Virus record (IMG/VR): IMGVR_UViG_3300031182_000003
From: an uncultured virus (IMG/VR IMGVR_UViG_3300031182_000003)
Lineage: Duplodnaviria > Heunggongvirae > Uroviricota > Caudoviricetes
DNA length: 59,124 nt
Direction: 5' to 3' (one strand)
Part shown: one piece after another, positions 1 to 59,124 of the stretch
Layout of the letters: each line of letters begins with the position of its first letter
How positions within the stretch are numbered: the first letter of the stretch is position 1
Made by a program: the position numbers and the translations under genes
Notes under the pieces: model-generated
Told to the model about the DNA's origin: nothing
The model's database searches: none
What the model saw: the letters and a program-made list of their open reading frames with translations, nothing else

Positions 1-1
1 G

Positions 2-823
2 AAAAGCGAGAAGATGCTCGCTTATCTGGACAGCCGTGGCATTCATCGGGACGCCATTAAGAAATGGCGGATTGGGCTCGTGCCAAAAGGATACCGTCAT
101 CCCTATTTTGGCACGCTGTTGGAAGGCCGCCTTGTCTTTGGAATTACGGAGCCCTGCTGGAATCCGAAAAAGGCCAAGACGATTGCGATGGCATATCGTG
201 ACATGAATTATGAGAAAGGCTCCAAGGATCATTCGGCCAAGTACATCAACGATAAAGAGTCGGAGATCTACAAGAAGGGTCAGATTCTCTACGGATTGAA
301 CGAAGCACGCAAGGCGATCCGAGAAGCCGGTTACGCACTCGTTGTTGAGGGTTATACCGATGTCATTATTGCACATCAATGCGGTATCGAGAACACCATC
401 GCAACGTGCGGTACGTCGTTTACCGATGAACAGATGGACATTCTGGAGAAGCTCACGAAGAACATCTACTTCTGGTACGACGGTGACGAAGCGGGCCGGG
501 AGGCGATGGAGCGCACTATTGGCCGCCTGCTTGCTCGCGGCTTCAAGGTGTACGTCATTATCTCCACGCCGCGTGATCCGGCAGAGCAGATGAATTATAT
601 GGGCCAAAAGGGTAAAGCGATTCGGCGATACATCGCCGACAAAGCCATCCCGGCCCGGATGTTTCTGGCTTCGTCGATCTTTGAGGAGTACGACAAGAAA
701 CTGCAACGCCTCAAAGCCGACATGCTCGACGAATTGATGCCGATTTACCGGCTCATTACCGATGACACTGAAAAGGTGTTGTTCAAATCCATGATCCAAG
801 AACGATTGGGCGTTCAAATCTAA
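2..823 (+). CDS. dnaG: DnaG-type DNA primase, 5'-partial (TOPRIM domain)
   Basis: AKYIN, LYGL, VVEGYTDV, ATCGTSFT and YDGDEAG motifs; frame is open to the window edge. Confidence 0.93.
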   Translation, partial: KSEKMLAYLDSRGIHRDAIKKWRIGLVPKGYRHPYFGTLLEGRLVFGITEPCWNPKKAKTIAMAYRDMNYEKGSKDHSAKYINDKESEIYKKGQILYGLNEARKAIREAGYALVVEGYTDVIIAHQCGIENTIATCGTSFTDEQMDILEKLTKNIYFWYDGDEAGREAMERTIGRLLARGFKVYVIISTPRDPAEQMNYMGQKGKAIRRYIADKAIPARMFLASSIFEEYDKKLQRLKADMLDELMPIYRLITDDTEKVLFKSMIQERLGVQI

Positions 824-843
824 AACGAGGAGGACAATAACAT

Positions 844-1386
844 ATGGCGACGACGGTAACGAAGAAGTTGGCGAAGACGGCGATTGAGCAAACCGCTTCG
901 GCGGCGACCATGCATTCTCAGCGCAAAATCAAGTCTGTACAGGTTACGTCCGCTGTGGTGAAGGCGTACAGCCCGGAACACGCAAAGCGCGTCGCGGCGG
1001 CCCTGTACGGCGTTGCTTATGAGGCGGTACAGAGCGTGGTTCCGTTGCGCCCGAAGAAAGTGTCGGCACCAAGCAAGTGCCAGTCGGCAGATTTCCCGCA
1101 ACAGGGCGCTCGGAAGTGGGAAACGGAATACCAGATCTATACTTACGCACAGCGCGTGCCGATCGGCCTCAACAAATGGTCGTACATCGGGCTGGAGTTT
1201 GTCAAAGGCGGCTTTGCGAGCAAAACGGAAGCCGTCAAGGAGATGAAGGCGTTGACACTCAAGCATTGTGTACCGATGATGGTGCAAATCCACAAGACGC
1301 TGAAGAAGGACAGCAACGTCACGGCCATTGCCGAACCGCAAATGAAGATGCAGGATTATCAGGTGGAATTTGTGGACGGCGTATAA
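844..1386 (+). CDS. Hypothetical basic phage protein (180 aa)
   Basis: GAGGAGG RBS before ATG 844; fills the operon. Confidence 0.8.
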   Translation: MATTVTKKLAKTAIEQTASAATMHSQRKIKSVQVTSAVVKAYSPEHAKRVAAALYGVAYEAVQSVVPLRPKKVSAPSKCQSADFPQQGARKWETEYQIYTYAQRVPIGLNKWSYIGLEFVKGGFASKTEAVKEMKALTLKHCVPMMVQIHKTLKKDSNVTAIAEPQMKMQDYQVEFVDGV

Positions 1387-1410
1387 TCTGCATTACATCC
1401 GCCCATACTA
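1381..1410 (+). promoter_or_regulatory. Putative sigmaG (late forespore) promoter
   Basis: GTATA-N18-CATACTA matches the B. subtilis sigmaG consensus GyATA-N17/18-CATAnTA; lies in the gap before the 1440 gene. Confidence 0.6.
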
Positions 1411-1439
1411 GGTGTAACGACCAAGTAAGGGGCGGTGTG

Positions 1440-1886
1440 ATGACAGGGAGAACGCATTTTGTGTCCGGCTTTATTCTTGGGGCCGCCGTTTGTGCGAAAT
1501 ACGACCTCGCGGCTCCGTATATGGCGTCCTGTGTTGTAGGAACGATGCTACCGGACACCGATCATTCCAAGTCCATGCTCGGTAAGTTTTTTCCGCTGTG
1601 GCTCATCTTTAAGCCGCACCGGAAGAACGTGACGCATTCTCTGATCGGCATGAGCATCGCCAGCCTCATTTGGCTGTTTATTACAGCATCATGGCTTCAC
1701 GCCGCGTTTTTTGCCGCAGGGTATATTGTTCACCTGATGCTGGATACGTTCACTGAAATGGGCGTACCGTGGCTATGGCCGAAACAGACAATGTTCTCGT
1801 TGGCAAACGCGGGATCCGGTGTGCGGGAATTGATTGTTCTTTCCGCGTTCTATACCATAGTGATAGCCACGATGTCAGTCTTGTAA
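1440..1886 (+). CDS. YdjM-like membrane-bound metal-dependent hydrolase
   Basis: MTGRTH, LPDTDH, HRxxTHS, HLMLDTFT and GVPWLWP motifs with hydrophobic segments. Confidence 0.88.
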   Translation: MTGRTHFVSGFILGAAVCAKYDLAAPYMASCVVGTMLPDTDHSKSMLGKFFPLWLIFKPHRKNVTHSLIGMSIASLIWLFITASWLHAAFFAAGYIVHLMLDTFTEMGVPWLWPKQTMFSLANAGSGVRELIVLSAFYTIVIATMSVL

Positions 1887-1897
1887 GGAGGGGTGAT

Positions 1898-2440
1898 ATG
1901 TATCGTGCCCAAAATCAGGCATGGCTGGACGAAGTAAGCGAGTCCATCGTTAAAGTAACCAAGGGATTCGAGAAACCGGATCGCAAATATGCCTATGCGT
2001 ATCTTCACAACTATGTTAAGCTGGACGACTTGCATAAGGCCGCCATCCGTAAGTTCCCCGGTAAGACCATCGAATTTGGCTTTGGTTCCATGAAACCGAT
2101 TGTAGCGGTTGTGACGAAAGATCCGATTACCAAAGACCAAAAAGAGAAGCTCAAACTGGCGTGGAAGAAGCTCGGAATCCCGGAGGATGAAGTTTATTAC
2201 GCGCATCTGCGCTTCGTCAAAACGAAGAAAAAGCAGGAGGCGCGGCAAGAAATTTTGAACAAATTGATCGGGATCCTGAAGCCTCAAATGCTGATCGCCT
2301 TCGATGGCGTAAAGGTCGATTATGAAGGCGACGCTTATCAGACCGATGACCCGATCAGTATCGTCACGAGCCCCGAGGCTACGGAGGAACGCAAACAGAT
2401 GATGCGAGCCCTCAAGAATTTCTCGGATAGCTCAGATTGA
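1898..2440 (+). CDS. Degenerate uracil-DNA-glycosylase (family 4)-like protein
   Basis: AAGGAGGGG RBS; FGFG..KPIVAVV, KLGIPEDEVYYAHL and ILKPQMLIAFDG follow the UDG-4 spacing, but GEAPG and the Fe-S cysteines are missing. Confidence 0.45.
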   Translation: MYRAQNQAWLDEVSESIVKVTKGFEKPDRKYAYAYLHNYVKLDDLHKAAIRKFPGKTIEFGFGSMKPIVAVVTKDPITKDQKEKLKLAWKKLGIPEDEVYYAHLRFVKTKKKQEARQEILNKLIGILKPQMLIAFDGVKVDYEGDAYQTDDPISIVTSPEATEERKQMMRALKNFSDSSD

Positions 2441-2465
2441 TGCCTACCCCAACATTTGCTATACT
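2437..2465 (+). promoter_or_regulatory. sigmaA-type promoter with extended -10
   Basis: TTGATG-N17-TATACT with TG one base upstream of the -10; precedes the HTH gene. Confidence 0.6.
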
Positions 2466-2509
2466 GGTTTTGCATCCCTCAACATCTAGTATGAAAGAAG
2501 GCTGTGAGG

Positions 2510-2899
2510 ATGCGAAAAACACAAAATAAGCGGACGCTTCAGGATATCCTTCATTACATCAAAGTCGCCCAACGCGACGGCATATTGAAGGAATCCATGA
2601 TGAGTATCGCCAGACATACTGGCTACTCGAATGCCACCGTACATCGTGCATTGCAGACTTTGGATGAGCAAGGACACATCCGCATTATTCCGCCGGAGAA
2701 TCCGAGAGAACCGACCACGATAGAATATATCGGGCCGGGTACGGATGAAGTTGCCGATCTCCTCCAAAGAGCCACATATGCAATGGATGAATTGAGCAAG
2801 GCGACCAAGAATATTGAAGAAGTCATGGTGGATTTGCGACAAACGATTATGTTGCTCGGCCATGATTATTCATATCAGGACTCGATGGGTTTACGCTAA
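2510..2899 (+). CDS. Winged helix-turn-helix DNA-binding protein with C-terminal coiled coil
   Basis: SMMSIARHTGYSNATVHRALQTLDEQGHI HTH pattern. Confidence 0.8.
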   Translation: MRKTQNKRTLQDILHYIKVAQRDGILKESMMSIARHTGYSNATVHRALQTLDEQGHIRIIPPENPREPTTIEYIGPGTDEVADLLQRATYAMDELSKATKNIEEVMVDLRQTIMLLGHDYSYQDSMGLR

Positions 2900-2963
2900 A
2901 AACGTAGACCCATTTTACGCCTTCAACTCAATTCTGACATTCTCCGGTGAAAGGAGGGATAGT

Positions 2964-3497
2964 ATGGAAGGCCAACGGGACATCATCTGCATCGTCGGCG
3001 AAAGCGGAAGTGGCAAAACCACATTGGTTGAACTGCTGGAGAAATGGGGCATCCGATCCATTGCCAGCTACACTACCCGCAAGCCGCGCTATCCCGGAGA
3101 AAAGCATCACACCTTCGTTGATAAGAAGGGTTTTGATGCAATTCGCAAAGATCTGGTCGCTTACACCAAGTTCGACAAGCATGAATACGGCGCGACCCGA
3201 CAACAAATTGCGGAGAACCATCTCTATGTCATCGACCCGTACGGTGTAGAAGTGCTGTCCGAAAACCTTGGACGTGACCGCATTTACGTCATCTATCTCA
3301 GCGTCTCCGAGGAGGAGCGCCTGCGCCGGATGACCGCAGAACGCGGAGAGAAAGCGGCGCAGGAGCGAATCACCCACGACCGCAAGAAGTTCGTCGGGTT
3401 TACCGACTTCGACGAGAAGTGGGAAAACGAGAACGAATATGACCGAGCGCGGAATCTGACAAGGCTGTACGCTCTCTGCAAGGAATTAAAGAAGTAA
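2964..3497 (+). CDS. Guanylate-kinase-like (d)NMP kinase
   Basis: GESGSGKTT P-loop, SYTTRKPRYPGE, YG and VIDPYG motifs; AAGGAGG RBS. Confidence 0.88.
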   Translation: MEGQRDIICIVGESGSGKTTLVELLEKWGIRSIASYTTRKPRYPGEKHHTFVDKKGFDAIRKDLVAYTKFDKHEYGATRQQIAENHLYVIDPYGVEVLSENLGRDRIYVIYLSVSEEERLRRMTAERGEKAAQERITHDRKKFVGFTDFDEKWENENEYDRARNLTRLYALCKELKK

Positions 3498-3501
3498 GAA
3501 G

Positions 3502-4029
3502 GTGAGCGGAATGCCCAAAGATGAGGCAAACCAAATGGAGAAACCCGACATCCGAAAAGCAAATGACGGCAAAGAATGGCGCTTGATCGAAAAATACTAT
3601 CAGAAAAAAGTCAAAGCCATCCGTGTGCCGCACGACCTCTCGCCGCGCGGGATCTTGCGAATCAACGCAAAGATCGACCGCGTTTATTCTGAAGCTCGCT
3701 TTGATGCGGCCTTCGCCCGGGAGCGGTATGAGTTCTTCAAGGAGAAGTACATGCTGGCAAAGAAACAGGCCAACTTGCACTTCAAACAAGTGAAGGGCAT
3801 TACCGCTGAAGACCGGGAAGCCCTCGTATTAACGCATCTGGAAACCACTCCTCTGCCGGGGTTCAATGAACCCATCTTGACTCTCGTGGAACGCTGGCGG
3901 AAACGCAAGATCTTCATGGATGCAGTAATCGACACGCTGTTGCAGAAGTCAGGCATGATGATTAACGGTAACGGTGCGCTCAAACTCGACGCACAAGGCC
4001 GTGGGGATGTTGAGGGCGACGATGAGTAA
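3502..4029 (+). CDS. Hypothetical helical protein, possibly a UvsY-like recombination mediator
   Basis: Coupled ORF, predicted all-helical with KGITAEDREALV; next to a resolvase; family call is weak. Confidence 0.6.
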   Translation: MSGMPKDEANQMEKPDIRKANDGKEWRLIEKYYQKKVKAIRVPHDLSPRGILRINAKIDRVYSEARFDAAFARERYEFFKEKYMLAKKQANLHFKQVKGITAEDREALVLTHLETTPLPGFNEPILTLVERWRKRKIFMDAVIDTLLQKSGMMINGNGALKLDAQGRGDVEGDDE

Positions 4030-4660
4030 TGTTTGGGATTGCGAATATTATCAGCGTTGCCAGAACAACAATAAGTGCTTGATGTGCGGCCCGAATCAAC
4101 GATTGCTGAAACTACCTGAAGACAAAGGCCGGATGAAACACCGAGCCAAAGCCGTCCAGAACGCCATCACGCCCGTTACGGACAACACCGGGCAAACCCT
4201 TGAAGAATACGTGAAGGACAATTTGAACAACGTGCCCACCATCCGGGAATATTGGGCACGGCGACAGGCTGGCTCGGGCAACATCTGGTTTATGCCAGGC
4301 GACGTTGCAGATACAGTTCTGCTATGCGAATGCAAAGAGCGGCTTCAGTTCAGCAGTAAAGGTGAGAAGCAGATTACGATCACCAAAACGATGCTGGACA
4401 AAATCGAAGCCGAAGCTTCGTCATACTCCAAAGGACTTTATCCGGCACTTCCATTTCGGATCAAGGGCGATGATAAGACGTACATCATCAACCGTTTTGA
4501 AGTTCTTTGCGAGATGGTTCATGAAATCAAGATACTTCGGCATGAGAACTCGGTGGTTTCAGGCGAGCGAGACATGTGGAAAGCGACGGCGGAGGAGTTG
4601 TTCCGAAAGATAGAACAGCTTGAAAAACAACTTGAACAGGAGGGAAGGGAATGGGAGTGA
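4022..4660 (+). CDS. Hjc-type (PD-(D/E)xK) Holliday junction resolvase-like protein with N-terminal Cys cluster
   Basis: ARRQAGSG...GDV...CECK motif; N-terminal C-x5-C-x5-C-x2-C. Confidence 0.7.
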   Translation: MSNVWDCEYYQRCQNNNKCLMCGPNQRLLKLPEDKGRMKHRAKAVQNAITPVTDNTGQTLEEYVKDNLNNVPTIREYWARRQAGSGNIWFMPGDVADTVLLCECKERLQFSSKGEKQITITKTMLDKIEAEASSYSKGLYPALPFRIKGDDKTYIINRFEVLCEMVHEIKILRHENSVVSGERDMWKATAEELFRKIEQLEKQLEQEGREWE

Positions 4661-4878
4661 GCCGTGAAATCGCCGATATACTAGGGGAAGATTTCATTCG
4701 TTGTTCTCATTGCGGTCATCCCGAATTTATCGAGCGGACAGTGGTTACGGTCAGCATCAAGGCGAAGCCGAGAGATATGCACGACCCGGCAGAAGCCTCC
4801 GCCCCTCTCCCTACAATCGAACGGCGCATCGAGTATATATGCGCCGACCGCCATTGTGGCAAGCAATTGAACATGTAA
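4651..4878 (+). CDS. Small zinc-ribbon protein
   Basis: CSHC...CADRHC; overlaps the upstream stop. Confidence 0.7.
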   Translation: MGVSREIADILGEDFIRCSHCGHPEFIERTVVTVSIKAKPRDMHDPAEASAPLPTIERRIEYICADRHCGKQLNM

Positions 4879-4892
4879 GGAGACGTGACCAC

Positions 4893-7325
4893 ATGACTTC
4901 CGCATTCAGCCTTGAGAAACCACCTGTTCCGGCGCAACCGCTGGACATTAAAGATAAAATCCGTCTGGATCGTTACGCGATCAAAGGCAATCGCAACGAT
5001 CTGAAAACCGGCGACTGGTGCGTCGTTCTGACGGTCGAACATCCGAAATTTCCGGTGAAGGAAATCGGTATCGTCAGAGGTTTTCTGGATGAGCGTAGCG
5101 CCGTGGGGCTGTTTGATCCCGACCAGCATGTGCTTCCCTGTGCCCTGAGTTCTGAACAGGGCGAGAACCGGTTCGTCGCGCTTGAGCTTATCTCCGGCGG
5201 CGACTTCAAGAAATGGTTCATCCAGTATATCGGCAAGGTGGACAAACTGCTGGAGTACACATGGGGACAGATCTGTCACCGCGTCGCACTCGGCGTCGCC
5301 AGCGTCGAGAAAGACGAAGCCACTCGGGAACGGGTTTACCGTGACAATTATGAGATTCTCATCAACGAGGAACTCATCCCGGCAGGCCGGGTGAATACCG
5401 GTGCCGGAACGAAGGAATACAAACAGAACATCGGCGCAACACCGGATCAACTGACGCTGTTCAACTGCTATGTTATTCCGAACGCGCATGACAGCCGCCA
5501 AGGTCTGATTGAATCGCTCGGCATTCAAGTCGAAATCCATTCGCGCGGCGGCGGTGTCGGCCAAAACTGGTCGTCTGCCCGCCCGAGAACAACCCCGGTG
5601 ATGGGTGTACGCGGTCGCTCCAGCGGCGCTGTGTCGTGGGGCGGTGGCAAGTCGTACTACACTGGTCTGATCGAGCAGGGTGGCTCACGACGCGGAGCCA
5701 CGATGGGGATGCTTTGCGACTGGCACCCGGACTTGATCGAGTTTATCACCTGCAAACTGTCGCAAAAGACACGGCGTCTGCCGGACGGAACCATCGGTTC
5801 ACCGTTCCAGTACATCAAGAACAAGTTCGAGCATAAATTTCCGGGCTCCACGATTTACGCGCACGGCGTTGAAAACGCCAACCTTTCGGTATTGGTTAGC
5901 GAAGCCTTCATGAAGGCCGTGGAGAACGACGAAATGTGGAAACTGGTATTCCCGGACGTGCGGCATCCGAATTACAACGAAGATTGGGACGGCGACCTGC
6001 CGACGTGGATCGCAAAGCACGGTGCGGAATCGCTGGTGGTGTATCATATTTACCGAGCCCGCGACATCTACGATCTGATCGTCGAATGCAACTGGATGAG
6101 CGCGGAGCCGGGTGTCGTATTCCTTGAATATTACCGGTACATGTCCAACTCGAACTATTACCGGCGTGGGCGAATTGATGCAACTAACCCATGCGGAGAA
6201 CAAGGGTTGCCCGCATGGGGTGTCTGCAACTTGTCGGCCATCAATCTTTCCAGATTTGTCAATGATGAAGTGACCGGTGACTGGAAGAAGGATGTCAAGT
6301 GGGATCGTCTCGCATACGTTATCCGTCGTGCTGTGCGATTCCTTGACAACGTCGTTGACCATACGCCGTACTTCTTCAAGGAGAACGAAATCCAGCAGAA
6401 AGGCGAACGCCGTATCGGCCTCGGCGAAATGGGCTTGGCCGAGATGCTGATCAGACTCGGGCTCCGTTATGGCTCACCGGAAGCCATCGAGTTTACCGAC
6501 CATCTGCATCGCTTTATGGCAGGCGTGGGTTATCATGCATCAGTCGATCTGGCCGCCGAAAAGGGGCCGTTCCCGTGGTTCGACGCCGAAGGATTCCTCT
6601 CCAGTGGACATATGCGGGAAAATATCCTCCCGGCCTTCCCGGAACTGGAGGAGCGTATCCGCAAGTACGGCATCCGCAATGTGACGATCTTTACGATTGC
6701 TCCGACGGGATCCACCGGCACGATGACTGGAACATCGACCGGGTGCGAACCGTACTTCATGTTCTCCTACTGGCGGAACTCGCGGCTTGGCATGAGCCAA
6801 ATTGTCGAGCCGATTGCCATTCGCTGGTTTGAACAAAACGGGATCAATCCGTACAATGAAGACGGCTCGATCAAAGACGGCATCTTCAAGATGTTGCCGG
6901 ACTATTATGTGACGGCGATGGATCTTACGCCGGAGGAACACATCCGTATGCAGGCCGCTATGCAGAAATGGATCTGCTCATCCATCGCGAAGACGATCAA
7001 CGCGCCAAACAGCCATACGTTGGATGACATCCGTGAAATGATTATGCTCGCATGGAAACTGCGGCTCAAAGGGTTCACCTATTACCGAGACGGCTCCCGG
7101 GATGAGCAGGTATTGACCAGTGACGGATCCACCAGCAATCTGACTGAAAAACCGCTCGTTGAAGGGCTTGATAAGCTTTCGTCGGAGCAACTCGCTATTG
7201 TCCAAGAATACGTGCGATCCTGTCTCGCAACGGACAAACCGGACGACAAACAAAGCGGCATGAGTACCGAAGAAGAAATGCTTGCGCTCTCGGGCTGTAT
7301 TGGTGGAAAATGTACACTGGATTGA
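4893..7325 (+). CDS. nrdJ: Class II (adenosylcobalamin-dependent) ribonucleotide reductase
   Basis: PAGR, LFNCYV, GGGVG, QGGSRRGA, AEPG, TNPCGEQ, CNL and IAPTGS motifs; C-terminal CIGGKC; no adjacent beta subunit. Confidence 0.9.
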   Translation: MTSAFSLEKPPVPAQPLDIKDKIRLDRYAIKGNRNDLKTGDWCVVLTVEHPKFPVKEIGIVRGFLDERSAVGLFDPDQHVLPCALSSEQGENRFVALELISGGDFKKWFIQYIGKVDKLLEYTWGQICHRVALGVASVEKDEATRERVYRDNYEILINEELIPAGRVNTGAGTKEYKQNIGATPDQLTLFNCYVIPNAHDSRQGLIESLGIQVEIHSRGGGVGQNWSSARPRTTPVMGVRGRSSGAVSWGGGKSYYTGLIEQGGSRRGATMGMLCDWHPDLIEFITCKLSQKTRRLPDGTIGSPFQYIKNKFEHKFPGSTIYAHGVENANLSVLVSEAFMKAVENDEMWKLVFPDVRHPNYNEDWDGDLPTWIAKHGAESLVVYHIYRARDIYDLIVECNWMSAEPGVVFLEYYRYMSNSNYYRRGRIDATNPCGEQGLPAWGVCNLSAINLSRFVNDEVTGDWKKDVKWDRLAYVIRRAVRFLDNVVDHTPYFFKENEIQQKGERRIGLGEMGLAEMLIRLGLRYGSPEAIEFTDHLHRFMAGVGYHASVDLAAEKGPFPWFDAEGFLSSGHMRENILPAFPELEERIRKYGIRNVTIFTIAPTGSTGTMTGTSTGCEPYFMFSYWRNSRLGMSQIVEPIAIRWFEQNGINPYNEDGSIKDGIFKMLPDYYVTAMDLTPEEHIRMQAAMQKWICSSIAKTINAPNSHTLDDIREMIMLAWKLRLKGFTYYRDGSRDEQVLTSDGSTSNLTEKPLVEGLDKLSSEQLAIVQEYVRSCLATDKPDDKQSGMSTEEEMLALSGCIGGKCTLD

Positions 7326-7336
7326 TAAGTGAAGGA

Positions 7337-7361
7337 GGGGTTGGACGAAAAGTCCGGCCCC
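7337..7361 (+). terminator. Stem-loop after nrdJ (weak terminator or processing site)
   Basis: GGGGTTGGAC-GAAAA-GTCCGGCCCC, followed by only a weak U-tract. Confidence 0.4.
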
Positions 7362-7392
7362 AACTTCTTACTCAAAAAGAGAGGTGTTTTCG

Positions 7393-7965
7393 GTGACACA
7401 ACATTTGACTCGTCAGCTTGCCAATTTTTATCGCGACGAGTTCAAGAAGGGGCGAATCCAGCGCGAGCCGACGCTGGACAGAACGCTGATCGGCGATAAG
7501 ATCGCCTTCACTCTTAAACAGGGCGATTTCTGGCAAGCGCTTCATATTACGCAAACTTCCATTGCGGAGCCCCATACGTTCGAGACTTATGATTTTGCGC
7601 TGGAAGATGTGGACGGAACGATACACAAACTGAGGCGCAATCTCCATTACGTCATAGAGGACGATGGGAACTTCATATCGTTCACCAACATCATCAGCGG
7701 CCCCACCAAAGTCATATTGACGCACAAACCTCCGACGCCGAAAATCAAACTCATTCTTCTGCCGTGGCGCATCGGCAACTATCAATTCAGCCGGGAGGTC
7801 ATGGAAGATCTGGTGCGCACTTGTGTAGGCGAGGTTCACGCGCTCAAACGGCATAGCGTACCGAAGGAGTTTGAGGAGTACACCTCGGCAACCGTGCTGG
7901 AGGCGACACTGACGGAAAACGGCATTGAGGCGTTGGTTGAACTTGGAATGGAGGATGTCCAATGA
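7393..7965 (+). CDS. Hypothetical protein
   Basis: GAGGTG RBS before GTG 7393 (track start 7384); ATGA overlap with the next gene. Confidence 0.75.
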   Translation: MTQHLTRQLANFYRDEFKKGRIQREPTLDRTLIGDKIAFTLKQGDFWQALHITQTSIAEPHTFETYDFALEDVDGTIHKLRRNLHYVIEDDGNFISFTNIISGPTKVILTHKPPTPKIKLILLPWRIGNYQFSREVMEDLVRTCVGEVHALKRHSVPKEFEEYTSATVLEATLTENGIEALVELGMEDVQ

Positions 7966-8321
7966 GCCATGAAATTATCGTCCGGCTTCAGGCAGACCAT
8001 GCGGATCCCAAGAAGTTCGCGCAGGGACTCCGCGCGTTCGCCGACTATCTGGACGGACAAGGCGAAGTTCCGAAGGAACTGAAGTACAAGAACGACGGTA
8101 TCGTCGGTCAGCTTGAACTGCAAGCTACGATGTCGCACATCAACGCAATCGAGCGCAAGCTCCGTGACGATCTGGCGAAGGTTGAAGCCAGACTGAACAA
8201 TCCGGCGACCCCGGAGGCAGACAAGAAGCAACTCCGATTGCTTCAGCAAGATTTGCAGGCCGCCATTGAAGGCATCGAAGCCGGGGAGGACGAAGACGAT
8301 CACACCATTAAGGCTTGGTGA
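7962..8321 (+). CDS. Hypothetical coiled-coil protein
   Basis: GGAGG RBS, ATGA overlap. Confidence 0.78.
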   Translation: MSHEIIVRLQADHADPKKFAQGLRAFADYLDGQGEVPKELKYKNDGIVGQLELQATMSHINAIERKLRDDLAKVEARLNNPATPEADKKQLRLLQQDLQAAIEGIEAGEDEDDHTIKAW

Positions 8322-8327
8322 TTTGTG

Positions 8328-8858
8328 ATGCCGATATCGTGGGATATGTATAGGCACATTAAACAGACCGGATTTTTGCCGATGGGCGGAACAGAGTTCA
8401 TCAATCTGAAGGGCAAAGCGGGCGTACAGCGATACAACTTCTCGCCGGGTTACGGCCAACGTGTACGCGGTGAAATTGTCGTGACGCTGGATGGCGTCAA
8501 GATGGTTGAGAACCATGACTACACCGTGGATTACCACGCGCAGGAGATCGTCTTCAACAAAGACGTACAATGCATTTATGGCGGCGAGGAGATCGTCATA
8601 CACCTTATCGCTGAAGACGCCAAACATCTTATGCTTCTTCAACGCAAGGTAGGTAACTTCGAGTTCAGCGATGAGCAGTTGAGCGATTTCTTACATGACT
8701 CAATCAACGGGGTTTTTGATGTCGATCAACTGGTTCGCAATTTTCCTGCATTCAACGCAGAAAAACTCTCTATGCTTGAAGGACGAAAAATCCGTGTCAA
8801 GGACGCTAAAGTCGTTCCCGAAGGCATCGTCGCTACAAAATGGGTTGTGGAAGCGTAA
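8328..8858 (+). CDS. Hypothetical protein with a virion-type small beta-sandwich module
   Basis: VTLDGVKMVENHDYTVDYHAQEIVF resembles modules in the structural genes. Confidence 0.7.
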   Translation: MPISWDMYRHIKQTGFLPMGGTEFINLKGKAGVQRYNFSPGYGQRVRGEIVVTLDGVKMVENHDYTVDYHAQEIVFNKDVQCIYGGEEIVIHLIAEDAKHLMLLQRKVGNFEFSDEQLSDFLHDSINGVFDVDQLVRNFPAFNAEKLSMLEGRKIRVKDAKVVPEGIVATKWVVEA

Positions 8859-8889
8859 ACGAAACAATCAGAAGGGAGACGAAAACCGG

Positions 8890-9864
8890 ATGAGTCAGCC
8901 ATTCTTTATCGACAAGACAGCTATTTTCTCCAATCCCCGCGTGCATTTGCTGGATGACATCCTGCCAATCAACGAGACACTGGAAAACATCGAATGGTTC
9001 ATCAACAGCAATTTCACGCGGTTTGGGGAGACTGTTGTCCAACACGGACGGGTGATTGCCATCAGGCCGACCGACAAAGACCGACTCGCCTCGGCGTTCA
9101 AGGCCGCCATTTATCTCGGGAAGTTCAATGATATGGACAACCGGGATCGTTTCTTCAACATGGTCAAGGCCGGTCACAGCTATGAGCCAATCCGGGGCGA
9201 GTCGGTTATTTTCCTGTTCATCGGCGTCGGCAAGCCTGTCTATGACCATCTCGTGACCTACTCTGTCGGTCGTTACGGGCGCATTGCCGCCGGACAGAGA
9301 GCGAACCTGCCGTGGGGATATGAGGTGCCGGTTGAAGCCCGGAATACCGAAGCCTACACGCAGAATGCCATCCAGATGATCCGTGACGTGATTACGCGCG
9401 TCAAAGGGATGGACGAAAATATCCAGAAGGAGCAGATGCAGGCCGCACGCTCCATGCTTCCCGTCGGCTATATCATGCCGCCGTTTCTATACGAGTTCGG
9501 CGAAGAAGCGCTCGTACATATCTTCCAGCAACGGCTTTGGGAGCCCGGCGCACAGGGCGCGACCAAAGAAATCGTCAACGATATGTGGGAGTGCATGTTG
9601 AAAATCGACCGGACGAAATGGGAGATGCTCTATGACTACCACGGCCCGCATATCCAGCAATGGCTGAAGGTGATGCGTACACTTCGCGATATGCCGACAT
9701 CTATCGGACAAGCTCTTTCGATGCTGGAGCAACGCGGCATCATTCCGGTCAGCGACGAGCATAACCTCAACCACATGAATCTGTATGACATTCTGATGAC
9801 CTTGTTTGGCAATCCTCGAAAATCAATGTGGGATAAAGGAGGAACCTCGAATGAAGTTCACTAA
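8890..9864 (+). CDS. Divergent flavin-dependent thymidylate synthase (ThyX-like)
   Basis: AGHSYEP..F.FIGVGK...HLV...GQR and AARSMLP follow the ThyX layout; canonical RHR and SQRY are replaced. Confidence 0.65.
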   Translation: MSQPFFIDKTAIFSNPRVHLLDDILPINETLENIEWFINSNFTRFGETVVQHGRVIAIRPTDKDRLASAFKAAIYLGKFNDMDNRDRFFNMVKAGHSYEPIRGESVIFLFIGVGKPVYDHLVTYSVGRYGRIAAGQRANLPWGYEVPVEARNTEAYTQNAIQMIRDVITRVKGMDENIQKEQMQAARSMLPVGYIMPPFLYEFGEEALVHIFQQRLWEPGAQGATKEIVNDMWECMLKIDRTKWEMLYDYHGPHIQQWLKVMRTLRDMPTSIGQALSMLEQRGIIPVSDEHNLNHMNLYDILMTLFGNPRKSMWDKGGTSNEVH

Positions 9865-10117
9865 GGGTCAAAAGGTACGTTGGGTCAGCAGTTTCAAAGA
9901 GAAGGTTGGCGAATACGTCGCCTTCGTTCCGGCCAACACGGACATCCGCACGTTGATCCCGGAATACGATCAGCTTTCGCGCAACCAAATCAAGGGCATG
10001 GTGATCAGTACCGTTGACCGGCATCTGATCAAGGTTCCGCGCGGCGGCCAGAGCGTCAAGTATGACTACTATATGCCGGCGGTTTACATGGGAGTCAGCG
10101 TCTATAACGAGGCGTGA
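9851..10117 (+). CDS. Hypothetical protein (possible SH3/KOW-like barrel)
   Basis: AAGGAGG RBS; MKFTKGQKVRW start. Confidence 0.75.
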   Translation: MKFTKGQKVRWVSSFKEKVGEYVAFVPANTDIRTLIPEYDQLSRNQIKGMVISTVDRHLIKVPRGGQSVKYDYYMPAVYMGVSVYNEA

Positions 10118-10524
10118 GCAACTATCGCCGGATTATGGAGGGGATAATCGGTCGCAAGCTCGAATCCCATGAGCATGTACATCACAAAGACCGTAACCGC
10201 TCCAATAACGATCCGTCGAATCTTGAGTTGTGCCCGACACCGAAAGATCATTACCGGGAACATGCCTGGGATCAGGAGGAACTGATACGCTGGCTCATTC
10301 AATACGCTGATGAATTTGGGCATCTCCCGACGCAACGCGAATGCGATGCGCATCCGGGGATGCCCCATTCTTCAACCTTCAGGCGTCATTTCGGGTCGTG
10401 GTCGATGGCAATTCGAGCGGCACAAAACAGGATCGACGAAATCAATCACTTTTGGGAGGAGGAAGTGTATGACGACGAAGGCGACGGATATATTGCACCG
10501 TGTAATGGACATCCTAATGAATGA
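10114..10524 (+). CDS. HNH endonuclease with homing-endonuclease-associated repeat
   Basis: HVHHKDRNRSNNDPSNLEL; EELI...EFGHLPT...PHSSTFRRHFGSW. Confidence 0.85.
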   Translation: MSNYRRIMEGIIGRKLESHEHVHHKDRNRSNNDPSNLELCPTPKDHYREHAWDQEELIRWLIQYADEFGHLPTQRECDAHPGMPHSSTFRRHFGSWSMAIRAAQNRIDEINHFWEEEVYDDEGDGYIAPCNGHPNE

Positions 10525-11083
10525 TGGCAAGAAAAACGAAGCCGACGCGGTTCAGGCGATGATCCAATGGATTGCTTTTGAAGTTGGCGTGGATCCCGGC
10601 ATGGTATCCGGTTCGATCCATCAAGACGCTTATCAAAAGCTGAAGACTATCGACCTTTCACCGCTTGCGGAGCGTCGGGAGGATGTCATCGGCTACTTCG
10701 TGACCACGTATTACAAAAGCCATTGCGCGTCGGATTTCTTCGCTGACATGGATGCTTGCCGCCGAATTGCGAGCAGAACGGATCAGCTTCCCGAGAAGAC
10801 GATCTATCGCCTCTTAGATCGGTGTGCGGGCTCCGGCGGACTTCTGATTGCCCTGTCGGAGAGGTTCGGCGACAAGGGCATCCTGTACGCCGCAGAACCG
10901 GATCTGACGGCTTACAGAATCGCCAACATCAATCGTACGTTGTTCAACATCAACGCGCGAATCATTCACGCCGATTACAGGATCCATGATCTGAGTCCGG
11001 GCTCTCGCAACTGGCTCAATGCAAATGCGTGGAACCCGACCAAATGGGACAAGCTCGCAAAGGCAGGCGTACCCAATGGATAA
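10469..11083 (+). CDS. Short N6-adenine MTase-like (HsdM-type SAM-binding) protein
   Basis: DFF...LLDRCAGSGGLL...YAAEPD...IIHADY; no NPPY/F motif IV; GGAGGAGG RBS. Confidence 0.65.
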   Translation: MTTKATDILHRVMDILMNDGKKNEADAVQAMIQWIAFEVGVDPGMVSGSIHQDAYQKLKTIDLSPLAERREDVIGYFVTTYYKSHCASDFFADMDACRRIASRTDQLPEKTIYRLLDRCAGSGGLLIALSERFGDKGILYAAEPDLTAYRIANINRTLFNINARIIHADYRIHDLSPGSRNWLNANAWNPTKWDKLAKAGVPNG

Positions 11084-11261
11084 ACCGCTGATCAAAGATG
11101 ACCATGTAACAATGGGCAAAGAACTGCCGGAGAAGTATTACGAAATCATCGGCAGGGCAGGCTGTATCGGGAAGGCTACCGATCCCGACGACGTATGGGA
11201 AGAAGAACCGCATTGCGCGGTTCGGGAGATCTCTCGCGAGGAGTTTGAGCACGATGATTGA
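11076..11261 (+). CDS. Hypothetical acidic protein (61 aa)
   Basis: Overlaps both neighbours in an operon-like manner. Confidence 0.6.
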   Translation: MDKPLIKDDHVTMGKELPEKYYEIIGRAGCIGKATDPDDVWEEEPHCAVREISREEFEHDD

Positions 11262-11547
11262 GAACCAGCATTTGAAGCATATCGTCGATGAACTTGAAAG
11301 TATCGGCGATGGTATCAGCGCCGAACTCAAAACCCTTTATCCCGATGTCAACGACCGTATCTTTTCGCCGCTGTTTACGCTCGGACATCGTATCAAGAGG
11401 CTTCGTAGCTATGTAGCAAAGCTGAGGATCGAGGAGCCGAGGCAGGCTTTAGTCAAGCCTTGTTTGGATTGCGGCGAAGAAGAAGCCAATCCCGGGCTCG
11501 ATGTATGCGGGCCATGCTATAATCGAAGGATCACGGGAGGAGATTGA
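11254..11547 (+). CDS. Hypothetical protein with C-terminal CxxC/CxxC
   Basis: GAGGAG RBS; CLDC...CGPC. Confidence 0.7.
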   Translation: MIENQHLKHIVDELESIGDGISAELKTLYPDVNDRIFSPLFTLGHRIKRLRSYVAKLRIEEPRQALVKPCLDCGEEEANPGLDVCGPCYNRRITGGD

Positions 11548-11548
11548 C

Positions 11549-11866
11549 ATGAAAGGTATCGTATGGAAAGATACCACGTCGTATTCGCAAAGGGAGCCGC
11601 TCGATCAACGGGTGCCGCGCATTTGGAAAGCACAAGTTGGCGACATCGACATCATCGTGACGCGCAACATCTATTTCCCGGACAGATGGTTCTGTCGCTC
11701 GCACTTTCTGCACATCGACGGTATACTCAGGTCGAAGGATATTGAGCAGGCTAAAATCGAAGCGCTGAAGGTCGTCAAACAGAAACTTCAGGAGTACGTT
11801 ACCCAAATGCAATCGGCCATCAATTACATCGACATCGAGTTGAAAGAAGCTGGTTCGGTTGAATAA
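11549..11866 (+). CDS. Hypothetical phage protein
   Basis: GGAGGAG RBS; WKDTTSYSQ start. Confidence 0.78.
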   Translation: MKGIVWKDTTSYSQREPLDQRVPRIWKAQVGDIDIIVTRNIYFPDRWFCRSHFLHIDGILRSKDIEQAKIEALKVVKQKLQEYVTQMQSAINYIDIELKEAGSVE

Positions 11867-12191
11867 GCAGATCATCTGCATTACGCAAGCCGAACTTCGG
11901 GCCATGAAATACGGCCAAGATTTGGTGACGCAAATGGCTTCCAGCGCAGATCAGATCGAGCAAACCGTCGATCATGCGAGAATCCAATTGAACCTCATGG
12001 TAAAGGCTGTCCAATCCGGCAAGGCGATTACCGAAAAGGAGCTTCTCGATCTTCGGGACAATTACCTGCCGAAGCTGGACGAGAATACGCGAACCATTCA
12101 AAGGAATGCGCAACTCTTGTGGCGCAGTATGCAGGATAACGAGAATGAGGAGCGCTACCGCGATGAGGTTCGGCGCGGCGTCAACCGGTAA
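11859..12191 (+). CDS. Hypothetical helical protein
   Basis: TTG start overlapping the previous gene; ends just before a terminator. Confidence 0.65.
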   Translation: MNKQIICITQAELRAMKYGQDLVTQMASSADQIEQTVDHARIQLNLMVKAVQSGKAITEKELLDLRDNYLPKLDENTRTIQRNAQLLWRSMQDNENEERYRDEVRRGVNR

Positions 12192-12197
12192 AATAAT

Positions 12198-12224
12198 AGC
12201 CGCCTTCATTAAGCGAAGGCGGCT
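12198..12224. terminator. Bidirectional intrinsic terminator
   Basis: Perfect 10-bp stem AGCCGCCTTC/GAAGGCGGCT with AT-rich flanks, between convergent genes. Confidence 0.8.
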
Positions 12225-12664
12225 TTATTCTCCTTTTTGTCAGCGTCAATCCACTCAATCGGTCGGTAGTCTTCGTACAGGTCGCCCATCAGGGTTTCCA
12301 TGATGGCATACGATTGAGCGAAGACGCCTTTGTGCTTTTCTTTTTCCTTGTCGTACACCTCGCGACCCTTCTCCGTGATCTCGTAAATGCGGATCGTCTT
12401 CTTTGAGCTATCTCCAATCCATTCGCCCCGGACTAAACCTTCCGCCTCAAGTTCCCGGAGTATCGGATATACCAAACCGTGTGATGGTTTCCATTGACCG
12501 GAAAAGCGGTCTTCGATGGAGTTGATGATCTCTTTGCCATACAGTCTTCCCTTCATTAGCAATAGGTGTAAGATGTAGATGGTGATGAAGGTGTTCGTGG
12601 ATACTTTCACGGGGAATAGACGATTGTACGCTCCAGAGTAGCGGACTCGCTTCTCTTTTGACAT
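12209..12664 (-). CDS. PadR-family transcriptional regulator
   Basis: YILHLL...LYGKEI...WKPSHGLVYPILRELEAEGLV...RIYEITEKG; AGGAGG RBS. Confidence 0.92.
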   Translation of the reverse strand: MSKEKRVRYSGAYNRLFPVKVSTNTFITIYILHLLLMKGRLYGKEIINSIEDRFSGQWKPSHGLVYPILRELEAEGLVRGEWIGDSSKKTIRIYEITEKGREVYDKEKEKHKGVFAQSYAIMETLMGDLYEDYRPIEWIDADKKENKAAFA

Positions 12665-12706
12665 CACGAAATTCCTCCTGTCATCTTTGAGATTGTCACC
12701 TAAAGC

Positions 12707-12736
12707 TAGTCTATCCGTAACACAGGTGTTTTATTC
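12707..12736 (-). promoter_or_regulatory. Putative sigmaF (early forespore) promoter of the padR-like gene
   Basis: Minus strand GAATA-N15-GGATAGACTA versus consensus GyATA-N15-GGnrAnAnTw. Confidence 0.55.
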
Positions 12737-12739
12737 CTG

Positions 12740-12769
12740 TCATACGGACAAAAACCTTTGCCATACAAT
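12740..12769 (+). promoter_or_regulatory. Putative sigmaE (early mother-cell) promoter
   Basis: TCATACG-N15-CATACAAT versus consensus TCATAtt-N14/15-CATAcaHT. Confidence 0.6.
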
Positions 12770-12803
12770 TATGACATAACATCAGCTTTTGGAGGGGATG
12801 TAA

Positions 12804-13049
12804 ATGATTCCATTGCTCCAATGTAGACTGGCGAAAGATGGCAGGGATACGGATCTTGAGGAGGCATTCCGTGATGTCAAAAACCGTTCGGAACGCATGA
12901 AGCACTTGATACGCTTGGGGTTGAAGGTAGAGCAGGGTGGAGTTATTGATGACAACGAGACTTTAATATTTGATGGGCAAGACTTGGCTCCGGCCCGAGA
13001 TGTTATTGTCGCACAGATAGGAACCAATCGTGTCGTACTGCGGCCCTGA
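12804..13049 (+). CDS. Small putative ribbon-helix-helix DNA-binding protein
   Basis: GGAGGGG RBS; LQCRL strand followed by DTDLEEAF and RSERMKHLIRLGL helices. Confidence 0.55.
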   Translation: MIPLLQCRLAKDGRDTDLEEAFRDVKNRSERMKHLIRLGLKVEQGGVIDDNETLIFDGQDLAPARDVIVAQIGTNRVVLRP

Positions 13050-13080
13050 ACCGCAGTACGCCGTTGGTTCCTTCTTTTTG

Positions 13081-13308
13081 TTATTTGCGCTTGTTCATCT
13101 TCAGCCACGAACGAGGTATGTCGTCCATATCGTCGAGGAAGTCGAGATCAAACTCTATACGCTCCTGCGGCGTCATCTTGCTGTAGGGCTTCCCTCTCGG
13201 TTCATTCATGACTTCCCGAAATTTTTGCATTGCGGTTGAAGCGCGGGTTTTTACCCGGCCAGCAAACGCGAAAAGCGCCTGCTTACTGGCGGCCATATTG
13301 CTTCGCAA
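13081..13308 (-). CDS. Hypothetical protein (75 aa)
   Basis: AAGGAGGG RBS before TTG. Confidence 0.65.
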   Translation of the reverse strand: MRSNMAASKQALFAFAGRVKTRASTAMQKFREVMNEPRGKPYSKMTPQERIEFDLDFLDDMDDIPRSWLKMNKRK

Positions 13309-13335
13309 TGACGATCCCTCCTTTATACCGGACTA

Positions 13336-14043
13336 TCATGAATTTCTTTGCATTTGCTTACGCTTTGCATCCAATCTTGAGAGAACGACTTCCGCAGGTT
13401 CAACCAGCATACCGTTGATAGCTTGAGCCCGCTCTACTCGATTCAGAATTTGCTCGGCTTGAATGCGATCATTGTACATCTGATCCACTGTCGAATATGC
13501 CCGCTCATGTACAAGCGTAGCATCCATTTTTGCTTTTACCTCTTGTTGACGATTCAGCCGCTCGCGCAAGTTGTTGACTTGGCGGCCCGTTTCGGTTTGT
13601 TTGAGCCGTTCTGCGATCTTCTGGCCTTCGTCCGTTGCATTCACCGAGGCTATTCGGGAATCAGTAATCTTCTTCTCGACCTCCTCCTTATATTGTCTCC
13701 AGTCATTATCACCAAACGTCGCCTTGCGGAACAGATCCTTGTCTGCATCGTTATCCAATTGATTCATATATTTCAGCTTATCCTCGTAGCTGAGACCGGA
13801 TACGTTTGTGCCGAATTTCTCGTTGAAGACCTTGCGGGCTTCGTTACGGGCGTACGCTTCTTCTTTCTTGGCGGCGCGGGCCGCTCTGGATTTAGCGTCC
13901 AATCCCAAAGCCCGGGCCGCTTTCTTGTACGCTCCGGTCTTGTGGGCTACGATGGCCCCGGCAACCCCTAATGTTGCTACCCCAATGCCGACGTAAAGCC
14001 CGGTTCGACTCGCATCGTCATTACTCTGAATAGCATGTGGCAT
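13336..14043 (-). CDS. Single-pass membrane-anchored coiled-coil protein
   Basis: AAGGAGGT RBS; GLYVGIGVATLGVAGAIVA TM segment followed by a charged helical region. Confidence 0.8.
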   Translation of the reverse strand: MPHAIQSNDDASRTGLYVGIGVATLGVAGAIVAHKTGAYKKAARALGLDAKSRAARAAKKEEAYARNEARKVFNEKFGTNVSGLSYEDKLKYMNQLDNDADKDLFRKATFGDNDWRQYKEEVEKKITDSRIASVNATDEGQKIAERLKQTETGRQVNNLRERLNRQQEVKAKMDATLVHERAYSTVDQMYNDRIQAEQILNRVERAQAINGMLVEPAEVVLSRLDAKRKQMQRNS

Positions 14044-14097
14044 GTTCACGACCTCCTTTACTGTGAACTTGATACCTTTATTGTATCGGAAATTTTG

Positions 14098-14126
14098 GAA
14101 TAAGACGAGTAGCAATCGACATAGTT
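14098..14126 (+). promoter_or_regulatory. Putative sporulation-sigma (sigmaG/sigmaE-like) promoter of the T4SS-like operon
   Basis: GAATA-N17-CATAGTT; no convincing sigmaA promoter on this strand in the gap. Confidence 0.45.
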
Positions 14127-14130
14127 ATAA

Positions 14131-14155
14131 ACCACCTTACTCCATTGAAGGTGGT
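14131..14155 (+). promoter_or_regulatory. 5'-UTR hairpin occluding the pilin RBS
   Basis: ACCACCTT-N9-AAGGTGGT perfect 8-bp stem whose 3' arm is the Shine-Dalgarno. Confidence 0.55.
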
Positions 14156-14162
14156 GATAACG

Positions 14163-14660
14163 ATGATGACCGCAACGGCGACAGGGTTTCGGGTAACACT
14201 TGAGTCTCGTCCTGTCAGAATTGAGAAAGCAATAGCGAAAGACATCAAAGCTGTCGCAAATTTTATGCAAGGCAAGGAGCCCAAATCATTAAGAAAACAG
14301 CGTCGGGTTTTCGGGTTACTTGTGGGACTTCTTGCCGTAACTCCGACGCATCCGGCGTGGGCCGCGCTTCCGAAGGAAACTATCGAAGCCATGAAGAAGG
14401 AAGCGGTTATCCCGCCGGAAGTCGATATGGTATTGCTCAAGATCCAATTGCTTTGTCTTGGGCTTTGCGTCTCGGTCGCCGTTATTATGGCTATGATAGC
14501 CGGTCTTTTAAGGATTATTGGGCTTCGCGAAGAAGCGAGGCGCAGGTACGCGGATGCCTGCATGGGTATGATCCAAGTGCTTACTGCACCTGCTGTGTTG
14601 GGTATCCTAGCCATGATTGTCCGAGGTTTGCTCAAGCTCTTTCCCGGTTCTTTGATGTAA
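14163..14660 (+). CDS. VirB2/TrbC-like T4SS pilin
   Basis: Long basic leader, hydrophobic signal ending PAWA-A, two TM helices separated by REEARRRY; first gene of a VirB6/ATPase/relaxase operon. Confidence 0.7.
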   Translation: MMTATATGFRVTLESRPVRIEKAIAKDIKAVANFMQGKEPKSLRKQRRVFGLLVGLLAVTPTHPAWAALPKETIEAMKKEAVIPPEVDMVLLKIQLLCLGLCVSVAVIMAMIAGLLRIIGLREEARRRYADACMGMIQVLTAPAVLGILAMIVRGLLKLFPGSLM

Positions 14661-15586
14661 AGCGGCGCACGCTGAAGGCGTTTGCGCTCGCGCTACCCTG
14701 TCTTTTTCTGCCGGGATGCCAGTCGGCGGAGGAGTATATTGTTGAAAAAGAGCGCGGCTTCTTGATCGACTTTGTCGGATGGATCTTCGACGAAATGCTC
14801 AAGTATGTTTTGTTTACGCCGTTCTCCGTATTCAAAACGACAACAACCATGAGTCTCGTGTTCAAATTCGGAGTCATTTCCGGCGGGCTTGTAACCGTAC
14901 TCGCCATGATTGAAGGCATCAAGCGCACGCTTTCCATGCAATACACCCCGATCTCCACCATCATTCGTCGATATCCCATTGCGCTTGCAGTTACAGCTTT
15001 TGCGCCGACCCTGTTCTATTTTGCAGGCATGGGAGTCAACGAACTCGTCTCCCTGATTGGCCTCATTACCGGTTCCACCCTTCATTCTTCAGCAATCTAT
15101 TCCAGCACTCTGCATCAGTTTGGCGCAAGCATCTACATGGCGTTTCTGACATTCATCTTTATTGCTGTGCTTGGATACTATCTGATCCGCACATTCTTTT
15201 TTCATGCGAACCGCTGGTTCGGCTTGCTGTTCAACTGTGTGATGACGCCATTCGTTATGTTGGCGTACACGTTCCGGCCTTACGAGCAGGTGGCAAGCGG
15301 CTGGCTCAGGGATACGCTATACAAATACGGTATTCAGGTCTATCAAAGCCTTTTGCTCAGTCTGGTCGCCGTGATTCTGTATGCGCCGAACATCTTCCCG
15401 TTTGAGGGCACCATCGACGGTATGAACTCTGGACTCGTTCGATTGATGCTGTCTATCGGAGGTTTACATGTGATGAATTACCCGCCGTCGTGGCTTCAGA
15501 GCATCTTTCCGTCATCCGGCGGCGAAAAGAACATGCTGAAAAACATCGTCAGAGTGGCGAAAATGCTGGCGACGCGCTCAAAGTGA
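14657..15586 (+). CDS. VirB6/TrbL-like polytopic membrane protein (start uncertain)
   Basis: About 6-7 TM segments; RWFGLLFNCVMTPFVMLAYTFRPYEQVASGWLR...IQVYQSLLL resembles the VirB6 core; no canonical start codon at the apparent N-terminus. Confidence 0.65.
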   Translation, partial: VKRRTLKAFALALPCLFLPGCQSAEEYIVEKERGFLIDFVGWIFDEMLKYVLFTPFSVFKTTTTMSLVFKFGVISGGLVTVLAMIEGIKRTLSMQYTPISTIIRRYPIALAVTAFAPTLFYFAGMGVNELVSLIGLITGSTLHSSAIYSSTLHQFGASIYMAFLTFIFIAVLGYYLIRTFFFHANRWFGLLFNCVMTPFVMLAYTFRPYEQVASGWLRDTLYKYGIQVYQSLLLSLVAVILYAPNIFPFEGTIDGMNSGLVRLMLSIGGLHVMNYPPSWLQSIFPSSGGEKNMLKNIVRVAKMLATRSK

Positions 15587-15598
15587 AGGGGGTGTCCC

Positions 15599-15730
15599 AT
15601 GTCGGCTGAGCAAATTATGACGGTTGCCTTGGTCATTCAGACGACGGTGCTTGCCATTAACACGATTACATTGATGGTCGTCGGTATCCTGACGCTCAAG
15701 GTGGTGAGCGGGCGTGCAAGAGGCAAATAG
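15599..15730 (+). CDS. 43-aa single-TM peptide (absent from the ORF track)
   Basis: AAGGGGGTG RBS; MSAEQIMTVALVIQTTVLAINTITLMVVGILTLKVVSGRARGK; overlaps the ATPase start. Confidence 0.7.
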   Translation: MSAEQIMTVALVIQTTVLAINTITLMVVGILTLKVVSGRARGK

Positions 15731-18122
15731 ATACCGCCCCGGCATCCTGAAGGTTCACGACTACGTCTCTTACCGCATCGCGCCCACGACCGACAACAAT
15801 AATGCGGAACTTGGTACACTCATCAAATCGTTCTACTCTATTCGCAACGATCAGTTATTCAAGGCGCTCCGAGGTGGTCAGCCAGTCATCGCATTTGAAC
15901 TGTACGCAGACCACAATACCAGCTTTTATCTTTACACGGTTCCCGCCCGACACAAGATTCTGATGAAGGAGCGCATTCAGGCCGCGTTCAAGGGAGCCGG
16001 GGTGAAAGAGCATACCCATAAAGGATGGCCGTTTGAGGAGGATCCGCCGGACACATTGATCGCTACCCTCAACCTGACGAAGAACCCGATCTTCCCGCTT
16101 CAACTCGGCGATACTATGATCTGCAAAGATATGCTTCATGTAACGGAGGAGTTGCGTGAGGGCGAAAAAGCTTTCGTGCAAATTCTGATCGAGCCGATTC
16201 TCGACAGTTGGCAGGAGGATCTGGAGAAGACCTATGAGGCGTATCTTCGGGGCGATCCGGTCGCTGATGGTAACTGGCTTCAGGCCGGAGGGCGGATGCT
16301 GGACAGTTCCATCACGCGATGGGTCAACACCATCGGTAAGCAGAAGCAGAGCGAGCGACCGAGTCAAAAGAAGCACCGGCAGATCAACGATTTTCACAAG
16401 AAAATTCGCCAGTCCGGCTTCCATGTTGCCGTCCGGCTGGCGGTGCAGGCGAAAGATTATGGCCGCCGAAACGACATTATCGAAGGACTTGCGGGCTCAT
16501 TCAAGGCAACCAACTACTACAACAATTGGCGTCTGTCCGGCGTGCTGTTCAAGAAAGCGGCGCTGATGTCCATCCAGAGAAGACAAATGCCTCTTATGTC
16601 TTCGCATAATCTCCTGTGCGAAGACGAGTTGAAAGGCTTGCTGTGTTTTCCCACGAAGGACATCAAGACAAAACGACTGGAGAGGATGGTGCCCGATGAA
16701 GAACATGTGGATCAACGTATCACAAGCGCAATCATTCCTGTTGGATATAGCATTGAATACGATTCCCGAGGAAAAGAAGTCGGATTTAGTATCGCTAATC
16801 CTGACACAGCCGCAAAGGCTCGACTTTGGATCGCTCCTCCGGGTAGTGGAAAATCAACTGCCGTCAAAGTCTTTATGCAAGGAGCCCTTGCCGTCGGACA
16901 TGGTGGAAGCATTTTTGATGTTGCAGACGGAAGGCTCTACCTCGAAGCAATCGAATGTACGCCGCTGGAGCGACGCGACAAACTCGTCCTCGTCGATTTC
17001 GCAAACCAAGAATATCCCCACGTCTTCAACTTCTCAAGTCTTGGAACAGACGCAGATACCATCGGCATGATGTTCGCGGAGTTCTTCGAGATTTTCTTCC
17101 ACACGGCGAGCTACGCTCGAATGAACTCCTTCCTTCAAAAATCGGCCATTACGGTATTCACCGACCCGGATTCGACGTTTCTGGAATTGATCCTGATGAT
17201 GCGGGATGAAGATTACCGCCGCAAGTTTCTGCCGAAGATCCGTAAAACACACCCGGATTTGTATCTATGGTGGAAATCGGAGTTCCCGAAGATCGCCAAG
17301 AGCGAGGCGATGATAAATGAAATTCTCCAGCCGATCCTCTACCGCCTCGATAACCTGCAATACAACAAACGGATCGCGCCGATCTTTTGCGGACGCGGCG
17401 GACGGCTGGAGATCGCCAAATGGATGAATGAAGGGCGGTGGATCCTCTACAACCTCTCCAACGGCGTATTTTTGGAGACGGAACAGCGGATGCTAATGAG
17501 TTTTCTCAATTACGCCTATTGGACGGCGACGCTGTCGCGAGAAGCAATGCTTCAGCGCAAGCAGGAGCCCATCCTACACCACAAGATGTACGACGAGCCG
17601 CAGACATACATGACAGCGACGCCGGTCTTTGAACTCAGCATCTCCAAATCGAGGAAGTACCGGGTGAGCGACAACTTCCTCATTCAGAATCCAACGCAAG
17701 TGATTAAGCGCGACCCGGCGCTCTGGAGCCAGATCATCGGCATGAATCCACATATCCTCGTCGGCGGCGGGCTTGACAACGATGGCCTAAAGGAAATGGC
17801 GAGTATCCTGAAGATCTCGAAGGAGGAACTCGCTCAGCTTGAATCGCTCGAATACCACTGGTACTTCAAGACGTATGTAGGCAAGGAGAGTCTGAAGCCG
17901 TTCATCTTCAACGCCAAAGGGATGCTCCCGAAATCCTACGGCCCGGATCCGGCCCTGCAACAAAAGTGGAGACGCATTCTTGCCCCGAAGACTGTGGATG
18001 AGCATCGAGAGGATATTTCGGCGCGAAACCTGAAGCTTACGGTTCAGGAATATCGCGAATTGTTGGAGTCCTACGAGCATAAAGAGGAGGAAGAAGGTGT
18101 TCCGCTTGGGCAGGATTCGTAA
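15714..18122 (+). CDS. VirD4/TraG-like (FtsK-HerA superfamily) coupling ATPase
   Basis: Walker A APPGSGKST, Walker B MYDEPQ, SRKYRV..LIQ..Q; overlaps the relaxase gene; no N-terminal TM. Confidence 0.8.
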   Translation: MQEANRYRPGILKVHDYVSYRIAPTTDNNNAELGTLIKSFYSIRNDQLFKALRGGQPVIAFELYADHNTSFYLYTVPARHKILMKERIQAAFKGAGVKEHTHKGWPFEEDPPDTLIATLNLTKNPIFPLQLGDTMICKDMLHVTEELREGEKAFVQILIEPILDSWQEDLEKTYEAYLRGDPVADGNWLQAGGRMLDSSITRWVNTIGKQKQSERPSQKKHRQINDFHKKIRQSGFHVAVRLAVQAKDYGRRNDIIEGLAGSFKATNYYNNWRLSGVLFKKAALMSIQRRQMPLMSSHNLLCEDELKGLLCFPTKDIKTKRLERMVPDEEHVDQRITSAIIPVGYSIEYDSRGKEVGFSIANPDTAAKARLWIAPPGSGKSTAVKVFMQGALAVGHGGSIFDVADGRLYLEAIECTPLERRDKLVLVDFANQEYPHVFNFSSLGTDADTIGMMFAEFFEIFFHTASYARMNSFLQKSAITVFTDPDSTFLELILMMRDEDYRRKFLPKIRKTHPDLYLWWKSEFPKIAKSEAMINEILQPILYRLDNLQYNKRIAPIFCGRGGRLEIAKWMNEGRWILYNLSNGVFLETEQRMLMSFLNYAYWTATLSREAMLQRKQEPILHHKMYDEPQTYMTATPVFELSISKSRKYRVSDNFLIQNPTQVIKRDPALWSQIIGMNPHILVGGGLDNDGLKEMASILKISKEELAQLESLEYHWYFKTYVGKESLKPFIFNAKGMLPKSYGPDPALQQKWRRILAPKTVDEHREDISARNLKLTVQEYRELLESYEHKEEEEGVPLGQDS

Positions 18123-18981
18123 GGGCCGCTCTCAGCGGGAACATGTGGCGACCATATCGAAGGAATGGGTACAGCAACATAGCCACATCCTCACGCCACG
18201 GGATGTGGCTATGTTGCACTTGCTGGCGCAGTTCCCGGTTATGACCGTGCGTCATCTTTATATATTGACGCCGCAGACCACACTCAAGAGCGGAAAGGTA
18301 ATCCGACCGTTCTTTGAGTGTCGGCGCGGCGAACAAATCTGCCGCGACCGCATCCGCAAGTTGTTTGAGTATCATTTCGTCAACAAGTATTCGCCGAAAC
18401 TACCCATAGGGGAGGGAACCAGCGTGCAATACATCTGGCTGGATCGAGCGGGATACAAATACTTGGACATCGAGGGTAGGCCGTCGAAGACGCTGACGAT
18501 GGAATACCAGCACCACGCCCGCATCCTCGACGCCTACTGTATGTTAACCGAGCTTGATCGCACGGGTGAGATTAGTATAGATCTGATGCGGGCCTGCTAT
18601 TCATACAAGCCGAAGACGGCGCAAATCGAGCCGGACTTAATCGTGGCCTTCAGGAAGAACGGATTCGGCTACAAATACTTCATTGAGGTAGACAACTGCG
18701 AAAAGAAGGAAATGGATGAGCTTCGCAAGCTGGAACGCTATCGTGATTGGGAACTCTCCAGCCAGTGGATCAAGGAGTCTTGGGCGGAATTATACCGCCG
18801 CAAGTTTCCGCGCGTTCTGTATCTGTTCTCCGGCGGCTCCGACAAAAAGATCTCCCGGCGCATTCATGCGTTCCGGGAGCGGGCCCGGGAGGTCGAATGC
18901 AGAGGAGACTTCCTGCCGTTCGAGCAATTCCGGGATAAGATTTTGAGCTTGGGGCATAATATGGAGAAGATGGGCATATGA
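18097..18981 (+). CDS. Replication-relaxation (Replic_Relax / MOB_C-type) relaxase
   Basis: LTPRD..ML..L...wHTH, WLDRAG, QHH, IEPD...FIEVD and KLERY motifs. Confidence 0.85.
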   Translation: MFRLGRIRKGRSQREHVATISKEWVQQHSHILTPRDVAMLHLLAQFPVMTVRHLYILTPQTTLKSGKVIRPFFECRRGEQICRDRIRKLFEYHFVNKYSPKLPIGEGTSVQYIWLDRAGYKYLDIEGRPSKTLTMEYQHHARILDAYCMLTELDRTGEISIDLMRACYSYKPKTAQIEPDLIVAFRKNGFGYKYFIEVDNCEKKEMDELRKLERYRDWELSSQWIKESWAELYRRKFPRVLYLFSGGSDKKISRRIHAFRERAREVECRGDFLPFEQFRDKILSLGHNMEKMGI

Positions 18982-19019
18982 TATATCGCTCCAGCACATC
19001 TTTGAGGCTGTCACCGAGC

Positions 19020-19061
19020 ATAAACGGCTCCCGTAGGACTATCACCCCGGGAGCCGTTTAT
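19020..19061. terminator. Bidirectional intrinsic terminator
   Basis: 14-bp perfect inverted repeat ATAAACGGCTCCCG/CGGGAGCCGTTTAT between convergent operons. Confidence 0.85.
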
Positions 19062-19960
19062 TATCCTCTCATGCGCTGTACCAGCAGGTAATTGACGCGC
19101 GTCGTTTCCGTGTCGTTGCACATTGACGACAGTACAATCGCATCGAGCGTTTCTGCCGCAATGAAGCCCGGCAGATCGGCGGACGAGCCATTAACGTACA
19201 GTTTGGCGACGCCGTTTTTGACCTCCAGTAACATATTGATGCGATCCACCCATACGTTGGCCGGAAGTACCGCATTCTCATTGCCGCCGACAACGAACAG
19301 AACTCCTTTGTTGACATCAAACCGGATCGCGTTGGAACCAGCCGACCCAAGCTTCACTTCAAGTTGATATTCCGTCGTGATGTCATTGAGCCCGAGGCTG
19401 ATGACATCCAGAACCAGCGCGAAGTTTTCGTTGTTCATGTCGATGGCGGAGCCCAATGTCGCGGCGACCGAGGAGAGATTGCCGAGTTCGAGGTAGCCGT
19501 TCGGCGTTACAACCGGCGCTGTCGATGTATTGCCGCTGGTGCCGGTCAGGCCGGTCGTGTTTGAGAATGTATGCTCCAGCGCCGTCAGACGGCTTGCGTA
19601 AACGTCCAGTGGATGCGTGATGTAATCCTTCAGCGTCACGTCCGTCGCACTGTCGTTAATCATTTCGAGCTTCGTGGACACGACTTCGACCGGAGTGGTC
19701 AGGGACACCGTACGCCGCGTCTCAAGACCGTTGATGTCAATCTTGAAGACGTGCAGATCCCAAATGTGCCCGAACTTTGCGACCTGAACCTGCGGATTCT
19801 TCGTCGGCTCGGTGTCGATCACGTCCGCAATGGACATCGTTCGTTCTTGCTGGAGATTGTTGTTGCGAAAGTACCGGATCGAAGCGTTCTTCGTTGCCGG
19901 ATTGATCTCTACCATGACGTAATGTCTGGCGTCGTCGTTGATGATGTACTTGAGCTTCAT
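19061..19960 (-). CDS. Hypothetical beta-rich protein, possible C-terminal lectin-like domain
   Basis: About 300 aa, Thr/Gly linker, beta-rich C-terminal half. Confidence 0.75.
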   Translation of the reverse strand: MKLKYIINDDARHYVMVEINPATKNASIRYFRNNNLQQERTMSIADVIDTEPTKNPQVQVAKFGHIWDLHVFKIDINGLETRRTVSLTTPVEVVSTKLEMINDSATDVTLKDYITHPLDVYASRLTALEHTFSNTTGLTGTSGNTSTAPVVTPNGYLELGNLSSVAATLGSAIDMNNENFALVLDVISLGLNDITTEYQLEVKLGSAGSNAIRFDVNKGVLFVVGGNENAVLPANVWVDRINMLLEVKNGVAKLYVNGSSADLPGFIAAETLDAIVLSSMCNDTETTRVNYLLVQRMRG

Positions 19961-19962
19961 AT

Positions 19963-20469
19963 TCACCCTCCTATTGTGAAGAATGTCGTGAAGGAACGAG
20001 ACGTAATCGTTCTGCTGACCATGCCGCCAGCCGGAACGACAATATCCTTCTTGGCGTTGAAGTAACCGTCAACCCATTCAAATCGTGTCATGAAATCGTC
20101 GAAGGCGACATCCTTCAGCTTTTTCGCATACGGTGCTACCGGCTCCCGGGCCGGTAGCGGCACCTTGCGAATGTTCAGATTCGGCCTTGCGTCCGACAGC
20201 ATAAATTCAATCACGCCGCTCGGATCAGACTCGTTTCCGGTCAAATCAACACTGGTGACGCAGAAGTAATACTTCATGTCGGGGCGAAGAACCGGGGTCA
20301 CAAATCTTGTCGTCTCGATGAGCGACTTGTTGAGTTTGACGAAATTCTCCGGCTTGTTCTCCGCCATGTAGACGTTGTATCCGTCCAAATCGCTGTCGTG
20401 AACCGGATCCCACTGGAGAATCGCGCCCCGGTCATTGATGACAACCAAGCTTTGAGCAATGTAATGCAT
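19963..20469 (-). CDS. Fibronectin type III domain protein
   Basis: LQWDP..DSDLDGYNVY...YYFCVTSVDLTGNESDPS. Confidence 0.82.
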   Translation of the reverse strand: MHYIAQSLVVINDRGAILQWDPVHDSDLDGYNVYMAENKPENFVKLNKSLIETTRFVTPVLRPDMKYYFCVTSVDLTGNESDPSGVIEFMLSDARPNLNIRKVPLPAREPVAPYAKKLKDVAFDDFMTRFEWVDGYFNAKKDIVVPAGGMVSRTITSRSFTTFFTIGG

Positions 20470-20473
20470 ACGA

Positions 20474-20722
20474 TCACCACAACTTTTGATAGTGGGCGAC
20501 GACAGTGTCCAATGGCTCCAGATCGTAGGTGAACTCGATGGAGAACGGAGTCAATTCGTTGTAATCATAGCCGGGCACCGCATACATACCGTTGTAGTAG
20601 ATGACCAGATCGCCCTGACCGGGATGATAGCGGCGCGGCAGATTGACGACACGGGTTTTGGACGTGATCGTAATCGGCTCGACCGCCACATAGGGCTCTT
20701 TCCATTCAGCCACGACCAACAC
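20474..20722 (-). CDS. Small virion-type beta-sandwich protein
   Basis: LVIYYNG...GYDYNE...SIEFTYDL module. Confidence 0.72.
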   Translation of the reverse strand: MLVVAEWKEPYVAVEPITITSKTRVVNLPRRYHPGQGDLVIYYNGMYAVPGYDYNELTPFSIEFTYDLEPLDTVVAHYQKLW

Positions 20723-20723
20723 C

Positions 20724-21032
20724 TCACTGTCCGCCGAGGATGGTTCCGTAGAAGGTTTGGGCCGAGGAATCGTAATGGCGCACCTTCAGGATGACTTCTC
20801 TACCGGCGGGGAGCAGAACACCCCGGTCGGCAACGTAGGCGGTACGGTTGCCGGGCGACGTTTGGTATCTGTACCACGGATCGCCGTCCACGTAAAGGAT
20901 GAACTCCCCGGAGTAACTTCCGGTTCCCATGAACCCGATCAGGAAGCTGTAACCGTCGGAGACCCATGTACAGATGGCGGTCTCTGTATCTGGTTGGGCG
21001 ACAACGCCCGTCCCGTTGTTGTGAGCCAACAT
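20724..21032 (-). CDS. Hypothetical beta-rich protein
   Basis: AAGGAGTG RBS; tightly packed. Confidence 0.72.
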   Translation of the reverse strand: MLAHNNGTGVVAQPDTETAICTWVSDGYSFLIGFMGTGSYSGEFILYVDGDPWYRYQTSPGNRTAYVADRGVLLPAGREVILKVRHYDSSAQTFYGTILGGQ

Positions 21033-21037
21033 GGCAC

Positions 21038-21928
21038 TCACTCCTTAATGAGTCGTTTCTCCCGCAGGATGTCTTCCAGCACGGAGATGATGTATCGACG
21101 CTTCTCGTTGATGGTCTTGCGGCTACAGCCAAGCATGTCAGCAATGTCACTGTCTGTATGCTTTGATCGGCGTTTGCGTTCCTCGTAAACGTCCCGGATC
21201 TCCGCAGAAACATCATCGCCGAAAAACGTCTTGTACTCGTAATACCATTTGAGGATGCGGCGCTCGTGCGGCGTAAGAACAGCGAAGATCTCTCCGCAAT
21301 CGCCATTGATCCAATTGACATCATACAACGTGTACTCATTCGAGTTGACGTAGTATTTCAGCGGCGGTGCATCGAGCCGGTATTCATCCTCGTGGTAGTA
21401 ATCATATCTGAGAATCAGCCATTCCTCGTCGAACGGGACAAGCTTGAACCGATCCAGCGAACGCGACAAATGGCTGAGCAATTGCTTCGGAAACGTCGTC
21501 GATATGTAGTTGTAGAACTTCTTGCCCTTATGGCGGTCTGCCATTTCGATGAAGATCAGCCGCATGGATTGAAGCAAGTCCGCTTCGTCGTGGTCTGCAA
21601 ACAGATATCGAATGTGTTGTACCGTTTTGTACAGCTTCACACGGGCCGCGCTGTTGCGGCGGTAATTGTAGACGCCCATGCGTTCTTCTCGCGTCTTCAT
21701 AAAGGCTGTCGCAAAGCGACGCTGAATGCTGTTGTAAATGTCGAACTTCGAGTGTCGGATGCTCCTGCGGCCATCTCTGCCGGTTACAGTGTATATTGGT
21801 TTGAGTACCTGAAGGAACTTCAGGAAATATTGCTCGTAGTGTCTCAGCAGAGTTTCAATGGCATCTTTATTTCCCTTCTGGTAGGCGTAGACCAACACCT
21901 CGATTTCGTCGTATGGTAGCTTTTTCAT
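21038..21928 (-). CDS. Phage sigma-70-family RNA polymerase sigma factor
   Basis: YQKGNKDAIETLL, ADLLQ...FYNY (region 2), LTPHERRIL...TDSDIADMLGCSRKTINEKR (region 4). Confidence 0.8.
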   Translation of the reverse strand: MKKLPYDEIEVLVYAYQKGNKDAIETLLRHYEQYFLKFLQVLKPIYTVTGRDGRRSIRHSKFDIYNSIQRRFATAFMKTREERMGVYNYRRNSAARVKLYKTVQHIRYLFADHDEADLLQSMRLIFIEMADRHKGKKFYNYISTTFPKQLLSHLSRSLDRFKLVPFDEEWLILRYDYYHEDEYRLDAPPLKYYVNSNEYTLYDVNWINGDCGEIFAVLTPHERRILKWYYEYKTFFGDDVSAEIRDVYEERKRRSKHTDSDIADMLGCSRKTINEKRRYIISVLEDILREKRLIKE

Positions 21929-21952
21929 CGCGGCCTACCCTCTTTCAGCGAA

Positions 21953-22489
21953 CTAGAGGAACTCGGCTACAGATGGATTCACGAAGTAGGCGTGAGCGAC
22001 GCAACAAGCATCAGAAATATCGTCGTTCTTGTCCTTGCCGCCGCCGATGAACTTCGGCCCGAGTGCCTTTTTCAGCAATTTGGAATGCGGGTAAAGCGCC
22101 TTGATTGCATGGAAGCAATCTTCCTTCTTGCTGTTGCCCCTCCCGGCGACAGCCTGCTTCACTTGTGTTGAACGAAGCACATGCAATCCGGGATATTCCA
22201 AATCAAGAACCGCCTGCTCGATATGGCCGCGCAGGCGGGCGACCGGAATGATGGCCGACGGACGCTTCGGGTTAATGAAGATATCCTCAATTACGACAAC
22301 ATCGACCGAGTTGAACATCAGAAGTTGACTGATCTCTCCGGCGATATATCGGGCCCGATGCTGGTTGCTCGGCGTGGCCTTCTTCTTTGTCGTTTTGATG
22401 CGTTCGATCACGATGAAATCGTTGATGGCCGTGTCCAATATTGCAAATCCGGTAGAATCGAGTCCGGCGTCAATACCCGCAATCCGCAT
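21953..22489 (-). CDS. ruvC: RuvC-type Holliday junction resolvase
   Basis: IAGIDAGLDSTGFA, VVIED, VKQAVAGRGNSKK, DDISDA. Confidence 0.88.
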   Translation of the reverse strand: MRIAGIDAGLDSTGFAILDTAINDFIVIERIKTTKKKATPSNQHRARYIAGEISQLLMFNSVDVVVIEDIFINPKRPSAIIPVARLRGHIEQAVLDLEYPGLHVLRSTQVKQAVAGRGNSKKEDCFHAIKALYPHSKLLKKALGPKFIGGGKDKNDDISDACCVAHAYFVNPSVAEFL

Positions 22490-22632
22490 TACTTACCCCC
22501 GTCTTTCTTCTCGTTGACCTTGCGGCCAGCTTCTTTGTACTGCTCCTCGAACTTCTTGTCCTTGAACTCCTCCGTCCCATCGTCATGCAGGCGCATGAGT
22601 TCATCGCCGTCCGCGTTCTTGATCTTCAACAT
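22489..22632 (-). CDS. 47-aa charged hypothetical protein (absent from the ORF track)
   Basis: MLKIKNADGDELMRLHDDG...; GGGGTGG RBS; TAATG coupling to ruvC. Confidence 0.65.
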   Translation of the reverse strand: MLKIKNADGDELMRLHDDGTEEFKDKKFEEQYKEAGRKVNEKKDGGK

Positions 22633-23423
22633 TGATACCACCCCTTTTCGCAATGTTTTTCATATGGACAAGTCAGACACCGCTCCCCGAACTCCGGGTA
22701 GAAGATGTCCTCTTTGTGTGCCTTCTCAATGCGGTCAAGCAGGTGTTCAAGCTGGCGGTAATCCTCCTCGCTCCGCTCTGTTACCACCAACTTACCGCTG
22801 ATAATTCCATGATACACTATTTTCTCCTCTTTGACATTCATCAGTTTCCTGAAGGCGTAGCTGGCCGCCGTCACCCGCCAGTCGCGGCGGAGATGGACGA
22901 ACGGAGCATACCGCTCGTCAACGAGGAACTCGGTCATTTCAATGAACTCTCGGCGCTCCGGGGTTTGTACAACACGCACTAGATCAATGCGGCCTTCAAG
23001 GATGTGGGAGCCAATGCGTACGGTATAATCGAAGTCCACCATGATCGGAGTGCCCCAACCGGCTTCATCATAATGCTCGAACACTTGGCGTAGCTTATCC
23101 CATCCTTGTTTGCGCTTTTCGTCATGCACATCGCGCCAGCTTGTCTCTTTGAACCGGATGTCTTCCTGCTCGCTCCGGGGTTTGACCCACAGATACCCCC
23201 ACTTGCGTTTCAGCAAGTGGATGTCCGGGATAAAACCATCCTGTACTTTATGAAAGAGAGAGGCAACCGACTTGTGTAACGCCTTGTCGTAAGCCTCCAT
23301 GATCGAGTGTCGATTGGCCCGCCCGGCGTGAGTCAGCGATGCGTCGATATTCTGGATGTACCGGTATTTGTGCAATTGCGGGCACGCCAGATAATCCATT
23401 AGCGCATCGACATGGATCTTCAT
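22626..23423 (-). CDS. Cas4/RecB-like PD-(D/E)xK-fold protein with Fe-S cysteines, catalytic Lys apparently missing
   Basis: YLACP, LEGRIDLV and CLTCPYEKHC present; the expected DYKT reads EFLV. Confidence 0.72.
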   Translation of the reverse strand: MKIHVDALMDYLACPQLHKYRYIQNIDASLTHAGRANRHSIMEAYDKALHKSVASLFHKVQDGFIPDIHLLKRKWGYLWVKPRSEQEDIRFKETSWRDVHDEKRKQGWDKLRQVFEHYDEAGWGTPIMVDFDYTVRIGSHILEGRIDLVRVVQTPERREFIEMTEFLVDERYAPFVHLRRDWRVTAASYAFRKLMNVKEEKIVYHGIISGKLVVTERSEEDYRQLEHLLDRIEKAHKEDIFYPEFGERCLTCPYEKHCEKGWYQC

Positions 23424-23683
23424 CCGTACACAACCATCCTGCGGTTTCTGTGAGGTTTATGTAACATCGTTTGTTTGGCCCATACGCGAACCTTGAAGGA
23501 GTTCTCGCTCTTGAGTCCTTTGGGCACCATCACCGCATCAGCTTTGTAATCCTCCGGCCTGACCGTGCCGTTTAAGATCGACGACACGGAGACGAAGCTA
23601 ACTTGGTGGCCGGGCACCGAATAGGTGTGGCCGCCAGACTGTTCTTCCTTCGTGATGATGAGCAAGGTGTGCTGATTTTTCAT
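23420..23683 (-). CDS. Hypothetical protein
   Basis: GGAGGGTG RBS; ATGA coupling. Confidence 0.7.
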   Translation of the reverse strand: MKNQHTLLIITKEEQSGGHTYSVPGHQVSFVSVSSILNGTVRPEDYKADAVMVPKGLKSENSFKVRVWAKQTMLHKPHRNRRMVVYG

Positions 23684-23688
23684 CGTTG

Positions 23689-24270
23689 TCACCCTCCAGA
23701 CAAGGTTTGAAGCCGAGCCGCAATCTGGAATACCTCCCACCAGTTTGTTACCCGGTGCAACAGCCGGTGTTCGTATTCCCGGTTATGTTCGTAATCGAAC
23801 AGGATGACTGGAATCTTGTGTTCCAGAAACGGTTTGGCGCGATCAAGGCGATCTTCGATCATGAGGTCGATCTTGATACCGTTGGTTTCACAAAACTCGT
23901 ACTTGCATCCCGATGTGAAGTACACCCGGTCGATATAAGGCAAAACGTTGTTGTCATGAAGCCACTTCAGCGTAACCTCGCGATTATCGTCCATCCGATT
24001 CGTAATGATATCCAGCGCCATATGGCGGCGGCGGAGGCCGTTAAGCATTTGCGGCAAGTAAGGTTTCAGCCGCGTCTGCTCATACAACCGCTTATGATTG
24101 CGCTCAAAGAACCGGATGACATCTTCGCTGGTCATACCGCAGACACGATCCATGAAAAAGTACCTGCGGAGATCCTCCAAGCAATTGATGCCGGTTTCGT
24201 CAAAATACGCTTCCGCAATCGCTTCACTGAACTCATTCAGCGTGTCATCTATGTCGATCCCGATTCGCAA
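23689..24270 (-). CDS. HAD-family 5'(3')-deoxyribonucleotidase (NT5C-like)
   Basis: IGIDIDDTL, IITNR, K...IDLMIED, YEHNR. Confidence 0.88.
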   Translation of the reverse strand: MRIGIDIDDTLNEFSEAIAEAYFDETGINCLEDLRRYFFMDRVCGMTSEDVIRFFERNHKRLYEQTRLKPYLPQMLNGLRRRHMALDIITNRMDDNREVTLKWLHDNNVLPYIDRVYFTSGCKYEFCETNGIKIDLMIEDRLDRAKPFLEHKIPVILFDYEHNREYEHRLLHRVTNWWEVFQIAARLQTLSGG

Positions 24271-24619
24271 ATTGTCTCCGCTCCCTTGCAATCCCCGACT
24301 CGCGGTCAAGCATACGGAACGCAGAGTCCCTGCAAGGTTCGTGCGTACTCCATGTTAATTCCCACTCCGTCGGTTTGTGTCCATTGTAGTCCATCGGATA
24401 TCCGCACAGCGTACAGTAGTTTGCGGGCTTCGCCTTCATTTCCTCAAAGAACCGGCGCTGTGCGGCGATGTATTCGTCGTAGTTCGTCCACGTTCTCCGT
24501 TCACGCTGAGGTTGTTTATGACGGTCTTGCGCGGGCAATCCGTACTCATTGCGCGGCCTTTTGCGTCTCATCGGTTCGCGGCTTGCGCGAGTGTCGTCAT
24601 ATCCGTAGTCTCTTGGCAT
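24245..24619 (-). CDS. Hypothetical Arg-rich protein with CxxC...HxxC zinc finger
   Basis: CTLCG...HEPC. Confidence 0.7.
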   Translation of the reverse strand: MPRDYGYDDTRASREPMRRKRPRNEYGLPAQDRHKQPQRERRTWTNYDEYIAAQRRFFEEMKAKPANYCTLCGYPMDYNGHKPTEWELTWSTHEPCRDSAFRMLDRESGIARERRQFANRDRHR

Positions 24620-24854
24620 TTCCCTCACCTATCAATTGGAAGCAGGATACCGAAGCGTCAAACGGCACTCGGTACTGCTCGAAGTAATTCGCAACATCGC
24701 GGTTGGTAATGTTGTATGCTCCGTTTGAGCTACAAATCGTAATGTGGAGCGGGTTGATTCCCTGCTCCACGAACTCCCGGACTTCTTCAATACGCCTGCG
24801 CTCGAACGGAAGCCGTCGCTCGATGGGATAGGAATAAGTACGGCGATCCATCAA
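24597..24854 (-). CDS. Hypothetical protein
   Basis: Coupled ORF in operon. Confidence 0.65.
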   Translation of the reverse strand: MMDRRTYSYPIERRLPFERRRIEEVREFVEQGINPLHITICSSNGAYNITNRDVANYFEQYRVPFDASVSCFQLIGEGNAKRLRI

Positions 24855-25123
24855 TTATCAGCATCCTCGCTTCCACGGAGAACCTTGTTGGCAAGGCGAC
24901 GAATTTTCTCGCCGGTCTCCGGTGTTACAGTAACCGCAAAGTTTTCTCTGCGGATTGCCCAAGCACGTTTCTTGTGGTCGTGCCCGCAGAACTCGACCGG
25001 GCAATTCTGACAACGTACGTACAGGTGGGATGCCTTCACCATGCACTTGAAGCAGATCGGACATGGCTCATACATCGAACATCCGTTGCTCAGTTCTTTG
25101 TTGATGTACATTGCTTTACTCAT
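24851..25123 (-). CDS. Cys-rich putative metal-binding protein
   Basis: CPICFKC...CQNC..FCGH; GGAGG RBS. Confidence 0.72.
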   Translation of the reverse strand: MSKAMYINKELSNGCSMYEPCPICFKCMVKASHLYVRCQNCPVEFCGHDHKKRAWAIRRENFAVTVTPETGEKIRRLANKVLRGSEDADN

Positions 25124-25127
25124 GGCT

Positions 25128-25298
25128 TCAGTCCTCCACTCTTTCTTGATGCTTCTGAATCACGTCTTCGCCGAGTTCGCGAAGGCACCGAACGCAATGC
25201 GTGGGACGTGGCCGCTTACGGTCGATCCAATCGGAGACCATTCCGTAAATCATCCCCAACGAGATAATCAACGCAATCGCTGTAGGCCAATTCAGCAT
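25128..25298 (-). CDS. 56-aa membrane peptide (absent from the ORF track)
   Basis: AAGGAGG RBS; MLNWPTAIALIISLGMIYGMVSDW...HCVRC. Confidence 0.65.
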   Translation of the reverse strand: MLNWPTAIALIISLGMIYGMVSDWIDRKRPRPTHCVRCLRELGEDVIQKHQERVED

Positions 25299-25642
25299 AA
25301 TGTGTCCTCCTTGTTATCCTCGTCAATGTCATAAATGACAGGATCGACGGGCTCCTCTTTGGTAAGCCGTTGGCGTACTTCGTGATAGATCTTCAGATAC
25401 GCCAGAGGGATCGGCCCTTCATCCGGGATTTCCGCTGGCAGAGCGTAGCTCGGCGGTTCTTGCGCTTCGACGACAGGTAACGTCAGGCCGGGGATCGGCT
25501 TTTTCGACTCAAACATCAGCGTGAGGGTGCGTCGTCTGCTATCCACCGACATCACCATCGGCTTGCAATCCTCCGGGATACCAAGCAGGCGAGCCAGCGC
25601 CTCATCCGTTATTCTCACTTGACCGAGATTGCGAAGTTTCAT
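25292..25642 (-). CDS. Hypothetical protein
   Basis: GGAGGAG RBS before MKLRNLG. Confidence 0.7.
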   Translation of the reverse strand: MKLRNLGQVRITDEALARLLGIPEDCKPMVMSVDSRRRTLTLMFESKKPIPGLTLPVVEAQEPPSYALPAEIPDEGPIPLAYLKIYHEVRQRLTKEEPVDPVIYDIDEDNKEDTLC

Positions 25643-25899
25643 TTCCAAGTTCTCCTCCAATGCTGGTATCGAAAGGTCTTGCTGTTGATGCTGATGAAAA
25701 GGCTGAAATCTGAGAATAAAACGCCGAAGATAATGCATATCATAACACCATAGGTAATCCATGTTTCGGCGACATCCGGTACGGTGCCGAAGCTTTCCCA
25801 GATTTCAAGAATCAGATCGCTGATGAAGTGTGTGACCATTGCACACAACAACGTCAGAATAGTGAAGGACAGCAGGTAGCTTTTGATTGTTTTCCACAT
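25639..25899 (-). CDS. Small two-TM membrane protein
   Basis: AAGGAG RBS; two hydrophobic segments. Confidence 0.68.
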   Translation of the reverse strand: MWKTIKSYLLSFTILTLLCAMVTHFISDLILEIWESFGTVPDVAETWITYGVMICIIFGVLFSDFSLFISINSKTFRYQHWRRTWK

Positions 25900-25912
25900 C
25901 CATCGCCACTCC

Positions 25913-27022
25913 TTACTCATTGGAATAGATTGCGTGGTTGTATCGTTTCGTTGATTCCTCGTCGGCTTCAACGAAATACGCCATCTCGGGATACCCTTCA
26001 AAGAAGACACGGCCTTTGAATTTGGTGTATTTGTTCTTGGCGAACTTAACCTCGTAGACCGGTTGTTTTGCATCTTCGCCCGCCTTCTCGAAGTAGACGG
26101 ATGCCGCTTCGCCCTTCAACGATACTTCGTTGTAGCAGAGCATGATGGACTTCGCTTCATACTTAATTTTAACAGTCTCACGAATGTCATCAATGCCCGG
26201 TCTACGGAACCCGTTCAACTTCTTGAACTCGGCGGTACAGACAATGGGGATCTCAAACTGGTTCGCCATATCCGACACGAACTGTGCCAAATAGTCGTAC
26301 TTCTGCTTGTCGCCGCCCTGCGCTTCCTTCGCCTTCGTGGTAAGGTCATGGAAGTTGTCAATGAAGACGATGACTTTCCGATCCTCTCCCGCTTCCTTGA
26401 GCGCGATCATGTGGCGCTGAATGGTTTCCTTGATGTCCTCCACGTCAGTCGAATGGTTCTGGTCGTACGCCTTGTAACAATTGACCATGTCACGAAGCTT
26501 TTGAAGGCCGCGTTTGCGGCGCTCCAGCATCTTCGGAAACTTCTTGTACTGGCGCGGGCTCTTGACGGCGTTGATCAGCACTTTCATGCCGGATGCAATC
26601 ATCCGCGATAGCTTCTCGTCAATTGGATCATCAAGACTGAAGTCGATGACATAGACGTTGCGGTTCATTGTTGCAACGTTCCACGACATCTGGCTTATGA
26701 ATGAAGTCTTGCCGATGTTCGAGTCACCAGCGATGATATGGAAGCCCTTCTGCAAGCCGTTGAGCGCTCGATCAATGCCGACGAAACCTGTCGTGAATCC
26801 CTGATTATCCGGGCTCCATGATTTCTCCTCAAACTGGTTGAGGGTGTCCCACATCTCCCGCTCGTATTCCCGGAGATGGGCCGGGGCGTCTTGGATGTCT
26901 GCGTCTTTGTGGATCTTTTTAGACTTTGGAAGCACACTGGGATCAACAGCTCGCCAATAAGCTTCCTCCCAATGTGGCTGAGCGTAGTATTCAAAATCAT
27001 CTTTCCAAACCCTTTCCTGCAT
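25913..27022 (-). CDS. DnaB-family (SF4) replicative helicase, motor domain only
   Basis: GFTTGF..ID, IIAGDSNIGKT, DFSLDD, IVFIDNFHDL, KFAKNK. Confidence 0.87.
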   Translation of the reverse strand: MQERVWKDDFEYYAQPHWEEAYWRAVDPSVLPKSKKIHKDADIQDAPAHLREYEREMWDTLNQFEEKSWSPDNQGFTTGFVGIDRALNGLQKGFHIIAGDSNIGKTSFISQMSWNVATMNRNVYVIDFSLDDPIDEKLSRMIASGMKVLINAVKSPRQYKKFPKMLERRKRGLQKLRDMVNCYKAYDQNHSTDVEDIKETIQRHMIALKEAGEDRKVIVFIDNFHDLTTKAKEAQGGDKQKYDYLAQFVSDMANQFEIPIVCTAEFKKLNGFRRPGIDDIRETVKIKYEAKSIMLCYNEVSLKGEAASVYFEKAGEDAKQPVYEVKFAKNKYTKFKGRVFFEGYPEMAYFVEADEESTKRYNHAIYSNE

Positions 27023-27032
27023 GGTATGCCCC

Positions 27033-28070
27033 CTAACGGTTCCTGCCGATCTTACATTCGTTCTTCAAGCATGTTCCGAGTTGCTCCAGCGTTGAGCATC
27101 CGTAAACGTAGTCTCGATTGAAGATGCTCTCGAATGTTCGTTCAAGTTCCCGCTTGGGTAGGCCAGCATACTTGTTATTCCATTCCTGAAGCTTGTTCCA
27201 GCTTTTCTTTTTGCTGTAGCCGCGCTGTCGGAAGTAGCTGGTAAGGGCCGCCGCCGTATTGTTGCGTGAGCCCGGCATACACTGGCGGTTGAGGATTGAT
27301 TCGATACAAGGCGGGCAGAAATTCAGTTTGCGGTCGCCGCGCTGATTTTCACGCTTCGCCTTTTCCTCCTTCTCCTTCTCCCAAGATTCTATGTACGAAC
27401 GAAACACTCGATTCGCCTTGGTGTTGTATCGAGGCTCGGTGTATTCGATGTGACGTGGTTTCTGTGCTAACTTTTTGACCTTGTCAAATGTGAGAGTGCG
27501 AAGCTCGTCGAAGGTCAATGGAATCTTGTATCGACCCGTTTCCGGGTGGATTCCGCCCGGCAGGGAAAACAGCCGTGCGTTGTCGTAGATACGAAGGTCA
27601 ACCGTTTTGTACCGCGTCATGCGATGCGCTTCGTTGGCGACCAGATGGAAGATGTGGTTTAGTTCCTTCATCGGCGTGATGCCGAGGATCTGGTACGGAA
27701 CAATGATGTGAATCCCTTTCTGGCCACTGTAGTAAATATGGATCATGGATTCGTCAATGTGGAAGATTGCGGCGAAGAAGCTGACGACCTTAATGGCATC
27801 GTCACGAATCTTCTCGAATGCCATATGAGCAACGCTTGGGTCTTTCAGATCGTCAATATCGAGGTCGATATACAGATCCCCAATCAGCAAGCTGTTGGTT
27901 TTGTCCTCTGCATTTTCGTACCGGTAGGCCGATACGTAGACGCCGGTGTTCTTGTGCTTTTTGCGTATTTTGGGAATCTCGCTGACATGCATGAAGATGT
28001 TGCGAGTGAACGCCCCGGACGAAAACCGCACACCGACTTCAACCTGATCGAGTTCTTTTCTTTCGGACAA
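27033..28070 (-). CDS. Archaeo-eukaryotic primase (AEP) with PriCT/PriL-like C-terminal domain
   Basis: LYIDLD, YYSGQKGIH, VDLRIYDNARLFSLP, PPCI...GSRNN; GGAGGG RBS before TTG. Confidence 0.85.
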   Translation of the reverse strand: MSERKELDQVEVGVRFSSGAFTRNIFMHVSEIPKIRKKHKNTGVYVSAYRYENAEDKTNSLLIGDLYIDLDIDDLKDPSVAHMAFEKIRDDAIKVVSFFAAIFHIDESMIHIYYSGQKGIHIIVPYQILGITPMKELNHIFHLVANEAHRMTRYKTVDLRIYDNARLFSLPGGIHPETGRYKIPLTFDELRTLTFDKVKKLAQKPRHIEYTEPRYNTKANRVFRSYIESWEKEKEEKAKRENQRGDRKLNFCPPCIESILNRQCMPGSRNNTAAALTSYFRQRGYSKKKSWNKLQEWNNKYAGLPKRELERTFESIFNRDYVYGCSTLEQLGTCLKNECKIGRNR

Positions 28071-28716
28071 CTTTGTTCCCTCCAGACAGGACGGCCTCCG
28101 TTTCCTTGAGGTCGCGGATCTCCATCGCTTCCCGGACATATTTGCGGATATCCATAGGTGTTGATGGAGCAGGCTTGTCCTCGGATAAGCAGGTGTTGGC
28201 GGCCACGTCAATCATGAACAGGATGATTTCGATGTCGATCATCTTGAGAAGCCATTGAAATGCACCTGCATATCGGGCGCGTTCCTGCTTGTGAAGCTTG
28301 ATCCGAAATTGCTTGCAATAGTAGTCGATCAAGTCGTCCATCGTAAAGCAGGCCCGCATCTCCAAGAAATAAGGCTCGCTGATGTTGATGATTTCGCCGG
28401 AGTCTATATCAATCTCCCTGCGCGGCGGCTTGCAGGTGATGCGCAGGACGTTGTGATAGTAGAAGACATCCGGGTCGAGCAGATTCTTCTGCGGCGGTTT
28501 GCGGCCTGAAAACAGACGGGACACCTTGAGTGTTTTCAGGTCAGGATGTTTCCGTTTGATGTCGCGGAAGCGTCGGGTGATATCAACGGAACACCATCCA
28601 TACCGGAGAACCTTCTTGATCTCGTTATGGATGGTTTGCTTTTCCTTCTTATTCAGTTTTTCGCCCGGGAAGAATCTGTCCATATAATCATACACGAGGT
28701 CGAAAACGGATGTCAT
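28039..28716 (-). CDS. Hypothetical replication-module protein
   Basis: 225-aa ORF between Sak and the primase. Confidence 0.75.
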   Translation of the reverse strand: MTSVFDLVYDYMDRFFPGEKLNKKEKQTIHNEIKKVLRYGWCSVDITRRFRDIKRKHPDLKTLKVSRLFSGRKPPQKNLLDPDVFYYHNVLRITCKPPRREIDIDSGEIINISEPYFLEMRACFTMDDLIDYYCKQFRIKLHKQERARYAGAFQWLLKMIDIEIILFMIDVAANTCLSEDKPAPSTPMDIRKYVREAMEIRDLKETEAVLSGGNKVVRKKRTRSG

Positions 28717-28741
28717 TATTCTTCCCAACTCCTACAAGTAT

Positions 28742-28769
28742 CGGGTGAGGATTTTGATATCCCCACCCG
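28742..28769 (-). other. Intergenic stem-loop within the replication operon
   Basis: CGGGTGAGGAT-N6-ATCCCCACCCG (one G-U on the minus strand); no clear U-tract. Confidence 0.5.
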
Positions 28770-28789
28770 CTACAGTATTGTCGTATTCG

Positions 28790-29536
28790 TCAGAAGTCCT
28801 CAAATTCCTCTTTGTTTTTCTCGAAGTATTTGAAGAACTTCCGCCATTGCGCCTCATCCATCTCATCCGGGTCAAGGATTTCCTCGTTCCAGATTTGCAG
28901 GAAGGCGACAAGGTCATCGTCGGACTCCAGTTCATAGGCGGCCCTCAGTTCTTTGATCTGATTCCGAAGATCCTTGGGCAGATAATCAGACTCAGATTCG
29001 TCAGACTTGGCCTTATCCTTTCCTTTGTCCTTCTTCTTTTTCTTCTTGTTCTTCTCTACTTCCTTGCGCTTCTCCTCGATGACCTCCTCCACTTCGGTCT
29101 CGAAGATCGGCTGATCCCAATCGTCATCGCCGACGTTCGGCGCAAGTCCCATTTCCTTGCACGCATTCTTCAGCGCGTAGGTTTTGGCCGCCGCCAGCGC
29201 GTTCTGATTGTTACCCTTGTTGAGTGGACAACTGCCGATGCCGGTATGTACGCCGTAGCCGGGCACGATCAGCAGGCCAATGAACTCGACGTAAGAGCCC
29301 TTGCCATCTCCCTTCTCGTTATACGAGAGCGGGAGGAACGACCATTTGTACCCGGAGATTTTGTTCAGAATCTTCTTGTACACCGACTCCGGCACGTATT
29401 CGGAGTTGTTGGCGTATTTGTTCTTTTTCATCAAATCCTCGTTGATGGGCTCATCCACGAGTTTGCGGAGGTTGCTCGGCACTTCGACGTTGAACACATC
29501 CATCAACGTGCCGAAATTCATAGGCAACTGGTTCAT
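28790..29536 (-). CDS. Rad52/Rad22-family (Sak-like) ssDNA-annealing protein
   Basis: YVP..VYKKILNKISGYKWSF...TGIG...AAAKTYALKNACKEMGL; acidic/basic tail. Confidence 0.75.
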   Translation of the reverse strand: MNQLPMNFGTLMDVFNVEVPSNLRKLVDEPINEDLMKKNKYANNSEYVPESVYKKILNKISGYKWSFLPLSYNEKGDGKGSYVEFIGLLIVPGYGVHTGIGSCPLNKGNNQNALAAAKTYALKNACKEMGLAPNVGDDDWDQPIFETEVEEVIEEKRKEVEKNKKKKKKDKGKDKAKSDESESDYLPKDLRNQIKELRAAYELESDDDLVAFLQIWNEEILDPDEMDEAQWRKFFKYFEKNKEEFEDF

Positions 29537-29564
29537 AGACGGCCTCCTTTGCTATATATGTCTA

Positions 29565-29593
29565 ATTATACTCTATTGTAACCCTTTCGGCAA
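29565..29593 (-). promoter_or_regulatory. Strong sigmaA promoter of the replication/recombination operon
   Basis: TTGCCG-N17-TATAAT with AT-rich upstream element; AAAGGAGG RBS downstream. Confidence 0.78.
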
Positions 29594-29609
29594 TCGAGTA
29601 TGTTACAAT
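29575..29609. promoter_or_regulatory. Inverted-repeat operator flanking the -35 box
   Basis: ATTGTAAC-N19-GTTACAAT. Confidence 0.5.
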
Positions 29610-29625
29610 TATCAATAAAATAATT

Positions 29626-29651
29626 GACAGCCCTCGTCGCCGAAGGCTGTC
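29626..29651 (-). terminator. Intrinsic terminator ending the structural/lysis transcript
   Basis: GACAGCCTTCG-loop-CGAGGGCTGTC followed by AATTATTTTATT on the minus strand. Confidence 0.7.
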
Positions 29652-29656
29652 GTTGT

Positions 29657-29971
29657 TTAGATGGTCGGTCGTCCTCTGTCGTCTTCGTCCAAAGAACGCT
29701 CGATAGTTGTCGGACTGTAAGGTTCTCCGCGATACGGGAGCCGGTCGTTCATCCGGCTCGCGAAGCTTTCAGCAATGTTTGCGCCCGCGATGGCGGTGAT
29801 GAGCGCAATTAAAAGCTGAAGCATGTTCGTGGAGAAGTCACCCGCATCTACGTACTTGTACGCGGCAATCGCCGAGAAGAAGTACAGCAGAATAATCATT
29901 GCGCTGACGCGCGTTTCGTCGATGGAAAAACCGTCGCGCCAGAAGCTATTGCTTTTATTCTTCTTCTTCAT
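29657..29971 (-). CDS. Holin-like two-TM membrane protein
   Basis: Basic N-terminus, two TMs, charged tail; last gene of the late cluster. Confidence 0.55.
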   Translation of the reverse strand: MKKKNKSNSFWRDGFSIDETRVSAMIILLYFFSAIAAYKYVDAGDFSTNMLQLLIALITAIAGANIAESFASRMNDRLPYRGEPYSPTTIERSLDEDDRGRPTI

Positions 29972-30227
29972 CGTCGATCACCAGCCCGGCTTTGATACAA
30001 ATCGCTTCGATCTTCAGCAACCTGCGGTTGGCCGCCATGAGTTCGTCTTCCAGTTCGTCAACACGATTGCGGAGTTCTTTGTTCTCCTTGATGATCGTGT
30101 CCCGGAAGTCTTTTTCGGCCTTCGCCAGAGAGCCTTTGCGAGTGCCGAGAAAACCGAGAACCGCACCAGCAATTGTTCCTACGCCGCCAATGAGAGCAAC
30201 GATTACTTCAGTCGCCACGTTGCTCAC
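29955..30227 (-). CDS. Holin-like single-TM plus coiled-coil protein
   Basis: VIVALIGGVGTIAGAVLGFLG then a heptad coiled coil (alternative GTG start at 30218). Confidence 0.6.
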   Translation of the reverse strand: MSNVATEVIVALIGGVGTIAGAVLGFLGTRKGSLAKAEKDFRDTIIKENKELRNRVDELEDELMAANRRLLKIEAICIKAGLVIDDEEEE

Positions 30228-30606
30228 CTACTTTATAGCACACGTAGGATGTCAGGCAAAACACAATGAAGTACGTGCCCGTCGCGGTTGTCGCAATGTT
30301 TCCTACTGCAAACATGGCGGCGACGAACAACCAAAGTCCCGCTGAGATACTGTGTGCTACAATTCTGATGCGAAATTTCTCGAAGATCATGCCGTACAAC
30401 TTCATAGCCGCGAGTACGAAGAAGACGAGTGACCACACCTCCTCTTTTGCAATTTTCGCCATCGCCGCATAAGAGGGGCTGGAGTCGAATGTCGTCAGCG
30501 GCAGGACAAGAATGAATGCCCACCACAAGGACAATGCGATAAGCGATGTTTCGATCACTTTGACATTGTCCAAGAATGGCTGGAGCCATCGTTTCAAACG
30601 ATGCAT
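30208..30606 (-). CDS. Four-TM membrane protein (lysis-region)
   Basis: Four hydrophobic segments; GAGGGG RBS. Confidence 0.7.
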   Translation of the reverse strand: MHRLKRWLQPFLDNVKVIETSLIALSLWWAFILVLPLTTFDSSPSYAAMAKIAKEEVWSLVFFVLAAMKLYGMIFEKFRIRIVAHSISAGLWLFVAAMFAVGNIATTATGTYFIVFCLTSYVCYKVGEQRGD

Positions 30607-30630
30607 GGGGATAACCCCCTCTACGGTAAA

Positions 30631-31830
30631 CTACGAATCGCCTTTATACAGCAACTCGACAGCAGAGAGTGTTGGGGTTGCTCGTGTATTTCGGTCGATA
30701 CTCATGATACCCTTGAGCAGAACCTTGTTCCTCTTGACTTGGATCGGGAAGGTGTCGTTGAGGTAATGGAGCTTTCCATTCTCATCGACCTCATAGACCT
30801 TGAATGTCAAAAGCCTCGTACCCGTTTGGTGAACCGACAATGCCGTTTCGTTTTGGTATATCGGATTGATCCCCACGATCTCTTTGTTGATGAACGCAGG
30901 GTTGAACTCCACCGGAATTTCAAACCGCCCAATGCCGGACTGGTAATCGTGATAGAACACGCCAATCTCTCGAAGCCCCATATGGAACACGGTTTTGTTG
31001 CCTTTCTGGATAGCGTGCCGTTGACGAAGCGTGATGCGGATTTCTTTCATGGCGGTCGGGCTGAAGCACAACTTGACGTTGCCCGCATCATCAATCGGAG
31101 TAAAGCCCGGAACCGTCTTCCACCCGCCGTTCAGGTGGTATTCGACGTTGCGAATGTCCACCGCACGGAGCGGGAATGGATGTATGTATATCGTGTTCAC
31201 ATCGCGGCTAGAGATGATGTTATCCGGCAAGGTAATCGTGATTTGACATTCCACCTCGTTCTTGAGGCCGGAGAAGTACACATACTTGCGATGCCAGAAC
31301 TTAAACTCGTCCGGCGTCAGCGCGTTGATGAAGTCATTCTCCTGAATGTCGAATCCGTTCGCCTCCGGGGTGATCGAATATTTCAGCGTGTTTGGCACGA
31401 TGTACTCACGATTGACATCGTCATAAATGTAAAGCTTGGAACCTGAACGATCCGAAGCGGGAAGTGTTACGATGTCATGTTGGGCGTCAACAAAGGCCCG
31501 CTCGTATTCGGGAACAGACTCATCCGCGCGTATGTCCGTGACGAATAACGTCTTGGTGTAGACTTCGCCCGGCCTCTGTGCGGCATAAAGGTCTTCTTGA
31601 AGCGACCTCACCAGATTGCGCATTTGATCCATTTGATCCTGCGCAAAGTGGGATCCGACTTCAAAGAACTCACGAATACGCTGGATCTCCCGTTCCTGCT
31701 CGTTGGCGATGTTGAACAATTCCGTGAGATCGTAAAAAACGCTTTGCGTGTGGCTGTTGAACCTGCTGGACTCAGCAGAGTCACGAAAACGGACAGTGTG
31801 CTGTTGGTACTGAGGGGCTTTTGACATCAT
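30631..31830 (-). CDS. Putative virion structural protein (paralog family)
   Basis: Helical N-terminus, beta-rich body, C-terminal TPTLSAVEL. Confidence 0.72.
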   Translation of the reverse strand: MMSKAPQYQQHTVRFRDSAESSRFNSHTQSVFYDLTELFNIANEQEREIQRIREFFEVGSHFAQDQMDQMRNLVRSLQEDLYAAQRPGEVYTKTLFVTDIRADESVPEYERAFVDAQHDIVTLPASDRSGSKLYIYDDVNREYIVPNTLKYSITPEANGFDIQENDFINALTPDEFKFWHRKYVYFSGLKNEVECQITITLPDNIISSRDVNTIYIHPFPLRAVDIRNVEYHLNGGWKTVPGFTPIDDAGNVKLCFSPTAMKEIRITLRQRHAIQKGNKTVFHMGLREIGVFYHDYQSGIGRFEIPVEFNPAFINKEIVGINPIYQNETALSVHQTGTRLLTFKVYEVDENGKLHYLNDTFPIQVKRNKVLLKGIMSIDRNTRATPTLSAVELLYKGDS

Positions 31831-32072
31831 AGTTCACCTCCTTTCATGGTCTTCACTTGGTTCATCACCTGCTTAGTGGTAAGCGGAATAGCGTTGTCGT
31901 ACTCCTCAATAACCTTACCCATCAGCGACCGGATGTTGGCCGCGCGGTCAGCGAACTCGGCTTTGAGGATTTCGATAGAGTGCCCGATATCAAGAGCCTG
32001 ACCGGATTGCTTAGCGCTTTCCATCGGCCCCCGATAGCGGGCGTTGGTTTTGACCATTTCAGGGTATCGCAT
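31827..32072 (-). CDS. Small putative virion protein
   Basis: RYRGPMES motif like the N-termini of its neighbours; GGAGG RBS. Confidence 0.7.
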   Translation of the reverse strand: MRYPEMVKTNARYRGPMESAKQSGQALDIGHSIEILKAEFADRAANIRSLMGKVIEEYDNAIPLTTKQVMNQVKTMKGGEL

Positions 32073-32090
32073 GGCTTAACCTCCCGCCCG

Positions 32091-34082
32091 CTATTCGATC
32101 ACCAGCTTGTAATCTTTCAGGCGCGGGGAGGCCGAACTATTCGGATCCTCCTTCGACAAGATCGCCATAAAGCGCAACTGGTGATTCGTCTGCGGAGAAA
32201 CGCTGTAATTGTACGTCAGCGAATATTCGACCCCATGCCGCCGGATGTCCATTTCTTTAGGATTGTAGTTGACGATAATATTCCAATCATCATCAACCGC
32301 AAACCGGTTGTGAAGCCGAATGCTGGTATTGTTGAGCAGATCGTACAGAGAAACCTCTTGAAGCGACTGATTGTTTGCATAGATTCGGTCGCTGATTTCC
32401 CGCAGATACAGATTGAAGATGATTTCCTGTGCTTCCTTGCGGGAGTATGTCAGCACCTCAATTTTGTTCCATCCCGGTCGAAACGGCAGTTGGTAGATGT
32501 TGTTCACAGACTTGACTTGGTTGTTGTTTACAAGGATCGCGAGTGAAGCGTCGGCATCGACATGAACGTCGGCGTTGTACCTCAGCGACTCCTCAAGGTA
32601 GACGTAGGTCGTGTATCGTTGGAACGTATCCTTCGCCAAAATGTCCTGATAGTTGTCGATGTTCATGTATTCCTTGCTCGCGCTTCCTGCCCGGATCCAA
32701 TCCCGGATGCTTGTTTGGTAAACCGATCCGTCTTCCGGGTTCGATACTTCCGCCGGGATCGTCTCCTTCAGCCACATATGACGCCCCATCAGCAATTGAA
32801 TGCTTTTGGTGAGCGGCTTGAAAGGAAGTTTGGCAATCCGGTAATAATTGTGGCCGAACTTTGTATAAAGCTGGTCGCCATACCCATCGACATAAGAGTC
32901 AATCTCCATCCGGTAGGCTTGTACCATCTTCATTTCGACGGGTCGGTTCTTTTCGATCTCATGCCATTCGATGACATTGTCACCATAGTCCATACCTACA
33001 TAATACCGTATATTCGTTCCGGGTGGAATATAATCGTCGGCCTCCAAATGAATATAGTCGATGGCCTCGTGATGATGGATCGGATACGGCTTGGAAACAA
33101 AGTACCCTTCGCTCAGATATTGCTCCTCACGTACCTCGATGCTCTTGGCCCCGAAAATATATCCGTACTCCGACGCATCCATGCTGTCTTCCTCACCCTT
33201 TTCCATACGGAAGCGGATGTGTTGAAACGCGGTGCGGTCAAATACCCATTGGTAACTGGATACAACCCGGCGCGTCTCATATTCCACAAAGTTATCCCCA
33301 TCTGTGGACAAATACAGCGTCACCAACATCGGCCTGCCGCATTGTGCATCAATGCTGATATTGGTAGCGTACAACGGCGCATCCAGCGAAATTGTAAGCT
33401 CTCCGATTGCGCCGCTCGCTTCAGGGGACAGAATGATCGACCGCCATGCTTCGTTCAAATTATCCACAAGACATCCACGTATTGGGGATAAGTGAACGAC
33501 GCGGGCACCATCTGTCAGTGTCTTGAAGCTCACGCGAGCCGATGAAAGATCGTGCTTTGTCGTCTGCTGTGCGACTTTATCGAGGTGGACTTCGCTGTGC
33601 CGCAGATCGACAAATGCCGTCGTCCTCGGAAGATTGCGCACCGTGTCGCCCTTGAACTCGACCTTGGAGAAATCATTGATGTTGTCGGACAGCACGTCGC
33701 GGTTCAAATGCGACCGACTTCGATGAAGCAACGTCTCCGTTTTCAACTCAATGCGTTTCAGTTCCCGGTCGATGCGGATCCGATTCGACTCATAGTAATT
33801 GGACAGCGCCATAATGCGATTGTTCAGCCGCCGGACTTCCTCGAAAGATGTGATGAGGTCGTCTTCTGCTTCGGCGAACATCGCATTGTAGGCGTCCGTG
33901 TCTGACGCTTTGCCTTTGTTCATAGGCCGGTATGTAAAACGCGGCAATCCCAACCGCCGCGTTTCTACAATCCTCGCAAGCTTTTCCTCAATGGCAGATA
34001 AGCTTGGAAACTGGCCCTGTCGCAGTTCTTCCAGAATGAGCTTTTGCCGAATCAGATCCTCCTGAGTCTCCTTGATACCCAT
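32091..34082 (-). CDS. Putative virion structural protein (663 aa, paralog family)
   Basis: Same layout as neighbours; C-terminal SPRLKDYKL. Confidence 0.75.
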   Translation of the reverse strand: MGIKETQEDLIRQKLILEELRQGQFPSLSAIEEKLARIVETRRLGLPRFTYRPMNKGKASDTDAYNAMFAEAEDDLITSFEEVRRLNNRIMALSNYYESNRIRIDRELKRIELKTETLLHRSRSHLNRDVLSDNINDFSKVEFKGDTVRNLPRTTAFVDLRHSEVHLDKVAQQTTKHDLSSARVSFKTLTDGARVVHLSPIRGCLVDNLNEAWRSIILSPEASGAIGELTISLDAPLYATNISIDAQCGRPMLVTLYLSTDGDNFVEYETRRVVSSYQWVFDRTAFQHIRFRMEKGEEDSMDASEYGYIFGAKSIEVREEQYLSEGYFVSKPYPIHHHEAIDYIHLEADDYIPPGTNIRYYVGMDYGDNVIEWHEIEKNRPVEMKMVQAYRMEIDSYVDGYGDQLYTKFGHNYYRIAKLPFKPLTKSIQLLMGRHMWLKETIPAEVSNPEDGSVYQTSIRDWIRAGSASKEYMNIDNYQDILAKDTFQRYTTYVYLEESLRYNADVHVDADASLAILVNNNQVKSVNNIYQLPFRPGWNKIEVLTYSRKEAQEIIFNLYLREISDRIYANNQSLQEVSLYDLLNNTSIRLHNRFAVDDDWNIIVNYNPKEMDIRRHGVEYSLTYNYSVSPQTNHQLRFMAILSKEDPNSSASPRLKDYKLVIE

Positions 34083-35848
34083 CAGATCAACTCCTCTGCG
34101 GTCAGAGCATGAAGCTCGTAACCGTAAACGATTGGCGTGTAATACTCGGCATCTTTGATGTCTTCGGGCCGCTTCAGGATGATCTTGAGTTGTACCTGAT
34201 GAATCTCGGTCAGCGATTCGATGTAGCCGATCTCATCAATCCGTCCGCTTTTTTGCATCCCGGAATTGAACAGGTACTTCGTTTTCGCCTGCGCTTTGTA
34301 CACGTTGCGCGGGTAAATACGATGCCAGTTTTGGCCGTCATCCACGGAAATATAATACTCCAGCCAATCCTGATCTTGCGGGAATTGCGCCGGAATATCT
34401 ACATCAACATCAAGCTCGATAGCCTTGATGGGCGTTGATGAATAGAACGGCTCCGATACGTATTCACTCTCTGGCTCAAACATGTAGCTGGCGAGCGACA
34501 CATCCCTTAGCCCGATCACATACCGATAAGCGGATACCTGCTCCAATCCGGCCTGTACATTGCTTGGCGTCGCAGGAATATCGAACAGGTTGCGCTTCTT
34601 CTCGTCCTCATCTTTTATTTTATCACCATACGCCGCGACCGGATACAAGATTTGTTGTTTCCCGGTATCGTAGGTGACGCCGAGGTTTTTCACCGACGGC
34701 ACCGGCCCGTGAATGCGAATACCGTCCGGTTCGATGCGTTGGTTGAGCGCGGTCACATCGCTCTTGTTGACCTGCTTGAAGTAGAAGTGACCAACGGTCG
34801 TCTCGTAAGCGACCGGTTGACGCAGATAAATGGTGATCGTCCGGCACTTTTGGCGCGGAAACAGATAGCCTTTGGCTCCGTCAAACGATTCGCCAAAGCC
34901 CATACTGCTGACATTGCCTTTGTCGTCCGTCACCATGATTTTCTCAATCACAGCGGGCGATGAGCCCTTGTCGGACGGAATGAACGGCGACAGTGACAGC
35001 CAGTTGATAGTCTTCGGTTTCGGCAGGTCAATCTGGAACACGCATCGCAACCCGTCATGCTCCGACGTGATCCATTCGATAGCCTCCTTGTATTCAAAAT
35101 CCATCCCTTGCGTAATCCGCCGCGTGCTGTCGGTAAGTTCAAACAACTCATACTCGAACCATGTGTCCGAATTGCCATCGAGGATGTCCGCAAGATTGAT
35201 GTGTAAGGATTCTTGGCCCTCGAACTTCAGGGTGCCGCCGACCGAACGAACAATGTGCGTGTTTCCCGGGAATCCGTTGCCTTCGATGATCGTGATCGTC
35301 GCGTATTCGTTGAATCGCTCGCTGTCTACCAGCGCCAGCGTCAAGAGACCCTCATCGGCAGACAGGTTGGCCGCCGTAAGCTCCGTTGCATTCTTTCGGT
35401 AATGCTCATAGTCCACGAAGTTATCCCGGAAAACCACCGTATAATCCGCTTCGCGAATGTTCAGGTCGATGCTTTTCACAAGGCTTTCGACCCTCGCCAG
35501 CCGATCAAGGAACGATTGCCGCTCCAGTTCTACCTGCTCAAAGTTCTTTTTCAGATCTTCGGTCATGTAAATGACTTCTTGATATAGCGTCAGGAAGTCG
35601 TCACGCAACTGGCGAACCATCGTGTTGTGGTCGTCGGAATACGGCGGCCCCCACGCCTTGATCGGCTTGAATGTGTTCTTGCCGATGGAGTTGTAGAAAG
35701 CCTCCAGTTCCCGATAAACCCGATGGTGTAATTCGGCTGGCGACTTGATGACGCCACTGTTGTATTCCGTCGCCAGTTTGCGCAGAATGGACGCCATCCG
35801 CTCTTTGACGACCTCGATACGGGTTTTGATCTGCAACGGATTCGCCAT
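34082..35848 (-). CDS. Putative virion structural protein (588 aa, paralog family)
   Basis: ILDGNSDTWF discoidin-like motif; C-terminal TPIVYGYEL. Confidence 0.75.
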   Translation of the reverse strand: MANPLQIKTRIEVVKERMASILRKLATEYNSGVIKSPAELHHRVYRELEAFYNSIGKNTFKPIKAWGPPYSDDHNTMVRQLRDDFLTLYQEVIYMTEDLKKNFEQVELERQSFLDRLARVESLVKSIDLNIREADYTVVFRDNFVDYEHYRKNATELTAANLSADEGLLTLALVDSERFNEYATITIIEGNGFPGNTHIVRSVGGTLKFEGQESLHINLADILDGNSDTWFEYELFELTDSTRRITQGMDFEYKEAIEWITSEHDGLRCVFQIDLPKPKTINWLSLSPFIPSDKGSSPAVIEKIMVTDDKGNVSSMGFGESFDGAKGYLFPRQKCRTITIYLRQPVAYETTVGHFYFKQVNKSDVTALNQRIEPDGIRIHGPVPSVKNLGVTYDTGKQQILYPVAAYGDKIKDEDEKKRNLFDIPATPSNVQAGLEQVSAYRYVIGLRDVSLASYMFEPESEYVSEPFYSSTPIKAIELDVDVDIPAQFPQDQDWLEYYISVDDGQNWHRIYPRNVYKAQAKTKYLFNSGMQKSGRIDEIGYIESLTEIHQVQLKIILKRPEDIKDAEYYTPIVYGYELHALTAEELI

Positions 35849-35859
35849 ATTGCTCCCCC

Positions 35860-38100
35860 CTACAGCAAAGATTGGAACACGACTTTATACTCGTGCAAGA
35901 AAGGCGTCAGCCCGTCCATTTCATGCAGATTGCGCCGCATGATCGTCTTCATCCGAATCGGCCCTGTCAGGTATGGATATTCGACCACAACCCGGGTGCC
36001 CTCCGGCAACGATGTGTTGAACTTGATCTTGTTGTTGACCACGCGGTATTGATAGTTTTCACCCGTGAACGGCTCCAGCAGGCTGACGTTCGGATTGAAG
36101 TAATCCGTTTTGTTGACAAGGATGGCTACGTCGTCATATTTGTCAGCGGGCTGAGTGATGTGCTGGCCGTCCGGCAGAATGAGCCACACCTTGATAGGCA
36201 TGTACTCGTTGGACAGATACGTCGGATTCCAATCGAGCGGCTGGCGATTCAGACGCTCCTTGTCCACAAACGGATAGTACGTAAGCTCCACCTCGTTGCC
36301 CTTCTGGAGCCCGGTGAACTGGTCAATCTGCGTTTTCGTGTGGATAACGCCATTGATGTCCGTGTATCGCTGAAGAAAGTCAACGGCATAAGCATTTGCC
36401 TCCGGCTTGTAGTCCAACGTATAAACCGACGACAGATCGTAGTTGTGCAGGATAATCGTTCGGCCTGTCGTTTCGTAGTCAATAGACGGAAGCAACCGGT
36501 TGCCGTTGCGACGCACAGCGATGATTTTGTCCACATCGAATCGGGTGTAAGCCTTGTACTTACCATCCTCAAATTTGAAGAACAGCCGCTCCGACGTAAT
36601 CTCCTTGATGTTCTTTGGCATGATCGGAATCCAGTCGTCCGGCCCGGGGGTCTCGCTGTCAGTGATGTAGTATTCGATGTTTGTCACCGGCAGGCCGATT
36701 TCCATTAGTGTCGGATGCTCCTCCTCTGCCTCCAGTGTCACCACATGAATGTTGTTGTGCGTCATCGGTTTCGTGACGTATATTCCCATGTGCTGATATT
36801 CGTTGCGGTTGACGGCGAGGTTGTACAGGCCGTATTGATACTCGTATTTGGAGACCTGTATTTTCTCCGGCTCCCGACTCGTGGTGAACTTCTGCACCTC
36901 GTCGATGATGTTTCGCTTCTTCAGGAACTCGTTGAGGTAAAACCAGTTTGGGTTTTGCTCGAACTGATCTTTGTAGACCGCCTTGAAGATCTTGTTGTCG
37001 TCGATCTCCACATGGCCTTGTGCCTTCAGCCATGCATCCGTCAGCGTCTTTTCCTCCAACTCTATGACAATGTCACGTTTGACATAGTGCTTCTGGTTGA
37101 GGATGATCTTCAGCCGTTTGCAGGTGATGTCTTGGAATTGGTAAGAAATGATGTCGGTAGACTCCTGATTCTTCAGTTTAGCGACCGGACTCACGATCTC
37201 GAACGGCGGTTCACTTTCGTTATCCGAGGAGTATCCCCAAATAGCAACGACCTCAATCGGATATTCCGTAAATGGCGTCAGCGTGATTTCGTTCAGCCGC
37301 GTGATGTAATCGAAGACGATCTCAAGTTCGCAAACGGCCCCGAAATTAACACCGTAGTATTCCAGCCCGAGATCAACTTCCAGCGGCGCGTCCGTCAGAA
37401 TGCATTCGTTCCAGAACGTCTCCATTGACGTGTCGATGGCTTTGTCTACGGTATGCTCCGGGTTTCGCGTGCGAATAAATCCGCCGCCAAGCTGTTTCGT
37501 GATCCGAATGTTGGCGATCTTGAGACCCGAGAAATTAACCAGTGTATTTTCGCTGTAGGCGACCGGAAGCTTGAGCGCATTTTTGTACACGTCGAGCTTC
37601 AATTGATAGCCGGGCGCAACCGGTGTGCCGTCACGATCCGTGTAGAACTTCTGATCCTTCTCCAGACTGTTGTAATCGAGGAAAGTTTCGTACACGACGG
37701 CGTGCGCCGCGAGATCGGTCAACACTTGATTGTAGGCGACCAGTTTTTCGTCGGCCTTGCGGATTTTCAGCTTGATGTCGTTCAGAATCGACTCATTCAG
37801 CTTTTGGTGCTGTTCGATACGCTGACTGACATGGTTCAGTTGGCTGAAAACCGTATAGATGTCGATCTCGGCCTCTTGCATCTCCTCATTGATTTTATTG
37901 GCGTCAGTGAGCCCCTCTTGTTTTCTTGGCTGGAGGATCGGGGTGCCATTTTGCATCTGCTCCAAATAGAAGTTCATCTCTTGCTGGATGAACTCCTCGG
38001 TGATGTCATCCCGGTCGCTGTACCGGTCTTTCAACAGGTTATATAGCACGTTACGGCGAGTCTCGTCGAGGCTCGCCGTAGATTGTTGCAAAGTCTTCAC
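35860..38100 (-). CDS. Putative virion structural protein (746 aa, paralog family)
   Basis: KAIDTSMETFW motif; C-terminal TPFLHEYKV. Confidence 0.75.
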   Translation of the reverse strand: MKTLQQSTASLDETRRNVLYNLLKDRYSDRDDITEEFIQQEMNFYLEQMQNGTPILQPRKQEGLTDANKINEEMQEAEIDIYTVFSQLNHVSQRIEQHQKLNESILNDIKLKIRKADEKLVAYNQVLTDLAAHAVVYETFLDYNSLEKDQKFYTDRDGTPVAPGYQLKLDVYKNALKLPVAYSENTLVNFSGLKIANIRITKQLGGGFIRTRNPEHTVDKAIDTSMETFWNECILTDAPLEVDLGLEYYGVNFGAVCELEIVFDYITRLNEITLTPFTEYPIEVVAIWGYSSDNESEPPFEIVSPVAKLKNQESTDIISYQFQDITCKRLKIILNQKHYVKRDIVIELEEKTLTDAWLKAQGHVEIDDNKIFKAVYKDQFEQNPNWFYLNEFLKKRNIIDEVQKFTTSREPEKIQVSKYEYQYGLYNLAVNRNEYQHMGIYVTKPMTHNNIHVVTLEAEEEHPTLMEIGLPVTNIEYYITDSETPGPDDWIPIMPKNIKEITSERLFFKFEDGKYKAYTRFDVDKIIAVRRNGNRLLPSIDYETTGRTIILHNYDLSSVYTLDYKPEANAYAVDFLQRYTDINGVIHTKTQIDQFTGLQKGNEVELTYYPFVDKERLNRQPLDWNPTYLSNEYMPIKVWLILPDGQHITQPADKYDDVAILVNKTDYFNPNVSLLEPFTGENYQYRVVNNKIKFNTSLPEGTRVVVEYPYLTGPIRMKTIMRRNLHEMDGLTPFLHEYKVVFQSLL

Positions 38101-38111
38101 GCCTATTCACC

Positions 38112-38510
38112 TCACGGAGTTGGTATGCCCAACTGTTGCTCGATGGCACGCAAACGCTGATGGAACCCATTCTGTTGATCCGTCAGCACTTGGATACGGG
38201 TCAGCGCGTCGATGATTTGCGTTTCGGCTTGATCCATGCGAGTTTCGAGGGCGGAAAAGATAGGATTCACGTTGAGATCCATATCTTTTACCAATATACC
38301 ATATCTTTCAGCAAACAGTCTCAGGTTCTCTTTAAGCTCGAAGAACTGAGGGTTGCTGATGAGATTGGCTACCGCAATCGGAACCACGTCGGCGCGAATC
38401 GCTTCAATTTCAGTACGGAGGTCGTTGATGAGGTTTCCAAGGCGTCTGACTTCAGCCTCATCCACGACACCGACCAGCATGGGATACGATGTTCTCTGAA
38501 CTTCGCTCAT
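38112..38510 (-). CDS. Coiled-coil protein
   Basis: GAGGGAGG RBS; heptad repeats. Confidence 0.72.
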   Translation of the reverse strand: MSEVQRTSYPMLVGVVDEAEVRRLGNLINDLRTEIEAIRADVVPIAVANLISNPQFFELKENLRLFAERYGILVKDMDLNVNPIFSALETRMDQAETQIIDALTRIQVLTDQQNGFHQRLRAIEQQLGIPTP

Positions 38511-38513
38511 AGA

Positions 38514-38681
38514 TTACGCCTCCCTCATCCCGAGCTTTTCGAGGACAAGAGCCATTTGCGACTCCAGTCGCTCGCGTTTGGCCCGCTCCTTTTTCAGTTC
38601 CTCCACCGCGACGTGTGGAAGATCCTGATCCTCCAGCCGGATGCTGACCCGATTTCGTGCCTGATCGAATGTGAGTTGCAT
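38514..38681 (-). CDS. 55-aa hypothetical protein (absent from the ORF track)
   Basis: AGGAGGGG RBS; MQLTFDQARNRVSIRL...; exactly fills the gap. Confidence 0.7.
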   Translation of the reverse strand: MQLTFDQARNRVSIRLEDQDLPHVAVEELKKERAKRERLESQMALVLEKLGMREA

Positions 38682-38692
38682 GGAAACCCCTC

Positions 38693-39172
38693 CTATACCA
38701 CGCTGATTTCCAGCGTCTCGGCGTATTTGGTATCGCCGACGGCTGAAATGCGGATTGTACCGAGGGCATTGGAGTCGATCTCCAGCCTGATATATCCGTC
38801 GCCGTCCGGGACTTGCGAAAGCGTGATGCTCTCTTTGTTGCCGCCGATTTCTTGTTGGACGATAATCTCCATCGGCTCATTCGTTTTCAGCGTGTACGTT
38901 GCGTAGTCCACGCCGTCGTTTTCGATGGAGGTCTTGTCCACACTGGCTTTGACCTTTTTCATCAACTTGACTTCCTTGTTTCGTTCGTCGTAGTAGCTGA
39001 ATGGAGTCTTCGCCAGCGCAAGTCGCTCCTCGTCGAAGTCGATCAATTTGTATGTACGGGAATCCGTGTCCGGGTACACGGATTCCACCCAATCAAAATT
39101 GCCGTCTTCCGACTCCACGGTCTTAATGGCAACGACTCGTTTGCCTTGCAGGGCGAGCAGGATTTTCTTCAT
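38693..39172 (-). CDS. Protein with C-terminal Ig-like domain, possible fibre accessory
   Basis: ASVDKTSIENDGVDYATYTL (Big-1-like); directly downstream of the fibre gene. Confidence 0.7.
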   Translation of the reverse strand: MKKILLALQGKRVVAIKTVESEDGNFDWVESVYPDTDSRTYKLIDFDEERLALAKTPFSYYDERNKEVKLMKKVKASVDKTSIENDGVDYATYTLKTNEPMEIIVQQEIGGNKESITLSQVPDGDGYIRLEIDSNALGTIRISAVGDTKYAETLEISVV

Positions 39173-39184
39173 CTACAGCCCTCC

Positions 39185-42100
39185 TCAGATTTGGTAGTCG
39201 GAGTGTTGTCCGATGTCGATGGATACCCACGCACGATCAATCCGCATGTAGCCGTATCCGCCACCTTCATGATTTCTCATTCCGACGTGTACACCAGTCA
39301 GATACCAATCGGGGATATGGTCAATGCGGCATCGCAGAAGCACTTCTTCGCCTACCATACCCGCACGCACCGTACGTACTGTCCATCTATCCAAGATATT
39401 TTCAGAATCGCCAGTATAGAGAACAGCCTCGAATTGGCTCCCGGGATTATCGACACCACATTCAACCAATATATTGAACCATTTCATTGATGGCTCTTTG
39501 ACGGCCCAACAATAGAAGCATGTTGACAGGCTTTGAGCCCGAATCCATGAACCGTATCGTTCGCCAGTGCCAAAGAACTCAATGGTTGTTACCACACCGC
39601 GCTGTGCTTTCGGCGGTTCCGGCGGCGTGTAGTTGATATTTCCGGTCTGGCCGTTCCACGAAAGTACACCGGTGTTGCGTACCGTTGCGGTGCCTTCAGC
39701 GTTGGTGTTGATGTCAATCCCTTCACCTTCAACCAGCGCCACGATGCCGTTGTTGTGGATGGTCACATCATTGCCGGATTGCGTAACGATGATGCCGCGC
39801 CCTTGCATAACCCGGTGGACGCCCGTGTTCGTGATGGTGACTTCGCCGGTGCTTCCGCTGAGGAAAATTCCCGGGCCGGAGAAGATTTTGCGAACCCCGG
39901 TGTTCGAGATCGTCGATTCACCTTGGCTGTTGGTGACGACCGAAATTCCTTCGCCTTGGATGTTCTTGATGATACCGGTGTTTTTGATCTTCCAGACCTG
40001 ATTGCCCATGTCTTGGACATCAATGCCGCCGCCAATCCCATCGTCAATCAGTTCGACGACGCCGGTGTTGTGTACGACATAGTCACCGTTACCGTGATGC
40101 ACGACGCGGGTGCCGCGTCCTTCGGCGACTTTGTTTAGCGAGCCGACGCCTGTAACCTCTCCAGTCTGGCCGTTGTACGACGTGACCCCGGTATTCTTGA
40201 CGAGGTATTTACCGTCGCCCATGCTGTCCACCGCAATACCGGTGCCGGACGTAATCGACGGCCAGCGCCCGGTCAGCGTATATCCGGTCGCCGCAGATCC
40301 GGTCACAACCACGCAACCATCGGCGGATGCTTGCAGGCTGAGTGCGTTTTTGATCCGGTATCCATCGGACGGATTCCCGGTGATCTCGATACCACCCGCC
40401 TCGATCAGCTTCATGATGTTTTCGATGGTGATACCATATGCCGGATCGCCAATGACACGCAGACCGCCGTTGGTTTGGATGTCCAGCGCATTTTTCAGGT
40501 GGTATCCTTTACGAGCATCGCCTTCGACAATGATGCCATCAGCCGTCAGGTTCATCCGGTTGGTGATCCTGTAGCCGCGTACCGGGTCGCCGGACACTTC
40601 AATGCCGCCTTCGGGATCGTCTTCGATGAGCATCGAGTTCTTGATGATGTACCCTTCTTCGGCATTACCCGTCACCTCAATGCCGCCGAGGCTGGTCAGG
40701 CTCATATTGTTCAGGATCTTATAAGTAACATCGTCGATAACCTGAACGTCGATGCCTTTACCCTCGACAAAGACCGGGCCTTTCAGCACGTCGATGCCTT
40801 CGATATGCTCCAGCACAAGCCCCCGGGTTGCTTCGAGGCGTTGCGTGTTGGTGATTTGATATCCGGTTTCCGGCGAGCCGCCGACATGAATGCCGCGCCC
40901 GGCGGTAATTTCCGGGCCGAGGCTGGAGATGCGTACGACATCGTTCAGCCGCTCCAGCTTGATATTAACCCCGGCGCGAAGCCGGATATCGTTCAGGCCG
41001 TCCGCGTCGATCCGGTGCTTTGTTTCACCGTCGTCGATCTCGATCCCCTTAAAGACCTTCAAGTCGGTCAGGTCGCTGATGCTGTGTTTGTGGTCATACA
41101 GGTCTTCCACATGGAATCGGCTCATCAGGCCGTCCTGCGTCCGGGACGCAATCGGGATATTCGCCAACGACACGATGGTTTCCTTGGCAAACTGTGGACT
41201 TCCTTCTTGCCATACGACCAGTACCTTGAGTCCTTCCGGCACCTTCTCCCGCAAGCGAATCGTCCATTCATCCACTTCGTAGAAGTTCGCGTAAGATTGG
41301 CGAATACCTTCGATGTAGACTTGAACGGTGCCCCGGCCCAACTGGAATTTGCCTTCGGACGGATCAATAGAGAACGTGTCTTGGTCGGCTTCGGAGATGA
41401 ACAGATGCTCCTTGAACTCGGTCGGCGAGTTCTTGATAACCATCTGCTGGCGCTCCTCGCCGTTTTCAATGACAGTCTCGATATCGAAGGTGATGCCAAG
41501 ATCGCCGCGAATACGGAGCGTATCCATCTTGAAGATGGCGTTAATCACGTTCTGGAACGGATTTTCTTCCGTTGCCGGGAGATCGACCAGTTTCACGTAG
41601 CTGAATGCATTCTGGTTGACCTCTGCGCCCCACTCGATGGAATCCAGTTTCTCCCGGTCGGCGGTGGTGAGCCCCCGGCCTCCGCCGCCGTCCAGAATGT
41701 TGCCGTCCTTATCCCGGATGTACCCGTCAACCTTCAGATCGCCACCGACGACAAACGGTTCGTCTTTAGACTTGGAAATCACGCCGTCGCCGATCTGAAT
41801 AGCCCCCATGCGATCCGGGTCGCCGAATACACCGGCAGGTTCACTGGTCGTGGTCGCATGGATCTTCTTCAACGTAATGTCCATGTTCTCGCTGAAATGA
41901 CGCTCATCCAGCGTGCCCGCCTGAATCTGGTCGCCCGTAAATCGGCCAGCCATCGGTGCCACGGAAGACAGGACGGAGACTTTGCTGACCAAGTCAGAAT
42001 TGACAACAAGGCCGCCCTCTTGCGTTTGGTTCGCCAGAAGGAACTGGATTGTATTCCAGCCGGTCTGCAAGTCCAGTTGCAGAACCTTCTGCGTCTTGCC

Positions 42101-42703
42101 GAAGTTGCCGCCATCTTCCTGATACGTCGCCTTTTCGACGCCGTTCAGGTACACCACGCAACGGTCGGCATAGAAGATACCGAACGTCACCCGGGTCGGC
42201 GTCGGCGTGTAGGCGATAATCGTATAGCGGCGCATCGTATTCGGCAACACATGGAAGCCGTAGGGCTCATTGATGTCAGCGTTCAGGAAATGCTTGTAGC
42301 CGACCTTGATGTCCGTCAGATTGGCTTCATCGAACATCTCGTTTGTCGGCGTATCGAATACGCGATTGATCTCCTCGACCTTCCACGGAATCATGTAGGC
42401 ATCCATCTGCGTCTTGCTGTACGCATCGACGATGACGGCGTCCTCAAGCTGTTTGATCCGCCTCTCATTCGCCTCGATCTTCATCGTGTTGGCGTTGATG
42501 GCGTTTTGCAGATCAGACAAACTGAACCGCTCACCTTCCAGTACGTCAACCCGGTTCTCCAAACTGGTGATCTTCAGGAACAGTTGATTGTCCGCATCTT
42601 GGCGGTTCAACATTTCCGTATGCAGTTGCTTGATCAGCGCGATTTCGGCGTCACTGTACGACTTTGTGTACGTGCCGTCTGCGTTTTGCGTAATTTGCGA
42701 CAT
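39185..42703 (-). CDS. Long tail fibre / receptor-binding protein with repeat shaft
   Basis: N-terminal coiled coil, KLDSIEWGAEVNQ motif, about 17 Gly-rich repeats, two VxSxNGQTG motifs, distinct C-terminal head. Confidence 0.8.
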   Translation of the reverse strand: MSQITQNADGTYTKSYSDAEIALIKQLHTEMLNRQDADNQLFLKITSLENRVDVLEGERFSLSDLQNAINANTMKIEANERRIKQLEDAVIVDAYSKTQMDAYMIPWKVEEINRVFDTPTNEMFDEANLTDIKVGYKHFLNADINEPYGFHVLPNTMRRYTIIAYTPTPTRVTFGIFYADRCVVYLNGVEKATYQEDGGNFGKTQKVLQLDLQTGWNTIQFLLANQTQEGGLVVNSDLVSKVSVLSSVAPMAGRFTGDQIQAGTLDERHFSENMDITLKKIHATTTSEPAGVFGDPDRMGAIQIGDGVISKSKDEPFVVGGDLKVDGYIRDKDGNILDGGGGRGLTTADREKLDSIEWGAEVNQNAFSYVKLVDLPATEENPFQNVINAIFKMDTLRIRGDLGITFDIETVIENGEERQQMVIKNSPTEFKEHLFISEADQDTFSIDPSEGKFQLGRGTVQVYIEGIRQSYANFYEVDEWTIRLREKVPEGLKVLVVWQEGSPQFAKETIVSLANIPIASRTQDGLMSRFHVEDLYDHKHSISDLTDLKVFKGIEIDDGETKHRIDADGLNDIRLRAGVNIKLERLNDVVRISSLGPEITAGRGIHVGGSPETGYQITNTQRLEATRGLVLEHIEGIDVLKGPVFVEGKGIDVQVIDDVTYKILNNMSLTSLGGIEVTGNAEEGYIIKNSMLIEDDPEGGIEVSGDPVRGYRITNRMNLTADGIIVEGDARKGYHLKNALDIQTNGGLRVIGDPAYGITIENIMKLIEAGGIEITGNPSDGYRIKNALSLQASADGCVVVTGSAATGYTLTGRWPSITSGTGIAVDSMGDGKYLVKNTGVTSYNGQTGEVTGVGSLNKVAEGRGTRVVHHGNGDYVVHNTGVVELIDDGIGGGIDVQDMGNQVWKIKNTGIIKNIQGEGISVVTNSQGESTISNTGVRKIFSGPGIFLSGSTGEVTITNTGVHRVMQGRGIIVTQSGNDVTIHNNGIVALVEGEGIDINTNAEGTATVRNTGVLSWNGQTGNINYTPPEPPKAQRGVVTTIEFFGTGERYGSWIRAQSLSTCFYCWAVKEPSMKWFNILVECGVDNPGSQFEAVLYTGDSENILDRWTVRTVRAGMVGEEVLLRCRIDHIPDWYLTGVHVGMRNHEGGGYGYMRIDRAWVSIDIGQHSDYQI
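39640..40990 (-). repeat. About 17 degenerate 22-26-aa repeats (xxxGxGIxV...YxIxN)
   Basis: e.g. EITAGRGIHVGGSPETGYQITN, KLIEAGGIEITGNPSDGYRIKN, KIFSGPGIFLSGSTGEVTITNTGV. Confidence 0.85.
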
Positions 42704-42715
42704 CCTTCACACCTC

Positions 42716-44488
42716 CTATGCTATCGCATTGACCGCACCGGACGGCACGCTTTCGTTGCCGTTGGTGTCTACCGCCGTTACGTAATAGTAGTACACGGAG
42801 CCCGTTGCGATGCCGCCGGAGTCCGTATAGGTGGTTGTCGATGCGTCGAGCGTGGCGATCTTCAGGAACGACCCCGTCAAGCCGGACGGCGAACGATAGA
42901 CATTGTACTTTGCCAAGTCGGGCTCGGTGTTTGCCGCCCACGACAGCATGATGGATCCGCCGCCGCCAACCGCATTCAGACCCGTCGGAGCATCGGGAGC
43001 AATGGTGTCGATTAACGTCGGCACGCCGAATACCACCGCCGAATCCAGCGACTCGTATCCGGTATTGTCCACCGCCGTTACCTTGAAGTAGTATGTATTG
43101 CCATCGACCAGCCCCGTCACCGTATAGGTCAGGTCGCTGATGTATCCCGTGTTGTTGTGCCGCGTCCATGTCATACCGCCGTTGACAGAAATGTAGACGT
43201 TGTAACCCACCACGTCGAACTCTTTGTTCTTGAGCCACGACACAACCAATGTACCGCCTGCACCGGTATCCAAAACGTTGACGCCTTCCGGCGGAGCAGG
43301 AGCCGTGATTTTGGCGATCTCGTCGAGAATCATCTGGTCGGTTGCGTCGAACATTTCCTTCTCGGTGCCGAGGAACTTGATCTCGGTCTGGCCTTGCGCG
43401 TTTGTGTACGGCCCGTAGACGAGCGTTTCCCATGAAGCGACGCCGCGCATGATCGTGATGGTGTGATCCAGACGACCATCATTGCTAAAGTCATAGAACA
43501 GGTATGTCTCATCGTCCGGCGTCTTGACATACACAAGCCGGTCGCCAATCTTCGGATCAAAGTACAACCCGGTGGTGCCGGGTCGTCCGAGCCAAACTTG
43601 ATGCGACAGGTGTTCGGCTGACAGCGTGCCGATAACATCCGTATCCAAGTTGACCGGACTTACGCCGTCCTGACCGTGTTGGTGATCTTTCGGGTGGTGG
43701 TCGTCTTCGCCGATATCCAAGAGGTGTTTGTGGCTGACAAGCCCGGAACCGTCCGTGCCATCGTGGCTGTGTTCTTGCGGGTGGTGATCGTCCGGGCCGA
43801 TTTCGAGCAACTGCGAGTGCTTGATGCTGAGCGGCTGATCGTTCGGATCTTGGTTATTCGGATCTCCGATGATGATTCGGGTGCCGTCCGGCATTTTGAT
43901 TACTTCAAGCTCCGGGTCGCGAAAAAGCACCGCCCACGAGTTGAGACGGGGTGTTTTGTCAAACACCGTTCGTGTAAATCGGGCTCTCAATTTCAGCTTT
44001 TGGCCGTCCGTCGGAATCTCGAACGGCTCGCTGTTGCCGAGCGGAGGCTCGAAGAAGTCCACGCCGTTGTTGCTGACGGAGATGATGATATCGGTGCCTT
44101 CCGGCACATCGTAATCGGCGATCACCATAACCTTCTTCATCAGGCTGGAGTTCGGATTGACATACGTCTCAGAATAGAGATAGCCATCCGCATCGGTGCT
44201 TCCGTCCGGGAAAACAATTGCCTGTTCTGCTTCGGAAAAGACGAGGCCGCTCGTTTTCGCCAAGTCAATCTTGGTTGTATTCTCGAACAAATCGACCCAC
44301 AAACCGTTCAGGGTGCGATGATGCTCTAGCACAAACAGCGCTCTGTCAAGAAAGTCTCGGTCTTGTCCCTTGAATAATTCCTTTTGGGATGCCTCCGAGA
44401 CTCGCTGAAGGGCGTTTACGTCGTCGGCAGAAATAATCTGGTTCGCGTTATCCTGCCGACGATCAAAACGTACATAGCGTTCGTTCAT
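42716..44488 (-). CDS. Virion protein with His-rich repeats and two FN3 domains
   Basis: DDHHP.EH.H repeats; two W...YNVY...YYF/YxVTAVDxxGxES domains; GAGGGGTG RBS. Confidence 0.8.
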   Translation of the reverse strand: MNERYVRFDRRQDNANQIISADDVNALQRVSEASQKELFKGQDRDFLDRALFVLEHHRTLNGLWVDLFENTTKIDLAKTSGLVFSEAEQAIVFPDGSTDADGYLYSETYVNPNSSLMKKVMVIADYDVPEGTDIIISVSNNGVDFFEPPLGNSEPFEIPTDGQKLKLRARFTRTVFDKTPRLNSWAVLFRDPELEVIKMPDGTRIIIGDPNNQDPNDQPLSIKHSQLLEIGPDDHHPQEHSHDGTDGSGLVSHKHLLDIGEDDHHPKDHQHGQDGVSPVNLDTDVIGTLSAEHLSHQVWLGRPGTTGLYFDPKIGDRLVYVKTPDDETYLFYDFSNDGRLDHTITIMRGVASWETLVYGPYTNAQGQTEIKFLGTEKEMFDATDQMILDEIAKITAPAPPEGVNVLDTGAGGTLVVSWLKNKEFDVVGYNVYISVNGGMTWTRHNNTGYISDLTYTVTGLVDGNTYYFKVTAVDNTGYESLDSAVVFGVPTLIDTIAPDAPTGLNAVGGGGSIMLSWAANTEPDLAKYNVYRSPSGLTGSFLKIATLDASTTTYTDSGGIATGSVYYYYVTAVDTNGNESVPSGAVNAIA

Positions 44489-44538
44489 CAGGGCGTCACC
44501 CCTCATGCAAAATCAACCGCTGTTGCAGTTCTAAACTT

Positions 44539-44567
44539 ATTATATCTTAGCCCACAGTCATGTGGAA
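44539..44567 (-). promoter_or_regulatory. Possible internal promoter in the structural cluster
   Basis: TTCCAC-N17-TATAAT, with the -10 in one of the few intergenic gaps. Confidence 0.35.
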
Positions 44568-45767
44568 CTCTCGGGCTGAGAGATTTACCGGCGAGCCCGG
44601 AGCCGTTGCGTCGCCGATGACGACAGACACCGACGCGATGGCTGAGTAGTTGCCGCCCTTGTCCACAACCCACAACCCATAAACGTAGTAGTTGTTGTCC
44701 GGCACATCTTCGATGTATTCCACCTGATCCAAATTCGTGATCTTGGCAACCGTAATAGCATCATTCCCGTCGTAGCTCGGCAGGGAGCCGTCATAGCTTT
44801 TGCGCCGGATCAGGATATGCGACAGGTCTACCTTGAATGCAATCGGGCCTACGACCGCGCTTGGCTCGCTTGTCATACCGACACGGTTTTGCGTGCGCAC
44901 TCGGTACATGGATGTGCGGCTGTCCGTACTATCCTGCACACGATCCCACTTGAGCGTTACTTGTGCATCGCCGCGATTTCGGTACAGGAACACATCCGCT
45001 GTGAGCCCGGTGATCGCATCCGGCGCATGACGGTCGATCATGTATTCGTAGAAGACGTTCGTCTTCACGCGGGCGATTTGTACCCATCGTCTTCCGTCGT
45101 CGGAGCGCTCGATGATGTATGGCCGGTCGGCGAGCGGCTCCCGAAGAAAAGCGTTGCGCAGTTCGCTGAGTTTGGAGTATCTCTGCTCGTCGATAGCCGC
45201 GTCAATCCGATAATAGTACATTTTGCCGCCCGGCACGGCGACATCCCACCGGAGGATGACCCGGTTGCGTTCCAGATCTTTCTCCAGCGTTACGTTTGTC
45301 GGCGCGGCGGGTGCCGATGTATCTTTGGCTTCCGGCCCATAGTACGTCTTTCCGGGTTCCTCAATTTCATAATCCCATACTTGGACGCCATCAAAATGAT
45401 ACTCCGGCACCCGAACATCCGCATTGAAGGGAATCGGTTCGTCGAAGACAACCTTGCCTTCTACGGTGTCCAGCACGAAATCAAACCGTTCCTCGCCGTT
45501 CACTATAACCTTGAACGGGAAGTTCTGGTCGTTGTGCTTCAGCAGGATATTGTTGTGAGCAACGGCATAGGTGCGCTCGCTTTCCCGCACAAGCTTCTCA
45601 TTCGTGACTTTGATTGGATTGATTCCCTTCGGGTGTTCGACCTTCATCACGACGCGATCCAAGCTCATCTTGTGGTTGATGTCCGGTTGCTCGTCACGAA
45701 ACACCCGATAATATTGGGTTTCCGAATCCTGATTCCGGTTCCATGTCAATCTGATTCGATTTGGCAA
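44547..45767 (-). CDS. FN3-like virion protein (406 aa)
   Basis: IRLTW, PAAPTNV, YYYRI, ILIRRK motifs; paralog of the next gene. Confidence 0.75.
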   Translation of the reverse strand: MPNRIRLTWNRNQDSETQYYRVFRDEQPDINHKMSLDRVVMKVEHPKGINPIKVTNEKLVRESERTYAVAHNNILLKHNDQNFPFKVIVNGEERFDFVLDTVEGKVVFDEPIPFNADVRVPEYHFDGVQVWDYEIEEPGKTYYGPEAKDTSAPAAPTNVTLEKDLERNRVILRWDVAVPGGKMYYYRIDAAIDEQRYSKLSELRNAFLREPLADRPYIIERSDDGRRWVQIARVKTNVFYEYMIDRHAPDAITGLTADVFLYRNRGDAQVTLKWDRVQDSTDSRTSMYRVRTQNRVGMTSEPSAVVGPIAFKVDLSHILIRRKSYDGSLPSYDGNDAITVAKITNLDQVEYIEDVPDNNYYVYGLWVVDKGGNYSAIASVSVVIGDATAPGSPVNLSAREFHMTVG

Positions 45768-45772
45768 CGGTA

Positions 45773-47047
45773 TCAGCCTCCTGCATCCGTGCCGATCTCG
45801 ATGATTCTGTCGGCAAGTTCAAAATACGTCTCGAAGTTCTCGTTGAGTATATTATCCCCCTTCGTCTGTCCGGGAAACAAGATGATATTTCTCCACGGCG
45901 TATGATCGCTGATGACGTACAGCGGCTCGGCCTCCATATCGAACTCGTCGGTATAGAAGATTGTGTAGCCGTATTTGAGCGCGTCCGACAACTGATCGTC
46001 GATCAGGCTGATGACAGGGCTTGTCACATCGACATTGCCTTCATTCAGCCGGAATACGTCAATTGCATCTGCGCCGTTTTTGCTGGACGGAGAACCATTG
46101 TCTTCTTTGCGCCGGATCAGAATCTCCTTCGGACGGGCCCGGATGATGCAAGGCTCAATCTCCAGCCATTCGGTTGCTTCCCCGGTGATGTCTTCTGTAC
46201 GTATCCGATACCAATAGCTCGACCGCTCGTACTCCTGCCAATAGAACCACGGATTGTCGAACTCAATCAGCGCCTCTTTGGACGACAGCGGCGTGATCGA
46301 GAGATTTCGCACGTTGGTCGGCGGGTCAATGAGGATTGGATCGTCATACCAGTCGATCATGTTACTGAATGCAACGGGCTCCCATGTGACGCGATCTTTC
46401 GACCGTTCGATGCGGAAGAAAACCTCCGCAGGATCCTGTATAAGCTCGATGCTTTTCGTTACGGAGTATGGCGAATAGTTGCCGTCGGAGTCTTTGGCCC
46501 GAATCCGGTAGAAATAAAGCATCGGAAGCGGATCGTTCAGATAATGGATCTCGATCTGCCGAGTCGTATAGTTGTACGAAAGCTGAACCCGGATAGGAAG
46601 CCGGAGCCCGGTGGCCGGAGGGCCGACATAAGAGACTCCGCTTTGGGCTCCGTAATCATCCTTGAAGTCGATGGCCTGATAATTGTAGGACATGTAGACG
46701 TTGCGGCCATCGGCAAGACCAAGATCGCCATTGTGGATTTCGATCATCTTCTCGTTCGAGAACAACAAAACATCGCGAGGCAATACCGCTGTGTCGCCGA
46801 CGAACACTTCGGGGAACGGATCCTCATCAAAGTGACGGGAAACATGGAAGGCGTACGGCGTTTCCGTATCCCTGACGAGTTGTTCGGCATCCGCCCGGTG
46901 CGTTGTTTTGAACGCGGACGGCTCAAAGATCGTGGCGATCAGCTTGCCGTTTTTGGCAATGTCCGCGTCCGTCGAGCGGTAAATCTCGAACGTTACGTCA
47001 TTGATATGGACATGTTTGTCGATATGCAATACAACTCGGCGTGCCAT
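45773..47047 (-). CDS. FN3-like virion protein (424 aa)
   Basis: YFYRIRAKDSDGNYS, IERSKD..W, ILIRRK motifs. Confidence 0.75.
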   Translation of the reverse strand: MARRVVLHIDKHVHINDVTFEIYRSTDADIAKNGKLIATIFEPSAFKTTHRADAEQLVRDTETPYAFHVSRHFDEDPFPEVFVGDTAVLPRDVLLFSNEKMIEIHNGDLGLADGRNVYMSYNYQAIDFKDDYGAQSGVSYVGPPATGLRLPIRVQLSYNYTTRQIEIHYLNDPLPMLYFYRIRAKDSDGNYSPYSVTKSIELIQDPAEVFFRIERSKDRVTWEPVAFSNMIDWYDDPILIDPPTNVRNLSITPLSSKEALIEFDNPWFYWQEYERSSYWYRIRTEDITGEATEWLEIEPCIIRARPKEILIRRKEDNGSPSSKNGADAIDVFRLNEGNVDVTSPVISLIDDQLSDALKYGYTIFYTDEFDMEAEPLYVISDHTPWRNIILFPGQTKGDNILNENFETYFELADRIIEIGTDAGG

Positions 47048-47048
47048 A

Positions 47049-50000
47049 TTACCCCTCCACTACTGACAGACTGAACGTCGGACGTTCCACAGCGACATCC
47101 ACGTTATCTTCAACGTCGATCACTTCGACCACAAGGTCTTCGGGAATCGACAGAAGCTCGTCGGAGTCTTCGATGAACTCGATAATCGGCAGGATGCCGT
47201 AACCAAGATGCTTCGCCAGCTTTTCCTCGACTTCGGATTTTGTGAACCGCCCGCCGTACTCTTTCAGTACCTTCCGCGTGATGCGGAATACGGCCACGGC
47301 GTTTTCCGAATACGGCTTTCCATCCCAACTGCCGATATCCCAATAGAAGAACGATTCGCTCTCGAACTCACGCATGATTGCTTCGTTGATCTCCGGCTTC
47401 AGCCCGCCGCCGCGCATCCGGGTATCGAGGAATCGAATGCTCTCTCGGTTGGAGTTTGGCCGGACGTGAATCTTGGCAATCAGCAATACGTTCGGTTCAT
47501 CGACCTTCTCGAAGGCATGAAACAGCGTTGCTTTCTGGATACCCTGAATCTCGTATCCGTTATCTGTTGGCACCATCTTCATCGTTGGCCGCAGATACAG
47601 GTAGATGGTTTCGTTAATCAACCAGAAGCTCGGCAAGTCTTTGACCGTGCCGTCGTATTTGTCCCGGATGGTAACATAGTGGCCCGCCGTCGGATTCAGA
47701 TCAAGGCTCCAGAACCGACCGGATTGTTCGTCATAATACCCCCGGTACACATACGCTTCTTCCTCGTACTGATAGTACACTTCGATATTGTCGTTCTGCG
47801 TGATTTTGCCATCAAGCTCAAACACGCCGTCGAAGGTACTCCACGACCTGATGTTGATGGGTTTGCCGTTAACGCGCACCGTTGCATTCAGAACTTTCTC
47901 GCCGTCGAACTCGATATACAACGGTGTGTACATCACTTTGATTTGGCTGTCATTCAGGATGCGCGGCTTTTCCTTTTGCACCTGCACATACGGCACACCG
48001 AGTTGAGGAATGAACCCTTGGCGGTAGTATTCCGGGATGGAATAGCAGTAGGTAACGACCTTATCATCCTCAACAACATTCCGTTCAAACCGACCGTTTT
48101 TGATGCGGAGATACCAACTATACCGGGACTCTATTTCGCGCGGCGGCAACACCTGAATTTGCTGGTTGTCGTTCAATCGAAGCGCATACGTGTGATTGAA
48201 CTTGTAGGCGTAATACTTTGAAGTCGCGATCACATGGTAGACGTTCTCCACATCCATGTAGTTGATCGGAATGATGTTGCCGCTGTTGTAGGTGGCAAGA
48301 ATCCGGTCAACAGGCTTGTCCTTGATGTAGATGGAGATCGCCGCGTGCGCTTCCAGTTGCACTTCGATTCCGTACCGGTATTTGTCGTTCAGGTATTTTT
48401 GCGGAATGCTGAAGGTGTCATACTCCATCACCGCTACTTCCTTGTCGCCTTCGTCCGGGCTGATCGTGAAGTTGATCGTGTTGCCAAGGTCGAAGGATTC
48501 CTGAAGCCCTGCGAGATCAAAGAAGAAGTAACGCAGGAACGTTCCGATGCGCGGCGACAGCGCGTCAACGGCGAGCGTCTGATTGCGCTCGCAAACTTCC
48601 CGGATCTGCTCGTAGTTGCTGAAAGTCACAACACACAGGCTGATCTTTTTGTTTTTGGCCTCGATGATCTTCTCCTCAAGCGCCCCGAACGATTCGTACC
48701 GCCCGTCTGTTACCAGCACCAAGAATTTCAAGTTCGTTATCTCGGTGGAGACTCGATTGAATTTCTCCGGGATCTTATCCAGCTTCTCGATGGCCGCGTC
48801 GATGGCCGGAAACGGGTATGTGATGTCGGAGTCCTCCACATCCTTCAAGAACTTCTGAATTAACGCTTCGGAATCTCCGATCATTTCTTCTTGGAACGGA
48901 TTCACCGTATAGTTATAGGCAAATCCGTTTACGGCAAATTCGGGATGGAAGTTGCGGGCCGAGTTTACGATATCCCGGATAATGATCGACCGCTGGCTTT
49001 TGTCGGAGTCGTATCGCTTAATCGAATTGCTGGCGTCAATAACGAAGCTGATGTTCGCAACCGTGTTCGGAACGCCCTTGAGAGGCCGGATGCGAAACTT
49101 CAGCTTTCCGGTTTCCTCGATAGGGGATTGACTCCTGCGGGCGTTCATCGGGATCCGAATCCGCTGAACACCGGAGACGTTTGTCGTCGCGTACACCGGC
49201 GATGAACCGTCCAGTCGGGTAAAGACTTTCACCACATCGTTGTCAGAAATGACAAAGTATTTCTTCTTGGCCCGGACATCATAGAAGAAATCCTTGTCCG
49301 CGAAGTATTTCATGATCTCCTCTGCCGTTGTGGACGTGAGGAGTTTGTTGCCGTTCACGTATTCGTTGCGTTCTTCGACAGTCAACGAGTTGATATTGAA
49401 GACGTTGTCCGAATACCACGGCGTCGTGAAGATGTGCTTTTCGCCTTTGATCTCGATCTCAAGACCAACCTGATACCGGAAGAACTCCGGTTTTCGGGTG
49501 TCGTCAATCGGCGGCGTCGGCACGTAGAATTTGCTGTAAGCCGGATGCGTGCCGTTGGCCTGATAGTACGTTGGCGAATTGTCCCGGCGACGCACCTGAT
49601 CGAGAATCTTCACCATATCGTCAAGCCGGGTGAACGCCCTGTGCAGGTTCAGCGATTCCCGGTATCCGGCGAATGTTTCTGTGCGCCCGTCAGGCAAAAC
49701 GTTGACGGCGTTGTACACGACGCTGTATGTATCGCTCTCGCTGTCTTTGAACGAGGTGAACACGATGATTTTGTACAGGTTCTTATGGTTCGGCTCCTCA
49801 ATCAATTGCACCCGGTACGGGCGATCAATCGGTTTGCCAAACCGGTCTACAATCGTAATGCCGGTGCCCTGATACATCCCGTACTCGTCCGGCCCCATCT
49901 TGTCGTAATGCCAATACGTCAGCACTTGGGCATAATATAGCGGCGTTTCACCCTGAAAAATGTTCGTGATCAGAACATCCGTCGTCGGCAGTTCCATGCG

Positions 50001-50246
50001 GCCATCCTCTGTCGCCAGCAGGAGGGAATTGTCCGGGTGCATGAAGATGTCGCCGATTTGGGCGTTCCGCGTATTTTCCATGATTGTATTGGAAAGATCG
50101 GTTATAAGCACATTCTCCCGGCTGTTGACAGCCGGGATGTGTGCATAGGCCAGGTTGACCGCGTCCTTTGGGACGCGGTTTCCGAGCCGGATTCGGTATT
50201 GGCCTTCCGTAATTTCTTTGATGTGGGCTTTTGTTGGCAGAAACAT
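47049..50246 (-). CDS. Virion structural protein with internal vWA domain (1065 aa)
   Basis: ISFVIDASNS (MIDAS DxSxS), TYP, LVLVTDG. Confidence 0.78.
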   Translation of the reverse strand: MFLPTKAHIKEITEGQYRIRLGNRVPKDAVNLAYAHIPAVNSRENVLITDLSNTIMENTRNAQIGDIFMHPDNSLLLATEDGRMELPTTDVLITNIFQGETPLYYAQVLTYWHYDKMGPDEYGMYQGTGITIVDRFGKPIDRPYRVQLIEEPNHKNLYKIIVFTSFKDSESDTYSVVYNAVNVLPDGRTETFAGYRESLNLHRAFTRLDDMVKILDQVRRRDNSPTYYQANGTHPAYSKFYVPTPPIDDTRKPEFFRYQVGLEIEIKGEKHIFTTPWYSDNVFNINSLTVEERNEYVNGNKLLTSTTAEEIMKYFADKDFFYDVRAKKKYFVISDNDVVKVFTRLDGSSPVYATTNVSGVQRIRIPMNARRSQSPIEETGKLKFRIRPLKGVPNTVANISFVIDASNSIKRYDSDKSQRSIIIRDIVNSARNFHPEFAVNGFAYNYTVNPFQEEMIGDSEALIQKFLKDVEDSDITYPFPAIDAAIEKLDKIPEKFNRVSTEITNLKFLVLVTDGRYESFGALEEKIIEAKNKKISLCVVTFSNYEQIREVCERNQTLAVDALSPRIGTFLRYFFFDLAGLQESFDLGNTINFTISPDEGDKEVAVMEYDTFSIPQKYLNDKYRYGIEVQLEAHAAISIYIKDKPVDRILATYNSGNIIPINYMDVENVYHVIATSKYYAYKFNHTYALRLNDNQQIQVLPPREIESRYSWYLRIKNGRFERNVVEDDKVVTYCYSIPEYYRQGFIPQLGVPYVQVQKEKPRILNDSQIKVMYTPLYIEFDGEKVLNATVRVNGKPINIRSWSTFDGVFELDGKITQNDNIEVYYQYEEEAYVYRGYYDEQSGRFWSLDLNPTAGHYVTIRDKYDGTVKDLPSFWLINETIYLYLRPTMKMVPTDNGYEIQGIQKATLFHAFEKVDEPNVLLIAKIHVRPNSNRESIRFLDTRMRGGGLKPEINEAIMREFESESFFYWDIGSWDGKPYSENAVAVFRITRKVLKEYGGRFTKSEVEEKLAKHLGYGILPIIEFIEDSDELLSIPEDLVVEVIDVEDNVDVAVERPTFSLSVVEG

Positions 50247-50248
50247 GG

Positions 50249-53200
50249 CTACACCCCACTTACACCCAACAGGATTTGCTCCCGAATCGGCTGAAGATTG
50301 TTGTCATACGTTTCAGCCTCAATCAAGACGTAACCGTCTGTGGAGTCTGTTTCAAGGCGACGGTTCACAAACTCGAACTCCGCTGTGAAGTTCAGGCCCG
50401 CTACCGGTTCGACCACCGTATCCTGCGACAAGACGACAATATTGCGCCGGTCGCTCGGCTGATAGGTGTACTGAACCTGCAATTCTCCGCGCTCATCCGT
50501 CGTTCCGATCTCCGGTTCAAGAACGCCTTGATCGGTGTACATCTGCACGTTGCGGCCCGCCAGCGGCTCGTTGTTTGCGCCCATCACCTTTACTTTCAAT
50601 TGTACAACATCTCCAAGCTCGACCATATTCTTTTCCGGCAAAATGGCGATTTTGTTGACCGAGTATGGTTCTACGAAGAAAACCTCCACGGTCTTTGAGA
50701 TTTGCTTGGAAACGTCGCGGGAGATAACGCTGATATTGATCGTTGCCTTCGAGAGCTTTGTTGATTTCGGCGCGATATACAGCGCCGTTACCATACCGTT
50801 CTGGTCGCTGATGCGCTTCAGCACTTGGATGCTTCCCACGTTGCAACTGAAATCGGCTTTTTCTCCGACAACCGGGTTGCCGAACTCGTCGAGAATGATG
50901 GCGTTGATGATGACCTTGTCCTCCGAGCCCTTGTACAACGTGTTCGGATTGAACTGCACATCGAGCGTAAACGGCGGATAAACCGTATCGGTCAGGTAGA
51001 TAAAGCCGCTGTTGATCTTGCTCCGAAGCGGGTTTAGGTCTACTTCCTTCGCCAGATAATACGCCGTCTCCTTGTTGACCTCGTATTTGATGTCCAGATA
51101 CCGGGTCGCATCGTTGTTCGGATCGAACGACGTATGCACTTTAATCTGGCAGTAATCCTCCAGCGGTGCGTAGTTGTAATGCACATAGAAGGAATCCTTC
51201 AGTTTGTACAACACGCGGAACTTGGTGCCGGACGGGAAATAGCTCGGCAAAACCACTCGGTTCTCGATCAATTGCACATCTTCAACCTGCGCCCACCCTT
51301 CACCGTTCGGCGCATATACTTCCAACGTTCTCGGGTCGATGCCGGTGTATTGCAGGAACAGGTAGCGCTGATGTTCAACCAGCGGCTCCTCCATATTCGT
51401 CAGCGTTGGGTGCCCAAGATCATCTCGGAAATGTACCTGCCGCAATTGTACTCCAGCGGCGTTCTTGATGCAGATCGGGCTACCATGCTGAGGAATTGGC
51501 TTCAACACAACGCTTTGATCGTCCTTGTCGAAGTAGATGCGGATGTTTTGATACAGTACATCTCCGGCCCGCTGTGTCGCCCGGGCGAATACACGCTCTG
51601 TTCCTCGCGGATTGGTTCGCAACTGAACCGGATACACCGGGTCAATCTGGAGATGGTAATCCGTGAAGGCGAAGTTGTCGTTGAACTCGACGCCGCGCGA
51701 CGCCAGATAGTCGTACACAATATCCTCCACGATTTTATCCGTGATGGGATATTCCTTCTGATCCATAATCAGTTCGCCGACCATTGGCACCGCATAAGTT
51801 TCGAGCGCGACGCCTTCTTTGATATGGCCGCCAAGGCGCACCTCCAAGATTTTCGGAACCACCCGAGTCAATTCGTACAACACCGGATTCACATGGATAT
51901 TTGACACCTTCGGCCCAACGTAGGCATTGGATACAACCGCCATGCTTTTCAGAATCGGCGTCACCGGCGTACACTTTGAGGTGTTGACCGAAATGCGGTC
52001 AATTCTCGTCGTACCACGACCGCCGTAGTACATGTTGAGGTTGAACTTCATGACATCCGATCCGTAGTTGATAAGGACAGGCCCATTAACCTCGTAGAGT
52101 TGTTTTGTACCTGTGCGGATATGCACGCGGATTCTCGCCTTACGAGCATTCGGAAAACTCGTCAAGTCCATCATGTATCCCTTGGGCTGATAGTTGCCGC
52201 CGATATGGTGATGAACAGGCGGTTCCATCACAAACCACTGGCTTTGCACTCCATCTTGGTTTTCAAGCTGAATCTCAACCCGAACGTAAGGAGCCTGTTG
52301 GATAAACAGATCCCAGTCTACCTCAAAGTTCAAGCCTCCGATCCACACGTCGGGACGGGAAACTTCCGCACTGGTGACTTCAAACCACGGCGTTTCGTAT
52401 GTGCCTTGATCGGGATACGGCCATCGCTCTTTTTCGTTCATCGAATGTCCATGAACGTTAACGCCCGAATAGTAGTTCGGATTGCCGTGGGCCGTAATCG
52501 GATAGATATCCATATTGTTGTTGATGCCGTCTTTGAACTTGTTGTAGTTCACGCTGACATAATTATAGTGCGCCGGTACAGACGGCTCAATTTCAATACG
52601 GTATCTAATGTGGGTTGTGCCATTAACATTCAACAAGGATGGTAGCACAGCCGACGCCTCTCCATTGAGATAAGTCTCCTTAATCTCGTAGGAATGTTCG
52701 TGAGTCCATACCCCATTGATTTTGTACTGTATGAAGAATTTGACGTTCTTCCAGTCTCCATTCCCATTCAGTACGATGCTCAAGACTTTGTCGAGGATTC
52801 CAACCGGGATTTCCTCCGACGTATAGGTAGCCTTCATCGACTTGTCGATAACCGAAATCGAGCCATCCGTGTTGATGCTCATGTTCGTGCGCCCGGAATG
52901 ACTGGAGAAGTCTGCGTACGTGTCTTTCATGAAGTGTATGGATGTACAATCCACCAAAGACGGTTTGAGCTTGATGCGGTACATCATCCAGCCTTGCAAC
53001 GGCGCAGACGGAATGCCATTTCTCCACGATGATTCGATCATGGAAGCATTCATAACATCCTGTGCCGTTGCGCCAAAGACGCTTTGAACAACATATTCGG
53101 CATTATCCGGTTCAATCTGGACACTGAATGCCAAGTTGGCGGCGTCTCCTACATAAACCGGTTGCGACGTGTACATACCTTCCTGCGTCAGATTGCTCAG

Positions 53201-56200
53201 TCGAATGCTGTCTCCGGCAACGATCAGGTTTTTTGCCCGGCTCGGATCGAAGTTGGACGGCGTAATGGTAAACGTCGGCCCCGGAGCGATGCCGCGCGTA
53301 AGCTGAATGATAATGGCGAGATACTCCTTGATGGCGGACGAAATTCCTATCGTATAGTCCTTCGTGTCCGGGTCGTACACAAAAGAAGCCGGAATCCACG
53401 GGCTTTCCGCTGTCGGCGTTCGGTAATTATGGTTCGGATCATCGAACGTCACCGTAAAGAATTTCACGTCCGAGGTTCCCGGAATGTCCAGCGTAACACG
53501 AAGCGTGCCGAGCGAATCCACGTTTTTTCCCAAATGGATCGGTGCCGTGATGTACATTCCGTCGGCGCTGGTTGCGATATTGTCGATCATCACAGCATTG
53601 CCGACAACAATCGTGCGGGTGCGGGTGCCTTGGCCGAGCAGAAAACTGTCGAAGTAGTAATCCGGTACTTCGGTATCTTTTCGATACCCTTCATACAGTT
53701 TAATGCGGTAGCGGATTTTGTCGGCGGTTTCCGGCAGATTGATTGGTTCGCCTACCGTCTGCGGATACCAAGTTTCCACATTGCCGAGGTAGTCGCTCGC
53801 ACCCACTTCGACCTCGAAGCGTGCGCCGCCGGAAGCGGCTTCTCCGTCATAGATGACTTCAATCGGATACCAGTCCGTCACAGGCCGCCCGAACCGGAAG
53901 ATCCGCGACGTAAAGACTCCTTCAGCGGCGTCATCCTTCAGACAGATCGAGCCGTATTCCTTATCCAGCGTGATGCCTTCACCGACTTCGCCTTGCAGGA
54001 AGTCTGCACGGGTTGTATCGACGAAATGAAAGTCTTGTGCATCGTAATGGCGAGCGCCGAATGCTTTGATGATGTACGGGAACTTCATCACGTACATCTC
54101 GTCGATATCACCATCGCGCGGGCGTACGCGGTCGTCAACGTACAGGAACCATTCTTGCTGGTTCAAATAGTAGTACCCGGAATGGATGGACGGATACCAT
54201 GCCGTTTGCGTTTCGTTGATGATGCGGGCCTGCATCGGCAGTTCGATGAATGTGCTGTCCTCCGGGAAGAAATTCGTGACTTCCCGCTCCAGCGTGATTT
54301 CGACGTTCGGATTCGTCGAGGTCAGAATCAGCTTGTAGTTGCTGATCGGTGTTTTTGCGTTGATCTCTTGCCACATCAAATCAAACAGCGGCGATGGAAT
54401 CCGGTCGGTAAATTTCAACACCGCGCCCGCAACGACTTCTTGCAACTGGCCCACCGACCGGGCGGATTCCCAAATACGATTGTAAGTGACGCCCTCAATC
54501 GTCTCCTGATACTCGCCTGTGATGTAGACCTCATATCGGAATACCTCCAGATTGGGAGCCGGAGATTGAATATTTCGCACAACAAGGTCAAGGCCGTCGC
54601 CGACGCCGGATTGGAAAGCCGAAATCTTCGGCATCCCCTCCTTCTCGTGGTCGTACGAAATGCCATAGAACGGATCCTCCAGATCGCTCGGATCAATTGG
54701 ATCCGGGATATTCGGAATGACGTGCGGCGTCGTGAACTCGACCGTATTGCTTCGCAGGCTATCGCCGTTGTCGTTGTAAGCAACGATGTACATATGGTAC
54801 GTGGTGTTCGGAAGCAATGTGCTGATCGTGTGTTCACGCAGATCTTTCGGCACCGCCGCCGCAAATGCGCCGTCGCCGAAGAAAATCTTGAAGCCGACCG
54901 CCGGGAAGTGTTCGTCCTCCTCGTACACCCACGTCAACCTGACGCTGGTGGTGTCCAGCACTTCAGCCCGCAGATCCATCGGCGGCAGAGGCTTGCCGGT
55001 CTGATCTCGCCCATCAGATAGCGTTATGGCCGTCGCCAGCGGCGTGAACGGCCCTTTGCCACCCCGGTTGAACGCCCGAATTTTCCGCTGATAGACGTTC
55101 AGCGAGTACAGGCCAGTTTCAATGTATTGCTCAGTATTGGCCGGGATCGTTGCGATCAGATTGTCGTGCTGGTCGTAAAGCTCGAAGCCTTCTTCGTCAT
55201 GGTTGATGTCCTTCCAGAACCAGTAGATGGTTGTGTCGGACACCCCAATGCCGTAGAAGTTCACCGGCGCATTCATCGGCGGAGCCGGAAGTTCGTCCAT
55301 TGTCGTGACTTCAAACGGGTTGGACGGTTCGGAATGACCCGCCGAGTTTCTCGCCCGCACGCCGCGCACATACGTTGTGGATGGCGACAATCCCGTCTCC
55401 AGATACGACGATGTACCCTTTGGCAAATCGTTAACCAGAACGATGATATTGCCAAGCTCATCCCATGTGATGAGTTCATATGCCGTCTCATTGAAGGCAT
55501 TGTCATTCCACGTCCACAGGATGGATCGGTCGGAGATCGGCGTACCTTGGAAATTTGTCGGCTTGATCGGAATTGTACTTGCGGTTGTTATAGTTACCAT
55601 GTTGGATGCCGCGCTCTCACCTGCGGCATTGAAGGCAACAACAACCCGCTTGTACGTCGTGCTTTCGGCAAGTCCGGTTTCCGTGTACTCCAGCACGTCT
55701 TCGGCAACCGTTGCGATGAGGTTGCCTTGATCGTCATAGATATGGAATCCGTCTTCGCTGTCATCCGCATGTTCCCACGTCAGCTTGATGCTGTTCAGCC
55801 CGAGCGCTTGGCCGACCAAATTTGTTGGAGCCAGCGGCGGCGAAGTGGGCAATTGCTGATAAGCATAAATTTTGGATGCCGGATCTGAGGTAACATTCGC
55901 GCCTTCCGTCCGGTCAAAGATCACATGGACGCGAGGTTCGGACGATGACAGACGAAAAGACTTCCATGTGAACGATTCGTAGTTCACATTACTCAGAAAG
56001 GCATCCAGTATGGGTTGCAGGATTTGGGAGACGGATTGCATCGAGATCAGCTTTGCTGAAGCCGCATCGTAGAAGGCGTTTGTGACATTGTTATCTTTGA
56101 GAACTGTGGACAACGTGACCGGCGAGTTTGTTTTGGCTTGGAAACCTCTCCACTTCGCGAACTCCTGTCCTCTGACCCACGGCCCGAATGCGCCTTGACG

Positions 56201-56734
56201 ATACGGACTACCGCTCGTATCCGTCCAGTTGATAATCAGCGAATTGTTGAGGTAGATTTTGACGTTTGCGTCCGTCAATTCGCACCTGAATTTGTAAACC
56301 GTCGAGGTGTTAAACACCGGATGCTCGGCATCGGCGACCATGATATGTTGGGTGCCAATGACTTTGTACAACCGGATGTTCCGCGTACCCCAATTCACGT
56401 AACCGCCATTGAACGTCAGGTAGTAAAACGAAAAGCGGTCGATATACCGCATGAAAAACCCAACTTCATAGTTCCCGGATCCGGCGGGTTGCAGATCAAC
56501 TTCAAAGTATGTATCGCCCAAGTTGATGTCGTCGGGATTGTAGCGGCCTGCGTAGGTTCCAAACGCACTCCGGTATTGCAACCATCCGTTGGCATCGAGC
56601 CCCCATGTCGCGCGGTTGTCGCTGTTGTAGTTGAACAAATACCACAGCGAGTTGATGGATTCGCCGCTCCAGAAGCGCTCGCCAACGTAGCTGGCGTCAC
56701 CAGAGACGGTCACGTCGAAATAGCGAGTTGCCAT
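50249..56734 (-). CDS. Giant multidomain virion/fibre protein (2161 aa): lectin-like domain, 4x FN3, five beta-sandwich modules, Big-1-like Ig domains
   Basis: Four P.N....SI.LTW..EDGF...GL...T.Y FN3 units; ILDEFGNPVVG and GANNEPLAG Ig motifs; repeated GxYTS / IRYRIxL motifs. Confidence 0.82.
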   Translation of the reverse strand: MATRYFDVTVSGDASYVGERFWSGESINSLWYLFNYNSDNRATWGLDANGWLQYRSAFGTYAGRYNPDDINLGDTYFEVDLQPAGSGNYEVGFFMRYIDRFSFYYLTFNGGYVNWGTRNIRLYKVIGTQHIMVADAEHPVFNTSTVYKFRCELTDANVKIYLNNSLIINWTDTSGSPYRQGAFGPWVRGQEFAKWRGFQAKTNSPVTLSTVLKDNNVTNAFYDAASAKLISMQSVSQILQPILDAFLSNVNYESFTWKSFRLSSSEPRVHVIFDRTEGANVTSDPASKIYAYQQLPTSPPLAPTNLVGQALGLNSIKLTWEHADDSEDGFHIYDDQGNLIATVAEDVLEYTETGLAESTTYKRVVVAFNAAGESAASNMVTITTASTIPIKPTNFQGTPISDRSILWTWNDNAFNETAYELITWDELGNIIVLVNDLPKGTSSYLETGLSPSTTYVRGVRARNSAGHSEPSNPFEVTTMDELPAPPMNAPVNFYGIGVSDTTIYWFWKDINHDEEGFELYDQHDNLIATIPANTEQYIETGLYSLNVYQRKIRAFNRGGKGPFTPLATAITLSDGRDQTGKPLPPMDLRAEVLDTTSVRLTWVYEEDEHFPAVGFKIFFGDGAFAAAVPKDLREHTISTLLPNTTYHMYIVAYNDNGDSLRSNTVEFTTPHVIPNIPDPIDPSDLEDPFYGISYDHEKEGMPKISAFQSGVGDGLDLVVRNIQSPAPNLEVFRYEVYITGEYQETIEGVTYNRIWESARSVGQLQEVVAGAVLKFTDRIPSPLFDLMWQEINAKTPISNYKLILTSTNPNVEITLEREVTNFFPEDSTFIELPMQARIINETQTAWYPSIHSGYYYLNQQEWFLYVDDRVRPRDGDIDEMYVMKFPYIIKAFGARHYDAQDFHFVDTTRADFLQGEVGEGITLDKEYGSICLKDDAAEGVFTSRIFRFGRPVTDWYPIEVIYDGEAASGGARFEVEVGASDYLGNVETWYPQTVGEPINLPETADKIRYRIKLYEGYRKDTEVPDYYFDSFLLGQGTRTRTIVVGNAVMIDNIATSADGMYITAPIHLGKNVDSLGTLRVTLDIPGTSDVKFFTVTFDDPNHNYRTPTAESPWIPASFVYDPDTKDYTIGISSAIKEYLAIIIQLTRGIAPGPTFTITPSNFDPSRAKNLIVAGDSIRLSNLTQEGMYTSQPVYVGDAANLAFSVQIEPDNAEYVVQSVFGATAQDVMNASMIESSWRNGIPSAPLQGWMMYRIKLKPSLVDCTSIHFMKDTYADFSSHSGRTNMSINTDGSISVIDKSMKATYTSEEIPVGILDKVLSIVLNGNGDWKNVKFFIQYKINGVWTHEHSYEIKETYLNGEASAVLPSLLNVNGTTHIRYRIEIEPSVPAHYNYVSVNYNKFKDGINNNMDIYPITAHGNPNYYSGVNVHGHSMNEKERWPYPDQGTYETPWFEVTSAEVSRPDVWIGGLNFEVDWDLFIQQAPYVRVEIQLENQDGVQSQWFVMEPPVHHHIGGNYQPKGYMMDLTSFPNARKARIRVHIRTGTKQLYEVNGPVLINYGSDVMKFNLNMYYGGRGTTRIDRISVNTSKCTPVTPILKSMAVVSNAYVGPKVSNIHVNPVLYELTRVVPKILEVRLGGHIKEGVALETYAVPMVGELIMDQKEYPITDKIVEDIVYDYLASRGVEFNDNFAFTDYHLQIDPVYPVQLRTNPRGTERVFARATQRAGDVLYQNIRIYFDKDDQSVVLKPIPQHGSPICIKNAAGVQLRQVHFRDDLGHPTLTNMEEPLVEHQRYLFLQYTGIDPRTLEVYAPNGEGWAQVEDVQLIENRVVLPSYFPSGTKFRVLYKLKDSFYVHYNYAPLEDYCQIKVHTSFDPNNDATRYLDIKYEVNKETAYYLAKEVDLNPLRSKINSGFIYLTDTVYPPFTLDVQFNPNTLYKGSEDKVIINAIILDEFGNPVVGEKADFSCNVGSIQVLKRISDQNGMVTALYIAPKSTKLSKATINISVISRDVSKQISKTVEVFFVEPYSVNKIAILPEKNMVELGDVVQLKVKVMGANNEPLAGRNVQMYTDQGVLEPEIGTTDERGELQVQYTYQPSDRRNIVVLSQDTVVEPVAGLNFTAEFEFVNRRLETDSTDGYVLIEAETYDNNLQPIREQILLGVSGV

Positions 56735-56745
56735 ACCAGCCCCTC

Positions 56746-57864
56746 CTACTCTTTGTATTTACTCCAGTTTAGGAAGCGGGCATCGTTAAAACTTGGGATG
56801 AATCCGTAGCCGCTCATCTTGGCATCGGCGATATCCCAAAACGATTCGTTCCATATGAATTGCCCCCACATTACGGGCACTTCGTTCGTTATCACGTCTA
56901 CATAGTATTGTAGCATCGGCGTTGCAAGACGGTCAATTGAGTACAGTTCCTCTTGGAAAGCGTAGTCACGCTTGTCAAAGAACTTGTGCATTTCCAGACC
57001 AGCGACAAATCGTACGTTGCGTATCCTTCCGAGATAGTTGAGGTCAGCCTTCAGGACAACACGCTCGGAGCGATCCATGTAGGTGTTTTCCACCGGCCAA
57101 GCCTGCCCGTCCACTTCAATTGAGTCAAGGACAATATTGGCGTGCTTGAGCGTAAGATCAACGCCGCCGTCCTGCCAGATCTCTTTGACGTACAGTCCGA
57201 GATCCCGGGCCAGCGAGTTCATCAGGCCACGGTAAGTCGAGTTTGCCGGATGCCGGAACACATCAAGCAGGCGCTCCTTGTATTCCCTGTTTCTCTCGCC
57301 ATACAAGCGCGGCGTATCAAGCAGAAGTCCAAATTCGTCAAAGAAGTTCCAGACGTGATGGATGCCGAGCGGAATGTTCGTCTCCAATACGATTTGACCT
57401 TCCGTGTTTTCCATCGTCAGCCGAATGTGGCCTTCCGGGTATTCGGCGGTGACGCCATACGCCTTGCGAACGTAGATCACCTTGCGCTCCCAATCAATGA
57501 AGTACGGATTATGGTAATAGATCTCCCTGTGATTAAGCCATTTGACATTCAGCCCGCGCAGGAACTCTTTCAGCGTAAGCACCTGAACCAGCTTCATGCC
57601 GTCGCCGACAAGCGTAATGCGATCCTCCGGCAAGAGGCTACTCGGGAGCGTCGCTTTGTACACGATATCCACTTGATTGATGTCGGCGGAGTCGATGTAT
57701 TGGTTGTCGAAGGCGTATTGCAGATAGAATTGAATGTCCTCGAATTGCAGGCCGAAGATGTTCAAAAATTGCGCTCCGATGCTGTTCTTGTCTTTGCGCA
57801 TCTTGAACCACCGAGGCAGTTCCTTCATGATGCTCGCGGTGATTTCGGAAAAGCGACTCTGCAT
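56746..57864 (-). CDS. Baseplate wedge-like protein
   Basis: FDEFGLLLDTPRLYGERNREYKERL wedge-type motif; LPRWF N-terminus. Confidence 0.62.
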   Translation of the reverse strand: MQSRFSEITASIMKELPRWFKMRKDKNSIGAQFLNIFGLQFEDIQFYLQYAFDNQYIDSADINQVDIVYKATLPSSLLPEDRITLVGDGMKLVQVLTLKEFLRGLNVKWLNHREIYYHNPYFIDWERKVIYVRKAYGVTAEYPEGHIRLTMENTEGQIVLETNIPLGIHHVWNFFDEFGLLLDTPRLYGERNREYKERLLDVFRHPANSTYRGLMNSLARDLGLYVKEIWQDGGVDLTLKHANIVLDSIEVDGQAWPVENTYMDRSERVVLKADLNYLGRIRNVRFVAGLEMHKFFDKRDYAFQEELYSIDRLATPMLQYYVDVITNEVPVMWGQFIWNESFWDIADAKMSGYGFIPSFNDARFLNWSKYKE

Positions 57865-57884
57865 GTTTATCCCTCCATAGGAAA

Positions 57885-57913
57885 ACTAGCAGGAGCAAAG
57901 AGCCCCTGCTAGT
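57885..57913 (-). terminator. Intra-cluster intrinsic terminator
   Basis: ACTAGCAGGGGC-TCTTT-GCTCCTGCTAGT followed by TTT on the minus strand. Confidence 0.65.
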
Positions 57914-58379
57914 GCATGTTCTCCCCGTGCCAATCCCGAGGATATTTCCTGATCGGTTTGCAATCGGGCTGAGGTGTGGGTTGTGGATTGTATCCAATGC
58001 CGTAAGCGCCAACTCCGGTCAGTACCTTATTGATACGCTGGCCGATTGTACCATCAATCGTCAGGCCGTCTCCTTCTTTGACCCGTTGATGACGGGTGCC
58101 GCGCGGCTCGCTTTCAATGACGCGATACTGGCGGGAGCCATCCCGGATATGCGTTGCGACAATAGCGCCAAGTGCAGGTTCTACGCTGATTGCGGTGATC
58201 GGATGTCGTACTTCAAAACCAAACAGTGAATCCGTCACCCATCCGGTCTTGTTCTTCGTCGTTTCGCGGAAGCTTATGACGTTTTGTTTCACCGGAATAT
58301 TTTGCGCCTCAATCGTTGCTTGCACTCGGGAGCCCGGAACAATATCCTCGTGAAGAAATCTTCCGCTATAGACAGCCAT
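57909..58379 (-). CDS. Hypothetical structural-region protein
   Basis: AAGGTGGTG RBS. Confidence 0.72.
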   Translation of the reverse strand: MAVYSGRFLHEDIVPGSRVQATIEAQNIPVKQNVISFRETTKNKTGWVTDSLFGFEVRHPITAISVEPALGAIVATHIRDGSRQYRVIESEPRGTRHQRVKEGDGLTIDGTIGQRINKVLTGVGAYGIGYNPQPTPQPDCKPIRKYPRDWHGENMH

Positions 58380-58393
58380 AAGGGATCACCACC

Positions 58394-59124
58394 TTACGCC
58401 ATCTTCAGAAGCAGAGCCGTACGAGGGAAGTTGTTTTGGCCTACGCCACGAGAGATGATGACTTTGTACCGCGTGCCGAGAACGTCGATTTCGTCGCCAT
58501 CGACCAGTTCGCCGGGATGCGTACCGTAAATGCCGTCGAGTTCGCCGCGAAGTCCTTCGTTTCCGTACCCAAAATGCAATGTTTCAAGGAAGTAGGTGTT
58601 CCCCCAAGACGGGTTCGCGGGCGACTGTACGGAGAACCAGTCGTAGTTCTGGTACATCGTATTGATGCTGTCCTGAAGCACCGTGATCTTGTTGTTAACG
58701 CCGCCGCTTTCGCTTTGTGCCTTGACAATACAGAGATGGTCATTCGGATCATAGCGAAGCGGCATCCCCAAGAAGATGACAGTGTTTTGCCAAGCCGAAA
58801 TCAGCTTGTCGCCCTGAACATGGATGATGACGCGGTCTTTCGTCACATTCACGTCGTAGCTGACGATCACATTTTCGTTCTGGATGGCGCTGTAGTAGTA
58901 GACATCCCAAGTTTGCAGGCTATCGAAGGCACCAGCCGTGTTGATTGCACCCGGCGTGTAATCCTTCGCCATACCTACCGTGAATCGCTGGCCGACCGTA
59001 TGTTCACGGAATACCAAGACAATCCGTTCGTTGCCGGACGAGCCGGTGGACGTGTAGACACCGTCGGTCGCAACCGAAGATTCCTTCACCCACCATGCCT
59101 GCGTTTCGCCCGGCTGAACCGCCG
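58394..59124 (-). CDS. Putative virion structural protein, 5'-partial
   Basis: Frame is open past the window edge; beta-rich; LRGELDGIY motif. Confidence 0.72.
   Translation of the reverse strand, partial: AVQPGETQAWWVKESSVATDGVYTSTGSSGNERIVLVFREHTVGQRFTVGMAKDYTPGAINTAGAFDSLQTWDVYYYSAIQNENVIVSYDVNVTKDRVIIHVQGDKLISAWQNTVIFLGMPLRYDPNDHLCIVKAQSESGGVNNKITVLQDSINTMYQNYDWFSVQSPANPSWGNTYFLETLHFGYGNEGLRGELDGIYGTHPGELVDGDEIDVLGTRYKVIISRGVGQNNFPRTALLLKMA

Follow-up and report, generated by a model that had tools for sequence, protein, structure and literature searches.

The "DNA translocation operon" known from large Bacillus-type phages, in an island of an uncultured tailed phage

An insulated island and its closest relative

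The window (the whole stretch of 59,124 nucleotides analysed here) contains an island that, by sequence comparison and with good support, is this phage's version of the "DNA translocation operon" known from large Bacillus-type phages. It is a further copy of a little-studied, conjugation-like gene set first described in a Bacillus phage in 2012, when Pathria et al. gave that name to orf200-204 and orf208 of phage 0305phi8-36 (PMC3357382); it has since been cited in a review (2014) and in a further paper (2026). Gene order and orientation are the same in both phages, as are the flanking virion genes, and in each a PadR-type regulator marks the left end; the shared proteins are 70% (PadR; gp208, by tblastn), 48% (pilin-like; gp204), 46% (VirB6-like), 62% (ATPase) and 62% (relaxase) identical. 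The original prediction had presented the island as a candidate new system, a claim that does not survive the 2012 description, in which the same operon was also deleted: deletion of orf200-207 is reported to cause no growth defect, and 0305phi8-36 can grow lytically without the operon (PMC3357382).

The window is phage DNA, encoding a primase, RNR, a helicase and many virion proteins, with a G+C content of about 50-52%, and its phage is recorded only in metagenomes. The island comprises a PadR gene, three small genes and then a five-gene operon (14163-18981, + strand). The genes listed in the original prediction are real and stand in the order given there (PadR, the TM coiled-coil gene, the operon down to the relaxase), and the two bidirectional terminators said to bound them are borne out by folding energies on both strands. 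The left hairpin (12198..12224), terminator-like on both strands in the terminator scan, reaches -20.3/-22.2 kcal/mol (z -4.9/-5.4), with 0/200 shuffles equally stable, and the right one (about 19020..19061), missed by that scan because of its long loop, reaches -26.9/-30.3 kcal/mol (z -6.4/-4.5). Terminator-like hairpins occur at both island ends in 0305phi8-36 as well. The island is an insulated accessory unit.

At its left end, the PadR-family regulator (152 aa, 12209..12667, - strand) is confirmed by Pfam (PadR, E 1.6e-18). An 81-aa gene with a good ribosome-binding site (12804..13049, + strand), recognised from the ORF list and the sequence, is followed by a terminator hairpin and a T-run (13034..13060, + strand; -20.7 kcal/mol, z -4.2); this gene with its own terminator was absent from the earlier gene list. 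A 75-aa gene taken from the ORF list (13081..13308, - strand) comes next. Neither product matches any Pfam, PHROG or NCBIfam family, and the "RHH-like" assignment is not confirmed, whereas the other proposed gene identities mostly stand (pilin-like, VirB6-like, coupling-type ATPase, MOB_C-type relaxase). The predicted membrane coiled-coil gene corresponds to a 235-aa protein (13336..14043, - strand; start, ribosome-binding site and TM prediction) that combines a single N-terminal TM helix with a long coiled-coil-like region. Comparison with six related loci gave no homologue of the 81-aa gene, and comparison with related loci none of the 235-aa protein. These three genes stand where 0305phi8-36 has gp205 (a virion protein), gp206 and gp207 (actin-like), and no actin-like partition gene is present in the window.

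The operon

The operon reads as predicted: pilin-like protein, VirB6-like protein, 43-aa TM peptide, ATPase, relaxase. The first product (165 aa, 14163..14660, + strand; phrog_3528, E 2.6e-25) has a long leader ending in AWA followed by two TM helices, and matches T4SS_pilin/TrbC clusters of the Atlas at 0.89; its pilin-like nature is retained only as a lead. The second (14657..15586, + strand; phrog_3750, E 6.7e-58) is a polytopic membrane protein of VirB6/TrbL type with a lipoprotein-type N-terminus, whose ORF has no ATG, GTG or TTG near the N-terminus and lies in frame -1 relative to the preceding gene. Its top five Foldseek matches are all TrwI/VirB6 (E 0.015-0.053, prob 0.98-0.99; model pLDDT 63) and Atlas matches fall in TrbL_4/TrbL_5 clusters at 0.92; the product is VirB6-like both by its predicted fold and by the Atlas. 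A 43-aa peptide with a single predicted TM segment (15599..15730, + strand), weakly matching gp202 of 0305phi8-36, overlaps the ATPase start.

The ATPase (802 aa, 15714..18122, + strand; phrog_5156, E 1.8e-157) belongs to the VirD4/HerA/VirB4 superfamily. An N-domain matching no named family (residues ~1-330) precedes a motor with a helical insert. In the AF2 model (pLDDT 80.8), the C-domain (residues 331-742) matches VirB4-C, TrwB, HerA and DotL (VIA Z 26.3, 24.2, 24.0 and 23.7), with DndH-C within the same range (26.3-23.7), and HerA defence complexes and DndH/DptH are also among the fold matches; fold alone does not distinguish the motor from VirB4 or HerA. The family profile compared with PDB sequences gives HerA (1.8e-9 and 6.8e-9), DotL (1.5e-7), TrwB (2.3e-7) and VirB4 (1.9e-4). 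Among 20 relatives chosen across the 150 that a search of representatives listed, Pfam detects TrwB_AAD_bind in 13, TraG-D_C in 14 and T4SS-DNA_transf in 6, and CagE_TrbE_VirB or AAA_10 in none. No TM segment is predicted in the 802 residues. The protein is soluble, belongs to the VirD4/HerA class of hexameric-type ATPases and carries an N-terminal domain specific to its family.

The last gene (18097..18981, + strand) encodes a MOB_C/Replic_Relax protein of 294 aa with a wHTH and a PD-(D/E)XK-type domain (PF13814, E 3e-7, 31.2 bits against a cut-off of 25.3; phrog_9381, E 4e-75), a family labelled "replication initiation by nicking" in PHROGs. Residues P179, D180, E197, V198 and D199 are invariant in 16 sequences, including SPO1 gp27.3.

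As the original prediction held, searches of the island found no VirB4, VirB8-like protein or peptidoglycan hydrolase. VirB4 was likewise sought in the window and across the complete 0305phi8-36 and SPO1 genomes and not found, and the same holds for a VirB8-like gene or TcpC.

Repeats and promoter motifs

A 19-nt direct repeat found by repeat search flanks the island, with one copy in the PadR leader/promoter region (12682..12700, + strand) and the other just 3' of the relaxase stop codon (18997..19015, + strand). The copies agree at 17/19 positions, sharper than in 0305phi8-36 (13/16), and the pattern has two exact matches in the window, namely these copies (0.30 expected at no more than two mismatches). 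The same search revealed a perfect 17-bp inverted repeat with a 10-nt loop in the 5' end of the relaxase gene (18174..18217; -34.4 kcal/mol, z -6.3), partly kept in one related locus (L008) and absent from 0305phi8-36.

Sporulation promoters had been proposed, and only the sigmaE part finds some support. The scan used consensus patterns from B. subtilis. It found a sigmaE-like motif (ATA-N17-CATACAAT; 12740..12769, + strand; ATA-N17-CATA at 12742) ahead of the 81-aa gene and a promoter-like ATA-N17-CATA 5' of the operon (14100..14127, + strand), in a block conserved with 0305phi8-36. These are the only two intergenic matches in the window (12742 and 14100; shuffle mean 0.5, at least two in 10% of shuffles), and a stricter pattern has one intergenic match, a count reached in 3% of shuffles; the motif count is not significant on its own. 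The sigmaF and sigmaG patterns have no intergenic match in the window, contrary to what had been proposed, and Spo0A boxes are not enriched (11 found, 13.7 expected). Sigma-E-like motifs are kept at both orthologous promoters of 0305phi8-36 (locus L001), as a CATA element with the same spacing at the place corresponding to the 81-aa-gene promoter (2517) and as ATAAGACGAG-N10-CATACAGT at the operon promoter (4392); none of the scanned motifs is present at the SPO1 module promoters. Since 0305phi8-36 encodes its own RNA polymerase and uses phage-specific promoters (PMC2147016), the motifs may serve a phage enzyme instead.

Proposed function

Our tentative reading of the module, a pump for phage DNA anchored in the membrane, joins the well-supported identity to an inferred mechanism and a septal setting and, taken whole, falls somewhat short of an even chance. 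Three membrane parts (a VirB2/TrbC-like propilin, the VirB6/TrbL-like protein and the TM peptide) would form a small inner-membrane platform on which the ATPase would dock via its N-domain. The Replic_Relax protein, as a site-specific DNA-binding nuclease, would recognise a site on the phage DNA, with the 19-nt repeat and the 17-bp inverted repeat as candidates, and pass the DNA to the motor, which would move it through a membrane; PadR may keep the module silent during ordinary lytic growth. Septa are most plausibly the site of action: when the host stops growing, the phage genome would be segregated to, or driven into, a daughter compartment at a division or sporulation septum, the forespore above all. 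This setting is the weakest step. Spore entry is favoured circumstantially by the Bacillus, Lysinibacillus or "Deep-sea" labels of nearly all phage-collection matches, the actin-like neighbour gene of relatives, the FtsK/SpoIIIE variant of Bastille-type phages, which retain the membrane proteins and N-domain with a swapped motor, and dispensability in lytic growth. The sigmaE-like motifs shared with 0305phi8-36 and the virospores of SPO1 also speak for the reading as a whole. Against it, the actin-like gene is missing from the window, the sigmaE-like motif is short and may serve a phage polymerase, Spo0A boxes are not enriched, no Clostridium- or Paenibacillus-labelled record was matched, the motor's fold does not set it apart from VirB4 or HerA, phi29-type entrapment is not known to need a phage pump, and mobilisable elements, too, classically pair a relaxase with a coupling protein.

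That pairing is the basis of an unlikely alternative, in which an oriT, in the phage genome or in the island, is nicked by the relaxase and the coupling-type ATPase delivers the DNA to the conjugative T4SS of a resident plasmid or ICE, allowing virion-free spread between touching cells. CloDF13 mobB/mobC likewise places a MOB_C-type relaxase next to a VirD4-clade ATPase, either repeat could be the oriT, and the lack of VirB4 (AAA_10, CagE_TrbE_VirB) and TcpC in the 0305phi8-36 and SPO1 genomes means that a helper T4SS would be needed. However, Bastille-type phages keep the membrane proteins and N-domain with an FtsK/SpoIIIE motor and no relaxase, so that whatever function the variants have in common can require neither a relaxase nor a helper T4SS. 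Moreover, unlike coupling proteins the ATPase has no TM anchor, genomes of 130-220 kb would be unusual conjugation substrates (that of SPO1 has modified bases besides), and relatives in the plasmid collection are partial, with only 1/123 records reaching a coverage of at least 80%. Mobilisation was the alternative of the original prediction and is also the biofilm idea of Pathria et al. (PMC3357382).

Plasmid-like maintenance of a carrier (pseudolysogenic) state, with no DNA crossing a membrane, is similarly improbable. Replic_Relax would then be a replication initiator or site-specific DNA-binding protein, as the Pfam name (replication and relaxation) and the PHROGs label suggest, the ATPase together with the membrane proteins would serve to tether the phage genome to the membrane, and in relatives, where Alp7A-type actin and iterons adjoin the module, the actin-like protein would partition it; PadR control and lytic dispensability fit too. 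Yet VirB6/TrbL-like and pilin-like proteins are channel parts rather than tethers, both motor types (VirD4-class and FtsK/SpoIIIE) are DNA translocases, and the window phage carries primase, helicase and replication genes elsewhere. Finally, a conflict module, in which a HerA-like motor and a PD-(D/E)XK nuclease on a membrane platform act against incoming DNA (superinfecting phage, conjugative plasmids) or on host DNA without moving the phage's own genome, is very unlikely: HerA proteins are the best PDB matches of the family profile, defence complexes are among the fold matches and the nuclease-type residues are invariant, but the T4SS-type membrane partners, the partition genes of relatives and the FtsK-type variant better fit DNA transport.

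Distribution and comparison with known systems

Many large Bacillus phages carry relatives of the module, often adjoining an actin-like partition gene, of Alp7A type in 0305phi8-36, SPO1, Bastille and phiAGATE. Among 50,697 phage records searched with three queries, the ATPase matched 61 (Bacillus 57, Lysinibacillus 2, "Deep-sea" 2), the relaxase 42 (all Bacillus) and the VirB6-like protein 159 (Bacillus 157, "Phage" 1, Xanthomonas 1). All matches thus carry Bacillus, Lysinibacillus or "Deep-sea" labels except two VirB6-like records, and no Clostridium- or Paenibacillus-labelled record was matched by any query.

With Gram-positive T4SS of the ICEBs1, Tn916 and pCW3 types the module shares a VirB6-like channel protein, an FtsK/VirD4-superfamily ATPase and a relaxase, whereas VirB4, the VirB8-like TcpC and an island hydrolase were sought and not found. 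CloDF13 mobB/mobC and pAD1 TraX (MOB_C) resemble it in a wHTH and PD-(D/E)XK relaxase adjoining a coupling-type ATPase, according to PMC3357382 and PMC3424549, the former relating orf200 of 0305phi8-36 to CloDF13 MobC (HHpred, E 4.4e-22). In contrast to these systems, the ATPase here has no TM anchor and comes with VirB6-like and pilin-like proteins of its own, and the module lies in a lytic-type phage, relaxase nicking and oriT being only candidate features.

The Bastille-type module (Bastillevirinae, phiAGATE, SPbeta-like Goe14) encodes homologues of the pilin-like and VirB6-like proteins as well as a peptide of about 40 aa (37 aa in Bastille), and the Bastille ATPase N-domain aligns with residues 115-319 of the window ATPase (hhalign, E 4e-5; phrog_3551, E 1.1e-8). 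It differs in an FtsK/SpoIIIE motor (Pfam FtsK_SpoIIIE, E 4.3e-49) in place of the VirD4-type one, in the absence of a relaxase, in the presence of an actin-like gene and iterons, the latter 3' of the small adaptor gene in Bastille, and, in phiAGATE, in an extra metallo-endopeptidase. By eye, the Bastille motor carries an apparent gamma-type wHTH.

In SPO1 genes 27.3-27.9 and their relatives (Spounavirinae), an ATPase of the VirD4 class that belongs to the same family (22.5% identity over 745 aa, E 5e-37) precedes Replic_Relax (25%, E 2e-22). Four small proteins stand instead of the VirB6-like protein, of which SPO1 has no tblastn match at E 0.01, and SPO1 has the actin-like gene 27.9. According to PMC12991052, SPO1 forms virospores, and its ParM-like gp27.9 has been proposed to aid entrapment.

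Gene content and boundaries of the island

The island (12198..19061 of the window) is collinear with orf208 and orf204-200 of phage 0305phi8-36 (tblastn, 46-70% identity), with 70% identity for PadR, 48% for the pilin-like protein, 46% for the VirB6-like protein and 62% for both the ATPase and the relaxase. It is a real, well-bounded, further copy of an already known phage module. To the right of the module, the window and 0305phi8-36 share the same virion genes. The window belongs to a large phage genome: a primase, a DnaB-like helicase, a ribonucleotide reductase and Holliday-junction resolvases were identified in a PHROGs scan of its 53 predicted proteins, and many of its “virion structural proteins” belong to families built on 0305phi8-36.

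The two hairpins proposed to bound the island are both strong. The left one (12198-12224, both strands) was recovered by the terminator scan and has folding energies of -20.3/-22.2 kcal/mol, a stability reached by 0 of 200 shuffles. The right one (about 19020-19061, both strands) folds at -26.9/-30.3 kcal/mol and is absent from the scan because of its long loop, which the scan does not allow. The PadR regulator (12209..12667, minus strand) is confirmed by Pfam (E 1.6e-18), as is the predicted membrane coiled-coil gene (13336..14043, minus strand) by its 235-aa product, which combines a single TM helix with a long coiled-coil-like stretch. The genes named in the original prediction were found, but its list lacked an 81-aa gene (12804..13049, plus strand), which has its own terminator. 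The 81-aa product, the 235-aa product and that of a 75-aa gene (13081..13308, minus strand) match no Pfam, PHROG or NCBIfam family, so the label “RHH-like” given to one island gene stays unconfirmed, and the three genes have no homologue among the six related loci compared.

A 24-nt inverted repeat (12656-12679 and 12859-12882, 92% complementary) consists of the ribosome-binding site and first codons of PadR, copied in reverse orientation inside the 81-aa gene; it may be a trace left when a rearrangement exchanged the region of the actin-like gene. Just left of the island, among unassigned genes, is an HNH endonuclease gene (10114-10524); homing endonucleases are a known feature of 0305phi8-36.

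Membrane proteins of the operon

The first gene of the operon encodes a 165-aa protein (plus strand; phrog_3528, E 2.6e-25) in which an AWA motif and two hydrophobic helices accompany a long hydrophilic leader. This layout fits VirB2/TrbC/T4SS_pilin, and a protein-language-model atlas puts the protein near clusters carrying T4SS_pilin and TrbC (0.89, a lead only); it has no Pfam family match, and its designation as a pilin is tentative. Its start was set at ATG 14163, because an internal ATG at 14265, also considered, has no ribosome-binding site and is replaced by CTA in 0305phi8-36.

The second protein (phrog_3750, E 6.7e-58) is polytopic, with at least five hydrophobic segments, and its modeled fold points to the VirB6/TrbL family. 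The first five Foldseek ranks for the AF2 model, whose pLDDT is only 63.2, were all R388 TrwI/VirB6 (E 0.015-0.053, prob 0.98-0.99), and the following rows were unrelated receptors (prob about 0.1). Independently, the atlas placed the protein with TrbL_4/TrbL_5 clusters (0.92, 203 features). Pfam TrbL gave no match, nor did a profile of the protein against PDB sequences. The predicted VirB6-like gene is thus retained on fold and atlas evidence. The 43-aa single-TM peptide is also present, and its gene overlaps the ATPase start.

The start of the VirB6-like gene is unusual. No ATG, GTG or TTG lies near its signal-peptide-like N-terminus, where GTA is found at 14657, and the ORF (14657-15586) is shifted to the -1 frame with respect to the pilin-like gene. 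No stop interrupts this frame across the upstream gene over 436 nt in the window (14225-14660), 406 nt in 0305phi8-36 (L001, its module locus, 4565-4970) and 448 nt in phage Bastille (L011, the corresponding locus, 5311-5758). When synonymous codons were shuffled within each gene in 3000 trials, the frame was still open in 0.8%, 0.07% and 1.2%, respectively; with resampling from local codon usage, the figures were 8.4%, 0% and 0%. An in-frame A-AAT-TTT heptamer is present just past the frame opening in the window (14258) and in 0305phi8-36 (L001 4580), and not at the corresponding place in Bastille. An ordinary start is seen in some relatives, among them one whose protein begins MKRHTK and phage phiAGATE, where the gene is separate. 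The arrangement could be due to a programmed -1 frameshift, to an overlapping N-terminal extension or to a non-canonical start.

The ATPase

The 802-aa ATPase matches no Pfam family at E 0.1, including T4SS-DNA_transf, TrwB_AAD_bind, TraG-D_C and FtsK_SpoIIIE, and no NCBIfam family. It belongs to a large family, as a profile of 18 close relatives retrieved 4002 cluster representatives at E ≤0.001 and 1485 at ≤1e-10. Among 20 relatives chosen across 150 listed representatives, TrwB_AAD_bind was found in 13, TraG-D_C in 14 and T4SS-DNA_transf in 6, and the VirB4 families CagE_TrbE_VirB and AAA_10 were found neither in these 20 nor in the window ATPase. PF26449 is present as a precomputed annotation on relatives. 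In the AF2 model (pLDDT 80.8), the C-terminal motor (residues 331-742) gave tied structural matches to VirB4-C (Z 26.3), DndH-C (25.2), TrwB (24.2, rmsd 4.6, 368 aligned), HerA (24.0) and DotL (23.7), with FtsK (17.0) below VirD4/HerA; full-length alignments with TrwK had an rmsd of 10.8. The single sequence had no match among PDB sequences, and a 60-sequence family profile ranked HerA (1.8e-9) above DotL (1.5e-7) and TrwB (2.3e-7), and these above VirB4 (1.9e-4). Based on the Pfam families of its relatives, the tied folds and this ranking, we class the protein as a VirD4/HerA-class motor. The sole PDB match of the profile of close relatives, CYP51, was dismissed as chance.

The Walker residues G379, K380, D627 and E628 are invariant in the 60 sequences, and in the model an all-alpha insert (helices 447-559) lies between the Walker motifs; the protein has a RecA-like NBD with Walker A/B, an all-alpha insert and a TrwB-like fold. 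“Coupling ATPase” is a fair name, but the TM anchor that defines coupling proteins is lacking (no hydrophobic segment, Kyte-Doolittle window 19). The homologous orf201 of 0305phi8-36 also has no TM domain (PMC3357382). An uncontrolled complex prediction for the N-domain (residues 1-335) with the three membrane proteins gave no verdict (score 0.00 against a mark of 0.32).

The Replic_Relax protein and associated repeats

The last product of the operon (294 aa) was predicted to be a MOB_C/Replic_Relax relaxase, and this family assignment holds: residues 41-218 match PF13814 at 31.2 bits, above the cut-off of 25.3, and the protein belongs to phrog_9381 (E 4e-75). P179, D180, E197, V198 and D199 are invariant across 16 sequences including SPO1 gp27.3, and these acidic residues fit the reported assignment of the Replic_Relax/MOB_C family to the PD-(D/E)XK superfamily (PMC3424549). 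The NCBIfam family MobC_subf (NF041423) gave no match at E 0.1.

A 19-nt direct repeat (17/19 identical) brackets the island, with one copy in the PadR leader (12682-12700) and the other just past the relaxase stop codon (18997-19015). In the 59 kb, these copies are the only two perfect matches to the core pattern of the repeat, for 0.30 expected at ≤2 mismatches. A weaker pair (13/16, by eye) is found at the same two places in 0305phi8-36, and no comparable flanking direct repeats were found around the modules of SPO1, Bastille, phiAGATE and Goe14. In addition, the relaxase coding sequence contains, within its 5' end, an inverted repeat of 17 bp without mismatches and with a loop of 10 nt (18174-18217, -34.4 kcal/mol), 52 nt after the ATPase stop codon and with no T-run behind it; one relative keeps part of this inverted repeat, and 0305phi8-36 lacks it. 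Either repeat could represent an operator or a transfer origin (oriT), and the 19-nt repeat could also be a recombination site.

A block upstream of PadR is conserved in both phages (window 12668-12760; L001 2424-2500). It contains CCTGTCAT twice in the window, the second copy being variant in 0305phi8-36; this probably serves as an operator common to the divergent promoters.

Promoter motifs

The B. subtilis sigmaE consensus is ATA, 16-18 nt, CATACA-T. The sporulation sigma patterns used here are B. subtilis consensus sequences. Sigma-70-type matches are rarer in the region than in shuffles, and none precedes a gene. The pattern “ATA, 16-18 nt, CATA” has two intergenic matches in the window, both in the island (shuffles: mean 0.5, at least two in 10%), and both are ATA-N17-CATA in the correct orientation: a strict form upstream of the 81-aa gene (12740-12769, plus strand) and a loose form upstream of the operon (14100-14127, plus strand). 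The stricter pattern has one intergenic match, a number reached by 3% of shuffles. The motif count alone is not significant. Both motifs recur at the orthologous places in 0305phi8-36 with an identical 17-nt spacing, the operon promoter there reading CATACAGT within a conserved ATAAGACGAG block. A CCATA element also precedes the actin genes of phiAGATE and Goe14, and none was found in SPO1. The conservation of these sigmaE-like sequences is suggestive but weak.

Of the proposed sporulation promoters, only a candidate sigmaE-like motif stands: it occurs twice and is kept at both places in 0305phi8-36, but not in SPO1, and the sigmaF, sigmaG and sigmaK patterns have no intergenic match in the window. 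Spo0A boxes were not enriched. A Sigma70_r2 search of the 0305phi8-36 genome found none; according to PMC2147016, this phage encodes no sigma factor but has a YonO-like RNA polymerase as well as a 21-bp promoter class of its own.

Distribution of the module and absence of other T4SS components

Among 50,697 phage records, the ATPase matched 61 (Bacillus 57, Lysinibacillus 2, “Deep-sea” 2), 29 of them with a coverage of at least 80%; the relaxase matched 42, all Bacillus, and the VirB6-like protein 159 (Bacillus 157, “Phage” 1, Xanthomonas 1). The collection also includes Listeria, Staphylococcus and Enterococcus phages, since a query with an FtsK motor retrieves them. All matches but two, both to the VirB6-like protein, thus carry a Bacillus, Lysinibacillus or “Deep-sea” label. 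The carriers include SPO1-like and Bastille-like myoviruses, phage G, large siphoviruses and the SPbeta-like Goe14. A search of IMG/VR for relatives gave 0305phi8-36 alone, and a scan of bacterial genomes for ATPase relatives confirmed nothing. Sequencing runs listed as carrying the phage come from phyllosphere, soil, manure and bioreactor metagenomes, with no RNA dataset among them.

In Bastille, the ATPase comes after homologues of the pilin-like and VirB6-like proteins and a 37-aa peptide. Its motor is, unlike that of the window, of the FtsK/SpoIIIE type (FtsK_SpoIIIE Pfam domain, E 4.3e-49), and it is not followed by a relaxase. The N-domain of the Bastille ATPase can be aligned with window ATPase residues 115-319 (hhalign E 4e-5, probability 70%; phrog_3551 E 1.1e-8). 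An Alp7A-type actin gene adjoins the module in 0305phi8-36, SPO1, Bastille and phiAGATE, the last having an additional metallo-endopeptidase. Three 16-nt iterons directly follow the small gene located after the actin-like partition gene of Bastille (L011 4691-4748) and look like the centromere of an Alp7A-type system in a virulent myovirus.

Only one of 123 plasmid records with a relative of the ATPase covers at least 80% of its length, an Alicyclobacillus dauci plasmid (6354-9451 of its locus, L012; 22% identity over 80% of the length). On this plasmid, the ATPase gene follows an M23 metallopeptidase gene, and a gene for a small acid-soluble spore protein is found some 3 kb away.

The original prediction of a set without VirB4, a VirB8-like protein (TcpC) or a cell-wall hydrolase is borne out, as none was found in the island or the 59-kb window. 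Outside the island, the absence of VirB4 and TcpC extends to the window and to the complete genomes of 0305phi8-36 and SPO1, where AAA_10, CagE_TrbE_VirB and TcpC gave nothing at E 0.01 and control genomes responded.

Possible function

The spore entry of virulent Bacillus phage genomes is a question dating from the trapping experiments of the 1960s-70s. The literature covered now discusses it with reference to Spo0A boxes, Par-like genes and phage sigma factors. A 2014 review speculated that phage FtsK/SpoIIIE homologues bear on sporulation (PMC4113786), and SPO1 is reported to form virospores (spores carrying a trapped phage genome), for which its ParM-like gp27.9 was proposed as a helper (PMC12991052). 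In the literature covered, which included few subscription journals, only this ParM-like gene and FtsK/SpoIIIE homologues in general were tied to spores.

The island combines T4SS-type membrane parts, a DNA-translocase-class motor, a MOB_C-type nuclease and insulation by hairpins and PadR. The three membrane proteins may form a platform for the anchorless ATPase, since the same N-domain and the same membrane partners are found with two different motors. The motor would move DNA across a membrane, and Replic_Relax would provide the sequence specificity, a part that in the FtsK-type variant would fall to its own C-terminal DNA-binding end. Because platform and N-domain are common to two motors, with or without a relaxase, the shared function is narrowed and simple helper-dependent conjugation is disfavored. 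Such mobilization, the alternative put forward originally, fits the pairing of a relaxase with a coupling protein but not the relaxase-free FtsK variant keeping the same partners, and we consider it improbable. We hold the same opinion of plasmid-like maintenance, and a role in conflict is very improbable.

The setting we favor is septa, the sporulation septum in particular, although this is the weakest step. Several points suggest it: the module is spread over unrelated phage lineages yet confined to phages with Bacillus-type hosts, it has partition genes as neighbors, one variant has a SpoIIIE-type motor, the module is apparently silent during lytic growth, and SPO1 is reported to form virospores. 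Taken as a whole, the septum or spore reading is a tentative one, to which we would give slightly less than even chances. Its specific version, forespore entry, appears rather unlikely: the module would pump or secure the unintegrated phage genome into the forespore, as a minimal pump made of T4SS-type channel parts and an interchangeable VirD4- or FtsK/SpoIIIE-type motor, usually with an actin-like partition system, and in the window phage Replic_Relax and the 19-nt flanking sites would give this pump its sequence direction. If so, virospores would be a strategy that the phage encodes, rather than an accidental outcome of septation. Spore entry has circumstantial support and is a testable hypothesis, for which the module is a concrete, deletable candidate, widespread in large Bacillus phages, dispensable for plaques and made of DNA-translocation parts. 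Should it be unrelated to dormancy, it would still be the sole T4SS-like set encountered here across lytic phages, and its substrate would be of interest.

Comparison with the DNA translocation operon of 0305phi8-36

The island was originally put forward as a candidate new system, a claim that does not stand, the same operon having been described in 0305phi8-36, deleted and named the “DNA translocation operon” by Pathria et al. 2012 (PMC3357382). As reported there, orf200 is homologous to CloDF13 MobC, orf201 to VirD4/TraG, orf203 to VirB6 and orf207 to MreB, and a similar set exists in SPO1. Deletion of orf200-207 left plaque size and yield unchanged (PMC3357382), so the operon is dispensable in this close relative. 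Its authors proposed a role in DNA transfer in biofilms, and spores are not mentioned in their paper (no occurrence of “spor”; PMC3357382). The island has the ordered gene set (pilin-like, VirB6-like, small TM peptide, TM-less VirD4-like ATPase and Replic_Relax) and the adjacent regulator of an operon of the 0305phi8-36 type. No match to gp207 was found in the island and no partition-protein PHROG among the 53 window proteins, whereas the MreB/actin-like orf207 is counted within the operon by its authors (PMC3357382). The 81-aa, 75-aa and 235-aa genes of the window occupy the place taken in 0305phi8-36 by gp207 (actin-like), gp206 and gp205 (a virion protein).
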